A stretch of 64,000 nt of DNA from Eledone cirrhosa (taxonomy: Eukaryota): positions 342,116,001 through 342,180,000 of the forward strand of contig OZ024741.1 in assembly GCA_964016885.1 (NCBI GenBank). The letters are read 5' to 3'. The notes beneath the pieces were generated by a model that saw only the letters and a program-made list of their open reading frames with translations, made no database searches and had not been told where the DNA came from. Within the stretch, counting starts at the first letter, position 1, and every line of letters begins with the position of its first letter. Positions 1-64,000 of the stretch are shown here, one piece after another. The translations under genes were made by a program, and so were the position numbers.

Positions 1-330
1 ACCCACTACACATACATGTTGCTTGAGATGCACCAACACATTATATCTGTGTTTGTATATTTAAATGTAAGAACATGGCAAAGTTTCACATTAGATTTAA
101 AACGAAATAAAATATCCCTAAGCCAAACAATGTTGACCACTAAACAAATCCTTTAATCTTTTGTTGACACACCCTGCCCCTATTTTGGTATTCCCATTCC
201 ATCTCATTGCCATAACATTAGGAAATTTATTGATCTCCTTTGAGAATATTGGATTTGGGTGTTTATAACTTAGTTTTATTGATTCTTACAAATATATCAT
301 GTTTAATACATGTGTGTCTGTGTGAATGTG

Positions 331-411
<81 letters not shown>

Positions 412-1385
412 CATCATCATTTTTATGTTGACTTTTCCATGCTTACATTGGTTGGATGGGAGTCTTTGAGGCAATGTTTTATAGCCGGATACCCTTCCTG
501 ACAAAAACACTTTTTAATACCTTCTTATGACACACAGAGATACAGTGCACCTATTCTAAACTAGATGTACATATATTGTTGTGGTGGCCTCTGTGACTTT
601 GTCCCTTTAACCACAGTTTTCAATTTGTCATGCCATTTAATGTATGTTTATTACTCTAAGATGTAACTTATCGATTTATCAATATCTTCTTATTGAGTTC
701 TTCGTGCAAAGCTCCGAATATTGTTTCTTTCATTATGCTAGCCAAGTGCTGCAACTTCGATTTTACTAGCTTCCACTCTTATATATATTACTCTCTCGGC
801 TTATCACCTTCTTTTGCATATTGCCTTTAGAGAATTGTGGCAATGAGTTGCATGATTTAAGATTAGTACTGATGTCACAATAAAATGCCCCCAATGCACT
901 CTGTAAAGCTGTTAACAGTTGAACAGAAACAGCATAGAGTTGAGAGTACCCATTAGTTCTTCTGAGGACACATCACCGTCTCTAATGCTTGTGCCACAAT
1001 AAAATACACCCAGTACACTCTGTAAAACAGTTAGCAGTTGAACAGAAACATCATAGAATTGAGAGTACCCATTAGTCCATGTATGGGCAACTCTTTTTGA
1101 TCAGTCAGCCGCATAGTATGTGCTTCATCTTAAGGTGGACCACACAACTAAAATGGGCCACACAACTACAAAAATTCAGGGCAATTTTGAAATTAAACAT
1201 GTTTTCAGAAAGCCAAACGGGCCATAGTTTTCCCATGACTACTTCAGTCCTTCTGAGGACACTTCACCTTCTCTAGTGCTGGTGCCACAATACAATGCAC
1301 CCAGTACACTATATAAATAGTTGGCATTAGGAAGAGCATCCAATGGTAGAACTGTGTAGCCCTCTGAAAAATAATGATGATGATG

Positions 1386-1426
<41 letters not shown>

Positions 1427-1566
1427 GAGCTAGCCTTCAAAGAAACAACACCACGCGTTCAGCCGGCCCCCTGTATCATGAAAAGAAAATCTTTTTCGGG
1501 GAAATTATTGGATTTTTCCAAATTTAAAGGTTTCTTAGGAACTTTCAATGTTTATTTTAGGTTTTA

Positions 1567-1624
1567 CCGTCTGAAGAGCTCAGGCTATCATAACTGATAG
1601 TCCTCAGTGAAATATGTATAACAG
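1567..1624 (+). ncRNA. Minimal type-I hammerhead ribozyme motif (Penelope-associated type)
   Basis: ccgt-CTGAAGA-gctcaggctatca(taac)tgatagtcctcagt-GAAA-T(ATGT)A-TA-acag. Core intact, long stem II, weak stem I. Confidence 0.7.
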
Positions 1625-1686
1625 AGTTTAATCAACTGAATATGGCCGCCAATCTTTTATTAATATATATATTTATATATATATAT

Positions 1687-2024
1687 ATATAAATTTAAAT
1701 AATTTTAAAAGCCATACAATGCATTAGAAAATTAAAGATACCAAGATAACGATAGAATCTTACCTTAGCAAATTGAACCATCCCAAATATTTTAGGGTTT
1801 AAAAACCTATTATCAAGGGAGTATCCCTGTGAAAGTCTTCCTAGCAATAGCTCATCTCTGACCGATCTTTTAAGATCTTCACTGGAATACTACCTTAATA
1901 ATGGGTTTGAAAACCCAAAAATATTTGGGAAAGTTAAATTTGCTAAGGTAAGATTCTATCGTTATCTTAGCACCTTTAATTTTCTAATGCATTATATGGT
2001 TTTTAAAATTATTTTAATTTATAT
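1687..2024. repeat. Imperfect inverted repeat, ~150-bp arms, ~30-bp spacer
   Basis: Left arm (...aatgcattagaaaattaaag...aagataacgatagaatcttaccttagcaaatt...) is the reverse complement of 1872-2024 with scattered mismatches. Confidence 0.9.
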
Positions 2025-2072
2025 TGCCAATTCAATAATGCTTCAAGCAAACTACAACACTCCGTTATATAT

Positions 2073-5000
2073 ATCATCATCATCATCATCATCATCATTT
2101 TACGTCCGCTTTTCCCTGCTTGTAAGGGTGGGATGGGTCCTATTCAGCACAGCATCTCTCCACTTGTCCCGGTCCTTCATCATCACCACCTTCGTCCATG
2201 TTTTTCATGGTCTACTTCTACCACATCTTCCTTCAACTGGCATTTCCTGGCACTTCTTCACCCATTGGTCATCCTTCATGCGCATAACATGTCCATACCA
2301 TCGCAGTCTCCTCTCTCGCACACTACAATCTATCCCTCTCAGACACAGTTTCTCTCTCATCCATGCTCGGTCATTCACGCACATCAACATTGCACATCCA
2401 ACGGAGCATGTTTGCCTCATTTCTATCCAGCCGTCGCATATCCTCTGCAGTTGCTGCCCATGTCTCACTACCATGCAGCATCGCGCTCCTCACACAGGCA
2501 TCATATAACCGGCCTTTCATACACAGGGAGAAACCCTTCTTCGTCAGCAGAGGAAGCAGCTCCCTAAACTTCTTCCAACCCGTCCTTATTCTAGATACTA
2601 TGGCCTTGGAACACCCCCCTCCCATGCTAATCTATCTCCTAGGTACCGGAAACTATCTCGGCTTATCACCTTCTTAGTACCCACCTGCATTTGAAAAATG
2701 TGTCTACCAATGCGACTTCTACTGTCTAATTTCCCTGTACATCTACTGCATACATATTTCTCCCTACCTGTTAGTTTGCCTGCTATCCTGCTACATCTCT
2801 TGTGTACCCAAGATCTGCATTGTATGCATTTTATAGAATTTATACCAGTTCCTTTTCTGCATATCGAACATGGTCATTTCCCTGACGGAATCATAGTTTT
2901 GTCCTCTTTTCTACTCATCAACACTTTTGTCTTAGCTAGGTTCACTCTCAGTCCTCTTGCTTCCAATTGCTGTTGCCATAGCCAGAATTTATTCTCTAGC
3001 TCCTCTACTGATTCTGCTATAAGAACCAGATCGTCAGCATAGAGAAGTTCCCATGGACAGCCAGTCTTAAACTCCACTGTTATGGCTTGGAGGACTATAA
3101 CGAACAAGAGCGGGCTGAGGACCGAACCTTGATGTACTCCTACTTGTATCTGGAATTCCTCACTAAACTCCATTCCTACCCTCACTTTACTGACAGCACC
3201 ACTGTACAAAGTTTGCACTGTCCTCACAAGCCATTCCTCAACACCTAGTTTCCTTAGGGACCACCAGATGACAGATCGAGGTACCCTATCAAAGGCCTTC
3301 TCTAAGTCAACAAAGGCTAAGTATAGTGGCTTATTCTTCTCTAAGAACGTCTTTTGTAATTGTCTCACCAAGAAGAGGGAATCTGTTGTACTTTTCTGAG
3401 GCACAAAACCAAACTGCATCTCATCTAGTTTGACCCTTTCTCTAATTAGTTGTGCTAATATCCTTTATACCACTTTCATAACCTGATCCATCAGTTTTAT
3501 ACCCCTATAATTGCTCCTCTCCAGAGCATCCCCTTTACCTTTGTAGCAATTTATGAGAATACTGCTGCACCAGTCTTTGGGTATGACACTGCCATATATA
3601 GCCTGATTGATGATGCGTGCAACCAGTTTAGTGCCTATGTCCCCTAATACCTTCAGCATCTCAGCAACTATCCCCGACGGTCCAGCGGCCTGACCATTTT
3701 TCATTTCCTTAATCGCCTCTTGGACCCTATATTCGTCAATCTCAATAGCTGGTTCCTCTGTCAGATCTACTGAGGGTAATTTCTCTCTCTCCCATTCGTT
3801 CTCCACATTCATCAGTCTCTCATAATGACATTTCCAGGCCTCCTTTTTCTGATCATTCGTGACACTAAGTACACCGGCATCATTCCGGACACATTTATCT
3901 CCAACAACATCCTGATTTGCATTGACACACTGCCTTGCAATGTGGAACACTGTACGTCTCTGATCTTCCCATCACAGAACATTGACAAACCTCCTACTCT
4001 CAGCCTCCCTGCGTGCTAAGTACACCTGACATCTAGTTTCTCTCTTAGCGGCTGTATATCCTTCTCTACTCCCACCCTTTTTCCAAGCCTTCCATGCTAG
4101 TCTTTTGTCTCTAATGGCCTTATCTACCATGCTGTTCCACCACCAGGTCACTCTCTGTCTGGTTGGAGCTCTGCTCCAGCCACAAGTTTCATCAGTAGCC
4201 TGCAGTAAGTTGTCACATAAGAAATTCCAGTTATCATCTATGTCACACGACTCTAAATCGTCTTCTTTTTCGTCATACACATCTTGAAGGGCTTTCCTAA
4301 ATTTGTATTTTAGTGAAAGGTCTTTTAGCTTCCAGGCCTTTCTTCTCCACACTTTCCTGTATGTCTCATTCCGTCTCTTGCTTACTGAGATATCACTAAC
4401 GACTAACCTATGCTGTGGGGTACATTCTTCCCCAGGGTATGCCTTGGTATTTGACACCATCTGCCTGTCCCGCTGCCTAACTAGTAAGAAGTCAATCTGG
4501 CTTATGTGCCCGCCTGATTTGTAGGTTATTAGGTGGTTGACAGGTTTCTGGAAGTTAGTGTTGCAAATGGTTAGTGTACTTGCATCACAAAATTCAAGAA
4601 GTCTCACTCCTTCATTTCTTGAGTCGTAACCGTGCCCACCATGTACCCCAGTGTAACCATCCTGGAGCTGTCCAACATGACCATTGAAGTCCCCTGCTAG
4701 CATAACGATGTCTCCATCCTCTGTCGTTGCAGCTGTTTGTAAAAGTTGCTCGTAAAAGCAGTCTTTCTCTTCTTTAACTAGGCCTGCCTGGGGAGCATAG
4801 GCAGAGATGATTGTCAGTAGTCTCCTGCCTACAACTAATCTAAGCTTAATTATTCTATTATTAACTCGAACTACCTCTATTGTCTTATCAATACATCTCT
4901 CAGCCAGGAAAATGCCTACTCCCCCTAACCCATCATCCTTAACTACCCAGAAAAGCTTATAACTAAGATGTTTGCCTGCGATTAGTCTTGCAGGGGCACC

Positions 5001-5450
5001 TCTCCATCTCACCTCTTGCACGCAGTACACATCCACATGTATTCTCTCCAGCATCTCCACTATTTCACCAGATCTACCTGTGAGAGTGCCAACATTAAGT
5101 GTTGCAACTCTGAGATGTGACGTCTTCATATTCTTGTTCCTTTTCCTGTAGTGTGATTGCTTGAAGACGGTCGGGGGGTTCTCGCACATGGCCACACCAG
5201 CCACCCCACTACCGTGCGCAGCCCTAACATGGTTAGTGTTACTGCTGTTTACGCAGTTATTGCGATATATATTTGTTATTGTGCTCATAATTGTTTTGGC
5301 ATTAATACACTGCTTGGATGCCCTTCCTAACACCAGTGCCACTTTACAGCATTGACTGGGTGCTTTTATTCGTGCCACCAGCACTAGAGAGGATGTCTTA
5401 CTGGACTCATGGGCCCTCTCTATCCCTCCATTTTACAGCATGGTCATAAC
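2073..5450 (-). mobile_element. Near full-length RTE-clade LINE (APE endonuclease + RT + PHD insert), disrupted by stops and frameshifts
   Basis: ORF pieces 3972-5384 (LNVGTL, VQEVRW, AGDFNGHVG, QIDFLL), 3465-3950, 2874-3419 ([25 protein letters not shown]), 2205-2625 (LRWYGHVMR); (GAT)n tail. Confidence 0.95.
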
Positions 5451-5489
5451 AATAATAACAATAATAATAACACTATTAATAATTATTAA

Positions 5490-5757
5490 TTAATGCAATC
5501 GTGCAATGCCTCTGCGTGAAGAATATTTTTAAAGTGAGGAAAGACTGTGCACTGAGCCAATCCCACTCTCTGAGCAACAGTAGCTATAACCATCGGTAAC
5601 TACTGAGACGCAGGTTTTATGTCGGAGTTAATCCAGTTTCCTGAGATGCCTTCTCTTCTCCTAGAAGAATGCCCTGACAAGGGCTGGGGGTCCTTCACTC
5701 CCAGTGGTTTAACTGTGTGATTGGCTATCCAGCCCGATTATTTCTATGTCCCGCGCA
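5490..5757 (-). mobile_element. Short RTE-5'UTR-like repeat related to 16965-17560
   Basis: Shares gacccc..agcc.ttgtca.ggca...ttctaggagaag and agagagtggga.tggct..gtgca blocks with the element at 17.2-17.4 kb. Confidence 0.5.
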
Positions 5758-5769
5758 AAAAAAAAAAAG

Positions 5770-5975
5770 ATAATAATAATAATAATTGTTTCTACTTTAG
5801 GCACAAGGCCAGCAAATTACCCAGTGCATTACTGATACTTTATTTTATCGACCCCGTAAGGATGAAAGGCAAAGTCAACCTCGGCGGGATTTGAACTCAG
5901 ATCGTAAAGGGACGTAACTATGCTGGAAGGCATGGCGTCCGACCCTCTACCGATACTGCCAATCCACCGCCCTTT
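5770..5975 (-). mobile_element. tRNA-derived SINE (dominant family in the window)
   Basis: Head ggcggtggattggcagtatcggtagag with B-box GAGTTCAAATCC, body gactttgcctttcatcc...gtcgataaaataaagta, (ATT)n tail. Confidence 0.85.
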
Positions 5976-6069
5976 AATAATAATAATAATAATCACTTAT
6001 TGACACTAATACGTACGACACACACACTCACTTACACACCAACACTCATGCATACAAACACACACACAT

Positions 6070-7317
6070 GCCAAGACTAAGGTCCTTATAAGTAGACGAG
6101 AAAACAGAACCCAGATCCCCTCAGGGAAATGGCCTTGCTCAGTATGTAGGAAAGGTGTAGGTAGGAACTCCATTCTCTGCCCCAAATGCAAACAATGGGT
6201 ACACAAGAGATGTAGCGGGATCTCAGGAAGCTTAATTAAGAATGTAGGATTCACATGCAGCAGCTGTGCTGAAACAGCAAGCAAACAGCCACAGGAAACA
6301 AGTACCACCAATCTCTGGGAGGGCCCTGTAGAAACAGTAGACAGCTTCTGCTACCTAGGTGACCGAATTAGCAACGGAGGTGGGTGCTCAGAAAGTACAA
6401 TAACTAGGGTAAGAACGGGATGGAAGAAGTTTAGGGAACTACTACCACTGCTAGCTGCAAAAGGCTTCTCCCTCAGAATGAAAGGCAGACTGTATGATGC
6501 GTGTATCCGAACAGCGATGTTGCATGGTAGTGAGACCTGGGCGCTGAAGGTGGAAGACTTACGTAGATTAGAGAGAAACGAAGCCTGCATGCTCCGATGG
6601 ATGTGTAACAGTAATATACGTGAACGACAAAGCATAAAGGAATTGAGAGAGAGACTGAGCATAAGAGGAATCAAATGCTGCGTGCAGGAGAGGTGGTTAC
6701 GCTGGTATGGACATGTGATGCGTATGAAGGATGACAGCTGCATAAAAAGGTGCAGAGCACTAGAAGTTGATGGAAACCGCGGAGTGGGGAGACCCAAGAT
6801 GACTTGGGATGAGGTGATAAAAGCCGACCTTACCCAACTACACCTCTCAAAGTCAATGACACACGACCGTGACTTCTGGCGTCACGCAGTAATACAGGGT
6901 ACCCGACCTCCCATGGGTACATGCTGAAGCATATAAACAATATGCCCCTCCCCCCCCACCGCAAGGTGGTCGTGGAGGTGCCACGGCAAAAAAGCACCCA
7001 GCCCACACTGTAAAGTGGACGTGTAGGCGCCACGAAAAAGCACCCAGCACTCACTCGTGGAGGTGCCACGGCAAAAAAGCACCCAGCCCACACTGTAAAG
7101 TGGACGTGTAGGCGCCACGAAAAAGCACCCAGCACTCACTGTAAATGAGGTTGGTGTTAGGAAGGGCATCCAGCTGTAGAAATCAAGCCAGATCAGTTCC
7201 TGTATGAGCAAGGCATGGTCAGCCGACCAGACACTGCCCACAACAGGACAACCCGTCTAACCCATGCTAGCGTGGAAGAACGGACGTAAAACGGTGATGA
7301 TGATGATGATGATGATG
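6070..7317 (+). mobile_element. 5'-truncated RTE LINE (PHD insert, RT C-terminus, repeat-bearing 3'UTR, (GAT)n tail)
   Basis: ORF 6478-6927 LHGSETW/LRWYGHVMR/GRP; inserted in a compound CA repeat present on both flanks. Confidence 0.92.
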
Positions 7318-7485
7318 CCACTCACACACACTCACACACCAACACTCATGCATACAAACACACACACGCCACTCACACACACACTCACTCACACACCAAC
7401 ACTCATGCATACAAACACACACACCACTCACACACACACACACACTCACTCACATACCAACACTCATGCATACAAACACACACAC

Positions 7486-7555
<70 letters not shown>

Positions 7556-7930
7556 GATATATTACCATATATGTATATATATGTATATATATATATATAT
7601 ATATATAAGCGCCATTGAAATAAATGAGAATGTACCTAACCCATTGTGTAATAATGTAATAAATATCAAAGGGAGATAATAAATCCAAATAACTACATAG
7701 TAACAACAACTATAATAACTCTACTATATAGTAACAACAATAACAACAACAACACCTACTACATAGTTACAGCAACAACAACAACATCTACTACATAGTA
7801 ACAGCAACAACAACAACATCTACTACATAGTAACAAAAACAAGATCAACAACAACAACAACATAAAACTAACCAACAGGAATTAATGTGTATTTTTGCAT
7901 GCTATGATTAAGGAAATCAAATTATAGTGC

Positions 7931-9159
7931 ACCATCACCACCATCATCACCATCACCATCACCACCATCATCATCACCACCATCATCACCATCACCATTA
8001 CCACCATCATCACCATCATCACCACCATCACCATCACCACCATCACCACCATCATCACCACCATCACCATCACCACCATCACCACCATTATCACCACCAT
8101 CATCACCACCATCACCATCACCACCATCATCACCATCATCACCACCATCACCATCACCACCATCACCATCATCACCACCATCATCACCACCATCATCATC
8201 ACCACCATCACCACCATCATCACCACCATCATCACCACCATCATCATCATCACCACCATCACCACCATCATCACCACCATCATCACCACCATCATCATCA
8301 CCACCATCACCACCACCATCATCACCACCATCATCACCACCATCATCATCATCACCACCATCACCACCATCATCACCACCATCACCATCACCATCATCAC
8401 CACCATCATCATCATCACCACCATCACCACCATCATCACCACCATCATCACCACCATCACCATCATCACCATCATCACCACCATCACCATCACCATCATC
8501 ATCACCACCATCATCATCATCACCACCATCACCACCATCATCACCACCATCACCATCACCATCATCACCACCATCATCATCATCACCACCATCACCACCA
8601 TCATCACCACCATCATCACCATCATCACCATCATCACCATCATCACCACCATCACCATCACCATCATCACCACCATCATCACCACCATCACCATCACCAT
8701 CACCACCATCACCACCATCACCACCACCACCATCACCATCATCACCACCATCATCATCATCACCACCATCATCACCATCATCATCACCATCATTATTATC
8801 ACCACCATCATCACCATCATCACCACCATCATCGCCACCATCATTATCATCACCACCACCATCACCATCATCACCACCATCATCACCACCATCACCACCA
8901 CCACCACCATCATCATCACCATCACCACCATCATCATCATCATCATCATCATCATCACCATCATCACCATCATCACCACCATCATTATCACCACCATCAT
9001 CACCACCATCATCATCATCACCACTATCATCACCACCATCATCATCATCACCATCATCTTCACCACCATCACCACCACCACCACCATCACCACCATCATC
9101 ACCATCATCATCCCCACCACCATCATCACCACCATCAAAATCCTCATCATCGTCGTCGG

Positions 9160-9190
<31 letters not shown>
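7931..9190. repeat. 1.26-kb mixed (CAT/CAC)n trinucleotide array
   Basis: In-register CAY triplets; explains the poly-His, M/V and G/D ORFs. Confidence 0.97.
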
Positions 9191-12100
9191 TTCAACGTTT
9201 AACATCTATCTTCCACTCTAGCATCGGTTTAGACAGGAATTGTCCCACTTGAGGCAAGGTTGGTTGGGTGACCATGTCTTGCTCGTATAAGACTGTCTGG
9301 CAGCTTTTCTACAGCTGGATGCCCTTCCTAACACCAACCACATTTACAGTGTGGAACTGGGAGGTTTTTACCGTGTTACCTACATGGCCACATTACAGCG
9401 TGGACTGTGTGTTTTGTCGTGACACCTACACAACCTCATTTATTTTGGACTGGATGTTGTGGTACCAACATAACTTTACAGAGAGAGGGTGGTGTTGGTG
9501 AGAGTGGGAGTGGGGTGGTGTAGTGATAGTGGGATGGGGTATATATTTGGTTAAGAGGTGCCTACTGACTGTAGGTTTCGCTTCGTACATAGCCAAGGCG
9601 GGTCTTCTATATTACTGTGTAGCGCCAAAGATCTCGGTCCAGTGACATTGTCTTAGAGAGGTGTGTGTAAGGTCGGAATTTATCAAATCGTGCCAGGTTT
9701 TTGTGGGTTTACCTACTCCGTAACTTCCATCAATTTTGATCGCCCTGCACTTTTTTATACAGCTGTCGTCTTTCATGCGCATCACGTGACCATACCAACA
9801 TAGTCTTCTCTCAAGTAAACAGCATCTGATCCCTCTTATTCCTAATTTCTCACTTAGTTCATTTATGCTTTGCCGTTCGCATATATTACTATTACACATC
9901 CAACGGAGGATGCATGCTTCGTTCCTCTCCAGTCTGCGCAGATCCTCTGCACAGAATGCCCAAGTCTCACCGCCATGTAACATTGCTGTTCGTATGCAGG
10001 CACCATACAGCCTGCCTTTCATTTTTAGAGAGAAACCTTAGTGGCCAACAGCGGTATAAGCTCTCTGAACTTTGTCCATCCCGTTCTGACTCTGGCTACT
10101 GTACTTTCAGAGCAACCTCCACCTCTGCTGATTTCGTCACCCAGGTAATGGAAGGTGTCCGCTATTTCTATAGAACCATCTAGGCAATAGAAGGAGCTAG
10201 TATCCTGTGGGCACTTGCTACTTATTGCACCTGAGCATCGGCCACATATAAAATCTACGTTCTTAGATAGCTTACCTGTGATCCTACTACATCTTTTATG
10301 TACCCATAGTTTGCATTTGGGACATAAAATGAAATTTCTGCCTATTCCTTTCCTACACACTGAGCATGGCCATTTCCCAGAGGAGACCTGTGCCCTATTT
10401 TCCTTTCTAACTAGTAGAACTTTAGTCTTAGACAAGTTAACTTTAAGGCCTTTTGATTCTTGGCCTTGCTTCCATGTTTGGAATTTTTCTTTAGTTCAGC
10501 CATTGATTCAGCTATGAGAGTTAGATCATCAGCATATAGAAGTTCCCATGAGCAGCTGGTCTTGAACTCCTCTGTTATAGCCTGAAGGGCAATAATAAAT
10601 AGGACAGAGCCTTGATGAACACCAACTTTTACACTAAATTCTTCACTATATTCGTTGTTAATTCTAACCTTGCTGACTGTTTCTTTATACATGGCTTGTA
10701 TAGCTCTCACAAGCCATTTATCAACACCTAGTTTTCTAAGAGCCCACCAGATAATGGAGCGGGGGACTCTGTCAAAGGCTTTCTCCAAGTCAACAAAAGC
10801 TAAGTATAGGGGTTTACTTTTAACTAGGTACTTCTCCTGTAGTTGTCGTACAATGAAAAGAGCGTCTGTGGCACACAAACCCAAACTGCATTTCATCTAG
10901 ATCAATTCACTCTCTGATTAGTTGCGCTATAACTCTTTCTGTGACCTTCATGACTTGGTCAACTAATTTAATGCCTCTGTAGTTTCTCCCTATCTAGAGT
11001 ATATCCTTTACCCTTGTAGCAGTTAATTATGATGCTGCTACGCCAGTCATTTGGTATGACCCCATTCTGTATGACTTGGCTTACTATCCGGGAGACCATA
11101 GTGTGTCCCACCATTCCAGATGCTTTCAGCATTTCAGCAATTATCTCCGAAGGCCCAGCTGCCTTGCCTGTCTTCATATCTTTGATTGCCTTACTAATCA
11201 TATTACCTTTAACTTGCACTGCTGGTCCCTCTAGTGGATTGATTTGAGGCAGACTATCTTTTTCCCATTTATTCTCTTCATTTAGTAGTCTCTCATAGTG
11301 ACACTTTCAAGCTACCTTCTTATCAGCATCAGTGATGGCAAGTACACCATTATCATTACGGACACACTTCTCCCCGACAATATCACCGTTTTCCTTAACA
11401 CATTGTCTTGCAATCCTGAACACCTCACGTTTTTGGTCCTCGTGTTGTAGAACATGCTTGAACTTTCTTTCCTCTGCTTCCCTTCTTGCAAAGTACACTT
11501 GTCTCCTAGCTTCTCTCCTGGCCACTTCATAGTGTTCTCTACTTCCCCCATCCCGCCATGCTTTCCAAGCCTGCTTTTTGGCCTTGATTGACTCCTCCAC
11601 CTTACTGTTCCACCACCAAGTTACTCTCCTCCTTCCTATAGGTCTGCTCCAGCCACAGATTTCATCTGTCGCCTTCAGCAGGTTAACTTTCAGGAATTCC
11701 CACTGTTCCTCTATATTGTACGTCTCTAATTGCTCTTCCTTACTGTCAAAAACATCAAGTAATATACTTTTAAATTTATTACTGGCTGTGGGGTCCTTTA
11801 ACTTCCATATTCTTCTTCTCAGGGTAGTCCTCCTCTGTTGTCGAGTACATCTATTCCTGACTATGAGGTCACTAACTATGAGGCTATGTTGGGAGGTGCA
11901 TTCTTCACGGGGGAGGGATTTAGTATTTACAACAGACACTTTGTCACGTCTTCTGGTAAGGATATAATCTATCTGACTGGCGTGTTCCCCTGATCTATAG
12001 GTGATCAAGTGATTGTCTCGTTTTTTGAAGTTTGTGTTACAGGTAGTTAGGTTATTAGCGTCACAGAATTCCAGGATTCTGGAGCCTTCCTCATTTCTAA

Positions 12101-12690
12101 AACCAAACCCATCGCCTCCATGGATTCCGTCATAGCCATCACAATGTTGTCCAACATGACCATTTAGGTCGCCAGCAATAATTATGTAGTCACTGTTGGT
12201 TATTTGGGAGGTAGTGAGCATTAGCGACTCATAGAATCTGTCTTTTATAACGCCAGGCAGTCCAGATTTGGGTGCGTGAGCGGATATTATTATCACAGTA
12301 ATTCTATTTAGGACTAGTCTTATTTTAATTATTCTGTCGTTCACTCTATTTACGGCAATTACCTTATCTACCCATTTTTCTGCTAACATAATTCCTACCC
12401 CACCCAACCCATTGTCATTTCCCACCCAGAAAAGTTTATAGCATCATTTTTTACCCACAATGAATCTAGCAGACCCACCCTCCACCTAGTCTCTTGAACA
12501 CAACAAACATCAACTTCCTTAGGTTCAAGCATCTGTACAACCTCATTTGAGCGACCTTTTAAAGTGCCTACATTCATGGTACCAACTCTGAAATTTTAGA
12601 TTTTATTGGGTGGGTGGAAGGGATGGGCTGGAGGCGCAGGGAGGGGTGAGGGAGACGAGGTTATGTTAGCCATCCGTGTCTGAAATAAAG
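9161..12690 (-). mobile_element. Near full-length RTE LINE, second subfamily, frameshifted
   Basis: ORF pieces 12395-12577 and 11307-12425 (endonuclease), 10968-11219, 10411-10896 (RT YADD), 10025-10435 (PHD), 9612-10022; the tail merges into the CAT/CAC array. Confidence 0.95.
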
Positions 12691-12948
12691 ACAAGTCCTT
12701 GCATTCTTGTCCGGCAACAGGAGGTGAATTTATCTTTATCTTTGACATTGTCATTGAGTGTTCAGATTCTTCAGAGTCTCCAAATTCTGTAGTCCATCTA
12801 GCACATCGGAAAGCAACCAGGTCTAAACTTAAGGAGTAATAGCCAAGGCGGTGGTTTTGTGAAAGAGATTGGTAAGAGAAACATATTATAAGCCACTGAA
12901 TTATGATTGGACCAAATAGTAATGGTGACGTGTGGGGGCGGGGGGATG

Positions 12949-13712
12949 GGAAAGTTAACAAGAAGCTTATTTTTATATAAAGGTCCTACAGATTCCACCT
13001 TAATTATGAAAAGTTAAACGAACGTTTAACAGTAATCGGAATTTAATTACGAGAAGATTGTTTTTGAGTATCTGACAGAATTATCGATAATCTTGTAAAG
13101 ATTGGATTCTAAGTTAAACGGACAATATAAATACTGATAAGTAAATGGACCAAGAAGCATGGAGAGACGATAAGAAAATGAAGTGAATACATTACATTTC
13201 TCAAAACAACAATTCGGCAGTAAGGTTCTACAGCAAGATACGAGAAATTCTGACTACACCTGATGTACCCCTTCCATACACATGCACACATGTGTATATC
13301 ATGACTCATGCACTGTTCATTTTCCTGACGTTTGTACATTACCCTATGTACTATACATACACTTTTTGATGAGTTGTAGTGCACCTGAGCACTGTACACA
13401 ATATTTTCATTGTTATTTTTATAACTCGAGACAGATTTATCTTATATTTGCAGAGAGAGAGGGAGGGGGTGAGAGAAGACGTAAGCATATAAACAATGTA
13501 TGGGGGAGACAGAGTGGGGAAAGAAGGAAGGTTCCCGAAGGAAGATTCCAGAAGGAATTAATAATAACAATAGGAAAGTTAACGAGAAGCTTATTTTTAT
13601 ATAAAGGTCCTACAGATTTGACCTTAGTTATGAAAAGTTAAACGAACGTTTAACAGTAATCGGAATTTAAATACGAGAAGATTGTTTTTGAGTGTCTGAC
13701 AGAATAATCGAA
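12949..13712 (-). repeat. Two ~140-bp direct repeats (12949-13090, 13573-13712), possible Penelope pseudo-LTR remnant with a CR1 3' end inserted at ~13240-13420
   Basis: ggaaagttaac.agaagcttatttttatataaaggtcctacagatt...tctgacagaat.atcga duplicated. The PLE assignment is inference. Confidence 0.6.
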
Positions 13713-14460
13713 ACATCATCATCACCACCATCATCACTACCACCACCACCACCATCATCATCAGCACTACCACCACCATCATCATCACCACCACTACCAC
13801 CATCATCATCACCATCATCAACATCATCACAACCATCAGCAACATCACCAACATCATCACCACCACCAACATCATCACCACCACTACCACCATCATCATC
13901 ACCATCATCACCACCACTATCAACATCATCATCACCCTCATCAACATCGTCATCACCATCATTATCATCATCATCATCATCATTACAACCATCACCAGAA
14001 CTACCACCATCATTATCACTGCCACCAACACCATCATCATCCCCACCATCATCATACCCATTACAACCACCCCCACTACCACATCATCATCACTGTCACC
14101 AACACCATCACCATTACAGCTACCACCAACATCCCCATCATCATCACCACCATCACTACAACCATCATAACCACTAGCACCATCACCATCACCACCACCA
14201 CAAAAACCATCACCATCATTACAAACACCACTGCCATCATCATCACCACCATCACCACCACCAAAACCATCACCATCATTACAAACACCACTGCCATCAC
14301 TGTCACCACCATCACCACCATCACCACCACCAAAACCATCACCATCATTACAAACACCACTGCCATCACCATCACCACCATCACCACCACCACCACCAAA
14401 ACCCCCACCATCATTACAAACACCATCACCATCACCACCAACATCATCACAACCACCATC
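13713..14460. repeat. Degenerate CAT/CAC/CAA trinucleotide array with higher-order duplications
   Basis: Repeated block aaaaccatcaccatcattacaaacaccactgccatc at 14.2-14.4 kb. Confidence 0.9.
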
Positions 14461-14514
14461 TGTTATCCTCCCTATCTCTCTATATCCCTCGCTACATCTG
14501 TCTTCCTCTCTATA

Positions 14515-14877
14515 ATGCAGAGGATATGTGAAAGCTGGAGAGAAATGAAGTGAGCATGCTTCAATGGATGTGCAATGTTAATATTCATGAATGTCAAAGC
14601 ATGGACAAACTGAAAGAAAAGCTGGGTGTAAGAGGAGTCACATGTACTGTACAATAAATGTGCATGGATGATGGTTACTTGGTGAAGAAGTGCTAAGAAA
14701 TCTCAGTGGAAGGAAAGTGCAGTTCAGGAAGGCCAAGGAAGACGTGGGCAAAGGTCATGAGAGCTGATAAATCGATGAAGTTCACAAAGGAAATGACAAA
14801 TGAATGTGATAAGTGGCAGAGATACTGAACTGAAAAGACCCATCCAAACCATGTAAGTGTGGAACAGCAGACTTAAA

Positions 14878-14907
<30 letters not shown>
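14515..14907 (+). mobile_element. Old RTE 3' fragment
   Basis: Degenerate LERNE..ML.WMC and GRPRKTW coding remnants plus (GAT)n tail. Confidence 0.8.
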
Positions 14908-14909
<2 letters not shown>

Positions 14910-15053
14910 TGTCTCTTCCTCTCTCACTCCCTCTCCCCTTTTCCTGTCATCTTTACCCATATGTTCTTTATTCATTTTGTATTTTAACCACACAGGATTT
15001 TTTTTTTCAAATTGATGTTTTATCTTACACCATCCGTGTTCTGTCTTTCATCA

Positions 15054-15088
<35 letters not shown>

Positions 15089-16152
15089 CTCATTGTGTCT
15101 GTCTTTTTAGGACTTAACATCCAAACAAACGTAAATACTTTTTTTAAGTATATTCTCTATCGCTTCCACCTTCTCTTTTCACTTATTAGTTAATCAATAT
15201 GTTGGGCCTCGTCGATATCTCTTCTTTTTAGTTGCAGCAAATGGACTTGTAGCTTAATTTCTCTTATTTGTAAATAGGCGAAAAACTAACCCTCTTATCT
15301 TTTGTCTGTTTATTACTGTCACCTGTGCACTAGAGCCAGTTGTATCGATCTTAAAGGATCTAAACAACGTATCCGTAGCGATCGACTGATGTGATTGGAC
15401 TGTATGTGTTTTGATTGTTTTCCTGGCGTCTTTGCCCATATATTTTATATTCATTTTGTATGATTTTAACCATGCAGGACTCTTTTATATATATAAAGAT
15501 TATAAAAGGCACCAAAAGGTCAATATACTTTTAAATTAACACGTTTCAGCTGATCAAGCTTCATCCAAGGGTATGAAGTTACAAAATCAGAAATTTTAAA
15601 ATTCTTTAAAAAATTATTATCTAAATTTCTTTATGGTTTTATACTACAACCTTCGGGAATGGGCTGAAAATCAGCATCATCAGAATTTATTTTCACATAT
15701 TATCAACTTACATATATATCAATTATAGAGATGGCGGCAACAATAATATATACAGAAAGAATTTCAAATATGAAATCAAAGGAAGTCCTCAATTAATAAA
15801 GGTATACTTCACTGGGAGACTTGTATGTTTCACTAGAAGTTTTCTCAATGCATAGTTCTCAAACACGTTAAAACATTTGTAATGGAAAATTTCTGAATAA
15901 GTTGATATAAAAACGCATCATGCATACTTATTCTTCGCTGTGTATATGTAGCGAAATCTCTTCACACACTGACCCACAGATGGCACCTAGGTATCATTTT
16001 TCTGTTATCTGGGTTGACATCAGTTTGCCTGGAGTGACAAGTCATTTTGAGGTGAAAGCAAAATAAGTTTTTCTTTCCCTCAGTTGACTAGGAAACCTAG
16101 AAGAGTAAGCATGTAGTTCATTGCTTTATACAGACCCTCTGGATCACTCTTA

Positions 16153-16186
<34 letters not shown>

Positions 16187-16964
16187 TGAAAAATGTGTGA
16201 GATCCTTGGTACAGTTAGGTATATTTGAAAAAAAGGAAAAGAATGACTTCACTTGTAGTGTTAAATAATTTGATTTAATTTTATAATATTATAATATTAT
16301 GAGTTGGTAGATTTAGTAAGTTCTTTGTTAACTTCGGTGGGAAGAATTTTAAAGATTCCTGGTTAACTTTGTCGCATTCGTCAGTGGCGATTGTCAAACC
16401 AAGATCAGGTTGTGTTGAGATGTGTGACTATATATAAGAGAGATTTGGATGTGTCTGGGTGTGGGGTGTGGTGTTAATGCGTGTTGATGATGATGAAGAT
16501 TTGGAGGAATTAAAGCATACATACACACACATATATATACACTCAGAAAATGGTGAGGTTGCAAGATAAGGGTGTTTGAGAAGGTTGTTGTAAACATCCT
16601 CCCCTGCTGGTTTTATTTCATTAGCTGACCTTTGATGAGTATATAATGGCATAGCTGAATCAACTCTCTTAAATTTATAAAGAATATCTTCTATAAATTT
16701 CTATATCAAAGATGAATTTAGGTGGGTGTCTGGGTTTTAATGAGGTGTAAGATACATGTCTTTTGATAAGAATGGGATGACAGGAAAAAGAGAAAAGAAG
16801 GATAGTTTTGGAACATTTGTCAAAGATGTGTTGTTGATATTGGTTTGGGAGAGGAAGTGTGGGGGGGGGGACATGTAAATATATTTACAGTCCATATATA
16901 TTACACACATACACACACACATATCAACATACATATATATATATATATGGTTATATATATATAT

Positions 16965-17560
16965 ATGGTGGCTGCCAACTCGTTTTCGAGTACGGCCACT
17001 ACTTTATATCCATGTAGGAGAACCCCTACCAATGCGCTGAATGAGTGTGACTTTTTAGTCCAGCCAGCGACTTGAAAACTCTGGTACAAACACTACACCT
17101 GTGACAATTATTGACACATAGTGCTGGGCCCATGGTACCACGTGACGACAAGTGCAGAGAGATCTCCAGATATAAAGCAATGCCTGTGCCGCAAAGCTTT
17201 TATAGTGAGCAAAGGCACTGCACAAAGCCAGTCCCACTCTCTTAACCAAGATGATATTTACCAAAAAGAAGAACAAATCAACATCATTGGATACCATCAG
17301 GGTTGCAGGTGTTATATCAGAGTTTTCCTTCTCCTAGAATTCTGCCTTGACAAAGGCTAAGGGGTCATCTCTCCCGGTGATTTTGGATGGCCATTGACTC
17401 TTAAGAGCTCCTTTTCCCTTTGACAGGTTTTGTTTTTAGTCCTGCAGGATGTCCAAAGTCACCCTCCTCACCAAGAAACCTTGGTGGGGTTGCCAGTTTA
17501 GTCGCCAACGACACAGGTTGTACTGGGATACATGTTACCAGTAGCACCAGCTGGTGACCT
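16965..17560 (-). mobile_element. ~600-bp non-autonomous RTE-derived bipartite element (structured 5' leader + 3' end)
   Basis: RTE-type leader (ctaggagaaggaaaactctgat), C2H2 remnant [14 protein letters not shown], terminal ctcg-aaaa-cgag hairpin, (TA)n tail. A second 3' end of the same type lies at 17565-17630. Confidence 0.6.
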
Positions 17561-17668
17561 GACATACATACATACTTACATACATACATGATGGCTTCCC
17601 CCTCGTTATCGAGTATGGCCATTGCACGAGAAGAAAAAAAATAAAATAAATAAAATAAAATAAAATAA

Positions 17669-17704
<36 letters not shown>

Positions 17705-17715
17705 AAAAAAAAAAG

Positions 17716-17752
<37 letters not shown>

Positions 17753-17899
17753 CATACATATATACATACACACATACATACACACACATACATTAATAAC
17801 AATAATAATAATAATAATAATAATAATAGCAATAACAACAATGACGACAACAACAATAATAATATACATATTCATATATATATACACACACACGCAGTC

Positions 17900-18155
17900 A
17901 TCTTCGCAGTCATCTTTGCAGTCATAAAGTAAGACCAGTGGTTGACTACCAGGCTGCTGTTGGAGATGCTACTCATCATGCTTGCCAAACATGTGGTAAT
18001 CAGCAGGAGGGCTCAAGCGACATGCAAAAGTACACGAACTCCAACCACAGCCGACTATTCCCAGTAAATGTTTTGGTTGCCGACTCTGTGCAAGACATTT
18101 TAGATCATTGGCTGGGCTAAAAAGCCACATTCGATCGCAGCACTGTTAGTTGTTA
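17900..18155 (+). mobile_element. LINE (RTE-like) C-terminal fragment with two C2H2 finger remnants
   Basis: CQTCG..SAGGLKRHAKVH and [22 protein letters not shown] across a frameshift. Confidence 0.6.
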
Positions 18156-18156
18156 T

Positions 18157-18191
18157 CGTGTGTGTATGTGTGTGTAGATATGCTTATGTGC

Positions 18192-18228
<37 letters not shown>

Positions 18229-19070
18229 CGCACACATACATACACATATATATATATATACACACATACGCACACACACACATTCTATATATATTATATA
18301 TACACACCATATATATATATTATACATATATATATATATACTACATATATATATATACTATACACATACATACATATTATACACATATATATATTTTATA
18401 TATACATATATATATATATTTTATACACATATACACATACACATTATACATACATATATATTATACATATTCTATACATACATATAAATATATTTCATAT
18501 ACAGATATATATATATTTTATATACATACATATATATATTTTATATACACACATATACATATATATATTTTACACATATACACATATATATTTTATATAT
18601 ATACATATATATAAAATATATGTGTGTATATATATAAAATATATATAGTGTATATATAGTATATATATAAAATATGTATATGGTATATGTATATGGTATA
18701 TGTATATATCCCATACATATACCATATATATATATTTTATATATATACTATATATACATTTTATATATATATAAAATATATATATGTGTGTATACACATG
18801 TGTATACACACATGTGTATACACACATATATATATTTTACATACATATATATATATATCCTACACATATACCATATATATATTTTATATATATACTATAT
18901 ATATATTTTATATATACACTATATATATTTTGTATATATACCATATATATATCCTACACAGATATCATATACATCCTATACATATCTTATACATATATTA
19001 TATATATCCTATACATATATATATATATATATCTCATATACATATATATATATATATATCTTATATACAT
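18157..19070. repeat. Compound (TA)/(CA)/(TACA) microsatellite field
   Basis: Low complexity; source of the YI-repeat ORFs. Similar fields at 341-408, 19905-20115, 20290-20420, 20870-21240, 41965-42060. Confidence 0.95.
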
Positions 19071-19905
19071 ATCATCATCATCATCATCATCGTTTAACGT
19101 CCGTGATCCACACCTGCATGGGTTTGGACGGGAGTTTTCCCACTTGCTCGCATAGGACTGTCTGGCGGGTTTTCTACAGCTGGATGCCCTTCCTAACACC
19201 AACCACATTTACAGTGTGGGGCTGGGAGGTTTTTACCGTGTTGCCTACACGGCCACATTACAGCGTGGACTGTGTGTTTTTTTTGTCGTGACACCTACAC
19301 GATCTCATTTGTTTCGGCCTGGATGTTGTGGCACCAACATAACTTTACATTGAAAGGGGCGGTGTGGATGGGGGGGGGGGGGGGGGGGGATTTTGTTAGA
19401 GATGCCTACTGACTGTAGTAGGTTTTACTTTGTATTTAGGTAAGGCAGGTCTTCTCTATTACTGAGTACCGCCAAAGGCCTCGGTCCAGTGATATTGTCT
19501 TGGAGAGGTGTAAGTGTGTGAGGTCGGAATTTATCAGCTCGTCCCAGGTTTTTCTGGGTCTGCCTACTCCGTGGCTACCGTCTATCTTTATTGCCCTGCA
19601 CTTTGTTATACAGCTGTCGTCTTTCATGCGCATCACGTGACCATACCAACGTAGCCTTCTCTCGAGTAAACAACATCTGATCCCTCATATTTCTAGTAAA
19701 CAACATCTGATACCTCATATTTCCTTAGTTCGTTTATGCTTTGCCGTTCACGTATATTACTATTACACATCCAGCGGAGCATGCAAGCTTCGTTCCTCTC
19801 TAGTCTGCGTATATCCTCTGCACACAATGCCCAGGTCTCACTGCCATGCAACATTGCTGTTCATATGCAGGCATCATACAACCTGCCTTTCATTTTTAGG
19901 GAGAT
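19071..19905 (-). mobile_element. 5'-truncated RTE LINE (same subfamily as 9161-12690)
   Basis: [29 protein letters not shown], shared 3'UTR, (GAT)n tail. Confidence 0.92.
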
Positions 19906-20076
19906 CCTATACATACATATATATATCCCATACATACACACATATATCCCATGCATACACACATATATATATTTTTTATATATATATATATATCCTATAC
20001 ATACATATATATATCCCATACATACACACATATATCCCATGCATACACACATATATCCCATGCATACACACATATA

Positions 20077-20111
<35 letters not shown>

Positions 20112-20460
20112 CAAATATATTACACAAAGAGAAGTGTGTTACACAGTGAGATGTGTGTAAAGAATTATTACAAGTGAGTTTTACCGTTACTGTATAGAAA
20201 ACAATATCTACAGGTTTAGCAATTAAATAGAAAAAAAACTAAGTCAGAATCAAATCTCTGAAGTAGAGTTTTAAATTACCAACCTTATAATATATATATA
20301 TATATAAATTCTACATATATATATATTCTACATATATATATATTATATTCTACATATATATACACATATATATATATTCTACATATATATATATACACAT
20401 ATATATATATTCTACATATAATATATTAACAAATGGAAACTATATTTATAAAACCATATT

Positions 20461-20525
20461 TATTTCATTATACATATTTCAAGGACACCAAAGCAAATTA
20501 TGGTGCACTTTCATCAGATAAAATA
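20461..20525 (-). ncRNA. Minimal type-I hammerhead ribozyme motif in the left arm of the foldback (opposite strand)
   Basis: Reverse complement reads tattttat-CTGATGA-aagtgcacca...tggtgtcctt-GAAA-TATGTATA-atgaaata. Confidence 0.8.
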
Positions 20526-20673
20526 TAATATAGATCAGTTTTATAAACAAATATTGACATACCCTTAAAAGAATGCGACCATGTCTGTTGGAACTATCCG
20601 GGAGCTTCCAACAGACATGGGCACATTCTTTTAAGGGTATGTCAATATTTGTTTATAAAACTGATCTATATTA

Positions 20674-20738
20674 TATTTTATCTGATGAAAGCACACCATA
20701 ATTTGCTTTGGTGTCCTTGAAATATGTATAATGAAATA
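20674..20738 (+). ncRNA. Minimal type-I hammerhead ribozyme motif in the right arm of a foldback
   Basis: tattttat-CTGATGA-aagcacacca(taatttgctt)tggtgtcctt-GAAA-T(ATGT)A-TA-atgaaata. 8-bp stem I, 9/10-bp stem II. Confidence 0.8.
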
Positions 20739-20910
20739 AATATGGTTTTATACATATAGTTTCCATTTATTAATATATTGTATTTTTACTCCAAAAATTT
20801 GTTGAGTGCTTTATATCAGTTATAAAAATATTTGCTTGTTGTATCCCAACAAATTAAATATAACTTCTATATATATTCTACATATATATATTTTAGATAT
20901 TTAATATATA

Positions 20911-20947
<37 letters not shown>

Positions 20948-21129
20948 CATATACATATATATACATGTATATATACGTATATATATATACATGTATATAT
21001 ACATATAAATGTATTATATATATATATATTACATATACATATATATACATGTATATATACGTATATATATATACATGTATATATACATATAAATATATTA
21101 TATATATATATATATACATATAAATATAT

Positions 21130-21160
<31 letters not shown>

Positions 21161-21414
21161 GTATATATATATCTATCTCACACATACATACATATATATA
21201 CACACACACACATATGCACACATGCATATAAACATGTACACATATATCTGTATACCTACAGACACATATAAAAAAACACATCTATACATACATCTACTCA
21301 AGTGCTTAAGTTCATATATACATTGATGTGGGGAAGGGGAAATTAATTAAATGTTATTGTACCTCTGAGAGTTTTTCTTCTCTTCAGCGATCGAATGTTT
21401 GAAAGTACGGGTGT

Positions 21415-22017
21415 CATAATAAATAATGAAATTATTGTGTAAAGTGCTCAGGTGCACTACAACTCGTCAATATAGTACATAGAATAATACACAAATGTCA
21501 GGGAAGTACATGTGTGTATGTGTTACTGTTCTGTTGGCGGATCTCGGGAAGCATGGAGGCCTTAAAGGATGCAGTGTCTCGACAGCTAACAACTGATGCA
21601 GGTAGTTTGTTCCATGCTTCAGCAACTCTGAGCATGAAAAATTGTTTCCGAAAGTCATGGGAACTGTGCTGTTTTCTTACTTTGTGGGCATGTCCACGTG
21701 TGTTAGACACATGGAAATCGAAAAGGTACTCAGGGTTGTTGTTGGCAACATGGTTAACAATTTTGTGGGTGTTTACCAAGTCAGTCGCCAGGCGTCGGAG
21801 CTTCAATGAATCCATGCCCAGGGAAGCAAGGCGCTCAGAGTATGGTAGATGCCTGATGGAGGGTATTCGCTTGGTTGCACGTCTCTGAACAGTTTCCAGA
21901 CGGTCAATGTCCTGAGCAAGATAGGGGTTCCAGACTGGTGATGCAAATTCTAAGTGTGGTCGCACCATAGCTGTATACAGCCTTAAATAGATATCTGGAG
22001 AGCGGCTGACAAAAGTC
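21415..22017 (-). mobile_element. CR1/L2-group LINE 3' fragment
   Basis: [15 protein letters not shown]...LETVQRRATK...NTRGH...[12 protein letters not shown]; 3' end gttgtagtgcacctgagcact...(ATT)n. Confidence 0.92.
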
Positions 22018-22084
22018 TCCTCAACTATTTTTTTATTTTTTTCAATATGAAATTTTTTTTAAAGAAAAGAGAGGAGAATCCCGT

Positions 22085-22856
22085 TACTTGAAGATGGAAT
22101 ATCACTTTTTTGTGTTCAGTAGTGGTTTGTATTTTCTAATAAAAAATTCTTCTTTATATTTTCGGAAATGTTCGTTGTCCGACCATATCTTAAAGAAGGG
22201 GAAAATTGTGAAATTTCCCTTTCCGCATGTTGCGAAGTGTTCACTGCATGTGGTGTTTCTGACAGAGGGGTCTCTAATTTGTTGTTTATTTACTCGAACT
22301 CTGTCATGTAAACCCGTTCTGGTTTCACCAATGTCGTACTCTTTACATTGTGGGCAGGTTGCACAGTAAATCAAGTTTTTTGTTTTGCAATTCATGTTTG
22401 CATTAACTGTGAAAGACTGGTTGTTTTTAAAGTAGATTTGTCCACCCTCTTCAATGTGTTCACAAGTTCCGGACCGAGGGTCCCCGCATTTCTTAACTTG
22501 CATTGCTTTGTTATTAGACGTAAATTTTGCCTTGGTAAGCAGTTTCCAGAAACGGTAGTTACTTTTTATTACATTCCATGGTGAATTTTATTTCTTCGTG
22601 AAGATTGTTTATGGTGGAATGGAATTTTTGCAGGTCTTCTTGGCTTCTATTCGAGAAGATGAAGCAGTTGTCTAGGTAGCGTTTCCAGTTGTGATTAATG
22701 TAGGTGGCGAAGTCATGACTGAATGTTTCCTGCAGTTTGGAATGTAATTTTGCCTCCAGGTGGCCCTTAACGAGTGTTACATATGTTGGGGCCACTTTGT
22801 GCCCATGACCGTTCCTTTTATTTCTAAATATAGTTCGTTATCAAAAAGGAAGTGGT
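22085..22856 (-). mobile_element. Penelope-like element fragment (RT remnant + GIY-YIG endonuclease)
   Basis: GTVMG..VAPTYVTL...WKRYLDNCF...IKFTME (PLE RT) and NMNCKTKNLIYCATCPQC..YDIGET...EHF...E.FFI..YKP.LN (GIY-YIG). Confidence 0.9.
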
Positions 22857-23149
22857 GTATATATATATATATATATCGACCAAGCTAACGAAATTCAACA
22901 CATCAACAGATGTTTTGGTAAATACATTTTAACTATACCTTGAAAACAAACACATATACATTATCTTGACAATTATCTTGACAAATTATCTTGACAAATA
23001 ATTTTACACAATTCAACTGTGGTTATTTGTTCTTCGTGATGCAGAAAGAGTTAACAACTCTGTAAATGTAGTTCAGAGAAACACAGAAATTAGCTAATAT
23101 GTGACCCTGTGAATGGTCATTCAACCTGCTAATATCTTCCATCATACAG

Positions 23150-23357
23150 AGTTCTTCTTCTTTGCCCACTGAAAGGGGGGGGGGGGTTTAGAGTTCTCAA
23201 GCACTCCTTCCAGCGGGTCCAGTCAGAAGCAACCAACTGATCCGGCTGGATTCCCAAGCATTACCAGCCAGGCTCATGGATGATATCCAACCATCTTGCT
23301 CGGGGTTTACCCCTGTGTCTCCTACAAGTTAGTTTTGCCTGTAAAATCTGTCCAGCG
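23150..23357 (-). mobile_element. RTE-like LINE 3' fragment with (GAA)n tail
   Basis: ILQAKLTCRRHRGKPRARWLDII...W remnant. Confidence 0.55.
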
Positions 23358-24129
23358 CTACTTTCCTGAGATATTCTTACCACATGTGCATAGAGTTAAA
23401 TTGTTAAAACGAAGGAGTGATTTATTGGTTACTGTAGTCCCAGATATATTATGCATAAAAAAAAAGAAAAAAAATAGGATGGTCATAGCTGGAACGCTAT
23501 TGATTATTACATGTCTGCTTGACAGGACTGATTTAGGGTTGAATAACAGCACAGAATGCACAAATACGCACACAGGTGTGTGTGTGTGTGTGTGAGTGCA
23601 TGAATGTATATGAGTGTATGGATGGATGTGAGTGTCTGTGTATGTATGCGTGTGTGAATGTATGTGTGTGTATGTATGTATGTATGTGTGCATAGTAAAC
23701 AGTGCTGTACTGCTTTCCCCACATTTTCTAATTCTCTGCTACATTTCCATTTAATCCTCCAGGGTAGAGCTTTCTCTATTCTGTCCACTGGGACCATGAG
23801 GTGACATGTGCCTGGGGGTTTGATTTTGGTGAGGCAGAGTGGGGGTGGTTGACAATATTTCATCGACTGGTTGATGCTGTTATCGTTGGCCACTACATAC
23901 ACATATATTTACATTTTACCAACCACACCACTATACCTTACTGTCTATTTAATTTAATCTTTTACTAAAATCGAAAAGAAATCATTTCTATTCTTAAAAT
24001 GAATTTTTTTTTAAATACTTTGACAAGAGAGGCAACTCTTGACAACTTAAAAAATTTTAATGTCTTTACTAATGAAAATAGGAAAAGAGAGATAACTCTT
24101 AACATACTATTATGTGTGTGTGTGTGTGT

Positions 24130-24405
24130 GTAAGACCTCTGTTAATGAGTGTTCTAGTTGCTTGAACAACGAAACAACCTGCACTTGAAATCAATGTACA
24201 AGTGGATGAGTATTCTACAGTCACGTGTACTTTGACGTTGTTCTCAAGGAGATTCAGCGTGACAAGACTGACCTTTGAATTACAGGTACAACTGTCAGCT
24301 GAGTGGACTGGAACAACATGAAATAAAACGTCTTTCTCAAGGAAATCAAACTGACAACCTTGCTTTCATGAGCCCAACACCATAAACACTAAACCATGGG
24401 CCTTC
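24130..24405 (-). mobile_element. CORE-type tRNA-derived SINE (related copies 31870-32020 on minus, 52720-52970 on plus)
   Basis: tggtttagtg...ccttgag.aagac..ttatttca.gttgttccagtccactcagctg block. Confidence 0.65.
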
Positions 24406-25087
24406 ATCACATGCTATTTACAGAATAGGAAAAACAGAGAAAAGGTTACAAAAACAGGAATCTTCCGCCTTGCCTGCACATCTGCAGCCATCTACCACAC
24501 CGTCAGACGAGACAGCAAGCCTGTCCAATGCTCAATCCTCATTGGTCAACATTACTCAGATCAGGCGGCTTTGGAAGATCCCTTTCAAGTAAATTTCATT
24601 TCATAATGCTTTCTTCTAGCTACTATAAACTATAAGTATATTTTTATTATATTTTCTGGAGGAGATTTTGTCCATTTCAACAAGTGACTGTGCATATTTC
24701 AGGATCAGTGTTGGGTGTAGGAAATAATGTTTGCATATTACCAATATCATCCTTGGACAATACCAAAGCAAAAACAATACAAAGAGAAATTTAGGAGTAA
24801 GTGGTTTAAAATTTGGTTAGTAAAGTCGAAAGAAAATCTTAGCATTCCACAAATGTGATATTAATGCAAAGAGTTGACTGTACACATAAAATTTTAAAAG
24901 AAACAATAGTGCAACACGTCTGAAAATAGTGCCAGTAATATAATACCTTGAAATAAAGCCAAGGTATAAAGTATCAAGACTCGAAGGAAATACTTCAATG
25001 TTTATTTGTTGTCATTCAGCTGTTGTAAATACTGACCATCTGGTTGACTTCTGTAAGAATAATATAAACGACAGTGACATAAATGTA

Positions 25088-25885
25088 CAATTCTCAAATT
25101 CTTCCATTATAGCCTTCAGGACAATAACAAACAGGAAAGGGCTAAGAACAGAGCCCTGATGGAACCCAACATGCATATCAAACTCCTCATTATAATCATT
25201 GTTAATTCTTACCTTGCTGACTGCTCCTCTGTACACAGCTTGTACGACCCTCACAAGCCACTCATTTACCCTTAGTTTTCTAAAAGCCCACCAAATTATG
25301 GAATTGGGGACTCCGGTCAAATGCTTTCTCCAGATCAATAAATACTAAGTAGAGGTGCTTACATTTGGCTAGGTACTTCTCCTATAGTTTCTTCTCAAGG
25401 AAAAGGGTATCAGCAGTACTTTTACCCAGCACAACTCTGAACTGCATCTCATCTAGGTTAATTCAGTCTTTAATCAGCTGTACACTAATTCTTTCTGTAA
25501 CTTTCATGACCTGGTCCATCAACTTGATGCTTCTATAGTTTCCTTGATGATGCTGCTGCTATACCAGTCATTGGGTATGATTCCATTCTGTATTACTTGG
25601 TTTACGATATGGGTGTGGCACACCATCCCAGATGATTTCAGCATCTCAGCCACTATCTCCGATGGTCCAGCTGCTTTACCTGTCTTCATATCCTTAATTA
25701 CCTGACTACACTGCTGTTGACTTGTACTGCTGGTCCATCAGTTGGGTCCACTTAGAGCAGACTATCTTCCTCCCATGTATTCTCCTCATTCAGTAGTCTT
25801 TCATAATGTCACTTCCATAGTACTTTCTTTTCAACATCGATGGGGGGAAAGTGTGCCATTATCATCTTGAACACACTTCTCCCCA
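25088..25885 (-). mobile_element. Internal RTE RT fragment
   Basis: IIWWAFRKLRV..WLVRVVQ...[13 protein letters not shown]. Confidence 0.85.
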
Positions 25886-25906
25886 ATATATATTTACATA
25901 TACATA

Positions 25907-27192
25907 CGAGGTACACTCAAGAGGTTTTGAGCCTTTTATCAGAGAGACATTTATTTAACTCAGATCAACACAAAACTCTAGCCTCCCTCAAAGTAGGATC
26001 CTTCAATTTCAATGCACTTGATGTAGCACTCCAGAAACTTCTGGAAGGCCCCATTATAGTCCTCCAAAGTGAAGGTGTCAAGGGCACTTGTCACAGCCTT
26101 TGTTATCTCCTCCACAGTCTCAAAGCGGATACACCTAAGCTTCTCCTTCAGCTTCGGGAACATCCAGAAGTCACATGAGGCTAAGTCTGGACTGCAGGGA
26201 GGATGAAGGACAGTCTTGATCCTCATATCGGCCAAGTAGTTGGTCACCAGGTTGGATTTGTGGTAGGGGGCATTGTCCTGGTTCAGGTGCCACTGACCAA
26301 ACTTGAAAAGTTCTGGTCTCTCGTGACGAAATCTCTTTCTGAACTGCCTCATAGTACTTTTAACTGTGAATGTAGATAATGCCCTTGCTGTCAAAGAATG
26401 GGATCATCATGAGCTTCACAGTGGAGCTGCTTTGTCTGGCCTTCTTGGGTCTTGGAGAGTCAGAATGTTTCCACTGGGCACTCTGTCTCTTGATCTCTGG
26501 ATCATAACAGTAGACCTAGCTCTCGTCACAGGTTACCAGAAATACAAGGACATTTGGATTCAAAGTGATCCACTCAACCATCTTCTTGCAGTATTCAACA
26601 TGCCTCTGCCTTTGATCTTCATTGAACACTCTGGGAACAAACTTTGCACATATTCAGATTGTCATGAATGACAGTGCACAGTGCCTTCAGTCACTTCAAA
26701 TTGTTTAGCAAGCCTCAGAAGAGATGCATGGCAGTCCTTGTCCAGAAATTTGTGAATTTTGTCAATCAACTTTGGCATTCTGACGTCCCACTCCTTGCCC
26801 ACTTCTCGTTGTCCCTCACCTACTTCCTACCCTCCTGGAACCTCTTGTACCAGTAGAAAAGATTCACCTGGCTCATGAAAGTTAATCCATAAGTGGTTTT
26901 GACCATTTCATAGGTTTCTGCAACATTTTTGAGAGCTTGACATAAAACTTTATTGCATATCGAGCCACCAAGTTGTCCTCATGCCCCAACTGCATTGCAG
27001 AACCAGTCAGTTGTGATAAGACTGGTAGTGTTTATAGTGTTGTAGTGCCCCAAACCTTCAGCCTGGAGAAAAAAAAGATTTGGTATGTTTGCTTATTATA
27101 ATCATATCAAGGATGTGTTAGAGTAACAACTATGCAGGTCAATTAAAAGTGCCTAAAAAGAAAAAGTCTCAAAACTTCTTGAGTGTACCGTG
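25907..27192 (-). mobile_element. Full-length (1286 bp) defective mariner transposon (D,D34D)
   Basis: TIRs cgaggtacactcaagaggttttgag / ctcaaaacttcttgagtgtaccgtg, left TA; transposase NQDNAPYH...HPPCSPDLASCDFWMFPKLK. Confidence 0.92.
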
Positions 27193-27764
27193 TGTGTGTG
27201 TATACATATATATATATATGTATACACACACACACACACATTTATATACAAATCCTCCTCACAACAACAACAACGAACCATAATATGCCATGTGTGTTTG
27301 AATATTTATTTATATATATATATCTTTTTAAATCTTTAAAATTTACACTAACACACACAATGCATTTCCTCTCTTGGTAATGTTGCTACAATAAAAAGTT
27401 GGTTTTTTTCAATCACAAGGTCCTGAATTCTATCCCTACATTTTTCTCTGTAAATAGTTATTCCTCTAAAGTTATTCATACATTTAATCCTGTATGTCAT
27501 TTGTACATATATACTTAACATTTATGTACATTTACATCCTAAAAACAAATTACTAATGTATCATCTGAACATGTTAGTAACCAACATAAGCTATAGGATT
27601 TCTCATATGCAAATCATTAATTTATCAAAACACAAATTCCCAGTTTGTATGATTGTTCATATATCAGGTAATCTCGATATATACAGTATACAAATCGTTG
27701 ACTGCAAAAGTTAAATACTTTGAATGCTATTGCTGTCATTATTGATGGTACAGGTTAACTAATA

Positions 27765-29790
27765 GTAATAATTTTCTACTTTTAGCACAAGGCCAGCAAT
27801 TATCCCAGTGCATTACTGGTACTTTATTTTATCGACCCCCATAAGGATGAAAGACAAAGTTAACCTCGGTGGGATTTGAACTCAAACCGTAAAGGGCCGT
27901 AACTCTGTGCCGCAAAGCATGGCGTCCGACCCTCCACCGATACTGCCAATCCACCGATGTTTACTAATAGTAATAATAACAAACCCTAACCCTATTTAGA
28001 CACAAGGCTAACAATTTTAGGAGAGCGAAGAGCTGATTAAAATCAACCTCAATACTTGACTGGAACTTTATTTTATCAACTCTAGAAGAATGAAAGGCAA
28101 AGCTGACTTTGGCAGGATTTGAACTCAGAATGTAAAAAGGCCGTAACTAAATGATTACTAAAACAGTAACAATAATAATTTCATATATAGGTACAAGGCC
28201 AGAAATTTGGGAGGAAAGAATAAGTCCATTTTAATTGACAACCCCAGCCCTACAGTCCCCCAGGTACTTTACTGGTACTTTATTTTATCAACCCCGGAAG
28301 GACGGAAGGCAAAGTTGACCTCGGTGGGATCACATTCAGTACAAGCAGCAATTTAAAGAGAGGGTATATTAATAATTCTTCCTTTCTAACATTGGTATAA
28401 GGTCAGGAATTTGGGAGATGAAGAAAGCAGATGATTATATTGACTCCAGTACTAAACTGGTACTTTATTTTATCAACCCCGGATGGATGAAAAGTAAAGT
28501 TGACTTCAGCAAGATTTGCACTCAGGACATAAAAGTACTTTAACTAAATGCTGCAAAACATCTTATCTGATGCTCTAACAATTCTGCCAATCCACCATAT
28601 AGAATGAATAAAAGCCAAGACAGCTCCTAAGAGTATAAAGGGAAGAAATTAAATACTGTGAGGGAATGTATTTCATTTCATGCACCACAATCTCTGCCAC
28701 CTTCTGCTTATAAATAATGATTTCTAATCTCAGCACAAGGTCTACAAATTGGGGATTAGACAGGTTATCACTTTATGAGACAAATCAGGTCAGGTGACCA
28801 TATCTTGCTCAAACTCTTTTTGGTTTTGTTTCTATGGTTGGATGCCCTTCTTAACGCCAACCACCTTACAGCATGGACTAGGTGCTTTTTATTGTGGCAC
28901 CAGAACGATTATGACAGGGTGGATTGGGTGCTTTTTATTATGTCACCAGCATGACCACCTTACATGGTGGACAGGGTGCTTTTTATAGTGGCACCAAAAC
29001 AACTATCTGACAGAGTGGACTGGGTGCGTTTTGTCACATCACCAGCACGACCACCTTACAGAGTGGACAGGGTGCTTTTTATTGTGGCACCAAAATGATT
29101 ATCTGACAGGGTGGACTGGGCGCTTGTTCGTCGTGTCACCAGCATGACCACCTTACAGTGTATACTGGGCACTTTTTGTCATGTCACCAGCATGACCACT
29201 GACAGCATGGACTGGGTGGTCTTTATCGTGGAACCAAATGACTATTTGTCAGTGCTTTTTGTTGTGTCACCAGCACAACCACCATTACAAGGTGGACTGG
29301 ATACTTTTGTTGTTGTGGCACCAGCCCTATCATCATACTTAGCTACTACTAGTTCTAATAATAATGATTTCTACCATAGGCACATGGCCAGAAATATTTG
29401 GAGGGTGGAAGGAAGGGGAAAGTTGATTATATCACACCAATTCTGGAATGATAAAAATCAAAGCTGACTTTGGCAGGATTTGAACTCAGAAAGGTAAAGA
29501 ACTGGAATGAATACAGCAAGGTATTTTGACTGATACTCCATCGATTTGGCCAATCTACTGCCCTTTTCAAAAACCAGTAATTTCTTACACATATGCACAA
29601 GGTCAGAACATTTAGGGAGAGGGAAGGGTCAGTTATATTAACCCCAGGACTTGACTGATACATTATTTTATCAACCTCAGAAGGCCTGAAAGTTAAACTT
29701 GACCTCGGTGGGACTTCAAATAAAATCATAACAAGCCACAATGAATACAAGGCATATTGTTCAAAACTAACAATTCTGCCAATCCAAAAT
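27765..29790 (-). mobile_element. Cluster of at least 6 co-oriented tRNA-derived SINEs plus an RTE-derived 48-bp-unit array (28770-29330)
   Basis: Repeated actttattttatc.acccc...gatgaaaggcaaagttgac...gatttgaactcag blocks at ~27.8, 28.05, 28.25, 28.45, 29.45 and 29.65 kb. Confidence 0.85.
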
Positions 29791-29854
29791 ATATTTTCAA
29801 TAAATATAACCACAATCACCCCTCATCAAACACTTGTAGTGTTAGTGTATCTAC

Positions 29855-30144
29855 CAGGGGGCTTCAAATTCAAGGACTGAAAAGGCCATTACATCCTGGG
29901 GAAGAGGCACGGGAGGCCAAAAGTGAGATAAGGTGGGGATGGCTGATTTCCACCAGTTATAATGCTAATCTATAATACAGCTGATAGGTTTCTATATTTG
30001 TTTTCCATCAAAATAAATACACACATGATAGTAAGTGGGATAAGTGAATTAGTACAAAATGGAGGGGAAAAAATTTTCAGTTTCAAAATTCCATTATTAA
30101 TCATGAAAATTATTCTGTTGCGGGCCACGTGTTTGAGGTCCCTG
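29855..30144. mobile_element. hAT-like MITE (partial second copy 32408-32615)
   Basis: Termini cagggggcttcaaa / tttgaggtccctg with subterminal gcgggcca; internal similarity to 32408-32615. Confidence 0.55.
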
Positions 30145-30424
30145 GTATGGCTTCTACAGGACTAGAACTGTTTCATTCAAAGGAAATCATATATATATAT
30201 ATATAATATGGGTATGTGTATCTACATAACATGAGCTTGTATATGTGTGCAAATTGTGTATACATGTGTGTGTATATAACTAATACAGAGAAGGTATTTC
30301 CTTTATGTTTATACATTTAAACTAAAAGTGATTTAAAATTAGAGATGAAGCGACTTCAAAACTTCAATGTTCATCTTGTGCCATCTTTTCTGCTAGCATC
30401 CAGTGGAATCAAGTCAAATTTAGG

Positions 30425-30667
30425 CTATGACATTTTAAGACAAGCAACATGGAAGCTGTCACCTTTATGTTTACTGACCAAGCTAAGTAAGTCTTGCTTC
30501 TTTTGCGGTGCATGTGATGACTCCAGCTCATATAGAGTGCATAGGTTAAACAATATGCCTTCATGAAGGTTGTGCATTGGATCTGATTGAACAAGCTCTT
30601 CCAAAGTGTCTAGGGCATCTTTCAGTTTACCTAAATATAATGATGATACTGCCAGATTGTTCACTGC
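30425..30667 (-). CDS. TRAPPC12: TRAPPC12 last coding exon ([19 protein letters not shown]...HVACLKMS*)
   Basis: TTGCAG acceptor, stop TAG at 30425-30427; closely matches the recalled TRAPPC12 C-terminus. Confidence 0.96.
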
Positions 30668-33600
30668 CTGCAAATAAACAAAATAAATAAAATATAATTG
30701 TCTTTTAAAATATATACAAAACCAGGAAGGAAGGAAGAAAGAAAGAAGTGGTGGTGGTAGTAGTAGTAGTAAGACAGCATTAGAAAAACTACTGGAATCT
30801 TTAATGTATAAGCTAAGTTTTCAGTGATGTCTAAATAACTCTAATGTCATGGAACTACTACTACTACTACTACTAGCAGCAGTAGTAGTAAGACAGCATT
30901 AGAAAAACTACTGGAATCTTTAATGTAAAGGCTAAATTCTCAGTGATGTCTAAATAACTGTCATGGAACTACCACAGATATAATAATGTAATAATGAAAT
31001 ATTGTGTAGTGCTCAGGTGCACTACAACTCATCAAAAAGTGTATGTATAGTACATAGGGTAATGTACAAACGTCAGGAAAATGAACAGTGCATGAGTCAT
31101 GATATACACGTGTGCATGTGTATGGAAGGGGTACATCAGGTGTAGTTTTGGCGAATTTCGGGAAGCATGAGGGTTTTAAATCTGCATTTATTTTTGTATC
31201 AAGGTAAAGAAGCCACTCTTCTTTAACCTGTTGACTGTCATATATTTACACAGCTACAGTTGCTGTGTCAGGATTTTTTTTCAGTAAAATGACTATTTTT
31301 TTTAAACAAACATTTATTAACAACACACATAAACACATCAATAAACTAGTAACCCCATCTAGCTTTGAAGTTAGTAACTGTTGGAAACTATTTCATAACT
31401 TTGAAGTTATGAACTCTTGGAAATGAGTTCAAACATGTTAGGACGAGTTATCTCATCCGTGGCTCTGGAATGCATACATGTTAGGATGAGTTATCTTGTT
31501 TACGGCACTGAAGAGGTTAAATGTTATATTGAAAACATAACTAAGATATCTATTATTTGAGTTAAGAGACAGTTTTGGAAAGCATTCATCATCACCATCA
31601 CTGTTTTACGTCTGTTCTTCCACGCTAGCATGGGTTAGACGGGTTGTCCTGTTGTGGGCAGTGTCCAGTCGGCTAACCATACGGGAACAGGTATTGGCTT
31701 GATTTCTACAGCTGGATACCCTTCCTAACGCCAACCTCATTTATAGTGAGTGCTGGGTGCTTTTTTTACGTGACGCCTACACGTCCACTTTACAGTGTGG
31801 GCTGGGTGCTTTTTTGGCGTGGCACCTCCATGACCACTTTGCAGTGGAATGATAGGGACCACAATCCTATCATCTCATTTCTACAGCTGAGTAAACTGGA
31901 GCATTGTGAAATAAAGTGTCTTGCTCAAGGAAACAACACATCACCCGGTCTGAGAATTGAACTCACAACCTTTTGATTGCAAGCCCAATGCTCTAACCAC
32001 TAAGCCATGCACCTTCATTGTATCAGTATAATAATTTTAGATGATTGGTAAGCCAAACAATGTGTATAACTAAGATATTTTTAATAACCTTCATGAGGCT
32101 TTTTCGAAATTAGAAGATAACATTATCAATACACTTACCACAGGATTGCTGGGGTCTTGTACAACAGCAGACTTGAAATGTTGGAATGCTTCATGAAAGT
32201 TGCTGGTACACAATGCCACAAGTCCCCTAAAACAATGACAAAAGGCAGCTTACATGATTACATGACTAAATAAAACTACAAAAAATAAAATAATAAAATA
32301 AAATGTGGGGATGGGAAGAATTAAAGAAGGTAGGTGTGTGGTAGGACTGTTACCTTTGGCAACTAAACTAAGTAGACAATAATGATCCATTGAGAAAGCC
32401 TCTACACCAGGCGTCTCAAACTCAAAGACTCAAAAGGTCCATTATGTCCTGGGGTGAGGCATAGCAGGCCAAAGATGAGATGATGTGGAGTTGGGGGTGT
32501 GAATTCCACCAGGTATAATGTTAATCTGCAATACAATTGATAGGCTGCTATTTTTTCCCCCATCAAAATAAATACACTTATGATAATAACTGGGATATAT
32601 AAAATACAGTCCAATAACTTCTTTTTGTCAGATCCACAAGAATGTCAGTTACAAAGCTTGGCTAGATGTGGTTCTGCCACAGCTGAACACATTGCTGTCC
32701 TTTTTCATTAAACTCTGCCAAATTCAATGTTGTGCAGGGGTGTTCCAGCAGGGAGCATATCAGGAGGTGCTGCATAGTCTGTGGCTCGATGCTGCAGTCA
32801 CACACAATGTCCCCATCCTTTAAATATCCTCATTTTGCAAGATTGACTTTTGCACATCCAACACCAGATCTTAATCTGTTTAGCCATTTCCACACTGCAT
32901 AGTTTGTATCTGCTCCAGGGGGCAGTGCCTCGCTTGCCTTTAGCTCCATTGTTGTTACAGATGGGAGGTTGTTAAGTTTTTCTTCCCAGCGAGTGTCTCT
33001 TTCCCTACTTATGCTTGATTTTCCATGCCGTGGCCCTGGAAGTATCAACAAGATCAACAAGATATTGCTAATCCTATCACCACCACAAGCAACAGTTATA
33101 AGCTACAAAACAATCCAATAACTGAAAGCAGCGAAAGAATTGATTTGTTATGTGCATGGTGTGTTATGAAAAGTGAACAAGATACAGCTTGAAGCAAGGG
33201 AATTCAAATATTTCTGAATGCATAATAAGAAGAGAAAGGAAAGGAGAGAGAGAGATGATTTTATCAGAACACAATTGAAACAAAAAGCCTTAGTTCTCTT
33301 CATACTGCATGCAAATTATTAAATATTTTCATGAAAGTTGAAAGAATTTCAAAACAACAACAAAAGTAGAAGACAAAGAAGAAGACTAACTTGTTTAAAG
33401 CAATTTTTGCAGCTGTCTGTTTTGTTCCAGGAGTGAGATCTTCAGACTTCTTGAAGTAAATTTCTGCAGTTCCAATATCTCCCATCTAAGAATGAATATG
33501 AACATTTTATATTATATATATATATATGGTGCAAGATATGGAAAATCAAAGATTGAAAGAGAAGAGGAGAGATGGACACACAAGATTCATAAAAACGTAT

Positions 33601-36600
33601 GTGAGTGTATGAGATTATATAATGATCATCATTGTTTTTACATTCGTTTTTCCAAGCTTGCATGGGTTAGAAAGGTCCTTCTCAGCACGGCATCTCTACA
33701 CGTCATGATCCTTTGTCATCTCCTCTGTGAGTTGTAGTGATTTGAGATCAGCTCTCAGAATCTCAACCCAGGTCTTTCTTCGTCTACTTCTACCGCAGCT
33801 TCCTTCTACTGGCATTTCTTAGCACTTCTTCACTCAACGATCATTGTCCACGTGCATTACAAGTCCATACCAATGCAGTCTTCTCTCTTGCACACCACCT
33901 CGGATTCCTCTTAAACCCAGCTTCTTCCTCAACTCATCCAAACTCTGCCTTTCTCTCACACTAACATTGCACATCTAACGGAACATGGTTGCTTCATTTC
34001 TCTCCAGTCTACATAAGTCCTCTGCTGTAACATTACCATGCAGCATCGCACTTCACACACAGGCATCATAGTCATCCTTTTGTACTTAGGGAGAAACCTT
34101 TTGTGGTCAACAGTGGGTGTGGCCCTCTAAACTGTTTCCAACCTATCCTTATTCTAGCTATTTTGCTCTCAGAGTACCATTGCCTAGATAGTAAAATCTA
34201 TTTACTATCACAATTGTGCCAGAGATATCTTTCCATATTTATAATTTATAGTAATTAAACAGTAGAAAATTTAACCTGACAAATACAATTGTATCAAAGA
34301 TATCCTTCCATATCTTTTTCGTAATAAAAATAAAAAATTGAAACATTTCAAATCACTTAAAAAAGTATATAAAATATGTTATTAGATAAAAAGAAAGTTA
34401 TCATTTTTAAAAATATTTAAAACTTAAAATAATTTTGGTGATAATTTTAATAATATTGGTGATGATGATAGTTTTGATTTCTTCTATAATTTTGATTCAA
34501 CAACATTAAAAGTCACTGATTTTTAGTCATCATCAGATATTCCAGTTGCTCTACTGAAACAGCTAAGTGTAGGTGGGGTAAAAGATAGCTAAGTGTAGGT
34601 GGGGTTAAAGACAGCTAAATGTAGGTGGGGTAAAAGACAGTTAAGTGTAGGTGGGGTAAAAGACAGCTAGGTGTAGGCAGGTTAAAAGACAGCTAAGTGT
34701 AGGTGGGGTAAAAGACAGCTAAGTGTAGGTGGGGTAAAAGACAGCTAAGTGTAGGTGGGGTAAAAGACAGCTAGGTGTAGGTAGAGTAAAAGACAGCTAA
34801 GTGTAGGTTGGGTAAAAGACAGGTAAGTGTAGGTTGGGTAAAGACAGCTAAGTGTAGGTGGGGTAAAAGACAGCTAGGTGTAGGTGGGGTAAAAGACAGC
34901 TAGGTGTAGGTGGGGTAAAAGACAGCTAGGTGTAGGTAGGGTAAAAGACAGGTAAGTGTAGGTTGGGTAAAAGACAGGTAAGTGTAGGTTGGGTAAAAGA
35001 CAGGTAAGTGTAGGTTGGGTAAAAGACAGGTAAGTGTAAGTTGGGTAAACGACAGGTAAGTGTAGGTGGGGTAAAAGACAGCTAAGTGTAGGTTGGGTAA
35101 AAGACAGGTAAGTGTATGTGGGGTAAAAGACAGCTAAGTGTAGGTTGGTTAAAAGACAGGTAAGTGTATGTGGGGTAAAAGATATTTTTAAAAAATGAAA
35201 AAGAATTAAAATTTTATAGGCATATACTCACCTGGAGGAATATACGTCCAATACCTGTTAGCAAAGCAGCCTCACTATCAACATCTTTTGTCAGTAATTC
35301 TTGATAGACATCAAGCGCAGCTACATAATCCTAAAGCATGAGAAAGGCATTGGTTAAAAGGACGGAAATATAAATATGTATGTGCTCACATTCAGCAATA
35401 GCGTGCTGGGGGGAGGGGAGGGGGGGGCAGCCATGCGATGACATCTAAACACAGAGTCCCACAGGGTTCTTCATTCAATACGTCTACTAAATGCAGCAAC
35501 CACTTGGATTTCTCAAGTGCTCAGCCCAAATCTAAGCCCACTTTTCCACCCAGATCAAAAGCTTGAGAAATTTATTAATTTGTCTTTAGGCACCCAGACA
35601 AGAAATGTCATGAAGGTCACAAGCCATATGTGGAATCTCGGAGATACTGGTACGGATTTCTCCATTAAACAGAAGATCCTAGAAAGCTCGAGATCCCACA
35701 AAAATGAATTGAGGAAGTATTATTTATGCACAGACGAAAGGTGGGTAATTCTCAAAATCTATCTTCCCATAAGAGATGCTTGAATACCCATTTTGATTTC
35801 TTCAACTGCTGGGCATATGAAACGAAATTCATTTTAAAGAATTGATCAAGGCCGGACTGAGGCTATTGGACACTCATTCTCAAGAACGGTGGACTTCCTT
35901 ACTAGATAAACCACTTACCATAACGCTTATACATTAACCATGTCTCTAATTTTATGAACTGAAGTTAGCCCCTTTATTAATTTATATTGGAACTTCTGGA
36001 ATTCTCACAGTCTTATCCGGCCCTCGCAATTTGGATTTATCCCCAACTCCAGCTGCTGTGATCAACTTATAGAGTTTCTTGAGGACATCACCCAGATCAC
36101 TGATGGCGGCTCATGGGTGGATGTTGTTTACCTTGACTTTGCGAAAGCCTTCAATTCTGTGCCACACAAAAGGCTTATGGCAAAACTCTCTGCAATGGGT
36201 GTGAAGGATGATCTTTTTAACTGGTTGAAGTCCTTCATTCTCAGTCGAAGAGAGGTAGTCACGGTTCTGGGACAGCATTCCTCGCCATATGAGATGTCAT
36301 CTGGTGTACCACAGGGATCTGTTCTTGGCCCCCTTTTGTTTGTGGCATATATTAATGACATAGATGCCAACTTAAAGAATGCCACGGTACTAAAGTACGC
36401 AAATGACATCAAGCTGTACCTTGAGATAAAAAGGACAGATCCTGAACACTATATATCTTGCTTGCAGTCTGACCTGGACACAATGCAACAATGGATCTCA
36501 GACTGGCAACTCAAGCTAGCTGTGGACAAGTGCACCACCATGCATTTTGGGAGTAAAAATCCAGCGTCCACATACTCCTTCCACAGCACTAATATCAAGA

Positions 36601-39600
36601 AGTCTTCTTGTGAACGTGACCTGGGCATTACGGTCAGCAGCGATTTGCATTAGATGAAGCACGTCTCTAAAATTGTCAAGAGGGCTGAGGGTGTCTTAGC
36701 ATCACTCAGCAAGACCTTTGTCAGCCGCTCTCCAGATATCTATTTAAGGCTGTACATGGCTATTGTGCGGCCACACTTAGAATTTGCAACACTAGTCTGG
36801 AACCCCTATCTTGCCCAGAACATTGACCGCCTGGAAACTGTTTAGAGACGTGCAGCCAAGCGAATACCCTCCATCAGGCATCTACCATACTCTGAGCGCC
36901 TTGCTTCCCTGGGCATGGATACATTGAAGCTCCGGCGCCTGACTTGGTAAACACCCACAAAATTGTTAACCATGTTGCCAACAACAACCCTGAGTACCTT
37001 TTCGATTTCCATGTGTCTAACACACGTGGACATGCCCACAAAGTCAGAAAACAGCACAGTTCCCATGATTTTTGGAAACATTTTTTCACGCTCAGAGTTG
37101 CTGAAGCATGGAACAAACTACCTGCATCAGTTGTTAACTGTCGAGACACTGAATCCTTTAAGGCCTCCATGCTTCCCGAGATCCGCCAACACTACAGCTA
37201 ATGTTCCCCCTCCATACACACACACACATGTATATCATGACTCATACACTATTCACTTCCCTGACATTTGTGTATTATTCTATGTACTATACATACATCT
37301 TTGACGAGTTGTAGTGCACCTGAGCACTTTACACAATAATTTCATTATTATTATTTATTATTAGAGTTCTCTCCCTTACTTTATCCAGAATTTTTGTAAT
37401 TTACAGCTTGTTTCGTAAAGACGGCATTAATCGTGGTGATGGTGGTGGTGTAATGGTCTACGTTCGGTCAAATTTTTCGGCAATTCCTTGTGTTGATTTC
37501 AACCAATCGCAGCAAGATGTATTTTTCTGCGATATACGTATGACCATGTCAACACTGCTACTTGGAGTCGTTTACCCACCTACCCCCAAAAAATTACGAT
37601 CAGGACACTCAACTTTGTGATATCCTCAGAGTTGCTGCCAGGAAGACAGCCACTTATGTTTTTATTGCAGGGGACTTCAATCACCCTGAGATTGACTGGG
37701 AAACCTTTCGTTGGCGCAAAGTGCAAATGACTTCCTTGAGCTAGTGCTGGACTCACCTCCCCAACAAGAGGTAACAACCCCTTGGACCTACTCTTCACCA
37801 CTACTCCTGAAACGGTTATTAGTTTAACTACTGAGAAACCTTTAGGTGACTCTGATCATGCTATGACCATTGCCACTCTATCCCTCATGGGCAGTAGGAA
37901 AAACCACAATCATCTCCAAACTGCTCACTTTGCCTGAAATAAAGCAGACTGGAACTGTTACTGCACCGAGTTGCACCGTCCAAACTGGCTTGAGTTCTAC
38001 GACTCTGGCGATGTCAACACTGTACTCCAGAACATCCTGAGCTCAATATGGACAGCATGTGCGGCATGGGTGCCACGTAAGAAGAAAAAATATCCTACAG
38101 CAGTCCGCCTTGCCAGAAAAGAATGTTGTAATGCTGAACGTGAGTACAAACTGCATATCAATAGGAAGAAGCGAAATAAATCATCCAACCATCTCAAACA
38201 AGTGACAAAAAAGGCAGTGCTTCAATTTTGAGCAGCACATAGCAACCAGCCATGACAGTAAGATGTTCTGGAAGTATGTTCACTCAAAGCGAGGCCTCAC
38301 TCTCCAGTTGGTCCTCTTCACAATCCCCACACAAGCCAGGTTACTGATGACCCCAAGGAATGCGCAGAATTCATTGCTGAATGGTATGCAGGCATTTTCA
38401 CTATTGAAGACCAGAGTGTACTGTCTCCACCACCTCTGACATCGAATTCTATTACAACTATGGAATTTACCCCTGCAATGCTGCGACATCACCTTGAAAA
38501 TAAACGCAACCATGCCTCTCCTGGTCTTGATGGTGGGTACTTCCTTCTGCACCAGCTATCACGCTTCTTCCAATTCTGTCTGAACAACGGTGCTACTCCA
38601 GAACAGTGGAAAACTCCAGTGTCATTCTTCTGTTCAAAAAGGGTGACTGCACATCACCTGTGAGTCAGTCTTATTAGCTGCATTACCAAACTGATGGAAT
38701 CTGTGTCAGAGAAACGCTTTGGAACTTCTGGAACTTTTACAGTCTTATCCGGCCCTCGCAATTTTGATTTATCCCCAACTCCAACTGCTGTGATCAACTT
38801 ATAGAGTTTCTTGAAGACATCACCCAGATCACTGATGGCGGCTCATGGGTGGATGTTGTTTACCTTGACTTTGCTAAAGCTTTCAATTCTGTGCCACACA
38901 AAAGGCTTATGGCAAAACTCTCTGCAATGGGTGTGAAGGATGATCTTTTTAACTGGTTGAAGTCCTTCATTCTCAGTCGAAGAGAGGTAGTCATGGTTCT
39001 AGGACAGCATTCCGCACCATATGAGATGTCATCTGGTGTACCACAGGGATCTGTTCTTGGCCCCCTTTTGTTTGTGACATATATTAATGACATAGATGCC
39101 AACTTAAAGAATGCCTCAGTACTAAAATATGCAGATGACATCAAGCTGTACCTTGAGATAAAAATGACAGATCCTGAACACTATAGATCTTGCCTGCAAT
39201 CTGACCTGGACACAATGCAACAATGGATCACAGACAGGCAACTCAAGCTAGCTGTGGACAAGTGTACCACGATGCATTTTGGGAGTAAAAACCCAGCGTC
39301 CATATACTCCCTCCACAACACTAATATCAAGAAATCTTCTTGTGAACGTAACCTGGGCATAACGGTCAGCAGTGATTTGCGTTGGACAAAGCACGTCTCT
39401 AAAATTGTCAAGAAGGCCGAGGGTGTCTTAGCATTACTCAGCAAGACCTTTGTCAGCCACTCTCCAGCTATCTATTTAAAGCTGTATATAGCTATGGTGC
39501 GGCCACATTTAGAATTTGCAACACTAGTCTGGAACCCCTATCTTGCCCAGAACATTGACCGCCTGGAAACTGTTTAGAGACGTGCAGCCAAGCGAATACC

Positions 39601-41989
39601 CTCCATCAGGCATCTACCATACTCTGAATGCCTTACTTCCCTGGGCATGGATACATTGAAGCTCCGACGTCTGGCAACTGACTTGGTAAACACCCACAAA
39701 ATTATTAACCATCTTGCCAACAACAACCCTGAGTACCTTTTTGATTTCCATGTGTCTAACACACGTGGGCATGCCAACAAAGTCAGAAACAGCACAGCTC
39801 CCATGACTTTCGGAAACATTTTTTAACGCTCAGAGTTGTTGAAGCATGAAACAAACTACCTGCATCAGTTGTTAGATGTCGAGACACTGCATCCTTTAAA
39901 ACCTCCATGCTTCCTGAGATTCGCCAACACTACACCTAATATTCCCCCCTCCATATATACACACACACATGTATATCATGACTCATACACTATACACTTC
40001 CCTGACATTTGTATATTATTCTATGTACTATACATGCACCACAGACGAGTTGTAGTGCACCTGAGCACTGTACACAATAATTTCATTATATATTATATTA
40101 TTACTAGCCCTTAATTTTAGCCCAGCTAATTACCTCCCCTACTTCTAGTACTCTTATATGAAAGAAAATATTCCAGAAGTCACTCTACCATAATATACTG
40201 AACCAATGAGTTTCAATACGCTAACGAAACATGTGTATTCGTTTCATGTAATTGTTTTAGTAGTGAATTACTGTATTTCCCGGCGTCCTCGAGAATGCAC
40301 CCTAATTTTGACAACCAAAAATCTGAAAAACAATAATAAACAGCATTCGGCCTCCAGGATGCATGGTAGATTTTGAGACTTATTTTAAGAGAAAAGTGGC
40401 ATCTTCGACGACGGGAAATACGGTAATTTAATTGAATATATATATTATAAAGAGTCGGAACTTCGACGGCTGAGCTCTTGCTGATTCAACAGATAGTTAT
40501 AGTCTGAAACTAACTTCTGTCATTTAACATAATAATAGTCATGAGAATTGCCTAGCAACAAGGGGTAGGCTCAGATAACATAGCAATAGCCATGAGAGTT
40601 GCCTAGCAACAACGTGGGTTCTATCTTAGATAACATAGCAATAGCCATGAGAGTTGCCTAGCAACAAGGTAGGTTCTATGTCAGATAACATAGTAATAGC
40701 CATGAGAGTTTCCTAGCAACAAGGTGGGTTCTATCTCAGATAACATAGCAATAGCCATGAGTTACCTAGCAACAAGGTTGGGTCTATCTCAGATAACAGT
40801 AATACCCATGAGAGTTGCCTAGCAACAAGGTAGGTTCTATCTCAGATAACAGCAATAGCCGTGAGTGTTGCCTAGCAACAAGGTAGGCTCTATACCTCAA
40901 AACATACCTGAGATTTTTATAAGAAAAAAAGACATGACTTATGAAGTTCTAGATATACCGTGTACCATCATCATCATCATCACCATTTTACATCCACTTT
41001 TCCACACTGGCATGAGTTAGACGAGTTGTCCTCTTGTGAGCAATGCTAGGTCAGGTGACCATGTCTTGCTCATAGAGAAATGATTTTGGCTTGGTTTCTA
41101 CAGCTGGATGCTCTTCCTAACACCAACCTCATTTACAGGGTGGGCTGGGTGCATATTGTCATGACACCTACATGACCCCATTACAGTGTGGACTGGGTAG
41201 TTTTTGTTGTGACACCTAAACAACCACATTAGCGTGGACTGGTGGCTTTTTGTCGTGACACCTAAACGACCACATTACAGTGTGGACTGGTTGCTTTCTG
41301 TCGTGACACCTAAATGAACACATTACAGTGTGGACTGGTGGCTTTCTGTCGTGACCCCTAAACGACCACATTACAGTGTGGACTGGTTGCTTTCTGTCGT
41401 GACACCTAAATGAACACATTACAGTGTGGACTGGTTGCTTTTTATCGTGACACCTACATGACCACTTTACAGTGTGGGCAGGAGGCTTCACTGGATGTAT
41501 ACTTCAGCCTGAAGTATATATGTATGAGAGAAAAAATAGAATGGTAGTGGTTGGAACACTTTGATGACAGGTGTACACATTCAGAGCTAACCACGGGTCA
41601 AACAACAACAACATAGTAGTTATAGCTTACCTTGATAGAAAGGAGTATGTTGGCAATAATATACATCACTTGACATTCTCGTTTGGTCCATAACTCAAAA
41701 GAAGCTAAAAGAAAGATCAAAGAAAAATGTAACTAATAAGTTAGTATCAGGGAGTCCTCTAATCCATTGGGACATAGTAGGGGTACAGTGTACCTAGAGC
41801 AAGTTAGTTTAGCTGTCTTTTTTAAAGATATACTAGGATTTAAAGGGGACATTTAGTGTATCTATGGATAATTTAATACTGTCTGCCCTTAAAGATATAC
41901 TAGGACAGAAGCATCTAGTGGTAGTTAGTTTGACACAGTCTGTCTTTCTTAAAGATATACTAGTGTATGTATGTATGTATGTATGTATG

Positions 41990-42064
<75 letters not shown>

Positions 42065-45000
42065 ACTTTGACACTGTCATTCTTAAAGAGATACTAAGAT
42101 ATAAAATGAAAGAAAGAATGATAGAAAGAAAAAGTTTACCTTTCTTAGATTCAGCAGTAAGTTCCCCTGAAGAGCCATCTTCTGATAATCCGCTGTCAAG
42201 ATTTGAAATGATCTGTGGTAGATAGATGTAATTGATGTTAAACTACATAAACAGACCAGTTAACTCAACCACATGTTCCTTGTTAAACTACATAAACAGA
42301 CCAGTTAACTCAAACACATGTCCCATGTTAAACTACATAAACAGACCAGTTAACACTACCACACGTCCCATGTTAAGCTACATAAACAGACCAGTTAACT
42401 CAACCACATGTTCCTTGTTAAACTACATAAACAGACCAGTTAACTCAACATGTTCCTTGTTAAACTACATAAACAGACCAATTAACACTACCACATGTCC
42501 CATTTAAGCTACATAAACAGGCGTTAACACTACCACATGTTCCTTGTTAAGCTACATAGACAGACCAGTTAATCCCCTACCACATGTTCCTTGTTAAGCT
42601 ACATAAACAGACCAGTTAACCTCCTACCACATGTTCCTTGTTAAGCTACCTAAACAGACCAGTTAATCCCCTACATGTTCCTTGTTAAGCTACATAAACA
42701 GACCAGTTAATCCCCTACTACATGTTCCTTGTTAAGCTACATAAACAGACCAGTTAACCTCCTACCACATGTTCCTTGTTAAGCTACATAAACAGACTAG
42801 AACACTGTTGTCACTACATCTCTATACACACATATACATATATAACATAACTGGCTTCACCTGTTGCACAAGAGAAAGAATATAATAGAGTTTATCTACA
42901 GCATCTTTGTTGCGTCCAAGGTAAAACGGAAGCTGGGCATCCAAAAGACGCAGACCAAATGGCACCATGGAACCTGAAATGGAAAAATAATAATAATGGT
43001 TTTTGATTTAGGCACAAAACCAACAATTTTTTTTGTGGAGAAGTTAGTTAAATTGTAGCAAGCAATAGTACTACTTTATCGTGGCGGTGTAATTTGGTCG
43101 TGCTTGGTCAACCGCCAGCCCTTAGGGTTAGTAATACTAAGAACAACTTCCACCCAGCAGTCGATTTCGCGCCTAATTATTAATTCTCCTGCAGTTACTC
43201 TCGGGATCTTCTACTGAGCAGTACCGTGTAACTCGTTTCCTGATTTTCTCTATCTTGCCCTCTAAAGCCGAGGGTAATCTCGATATATAACTCTGTGGAG
43301 AATTACATTTATCGTTCAACTTGACTATGTGATATGTTTGCAGGTCTTCACTTGCCTTGTACTTGTATTAATATGAAGAAGAAAATAAATCTTTATTATG
43401 TTTTGAAATATGCCTTCTGATCTTTTCTGCTACCATGGAATATAAACATCATTATTACATCTCCACTTTCCTGAAGTAGTAATCGCTACTAACATATCAG
43501 TCCAACATCGAATTGCTACCTTTATGAATTGTACCATTGTGAATCTCTCTTGAATGCCTTTCTGCTACCATTATAACTAAAGTACTAAAGGGCGGTGGAT
43601 TGGCAGTATCGGTAGAGGGTCGGACGCCATGCTTTGGCGCATAGAGTTACGGCCCTTGCCATTCTGAGTTCAAATCTCACCGATGTTAACTTTGCCTTTC
43701 ATCCTTACAGGGTCAATAAAATAAAGTACCAGTGATGCACTCGTTAATTGCTGGCCTTGTGCCAAAAGTAGAAACAATTATAACTAAAGTACTTATTACT
43801 AAAAAATTAACACCAGTACATGACTGGTACTTCATTTTATCGACCCTGGAAGCATGAAAGGCAAAGCTAAGTTCAGCAGGATTTGAACTTAGAACATAAA
43901 GGGACACAACTATAAGCTGCAAAGCAATGCTCTACTGATACTGCCAATCCACCCTGTAAGGATGAAAGGCAGCCAAACTTTCTTTAAATCATACTCCATC
44001 ATCTTAGATAAAGAAAGGACACGTTAAATAATGTAGTCCTATACACCCCTAAAAAAGTCAGGTTAGTCATGCATGGAATGCTTGTACAGTCAAAATCACT
44101 TCACCTCCTCATCATCCACTTAAAGTTTTCTCTCTCAACCTCAATAAGTATTTCCCCACTTCATCACAAACCATAGTTTGAGTTGTTACTCCAAACCAAC
44201 AATCCACTTAAACACGTAGTATAACTATGAAACTCAACTCAAAAACACAGCAAAAATAAGTAGCAAGAATGTATGTATGGATCTGTAACTCCTGAGGGAG
44301 TTGTAGGGATGCCATATTGACATATAACATTTCTTGAGCATTTAAAAACCTGATGAAGTATCACCTCTCAAGGTTTGAACATAGTCAATTTCTTCCAGAG
44401 AAGGAGAGAGAAATAGTGATAGGAAAGAAGTGAGAAAGAAATACAGCGTAAGAATCAACCCCATTACTGAACTGGTACTTTTTTTCATCAACCTCAAAAG
44501 GATGAAAGGCAAAGTTGACCTCGATGGGATATGAACTCAGAGAGCAGAGAGCCAGAATAAATACTGCAAAGCATTCTATCCAATGTTCTAATGACTCTGC
44601 CAATTTTCCACCTAAAGTAAGAATAGCTATGTCTTTATATAGGTAAAACTATTTGAAGAGAACTAAGTCCTAGAATGTTAGGAGAGGTGTTCAAACAATT
44701 GGCAGAAATCCCCTATCTTTGCTGAATGAGATGAAAAAAAAAGAAAATACCTAAGTAAAAAGCTTAATTAATGATTACCTTTTCGTCCAGGATAAATGGC
44801 AGGGTAGTATTGATAGTAGAGATCAGGTGTGTCGAGGTTCTTGAAGCTCTGCAGTTCGGAGTGAGCAATGCTGTAAAGTCGTAGCTTTAAGAGCAAGGCA
44901 ATTCTACAAAACCAGATCTGCAAATTAAGATGTAAAAGAAAAAAGAAAAAATTAAACAAATAAATTGAGGGGGTGGGGACAAAGAAAAAATACAAATTAA

Positions 45001-48000
45001 CAAGAAATTGAAGAAAAAAAAACAGAAAGAAGAACAACTCACAGAATGATTGACAAAAAAGAAGGGAGATAAATATGAAAAACAAAAACGAATAACAAAA
45101 ATAAACATTTGACATCAAGATTGACAAAAAACAATTTTCATCATCCTCTTTATGTCCATTTTTCCATGATTACATGGGTTCAACTGGGTTTTTTCTGGCA
45201 TAGCTTCTCTCCACTCATTGCATTCCTTCATCATCTCCTTTGTGAGGTTTCAGCGTTTTGAGATTCTTTCTTACTACGTCTGGACGGGTTTTCTTTGGTC
45301 TTCCTCTACTGCAGATTCCCTGCACTTAGAACTCATAGCACTTCTTCATCCATATGTATCACATAGCCATACCAGTGCAGTCTTATATCTTGCACATTAC
45401 ATTTGATTTCTCTCATACCTTGTTTCTCCTAGCCTGTCTAGAAGATCTTCAGTACTGATTCAGTGTGAAGGCCTGTCCAACACTTGCTAGTAGGGAAAAT
45501 GAACGTATAATGATGATGATGATAACACTGGTCAACATACCTGTTGCTGACTTAGGTTTTGTTGTTGTTTTTAGCTAATTTTAAGGTCCTTATTTCAAAT
45601 ATGGCATCCATTTTTTTCCTAACACATCAGGTTTTCATATTTGTCTTTCGCTGCCATAAACACAGGAAACACTGATATCACTGGTCAACAAAATTTTGCA
45701 TCTAATCTACTGACCTGTTCTTAAGTAATTTGGGGCTGCTAAGTTTTAAAATGATAATACTTTTATTCTATCATGTCAAGTTTTGTTTATCTATAGCTAC
45801 AAGAGATAACATAGGTAATATTACCTATGTTATCTCTTGTAGCTATTGGTGAAGCCAATATGGACCTGCTCATAGATAAAAAAAATTGACATGATAGAAA
45901 AAAGTATTGCCGTTTTTAAACTCAGTGGCCCCAAATTACTCAAGAACAGGTCTCAAACTTAGGTCAGCAGAAAAAAACGAGATTTTGTTGACCAGTGTAA
46001 TTGATATGAGAGACTATAATTGCTACTACCATTACCACCACCAGACTCTTAGTATTTACCTGTAAAGTGTGAGGTGTGTGTTGTGTAATCTGCCCAATAT
46101 TATCAGGGCCCTGTTTGGCAGCCACTAACAGCCTCCCAGTCATTTCAACAGCAGCACGGAAACATTCGTTCTTCTATAATAAAGAAAAAAAAATGGTTTG
46201 CTAAATAAAACTATCATCGTCATCCTCAATCAGTAGAAACAAATCATCATTAACTCTTAACATCCTGTATCACATGAAACTCAATTAGCAAGACATTCTC
46301 AAAAAGTATAAAGCCTCTGTGTGTGTGTATAGGGTTTCAATAAACAAAACAACAACTACCATCATCATTAACATCCTGTATCATATAAAACTGCATAAGT
46401 AAGACATTCTCAAAAACTTCAAAACAACATAATGACTGTAATTCATTAAAAAATTAACACCTTTAGTTTGCTGTAAATTTTCGCAGTGATCTGTCCACTA
46501 GTAAAGATACTATAAACATTTAAAATAAAAAATATTTTCTCCTAAATTATTGCAAGATTTTCAAATAAAAGTTGAACAAAAATTATCAGATATTTCAAGA
46601 TTGTGTTGATTTTTTGCTCTCCCTAAACAAGGTAATAAAGCCACTAAAATGAAGGGGTTTCTGAGAAGGGAGGACAAGACACAGAGACCATAATGATTGA
46701 TGTTGCTTTTGAATTATGTAAACTGTAGCAGTCAGGAAATCAAGAAGCTGGAAGAGAATTCTATAGGCGAGATGTGTGAGGAAGAAACTATTAGAATAGT
46801 AATTGTGATTGCATTTAAAGACTTCAACTGTAAATGAATGAGACCTACCCACCAATCTGGTGCTCCGTTTAAATTTGTGAAGACATGGTAAGACAAAAAG
46901 GAAAGCTCATCAGAACAATTCTCATGAAAATATTTATTAAAAAAACACAGAAAGGCATCTGTAGCACTCTACCTTGGCACAAAACCAAACTGTGCAACAT
47001 CTATTTTTTTCTAATTATTTGTGCTAAAATTCTTTGTTACTTTCATTACTTGGTCCATTAGTTTATTTCCTTGTAATTGCTCCTTTCTAGAGCATCACCT
47101 TTTCCCTTGTTTCAATATTTAACAAGTCAGAATGGAGTTTGAACCAAGACATCCATGCATCTTTGATGCCAGGAAATACAGTATAGTATAGTATATACAG
47201 TGTAATACATACCACCAGTTTACATAAACCATCAGTATCCTGAGATACAATATCAGCTGACATTGTTTGTCTGAGATCAGCTTCATCATCTCCCATGAAT
47301 TTCCGTAACATCTCTTGAATGGGATCAGGCTACAGAATAAGAAAATTACTCAATCATTAACTCATCATCATTATTATTTAAATTATTAATTGTTAATCAA
47401 TATCAAAATCATCATTATCATTATCTCTCATTTAATGAGCTTCTATTCCATAGGACTTCAGTATGCATATGATGTGTTGTTTCTCTTTTTTATATAAATA
47501 TAAAGTATAAATGTACTGCATAAGAAATTAGGCATAAGAGGGATCAGTTGTTGCGTGCAGGAGAAGAGGTTGTTTTGGTATAGACATGTGATACGTATGA
47601 AGGATGACAGCTGTATGAAAAGGTGCAGAGCGCTCAAAGTTGATGGTAGCCATGGTGTGAGCAGGCCTAGGAAGACTTGGGATGAGGTAATAAAAGCTGA
47701 ACTTGCACAATTACACCTCGCCAAGGCAATGACACAGGACCACAATCTCTGGCACTATGCAGTACTACAGAAGACTCACCCTCCTGAGCTGAGGCATATA
47801 TCTAATAGACAACACCTTCATCTACCTTCTACCCTCCTGTACACCTCCCTTTGCAGTAACCATCCCTCCCCTATTACTTACATCTGCAATTTCCCCAAGC
47901 TTCTTCCCTCTCCTTCCCTAGTTCCAAGACAAAAGCACCCAGTCCACATTGTTAAATGGTTGTGTTGACAACACGACAAAAAGCACCCAGCACACACTGT

Positions 48001-51000
48001 AAATGTGGTTGGCATTAGGAAGGGCATTCAGCTGTAGAAACCAAGCCAAAATCTGCCCCGGGTGAGCTAAACATGGTCCTCTGACCTGATTCTCTCCCTA
48101 AGAGTCAACCCATCCTACCTACGCTAGCATAGAAGATGGACGTTAAATGATGATGATGATGATGGAGAGGCAAGGATGTTGTGTGTATGCTGTGCTCCGA
48201 TAGTGCTGTTTTACTCTCGGTGTGTATAGTACCTAGTAATGCTATACTGTGTAGTGTGTGTACTTTAGTAATGCTATTGTGTAGTGTGTGTGTGTGTGCT
48301 CTGCTTGGATAATGCTGTTTTTTTCTCAGTGTATGTGTGTGTGCTGTGCAATTTTGTGCAGTATATGTGCTACAACAAATAATTCTATATAATGTAGTGT
48401 GTATGATGCTGCTTGGACACCGACATGTATTGGTTATTTTCAAAGCTTGTTTAACTTTTTCTCCATTATAAGTCTTTATAAGATAGTCTCCCCCACATCG
48501 ATCCAATAGAGGGACCAGCAGTGCTAGTTGAAGGTAGTATAATAAGTAAGGCAATCAAAGATATGAAGACGGGTAAGGCGGCTGGGCCTTCGGAAATAGT
48601 TGCTGAAATATTGAAAGCATCTGGAACGGTGGGACACACTATGGTCACCCGGATAGTAAACCAAGTCATACAGAATGGGGCCGTTCCGAAGGACTGGCGT
48701 AGCAGCAGCATCATTAACTGCTACAAGTGTAAAGGAGATGCCCTAGATAGGGGTAATTATAGAGGCATTAAATTAATCGACCAGGCATTAAATTAATCGA
48801 AGGTCACAGAAAAAGTAATAGTGCAACTAATCAGAGAATGGATTGATCTAGATGAAATGCAGTTCGGGTTTGTGCCAGGTAAAAGTACCACAGACGCTCT
48901 TTTCATTGTACGACAACTACAGGAGAAGTACCTAGCTAAAAGTAAACCCCTATACTTAGCTTTTGTTGACTTGGAGAAAGCCTTTGACAGAGTCCCCCGC
49001 TCCATTATCTGGAGGGCTCTTAGAAAACTAGGTGTTGATGAATGGCTTGTGAGAGCTATACAAGCCATGTATAAAGGTTAGAATTAACAACGAATATAGT
49101 GAAGAGTTTAGCGTAAAAGTTGGTGTTCATCAGGGCTCCGTTCTTAGCCCCCTACTATTTATTATTGCCCTTCAGGCTATAACAGAGGAGTTCAAGACCG
49201 GCTGCCCATGGGAACTCCTATATGCAGATGATCTAACGCTCATAGCTGAATCAATGGCTGAACTAGAGAAGAAATTCCAAACATGGAAGCATGGCCTAGA
49301 ATCAAAAGGCCTTAAAGTTAACTTGTCTAAGACTAAAGTTCTAGTTTGTAGGAAGGAAAATAGGGCACCGGTCCCATCTGGGAAATGGCCAGGCTCAGTG
49401 TGTAGGAAAGGAGTAGGCAGAAACTCCATTTTATGTCCCAAATGCAAAGTATGGGTGCATAAAAGATGTAGTGGGATCACAGGTAAGCTAACTAAGAATA
49501 TAGATTTTATATGTGGCCAGTGCTCTGGTGCAATAAGTAGCAGCAAGTGCCCACAGAATACTAGCTCATTCCATTGCACAGATGGTTCTATAGAAATAGT
49601 GGACACCTTCCGTTACCTGGGTGACTAAATCAGCAGTGGGGGGGTGCTCTGAAAGTACAGTAGCTAGAGTCAGAACGGGATGGAAAAAGTTCAGAGAGCT
49701 TATACCACTATTGGCCGCTAAAGGGTTCTCTCTAAAAATGAAAGGCAGGCTGTATGATGCCTGCAAACGAACAGCAATGTTACATGGCAGTGAGACCTGG
49801 GCATTGTGTGCAGAGGATATACGCAGACTGGAGAGAAACGAAGCTGGCATGCTCCGCTGGATGTGTAATAGTAATATACGTGAACAGCAAAGCATAAACG
49901 AACTAAGGGAGAAATTAGGAATAAGAGGGATCAGATGTTGTTTACTCGAGAGAAGACTACATTGGTATGGTCACGTGATGCGCATGAAAGACGACAGCTG
50001 TATAAAAAAGTGCAGGGCGATCAAAATTGACCGAAGTTACGGAGTAGGCAGACCCAGAAAAACCTGGGACGACTTGATAAATTCCGACCTCACACACTTA
50101 CACCTCTCCAAGACAATGTCACTGGACCGAGATCTTTGGCGCTACACAGTTATACTTGCCTAAGTACAAAGCGAAACCTACAGTCAGTAGGCACCTCTAA
50201 CAAAAATACACCCCCGTCCCATCCACACCACCCCCTTAAATGTGAAGTTATGTTGGTACCACAACATCCAGTCCGAAACAAATGAGGTCGTGTAGGTGTC
50301 ACGACAAAAAAACACACAGTCCACGCTGTAATGTGGCCGTGTAGGTAACACGGTACAAACCTCCCAGTCCACACTGTAAACGCGGTTGGTGTTGGGAAGG
50401 GCACCCAACCGTAGAAAACCTGCCAGACGTGTAGGTGTCACGACAAAAAAACACACAGTCCACGCTGTAATGTGGTATGTAGGTAACACGGTAAAAACCT
50501 CCCAGTCCACACTGTAAACGTGGTTGGTGTTAGGAAGGGCATCCAGCCATAGAAAACCCACCAGGCAGTCCTATACGAGCAGGACAACCAATCTTGCCTC
50601 AAGTGGGAAAACTCCTGTCCAAACCCATGCAAGCGTGGAAGATGGACGTTAAACGATGATGATGATGATGATTGAGCAGTTGATTATCAAAAGGTACGAG
50701 ATAATGGAAGAAAGGAAAATGAAATATTAACCCTTTAGCATTTAAACCAGCTTTATCTGGCCAGAATTCTCTCACTTCTTTCTGTTCAAACTGGCCTTAA
50801 CCAGCTGCTCATACATATGTTAAGGTATTGTTCTCAAAATAAATAATATCAAAATCTCATATATTTGATATTATGTGAGATAATTATGTGAAGTAAAGTG
50901 TTTACTGTGAAAATACAATAGTAAATATAGAGTAATATAAATGCTACAGGGTTAAATAAAAGAGACATGCAAGGCTCTTACTTGTGCTTCTTCAACTGTG

Positions 51001-53511
51001 ATGCCTGGAGTGGAGAGTAGTTCTGAAGAATATTCAGTTTCTTTTCCTGAAGCAACCTCACTGAGGATCTTCTGTGTTGATTCTAACGGAATCCAGGCAT
51101 CATGCCGTCGGTCTGAATCACTCATATCGAGACCCATCGAGAAGAGATCATCTGTGTCGACATCTTCAATGAACTGTTGGAAAGGTACAGCTGAAATGCC
51201 AGAGGATGAAATCTGTTGATGCTGGTGAACTGGTGTACCATGACTGGAGACTGGAGTCTGAACAACAATATTCTCGGTAGCAACCAATTTCGGTGCTGCA
51301 GGCGGCATAGTCACTGATGGTAGCATATCTGTCTCTTCAGTCAGCGATGGTGACAATTCAGAGAAGAACTGATTAGTGCTGTTCTCCCTTATCACCTCTG
51401 ATGACGACAATGGTGTTTTACTAGAAGATGAGGAAACATGCCGTTCTCTATCATGCGGTGTGTGGTCGGTGCTGTGTGGATAATTGTCTGGTAGCACTTG
51501 TTTCGGAGAGCTAGTCAGACCAAGTTCAAATCCAATCTGGCTTTCTTCTGCTGTAAAGGACTCAAATTCATCATCATCTAAAAGAAAATCTTCCTTTTCC
51601 TGAGCATTACAGTTTTCCTCCAGAACAGATTCAGTTCCTTCAAATGTAACACTTTCAGGTTCTTGGTGTACCTATTATGGAACAGAACATATAACAATAA
51701 GAATGGTTTCTAATTTAGGCACACAGCTAGAAATTTGTTTGTTTTTTTGTGCAGAGGTGAGGTAGGGGATTAAATTGACTGACTTCAATACTTGACTTGT
51801 ATTTTATCTTATTGACCCTGAAAGGATGAAAGGCAAAGTTGATGACAAATTAATAAAGTTGTTAAAAAGTTGGCTAGAATGCTATACAGTATCCATTCCT
51901 ACTTTCTGCACTCGAGTTAAAATCCTGCCACAGTCAACTTTGCCCTTTCGAGATCAATAAAAAAAAGTACTAGTCTAGTACTGGAGTTGATTTTTACTTA
52001 ATTTTTTTTTTTCTCAGGAATTGTATTAAAATAAAATATAATCTGCAGCTCCATGTATTCTCTTATGCAAATATATCTACAGGAGTGCCAACTAACCTGT
52101 GCAAAATTTCTAGGGGATGTCGGTAAAATGTCTGTGCTCTGTGATTGAGCTACCTCTTTGCTGCTGTTCTCTGACTGTTCCAGTGTTAGTGTATCCAATG
52201 GCGGTGGTGGTGGCGATTTTGTATCAATCGTTAAGTTATCAAAGAAGTTCTCTGCTGAGTGGTTGCTGGACACAGGTGGTGTTGCAAAGTAGCTGCTGAT
52301 TGATGGTTGGTTTGTGCCGCTCTCAGTCACTTCAGTTTTTTCTTCATTGGTTGCTTGTTCAAGAAGATCTGCACTATCTTCATTGTCTGAAATATGAAAC
52401 TTTGTAGGACTCTGAAGGAAAGACAGAAAGACACAGAGAGTTGAAACATTTCTTTAACTGCTGGGAGCCAAAAGTAAATAAATCTTACAATTCATCGAGG
52501 CATTTAAATGATTTGAAATTAAAAAACATTGAAATCCAAACAGAGTATTACTATAATGATAATAGCATTAAAAATTATAGCGATTCTATGCTTGGATTTC
52601 AATGTTTTGATATTTCTTTAACATTTTCGATACCAACCTGCCTCATCAAAGTATGTATAATAATCATAACCCTTCTCTCAACTACACAAAAAAAATTCAT
52701 AAATTAACCTGAAGCTTATTGGTGTGTGGCTTAGTGGTAAGTGTGCTGGACTTACGATAATAATGCCGTGGGTTTGATTCCTGGAGTGGGCTGTGTGTTG
52801 TATTCTTGAGCAAAATATTTCATTTCAAATTGCTCCAGTATACTTAGCTGAAAATGAGTACCAGCACTAGCTGAGGGTTTAACCCTGCAATGAACTAGTG
52901 TCGCTTAACACCACGAAAACCGGGATAAACATCAATCTGATGAGCCTCTGGGCTTGAGACAGAAGCTCTAATAGCTATATAAATACAAACTTTACTACAC
53001 ACCAACAAACTATGGTTAAAATAAAATGTGTGAAATGAAAGCTAGCTACCACTTCTCCTGGTGACTTCTCTTCACTTTCACTCAGTGGTGCAGTATCCAC
53101 TGTTGTTGGTGATGATACTGTTATCATTATACCCTGTTGGTCTTCATCTTCCACTGGGTTGATCTCTTCTTCATCAGTGACAGCAGCATGTGTCATCACC
53201 TCTGTTGAATCATCTACTACTGTTGCAACTGTTGCTGCTGCCGCTACGGTGGCATCTCTTTCAAGATCTTGCAATGAGGAGTCGTCGGGGATTGGACTTG
53301 CAGATGTACTTTTTGCAAGCTCTCCTTCCTGCTCCTCACTGCCATCTTCTGAAGGGGATGGCTCCAGCATTACAGAGTCCAGTGTATCAGTGGTAGGTGA
53401 ATGGACTAATGTTGAACTCAAAGGGTCCTGGTCAATATTTAGATGAGCAGTGTTAACAATATCTGAAATGATATCATCATCATCATCATCCAAGCACACA
53501 GACTGATCCAT
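30425..53511 (-). CDS. TRAPPC12: Trafficking protein particle complex subunit 12 (TRAPPC12/TTC15), whole gene span; 13 coding exons, 2622 nt, about 873 aa
   Basis: Manually spliced exons: 53050-53511, 52097-52411, 50982-51671, 47213-47329, 46060-46173, 44779-44917, 42861-42973, 42140-42212, 41631-41704, 35232-35330, 33391-33485, 32139-32226, 30425-30667. All GT-AG and phase-compatible. Peptides [66 protein letters not shown] match recalled human TRAPPC12. Confidence 0.95.
30760..30972. repeat. Tandem duplication of ~100-120 bp bounded by (TAG)n/(TAC)n
   Basis: agtaagacagcattagaaaaactactggaatctttaatgta...tcagtgatgtctaaataact occurs twice. Confidence 0.85.
31227..31516. mobile_element. piggyBac-like MITE
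   Basis: TTAA on both sides; imperfect TIR cctgttgactgtc / ggcactgaagagg. Confidence 0.5.
32139..32226 (-). CDS. TRAPPC12: TRAPPC12 coding exon 12 ([17 protein letters not shown]...DPSNPV)
   Basis: 88 nt, TTTTAG acceptor, GTG|GTAAGT donor, phase 2-0. Confidence 0.93.
32660..33030 (-). mobile_element. Ingi/Vingi-like LINE 3' fragment
   Basis: LPPG....[22 protein letters not shown]...CDC...QTMQHLLIC (CCHC knuckle). Confidence 0.75.
33391..33485 (-). CDS. TRAPPC12: TRAPPC12 coding exon 11 ([13 protein letters not shown]...IALN)
   Basis: 95 nt, TTAG acceptor, GTTAGT donor, phase 0-2. Confidence 0.92.
33620..34230 (-). mobile_element. Old RTE 3' fragment in a TRAPPC12 intron
   Basis: Same RT C-terminal remnants and short 3'UTR as the 2073-2640 copy. 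Confidence 0.8.
34558..35183. repeat. 26-bp minisatellite, ~24 copies (agctaagtgtaggtggggtaaaagac)
   Basis: Directly visible tandem array. Confidence 0.95.
35232..35330 (-). CDS. TRAPPC12: TRAPPC12 coding exon 10 ([13 protein letters not shown]...GIGRIFLQ), TPR region
   Basis: 99 nt, TTTAG acceptor, CAG|GTGAGT donor. Confidence 0.95.
35430..35975 (+). mobile_element. Penelope-like GIY-YIG 3' remnant
   Basis: SHMWNL...[10 protein letters not shown]...[11 protein letters not shown] resembles the PLE endonuclease C-terminus. Confidence 0.6.
35987..37361 (+). mobile_element. 5'-truncated CR1/L2-group LINE
   Basis: [33 protein letters not shown]; in-frame stops; (ATT)n tail. Confidence 0.95.
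37362..40103 (+). mobile_element. Longer CR1/L2-group LINE (endonuclease + RT), directly tandem to the previous copy
   Basis: [22 protein letters not shown] endonuclease motifs; ORF 38849-39577 with YADD; same 3' end. Confidence 0.95.
40271..40423. mobile_element. Tc1/mariner-pogo-type MITE
   Basis: TA-ctgtatttcccg ... cgggaaatacgg-TA. Confidence 0.7.
40525..40900. repeat. ~55-bp minisatellite, 7 copies, each with an RFX X-box-like GTTGCCTAGCAAC
   Basis: Motif starts at 40547, 40598, 40653, 40708, 40761, 40814, 40867. Confidence 0.9.
40966..41485 (-). mobile_element. Non-autonomous RTE-tail element with ~6-7 tandem 48-bp units
   Basis: (GAT)n tail, ctggatgc.cttcctaacaccaacc block, unit cacattacagtgtggactggttgctttctgtcgtgacacctaaatgaa. 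Confidence 0.8.
41631..41704 (-). CDS. TRAPPC12: TRAPPC12 coding exon 9 ([25 protein letters not shown])
   Basis: 74 nt, TTTTAG acceptor, AAG|GTAAGC donor. Confidence 0.93.
42140..42212 (-). CDS. TRAPPC12: TRAPPC12 coding exon 8 ([13 protein letters not shown]...SKK)
   Basis: 73 nt, CAG acceptor, AAG|GTAAAC donor. Confidence 0.92.
42236..42797. repeat. ~45-47-bp minisatellite, ~12-13 copies, filling most of a 648-bp intron
   Basis: Unit tgttaagctacataaacagaccagttaa...ccacatgttcct. Confidence 0.93.
42861..42973 (-). CDS. TRAPPC12: TRAPPC12 coding exon 7 ([16 protein letters not shown]...LVQQ)
   Basis: 113 nt, phase 1-0, TTTCAG acceptor, CAG|GTGAAG donor. Confidence 0.95.
43590..43955. mobile_element. 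Tail-to-tail inverted pair of tRNA-derived SINEs
   Basis: Plus copy 43590-43785, minus copy 43810-43955. Other copies near 44460-44612, 51700-51990, 53690-53830, 54476-54670, 58560-58700, 60027-60140, 62090-62235. Confidence 0.8.
44779..44917 (-). CDS. TRAPPC12: TRAPPC12 coding exon 6 ([13 protein letters not shown]...YPGRK)
   Basis: 139 nt, long polypyrimidine tract plus CAG, G|GTAATC donor. Confidence 0.95.
45526..45997. mobile_element. Foldback MITE with TIR CACTGGTCAACA(AAAT) and a central perfect 54-bp palindrome
   Basis: Left TIR-like ends at 45526 and 45679, right end 45997; long internal inverted arms 45712-45794 / 45872-45952. Confidence 0.75.
46060..46173 (-). CDS. TRAPPC12: TRAPPC12 coding exon 5 ([16 protein letters not shown]...HTLQ)
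   Basis: 114 nt, TAG acceptor, CAG|GTAAAT donor. Confidence 0.93.
47213..47329 (-). CDS. TRAPPC12: TRAPPC12 coding exon 4 ([13 protein letters not shown]...LCKLV)
   Basis: 117 nt, TAG acceptor, GTATGT donor. Confidence 0.92.
47520..48163 (+). mobile_element. RTE 3' fragment (related copy 55265-55785)
   Basis: ORF 47555-47968 [13 protein letters not shown]...SRPRKTW; (GAT)n tail. Confidence 0.88.
48478..50672 (+). mobile_element. 5'-truncated RTE LINE, antisense within a TRAPPC12 intron
   Basis: ORF pieces 48521-48796, 48821-49081, 49254-49628, 49621-50163; highly similar to 9161-11260. Confidence 0.95.
50731..50951. mobile_element. piggyBac-like MITE, 221 bp
   Basis: TTAA-ccctttagca...tgctacaggg-TTAA; homologous to 58954-59174. 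Confidence 0.8.
50982..51671 (-). CDS. TRAPPC12: TRAPPC12 coding exon 3 (VHQEPESV...RRHDAWIP...PGITVEEAQ)
   Basis: 690 nt open frame, TAG acceptor, CAA|GTAAGA donor, conserved [10 protein letters not shown] motif. Confidence 0.9.
52097..52411 (-). CDS. TRAPPC12: TRAPPC12 coding exon 2 ([13 protein letters not shown]...PRNFAQ)
   Basis: CAG acceptor 52412-52414, CAG|GTTAGT donor, 315 nt, phase 0-0, open frame. Confidence 0.85.
53050..53511 (-). CDS. TRAPPC12: TRAPPC12 coding exon 1 (acidic N-terminus [12 protein letters not shown]...KSPGEV)
   Basis: ORF 52975..53511; pyrimidine-rich acceptor TAG at 53531-53533 just upstream of the ATG. The donor GTG|GTAGCT is weak, so the 3' edge is uncertain by a codon. 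Confidence 0.75.
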
Positions 53512-53839
53512 GGTGTCCTCTATGTAGTCTCTACAAAAAAGAAGAAAAGATTAGAGAAATACAGATTATGAATAAATTTAAATACACTAATTGCTACTCC
53601 CTCAAGACACAGAATAGTGTATCCTCTATTATATTACCTAATGTGCACTCCGCCCACCTCTTTTTTTAACAGTAAGACGTGATATGGGAATGGTGGAGAA
53701 TTTGCAGAGTTATTAGAACGCCAGATAGAATACTTTATGGTATTTACTCCGGCTCTCTGTGTTCTGAGTTCAAATCCTGCCAAGGTCAACTTTGCTTTTC
53801 GTCCTTTCGAGATCAATAAGATGAGTACCTGTCCAGCTG

Positions 53840-54465
53840 TATATAACTATGGTATATCCACACTTAGAATTTTCATCACCAGTTTGGAACCCCTATCTTG
53901 CTCAGAATATTGATCTCTTGGAAACTGTTCAGAAACATGCAACCAAACAAATACCCTCCATCAGGCATCTACCATACTCTGAATACCTTGCTTCCCTGTA
54001 CATGGATACATTAAAACTCCAACCTCAGGCAACTGACTTGGTAGACACCCACTAGATTATTAACCCTATTTCCAACAACCCTGGGCACCTTTTTGAATTC
54101 CATGTGTCTAACACACATGGGCATGTCTACAAAGTCAGAAAACAGCACAGCCCCCATGACTTTCGAAAACATTTTTTCACGCTCAGAGTAGCTGAAGCAT
54201 GGAACAAACAACCTGCACCAGTTGTTAACTGTCGGGACACTACATCCTTCAAAACTTCCAAGCTTCCCGAAATTCCCCAACACCACACCTGATATTCCCC
54301 TCTCCACATAAACACACGTGTGCGTGTGTGTGTGTATCATGACTCATACACTGACATTTGTACATTATTCTATGTACTATACATGCACTTTTGGCTACCT
54401 TTTCTGAGCAGTTGTAGTGCATCTGAGCACTATAATTTTCATTATTATCATTATTTCATTATTAC
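53840..54465 (+). mobile_element. CR1/L2-group LINE 3' fragment
   Basis: PHLEFSSPVWNPY...RVAEAWNK. Confidence 0.9.
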
Positions 54466-56851
54466 TGTGTTCAATGGGCAGTGGATTGGCAGTATCGGTA
54501 GAGGGTCGGACGCCATGCTTTCCAGCATAGTTATGTCTCTTTACGGTCTGAGTTCAAATCCCGCCGAGGTTAACTTTGCCTTTCATCCTTATGGGGTCGA
54601 TAAAATAAAGTACCAGTAATGTACTGGGTATTTGATGGCATTGTGTCAAAAGTGGAAACAATTATTACTGTGTTCAATTCTTTTTCTATCTTTTTCTTGG
54701 TTTCTCTCTCTCTCTGGAAGAAATCGGCTGTGTTCACCTGGAGAGGAGATCTGCTATGCCAGGTTTTAAAATAAGGAGTTACGCGTAAAAAAAAACAAGC
54801 AAGTGATAAGCAGGTGATTTTGGCTGCCATTTCTAAAAGGCCAAGCAACCATCAAGAAGCTTTCCTGTTGGCTCAAATTTTTTTTCTGATGAAGCCCATA
54901 GCTTTTACATGATCTCTGGGACTGGAGAGATTGACACTGTTGAAGTTCTATTTAAACTTTTTGCAAGTCAATTCCTTTTAAAATTATGTACAGAGAGAGA
55001 ATTCCAGAAGGCTGACATATTGAGCAGGAAGGACTGGGTGTAGGGATTTGATACAACATGGATGATAAGAAGAAGAGAGATAAATGGATCAGGAGTGACT
55101 GAATGGATGTGGTGTGAGACCAACGAACCTGAGGAATAGAGATCATTGTAGTAGAGGAAGAAAACACAGAGGGAGGAGACATGTCTAGGGGTCAGAGAAG
55201 GCTGGAATGTGTCTGTGAGTGACTGTATGGCAATTATTCAAGTGGCTTTTCTCGCCTTGCTCAAAACAACTCACTAAGGCGATGACACAGGACTGTGACC
55301 TCTGGCACTATGAAGTATTACAGAAGACCCTGTCGTCTTATATTCACGGCCTGAGGCATATATCTAGTAGGCAACACCTCCTACCATCTCCCCTCTCATA
55401 AACCTTCCTTGCAATCATCCCACCCCTATACCTACATCCCCATGCCTCTTTCCCCACCCCGCTGGATCCACGACAAAATAGCCCAGCCCACACTATATGA
55501 TGGTCGTGTAGGTGTCATGACAAAAAGCCCCCAGTCCACACTGTAAAGAGGTCGTGTAGGTGTCTCAACAAAAAGCATCCAGCCAATACTGTAAAGTGGT
55601 CGTGTAGGTGTCACAACAAAAAGCACACTGTTAATGTAGTTGGAGTTAGGAAGGGCAACCAGCCGTATAAACCAAGCCAAAATCAGTTCTGTGAGTGAAT
55701 CACGGTTCCCGACCTGATCTCTCACAAAGGGACAGCCTGTCCTACCCATGCTAGCGTGGAAGATGTGCGTTAAACGATGATGATGAATAAGGGTTTCCAA
55801 AATAGGAGCCAACTGAATCCAGATTCATGTACTGAGGTAAATATAATTACATTGCCGGCCCTGAATATATATGAGCGTAATCTATCCATGGTACTGTATA
55901 AAATATATAATAAGAAAATAGCTTAATAACGGGGCATATAATCGCCCTGAAATGAAAAAGATGGACATCATATATATATATATATATGTAATATCTGTCG
56001 ATATCGTATCTGCGACACGAGCCGATTTATCTGGAAGAGCCCGATCAACACAGCTCATTCAAAATGGAATAATTAATTATTTGATGTTTGTGTGTGTATA
56101 TATATATATATATACGTGCACACCTGTTAAATTATGTACGTATGTGTGTATATAACATTTACAGGTTGCTACAACCAGAAACAATGTACAATATTTCAGT
56201 CAAGAAACGATAAATAAGAGTACAGTATGGAAGACTGCTGTAATTGATTCTTAAAACTAATAAGTAGAAATTGTAGACCGATTGATGAAATATCTGAAAT
56301 ATGTGAATCTTTCCAGACAGACAAATATCAAAAAGCATTCTAGAATGTCTGCTTATCTTTCCATAAATGTATATGTTCGGCTGTCTCTCTACTAATATCA
56401 ATAAAATGTTGAATTTCTCATCAATTTACTAAAATCAAACACACCGTCTTGAAACGATGTAGCTTTTAACGTGTCGGATTTATTTATAGGTTGATTTGGC
56501 AAAGGTGAGCTACAAAATACATTTCCTTCCACGCTATTATTTCACATTTTATTTTTTTTTTTTAATCAAAAAAACGTATTATTCAAGCATATGCTCATTT
56601 ACTTTAAAACCATGTTTTAATTCGCCCTTTTATCGTGTTTATAACACCATGTTCCATTATATATGTTGCTTGGAATAAATAACCCAGCAAAAATTTAAGG
56701 GTTTATCTGGAGAGGTTTTGTTTGTTTTTGTTTTTTAGTTTTTTTTTTTGCAGTTGTTTTGTTAAATAATTAATTCAAAATTAAACCTTCGATCACTTAT
56801 GGAAATAAACAAAAGGAAAATATTTCAATGAAACTTTTCCTATAATCTTAC

Positions 56852-56965
56852 CTTTGTATTGTATGTAATGTTCCGTTTAAAACTTTGCAGACGAATCACT
56901 CAACAACGAGTCTGCTTTGACAGCGACATTACACATTTACCAACAACTGGTTCGCATCCAGTGTC
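56852..56965 (-). other. TRAPPC12: Probable non-coding first exon (5'UTR) of TRAPPC12
   Basis: Strong AAG|GTAAGA donor at 56851 in unique, CpG-richer sequence next to the promoter; in-frame stop when spliced to 53530. The TSS is unknown, so the upper edge is a guess. Confidence 0.55.
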
Positions 56966-57422
56966 GTTAATCCCTCTTTCTTTTCCCTCTCTTTGACTCT
57001 TTCTGTCTCTCTCTCTTCCCCTCATTATTATCTTTTTCCCTCTCTCTTTATGTCTTCCTCCTTTTCTTTCTCTCTTTCCCTTTTGCTTCTCTTTTCTTCT
57101 ATTTCCTTCTCTTTTTTTCTATCTCTGTCTCTTTTTTCTCCTCCACTTTCTCTCTCCCCTTTTTCTATTTATAAGCGTTTCTGTTTAAATTAACCATATC
57201 TCTTTTCCTATCTTTGCTTTTGGATTCAGCACTAACTTTCCAATAAATGAAAACACTCTTGTTTTTTTATTTTATTAAACTTCCGTCAGCTTTTAGTTTA
57301 TATTTTTAATACAATTTGCTAGTATAATGTTGAAACTTGTTCTGTGGTACTGTTTTTGCAACAGTCGTCAATGAAAGCAGTCTCCGTAGCCGACGACACG
57401 ACATCTAAGTTTGTCGTGAAAC
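56965..57422. promoter_or_regulatory. Putative bidirectional promoter between TRAPPC12 and EIPR1, including a ~240-bp CT-rich tract
   Basis: Short TE-free interval between two divergent genes, with locally elevated CpG at both ends. Confidence 0.6.
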
Positions 57423-57464
57423 ATGGAAGACGAAGCACCTGTTATATATGGACTTGAGTTTCCA
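57423..57464 (+). CDS. EIPR1: EIPR1 exon 1 ([14 protein letters not shown])
   Basis: AAACATGG start context, 42 nt, GTAATA donor. Confidence 0.93.
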
Positions 57465-60400
57465 GTAATATTTTCTTACATTCTCTCTTTCCACCCTCTC
57501 TCTCCCTCTTTATTTATAGGGCTGCAATACGGGTATTTATTTAATTAACGATTCTAAAAATATTTGTATACCTGTCAGTCTATCTATCTATTTATATTGG
57601 TTCCCTGTACACCTATCTATCTATTTATCCATCTATATCTATGTGTGGTTATTCAAAATTTTGTTAGCAACAAATGCTAGCTGACATACCTAGTTTTGAG
57701 ACCACATCAAAACAAATCTACTTAATGGTTGTGTGTAAATCCACCAATAACATCATTGACAGTACGTACCTGTGTGTGTGTACATAATACGAAAACATCA
57801 TCCATAGTTAGAACGAGTCCAGCATCCCATTGGAAAATAACAATATTTTCATTTTTGTAATTTTTAACTTGCTACGAATCTTATTACATTTACGGCCATC
57901 ATCTGTTATTGCGTTTTATTATTTTACTTTAACAAAAAGCCTGCACAGGTTTATTTCAATTAAATCCTTACAAATAAACAATCCATATTTTTAAAACCGA
58001 GTTGGGGAAGATCTGTACACTCAATCACGGGTCACAAGAGGCACAAGTGTTTTCGTGATAACTTTTGAGGCAAACCAACACATTCGCAGAATTGCCGCGA
58101 ATGATAGTGATGCTAAGACACAGGAATAACCAAGCACCCTCTCTCTATCTTACTTGTTTATCCTCCAAGTCAGCCATGGTCAAGTAAACTTATGACCAAT
58201 AGCATTCACTTCGTGATTAACCTGTCTTTTATTCATTCCTAGTGTATCTAGGACTAAACAAACTTCCAATTTAAAGACAGTGGGGTGTAATTTAAAAGAA
58301 ATTTGGTTACTGTTTCCAACAAGTCGAACGACTGCGATAAATGATAGTGTTTAGTCGATGTTGTTACTTTGTGTAGGATGTTTTCGCCTGGATAAATAAA
58401 TTTTAAAAAACCTGCAGTTTATTTTTTATTTTTGTCTGTTGAAACTGTTGTGTTTTGTCTTGAGAGCACAGCGGTAGTTGTCAGTCCTAAGCGCTACTAT
58501 TCTTATCCTATCACTAGCACTGACCAGTTTCATTTGCTTAGCTGTAAAGAAGTTCTATAAGGCGGCGATTTGGCAGAAGCCGTTAGAATGCTTTGCGATA
58601 TTTGTTGCGATTCTGCACTCTGAGTTCAAATCCTGCCGATGTCAACTTTGTCTTTCATTCTTTTTAGGTCGATTAAAAAAAAGTACCAGTCCAGTGCGGC
58701 GTCGATTCTATTTCCTTATCCCTTTCGCACTCTCTACCACTCCACATCCTCTGGAAATCGGCTGTGTTTAAACATAATAATAGTTTCTACATAATAATAA
58801 TCACACACAAATTATTCTTGTAAATTTATAACACTACTGTTATTTATGTTTCAGGCACGAGCCCTAACTGCACAAGTAGGTGACACAGAAAATATACGCT
58901 TTCTTGTTGGGACGCAAAGTCTGAGGGCTGAAAACCAGGTATGTATAGTTTAACCCTTTAGAATTTAAACCAGCCCTATCTGGACAGAATTCTTTCACCT
59001 CTTTCTGTTCAAACTGGGTGTAACCAGCCACTCATACTGATGTTAAGATAATGTTCTCAAAATAAATAATATCAAAATCTCATAGATTCAATATTATGGG
59101 AGATAATTACGTGCGGTAAAGCTTTTACCATGAAAATACAATTGTAAATATCGAGTAATGTAACTGCTAAAGGGTTAAATACTCACTTTCTTTATAATAT
59201 TTCTTTTAATGTTTTCTTTGATTTTTCAATTTGATCAAAATGCTGACCTACTTAGGTCCGATTCAGTCTCAGTCTATTCAGAACCATGTTGTGTGCATCA
59301 AGTGATAGGAAGGGCATCCAAATGTAGAAAGCTTGCCAAACAAAGGGTTAGAAGAACCCTTCAGTTGTGTCAAAAACATAACAACCTCCCCTGCACACTT
59401 GATAGAACATAAGACCGTATGTAAATGCACCCCCCCCCCCTCCCCAGCCTGTCTGGGAAGTCAGTAGCCTCGCTTCAGTGCTGACTTGATCTATGTTGAT
59501 CCAACCAACCCTTGATAGCAGGGAAAGCGGACGTTGAATGATGACGATGATGAGAGTGATTATATATATATATATATATGCTCACACACACACATATATG
59601 TATGCTAAAAGTAAATGGAAAACAACATAGAAAATGCTACAGTACACTGAAGATATATACTAGTTTAATGCTTGATATAGTAGGAAAAGAGTCATAATGT
59701 TTCAGATGCTAATCGGATGAGAAATAAAAGAATAGAAAGATAGAAAGTGAGAAGAGGAAAAAGCAGGAAAAAAATTACTATTGCTTCTACTACTTATATA
59801 ACAACTACTACTACTACAGTACTGTTCCTAAAATAACTCTCACTATGTTTCTTTCTGCTTCTCTTTTAGGTCCATCATATTCACTTTGACGATGAGTATA
59901 ACTCCATCAACAAAGATGTTTTCCTCCACCAAGAGGGAGAAATTTGGTACATCAGTGCATCTACATTGGATAAAGATATTCTTGCCACATGTTACAACAA
60001 ACGTATGTCAATATTTCATTTGGGAATGGTGGTGGATTGGCAGAATTGGTAGAATATTGGATAAAATGCCATTGTAGCATTAGTTCTGGCTTTCTATGTT
60101 CTAAGTTGAAATCCTGCAGAAATCAACTTTGCTTTTCATCTGCAAGGCATTAATAACATATTTCATTTGTATTTTTAGATGTTGACTCAAAGATTGAAGT
60201 CCAGGCTGCTTTATGGAGGCTACCGACAAATTTGAATGACAGCTTTACCGAGGAACCTTCCCACAGTCATCGGCCACTTAAATTACTATGTCCTCTAGAC
60301 TTTTCTGAATATGGTGAAATCAAGTGGTAAGCCAACATTTTCGTCATCTGCCAGAGCAAGTGATTATGTTGTAGGTTTAAAATACTTCCAGTATATGAGA

Positions 60401-61987
60401 CTAGTATGTGAGGGCATGTGGCTTAGTGGTTAGAGCCACAGTTCAATGGCTGAAAACCAATAAAAGAGTATATCCCATATATATTGATATTTCATGATTA
60501 GTTGGTGATTAACCTTGTTGACATCAAAGATGAAAAAATGGAAATTATCATGTTCATGTCTTTGATTGAGAAAGGCATGAACATGATAAACAAAATAATT
60601 ACTCCTAGAATATAACATCATTATAAGTTTAACAGCTATGGTCTTTCAATGAGATATAGTGCTGGTGGTATGATGAAATGCACCCAGTACACTCTGTAAA
60701 GTAGTTGTCATTTGGAAATGTATCCAGCTGTAAAAACTTTGCCAAGACTGGAATGTATGTAAGAAAGATGTGGCTCTCCTCACTCCACTCCCACCCCAGC
60801 CAGTCTAGTCTAAGAGGACAGTAGTTCAGATTAAGTACTGGCTTGTTTTGACATTTGTACATTATTCTATGTACTATATATGCACCTTTGATAAGTTGTA
60901 GTGCACCTGAGCACTGTACACAATAATTTCATTATTATTATTATTAACCCAAAGGGCAGTGGATTGGCAGTATCGCTAGAGAGTGTACTGGGTTTATTTT
61001 ATTGTAGCACCAACATTACCATTTTACAGTGTACTGGGTGTGTTTTATTGTGAAACCTGCACCACTTCTGTTGTGGGTGGACTGAGTATGTTTTATCATG
61101 GTGCCACTATCTATCAATATCATCCATCTTTTCTGAGTTGCTATCGTGGCAACCTCTCTCGTGTTGACAATCTACATGATAAATGCACCCAGTACACATT
61201 GTACATTGGTTGGTGATAAGAAGGGCATCCAGCCATAGAAAGCTTACCAAACAAAAGGTTGGGAGGACCCTCTAGTTGTGTCAAAGACATGACAATCTCT
61301 CTAATGCTGATGCCATGATAAAATGCACTTTGTGAAATGCGGGACTGTATGTAAGCAAGATGCAAACCCCCAGCCTGTCTGTGAGGTTAGTGGCCCCACT
61401 TCAGTACTGACTCGGTCTGTGAAGACCTGTTCAACCTTTGCTTGCAGAGAAAGTAGACTTTCAAGGAGATGATACATATATACCCATCATTTCCTTATTT
61501 TTCTATTAATTACTATTTATGGGTTTCTCTCTATCAAAATGTGTTTTTATCCCTCATGGATTTCTATACTCCGTGTGTTTCTATCCTTCATGTATTTTTA
61601 TCCTAGATGTTTGTCTATACTCCACATGTTTCTATACCACAGATGTATCTATCCTACTCATGTTTCTATTCCACATGTTTTTCTATCCTCCATGTGGTTC
61701 ATACCTTCTATAGGTACTCCACTCCATGTACAGATCTTCCAAATGATGCTATCTTTCACAGGATCCAGAACATCATCATATTACATCCACTTTTCCATGC
61801 TTGCATGGGCTGGATGGGTCCTTTCCACCACAGCATTCCTTCTTATATAAATTGATATTTCACCTGTCCCTTTTCTTGTTCTTACAGTATATTATGGCAC
61901 CCCACAGGAGAAGAGAATACACTACTAGGATTAGCTGACAGCCATATTCTGCTCTGGGATCTCAATGTGGCCTCTGCTTCTGCAAAG
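57423..61987 (+). CDS. EIPR1: EARP/GARP-interacting protein 1 (EIPR1/TSSC1), WD40 protein; exons 1-5, 3' part outside the window
   Basis: Exons 57423-57464, 58855-58938, 59870-60002, 60179-60326, 61888-61987 splice in frame to [51 protein letters not shown]..., matching recalled human [18 protein letters not shown]...[10 protein letters not shown]. Confidence 0.95.
58855..58938 (+). CDS. EIPR1: EIPR1 exon 2 (ARALTAQ...RAENQ)
   Basis: TTTCAG acceptor, 84 nt, CAG|GTATGT donor. Confidence 0.95.
58954..59174. mobile_element. piggyBac-like MITE, 221 bp
   Basis: TTAA-ccctttagaa...tgctaaaggg-TTAA. Confidence 0.8.
59870..60002 (+). CDS. EIPR1: EIPR1 exon 3 ([11 protein letters not shown]...GEIWYISAS...TCYNK)
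   Basis: TTTTAG acceptor, 133 nt, GTATGT donor. Confidence 0.95.
60179..60326 (+). CDS. EIPR1: EIPR1 exon 4 ([15 protein letters not shown]...YGEIK)
   Basis: TTTTAG acceptor, 148 nt, phase 1-2, GTAAGC donor. Confidence 0.93.
61888..61987 (+). CDS. EIPR1: EIPR1 exon 5 ([25 protein letters not shown]...SAK)
   Basis: TTACAG acceptor, 100 nt, AAG|GTGAAC donor, WD40-type ILLWDL. Confidence 0.93.
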
Positions 61988-62249
61988 GTGAACTTTTATG
62001 TTTATTTTTGTTTGTTGTCTTGATTGAATAGTTGTTTGTGATTCCTACATCATAGTAATTAGACCAACTGTATCATGAGCAGAGACACAGGTAAATTGGC
62101 AAAGTTGTTAGAACGTCGGATAGAATACTTTTCGGTATTCCTTCCGGCTCTCTGCTCTTAGAGTTCAAATCCTGCTGAGGTCAACTTTGCCTTTCATCTT
62201 TTCAAGGTCAATAAAAAAAGTACCAGTCAAGTACCTATGTACTTAAAAA

Positions 62250-63000
62250 TAGTACCAGTCAATGCCTTTTACATTAAAAAAAACTGAGGCATCACCTTCC
62301 CTGAAGATGAAACAACCTTGGCCTTCTTTGGAGCAGGATTGTCTCTTTGTCTCTGGCTCAAAGTGATGAACCCAAAACTCATCCTGGGTTAGGATACATT
62401 TAAGGTTACCAGCTGGATTTGCTTCAAGCAATGTCAGATTTTCCTATGATGTTATCAGCCTGGTATGCTTTTGATCAGGTATCAGAAGACATGGCACCCA
62501 CTGAACAGAAAACTTTGTCATCCCAAGTTCTTTGTGCAGAATATTCTCAATTATCTCACGGTATATGCTAATAGCATTGACTATTTGATTTATAATCAGT
62601 ATGTGGTGAAGAAGATGATCAATGTTTTCCTCGGTGGTGGCAGTTTCAGGACGTCCAGACTTTGGGTCATCTTCAAGATTCTCCTTTCCCCTCCTAAATT
62701 CAACTGCCTACTTTTGAACTGTTGATAAAGCTGTAGCATCATCCTTTAGTGTAACAACCATGTCAGCATGAATGTCCTTGGAGGCCAAACCTTTTTTCTG
62801 CAGCTACATGATAACACCACAATGCCAAATTTTGTCCATTTTCAAGAGTCGTCGCTACTAGTTACTAGTCAGATGTCAATTTACCTGGAAAGAAACACTG
62901 TCGTTATTAATAAGAAGAGTTGAAATTAATGCATGCGAGATTTCACAGCTCTAGCATCACTCCTTCATGGTCACCCTATGAACTTTTCAGCCCACTGTCG
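62250..63000 (-). mobile_element. 5' half of a second mariner-family transposon
   Basis: ILTQDEFWVHHFEPETKRQS motif; terminal TA-cgacagtgggctgaaaagttc. Confidence 0.8.
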
Positions 63001-63129
63001 TATGAATATATAAATATGTGTGTATGTGTAGTATAAATGTATATATATATAAACAAAGAGGGTGTGGTAAGAGACCAGGTGGACCATAATACACCAGAGT
63101 ACTCAATACTTAGGGTAGTAGAGTGGGTA

Positions 63130-63252
63130 ATAGGAAAAGAGTCAGGACCCTGATGGCTGAGCTCTGGCTGTTTCGACAGCTAGACCCAAACTCAGTTTGG
63201 GTCTAGCTGTCGAAACAGCCGGAGCTCAGCCGTCGGGGGTCCTGACTCTTCC

Positions 63253-63255
<3 letters not shown>
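63130..63255. repeat. GC-rich palindrome, ~62-bp arms centred on 63193
   Basis: gagtcaggaccc...ggctgtttcgacagctagacccaaact-c-agtttgggtctagctgtcgaaacagcc...gggtcctgactc. Confidence 0.9.
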
Positions 63256-63284
<29 letters not shown>

Positions 63285-64000
63285 TAAATAAGACCGTTAT
63301 TGCTCCAATTAGTTTACCAACCCTCAGCAAACTCCCTAAACCAAAAGCTAACTAGTACTCATAACACTTGCCAAACAAACTGTACTCACTCTCCAAAGTC
63401 ATCAAATCAAGCGTGAACTACCCATTCTCCCAACCTCAGCTTCCACAACCAGACTGCAATAACCACCTAATAGGGAAGACAGACATTATCCAGCTGCAGC
63501 TATCATATTACATACTTTCTTTATAACAAAGCCAAAGCTATTACCTGCAATGACTACGACCCCAATACTTAATAGGCCATGCTCCATCCTCTCCCATAGT
63601 CCATCAACCTTAAACCCTCAAACTATCCACTTAGATATATATATGTATGCAAAAGGCAAACAGAAATAACAAAGCAAACAACACAGTACAATGAAGAAAT
63701 ATATTAGTTTTACACTTGATATGAGAGGAAAAGAGTCTTAACGAATCGGACGCTACTCCTTCGTTGGAAAATAGAATGAGAAATTAAAGAAGAAATAGAA
63801 AGATTGAAGAGAGTGAGCAGTGGCAGAAACAAAAAAAATTTCTTTGAGAAAAAATAGGTCTATTCAAGTCGCCATTTAAATATATATGTGTATATATGAA
63901 AAGATTGGGAAAATGGCGGGTAGCAGAGACCAGTACCAGCTAAAAAAGAAGTTAGACGACAGGTATACATAGCTCAGAGAGAACCTGAAGAAAGTAAATT

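Follow-up and report, generated by a model that had tools for sequence, protein, structure and literature searches.

Structure of the foldback locus

The window, i.e., the whole 64,000-nt stretch of DNA analyzed here, contains a foldback with two inverted arms (positions 20420-20593 and 20606-20779). A recount gave two arms of 174 bp that differ at exactly 6 positions and are separated by 12 nt, in agreement with the original prediction of 174-bp arms, about 6 mismatches, and a 12-nt loop. The features of the locus are listed in Table 1. When the tail sequence (20783-20866) was searched in the genome, 40 of 1058 candidate matches were scored and all 40 were 100% identical. In genome copies, the arms end either at a short end, near 20779-20783, or at a long end, at 20868, and the window has one of each. 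The tail is found on the right arm and recurs in many other copies, so that the two sides of the unit differ and its right end lies at 20868, 89 bp beyond 20779. Thus, of the unit proposed earlier (20420..20779), the left boundary stood, but the right one had to be moved through the one-sided tail. Similarly, the proposed loop had the right length but not that role, as these nucleotides are element sequence of the right arm, which begins at 20593.

Table 1. Features of the foldback locus (window positions). pLTR, terminal repeat of a Penelope-like element (PLE); negative numbers are reference positions counted from the tail end (0).
Feature	Position	Strand	Description
Left arm	20420..20593	-	5'-truncated pLTR that stops at the short end of the element, without tail; reference positions -262..-85
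Right arm	20593..20868	+	pLTR unit with tail
5' edge of the right arm	20593..20605	+	Begins with the A at -275 and continues through the 12-nt "loop"; likely pLTR transcription start
PLE tail	20780..20868	+	About 85-89 nt, from short end to long end; right arm only
Candidate 19-bp target-site duplication, left copy	20402..20420	+	Identical to the right copy
Candidate 19-bp target-site duplication, right copy	20868..20886	+	Identical to the left copy
Minimal type-I hammerhead motif	20674..20738	+	Descriptor and fold check; predicted cut after 20730
Minimal type-I hammerhead motif	20461..20525	-	Descriptor and fold check; predicted cut after 20469, the mirror of 20730

The candidate target-site duplication could have a chance origin, because it sits inside a local minisatellite. 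Positions 20289-20419 hold a short array of TTCTACATATATAT-like units that resembles the end of the PLE tail, and one of these units makes up the candidate duplication.

A broken PLE remnant with reverse transcriptase (RT) and GIY-YIG sequence was found at 22105-22837 on the minus strand, with the GIY-YIG part at 22105-22587 (Pfam E-value of 0.028, below the cut-off). The presence of a GIY-YIG remnant 1.3 kb from the foldback had been correctly anticipated, but the proposed link between both was not upheld: the remnant was rejected as the parent, as P0001, a protein of the parent element described below, had no tblastn match in the window, nor was there a DNA match, and blastp aligned only a 35-aa patch of the remnant with P0001 (E 0.031). 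It belongs to another PLE clade, with a cysteine/histidine-rich endonuclease (EN). The window also contains the C-terminal remnant of a LINE-like RT at 21501-22058 (-), recognized by eye and with no Pfam match, and a DDE_3 transposase fragment at 25981-26403 (-), with a Pfam E-value of 8.7e-07.

A hammerhead descriptor gave two matches in the 64-kb window, with CTGATGA at 20682 (+) and 20517 (-), and none in 30 local shuffles. There is exactly one match per arm, as expected from the earlier claim of an intact core on each strand, and the fold check agreed with the cleavage site proposed for the plus strand. Both motifs have the CUGANGA and GAAA core, an NUH site, stems I and II, and a short self-complementary stem III (AUAUGUAU), and are therefore minimal type-I hammerheads of the kind expected for PLEs. 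Stem I has 8 bp in both, and 9 of the 10 positions of stem II were paired in the fold check. Stem II closes with an A-U pair; the usual closing pair of the hammerhead consensus is G-C. The Rfam scan of positions 17000-25000 yielded 109 matches at E ≤ 5, none of them to a hammerhead family, and the ribozyme assignment is therefore based on the descriptor and the context of the motifs. In a survey of 260 sampled loci, where the descriptor fixed only the first and last base of stem III, 10 motif clusters were found, and the majority stem III was self-complementary in all of them, with five different sequences. This result supports a dimer function of the hammerheads in the parent elements. Within the family, there were too few two-sided changes among 115 unique sequences for the covariation test, as the family is too young for covariation to be demonstrable.

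For a single unit of 276 nt, folding predictions did not favor the hammerhead, whose helices had low pair probabilities (0.00-0.20), suggesting that cleavage may be poor without the help of a protein. When the hammerhead fold was forced inside the full hairpin RNA, the predicted cost was 97-99 kcal/mol. In a read-through transcript of either strand, the antisense arm comes first, and such RNA is predicted to bury its ribozyme in a duplex, in line with the earlier suggestion that it masks its own ribozyme. Only a transcript beginning at 20593 would avoid the hairpin. The hammerheads in the foldback appear to be passengers. Those of the parents lie in the 5' UTR/pLTR and are predicted to act as dimers via stem III.

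Other hammerheads were observed in the sampled loci. A head-to-head pair from a second hammerhead family, with stem III AUGCGCAU, was found in L099 at 8880 (-) and 9011 (+), indicating that foldbacks in this genome arise from other families too. More minimal hammerhead types with palindromic stem III (ACUAGU, ACCACUGGU, AUAUAUAU) were present in L091, L092, L094, L100, L174, L043, and L045.

The parent Penelope-like element

Each arm is, almost certainly, the terminal repeat of a young and abundant PLE. A search of the 3.0-Gb genome with one arm retrieved 745 candidates; the 40 that were scored gave 52 matches, and the full-length ones were 96-100% identical, as expected for the young family predicted earlier. 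In one of the loci, L031, the C-terminus of a GIY-YIG endonuclease sits between inverted arms. A peptide search started from this endonuclease gave 50,521 candidates, and the 150 scored had open frames of up to 658 aa. Twenty loci were fetched from this search, selected mostly for long frames, and 19 contained arm or tail sequence, at least in part. Two copies with an RT-endonuclease ORF, L081 and L082, carried all 275 nt of the right arm and tail at their ends, with 97-98% identity, and this linked the arm to PLE ORFs. The full layout was observed in L094 and L098, and consists of pLTR, ORF, 3' UTR of about 2 kb, and pLTR, as a direct repeat with a period of about 4.2 kb. Both ORFs are broken, and no intact full-length ORF was found in the 20 fetched loci. 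In L094, the direct pLTRs share 95% identity, and the ORF begins 328 nt past the 5' edge. Judging from motifs read by eye, RT and GIY-YIG endonuclease are encoded in one ORF in L081, L082, L094, and L098, and this ORF is linked to the arm repeat. The PLE hallmarks were thus found in this family, as direct tandem pLTRs in L094 and as adjacent inverted 5'-truncated copies in the 116 head-to-head pairs described below.

The protein motifs suggest that the parent likely belongs to the Hydra clade as defined by Craig et al. 2021 (PMC8557442), with members such as Hydra-1_Obim and Penelope-13_HM. The features in common are the C-terminal GIY-YIG, DKT in place of DKG (KSDKTNNLY in the parent protein), the CxCX5C linker (CNCRNKSNC), an EN without CCHH but with CxxC and CxH around conserved E and N (CALCIEE...N...CKH, by eye), a hammerhead near the 3' end, and (TA)n targets. 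The N-terminal part of Hydra-1_Obim is, moreover, collinear by eye with the parent protein. The family differs from the clade as there described in the N-terminal motif, which is RWR in L094 and L098, a conservative variant of RWK, and in its very high copy number; its tail of about 87 nt and its period of about 4.2 kb with a 2-kb 3' UTR are above the published typical 30-40 nt and <3 kb for Hydra. The hammerhead sequence is also different from that of Hydra-1_Obim. In the same paper, Penelope-13_HM appears with hammerheads on both strands, owing to the attachment of an inverted truncated copy (PMC8557442). Pfam searches with the P0001, P0003, and P0004 proteins gave no real match, and the closest named full-length database match of the parent protein was an Argonauta protein, with 41% identity (860 hits among 7997 scored).

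Foldback pairs and the 5' edge across the genome

To survey foldback pairs, 190 sampled loci were pooled, one of the samples being anchored on the tail. There were 116 distinct head-to-head pairs: 89 combined a short end with a tail, one had two short ends, one had two tails, and 25 had an unclassified end. The tail was, therefore, at one end only in 89 of the 91 classifiable pairs. The samples anchored on neither end gave the same result, with a short end and a tail in 13/13, 29/29, and 22/22 classifiable pairs; a few loci recurred between samples. Most sampled copies had no ORF, and the outer ends abutted TA/CA-rich sequence in 193 of 205 cases. The 89 short-plus-tail pairs had 80 different breakpoint pairs, indicating that foldbacks arise independently, and the recurrent junctions use microhomology. 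L154 and L155, which are 75 kb apart, have the same breakpoints (-357 and -384..-304) and are possibly a local duplication. Collectively, insertions in this genome routinely give rise to such foldbacks, and the ORF-bearing copies and the short/tail pairs point to the case said to lower novelty, in which the foldback is made of inverted ends from an ordinary PLE.

The original prediction that the foldback is mobilized as a unit family, as an ambisense retrozyme, did not hold. Both hammerheads were spanned by 63 foldbacks, and both cores were kept intact in 45 of them, but this weighs little in favor of copying as a unit, because the youth of the copies alone predicts it; the self-complementary stem III across the 10 motif clusters also fits such a family. 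On the other hand, the window junction was common to only four loci genome-wide. Two of these are from an older subfamily, and in one the polarity of short end and tail is inverted. Along with the many distinct junctions, this indicates that the foldback is not copied as a unit. Moreover, the arms are head-to-head rather than tandem, and holding the hammerhead fold in the hairpin has the high predicted cost given above. We therefore consider such a family very unlikely.

A MITE or a Foldback-type DNA transposon with long terminal inverted repeats would also have long inverted arms, and the L031 copy (3809-6175; 2367 bp), where 404-bp inverted ends surround a 2.4-kb unit with the endonuclease C-terminus and 3' UTR, mimics an element of this type. 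However, the asymmetric ends, the variable arm lengths, and the diversity of junctions are not those of symmetric fixed termini, and the partner ORF encodes RT and GIY-YIG, with direct pLTRs on both sides; this origin is hardly conceivable. A fold-back chimera generated during assembly is extremely improbable as well. No bridging read or contig was found among the listed DNA or unknown-kind runs, an uninformative absence, but the arms differ at 6 sites, several of them explicable by independent CpG decay, the inversion ends at the element ends, the flanks are different, and only 4 of the 63 foldbacks have identical arms.

The 5' edge of the arms was analyzed with coordinates counted from the tail end. 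A 25-nt motif occurred 176 times in the genome, and the survey covered 70 of the first 78 occurrences; the other eight were the window itself, three second arms, and four entries from L031 and L081. Arms started at -277..-265 in 42 of the 70, versus 1 at -292..-279. Genome-wide counts with exact motifs showed a foreign base just before -275 in 673 copies, before -274 in 244, and before -276 in 103, the -275 and -276 classes being both inflated because chance matches push some junctions one base outward; 609 copies continued past -281. Among the first 30 of the 673 copies stopping at -275, 29 were true boundaries. Solo arms directly abutting (TA)n end at the same base, and the edge is kept across copies that are 85-98% identical to the reference.

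The arms thus begin at the A of a CCCACT motif, which fits the initiator consensus BBCABW. It is rather likely, as judged from these sequence features, that the A at 20593 (-275) is the transcription start of the pLTR, where cDNAs would run off. Related observations are the Inr-like TCACT and the fixed-length pLTRs described for the rotifer Adineta vaga (PMC3846280), and the internal pLTR promoter of the D. virilis Penelope (PMC2377424). We found neither a sharp 5' edge nor a strict short/tail pairing in a search by title and abstract, whose coverage did not reach the early Penelope structure papers.

The same PLE origin could also produce the edge through a hotspot of RT stalling or repair at the GC-rich near-palindromic CCGGGAGCTTCC, with the similarity between arms due to later gene conversion. 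In agreement, some junctions form palindromes, perfect or nearly so, across CCGG or GATAGCTATC, recurrent junctions have microhomology, and an extra G before the edge A, as a copied cap would leave, was not specific (38 vs. 35 at -274, in the first 100 copies of each class, counted by hand). However, the starts are distributed on one side only, with a peak at one base and an immediate drop beyond it, and both the shared end of the solo arms and the constancy of the edge in divergent copies speak against a hotspot. We regard this explanation as possible but unlikely.

In 46 long-armed foldbacks, partner arms had a median of 2 non-CpG differences, versus 5 between foldbacks. Sixteen rare variants were common to both partner arms, in 10 of the 46 foldbacks, while permutation gave a mean of 0.46 and a maximum of 5 in 5000. 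We infer that both arms of one insertion derive from one source copy; gene conversion from arm to arm gives the same signal. Our preferred reading, to which we assign a probability of about 0.88, is that the foldback consists of two 5'-truncated pLTRs of a young PLE, likely of the Hydra clade, placed head-to-head in (TA)n, and likely by one insertion.

Proposed mechanism and relation to known elements

Typical features of PLEs are an inverted 5'-truncated copy and a tail on one side (PMC8557442, PMC3846280). At AT-rich targets, a purified PLE protein, that of the Poseidon element PAc of Anolis, cuts both strands and extends them, with RT starting at two internal sites that lie downstream of the hammerhead and delimit the tail (Frangieh et al. 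2024, PMC11167929). By analogy, the RT-endonuclease of the element, probably as a dimer, would nick both strands of a (TA)n target. The RNA of one source copy would be reverse transcribed from its tail end at one nick and from its short end at the other, and we consider this paired priming probable. Since synthesis would begin close to the mRNA 5' end, both cDNAs would often reach the transcription start and run off there, after which they would be joined by their 3' ends, often via short microhomology. The family shares with PAc the AT-rich targets and, if the RT starts deduced here are correct, their position and the extension of both strands. PAc belongs to another clade, and its hammerhead overlaps the ORF start, whereas here the ORF starts about 190 nt past the predicted cut. 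The PAc protein is predicted to be a dimer, and its hammerhead is protein-assisted and dispensable for insertion (PMC11167929).

Similar arrangements have been described in other PLEs. The Adineta vaga Penelope has an inverted pLTR beside a direct one, with a tail on one of them, but has few copies, usually with the ORF between the repeats, while here most sampled copies are ORF-less (Arkhipova et al. 2013, PMC3846280). The Cercyon PLEs of Schistosoma contain dual minimal hammerheads with a dimer-type stem III on opposite strands, 100-700 bp apart, and were read as truncated PLEs (Cervera and de la Pena 2014, PMC4209133). These differ from the family in stem I, of 8 bp here, and the passage on Cercyon does not include an analysis of junctions, tail pairing, or 5' edge. 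Animal non-LTR retrozymes are also non-coding pLTR-derived sequences with type-I hammerheads, but form head-to-tail tandem arrays, in contrast to the head-to-head foldback, which is not copied as a unit (bioRxiv 10.64898/2026.07.22.740005, as far as the retrozymes are described there).

The foldback is thus a known form of PLE insertion and ordinary as a ribozyme discovery, opposite-strand hammerhead pairs in PLEs having been reported already in 2014 (PMC4209133). Such foldbacks can pass for MITEs or ambisense viroid-like units. As a tentative and rather doubtful extension, the thousands of short arms could be a fossil map of PLE integration, in which an RNP always uses both RT starts, each on its own strand, with run-off at the transcription start of the pLTR. 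The resulting 190-/275-nt units, keeping the +1, internal promoter, hammerhead, and RT start, might be transcribed outward from the loop without an antisense partner and be SINE-like sources of ribozymes, while the read-through hairpin RNA might silence the parent.

We found no mechanistic study of Hydra-clade PLEs in the literature searched. The value of the foldbacks is as a data set of hundreds to thousands of young insertion events, with three base-precise landmarks (the short end, the tail end, and the 5' edge) from which, for a Hydra-clade element, the two RT starts and the start of transcription can be predicted. These copies likely record how PLEs begin and end the copying of their RNA.
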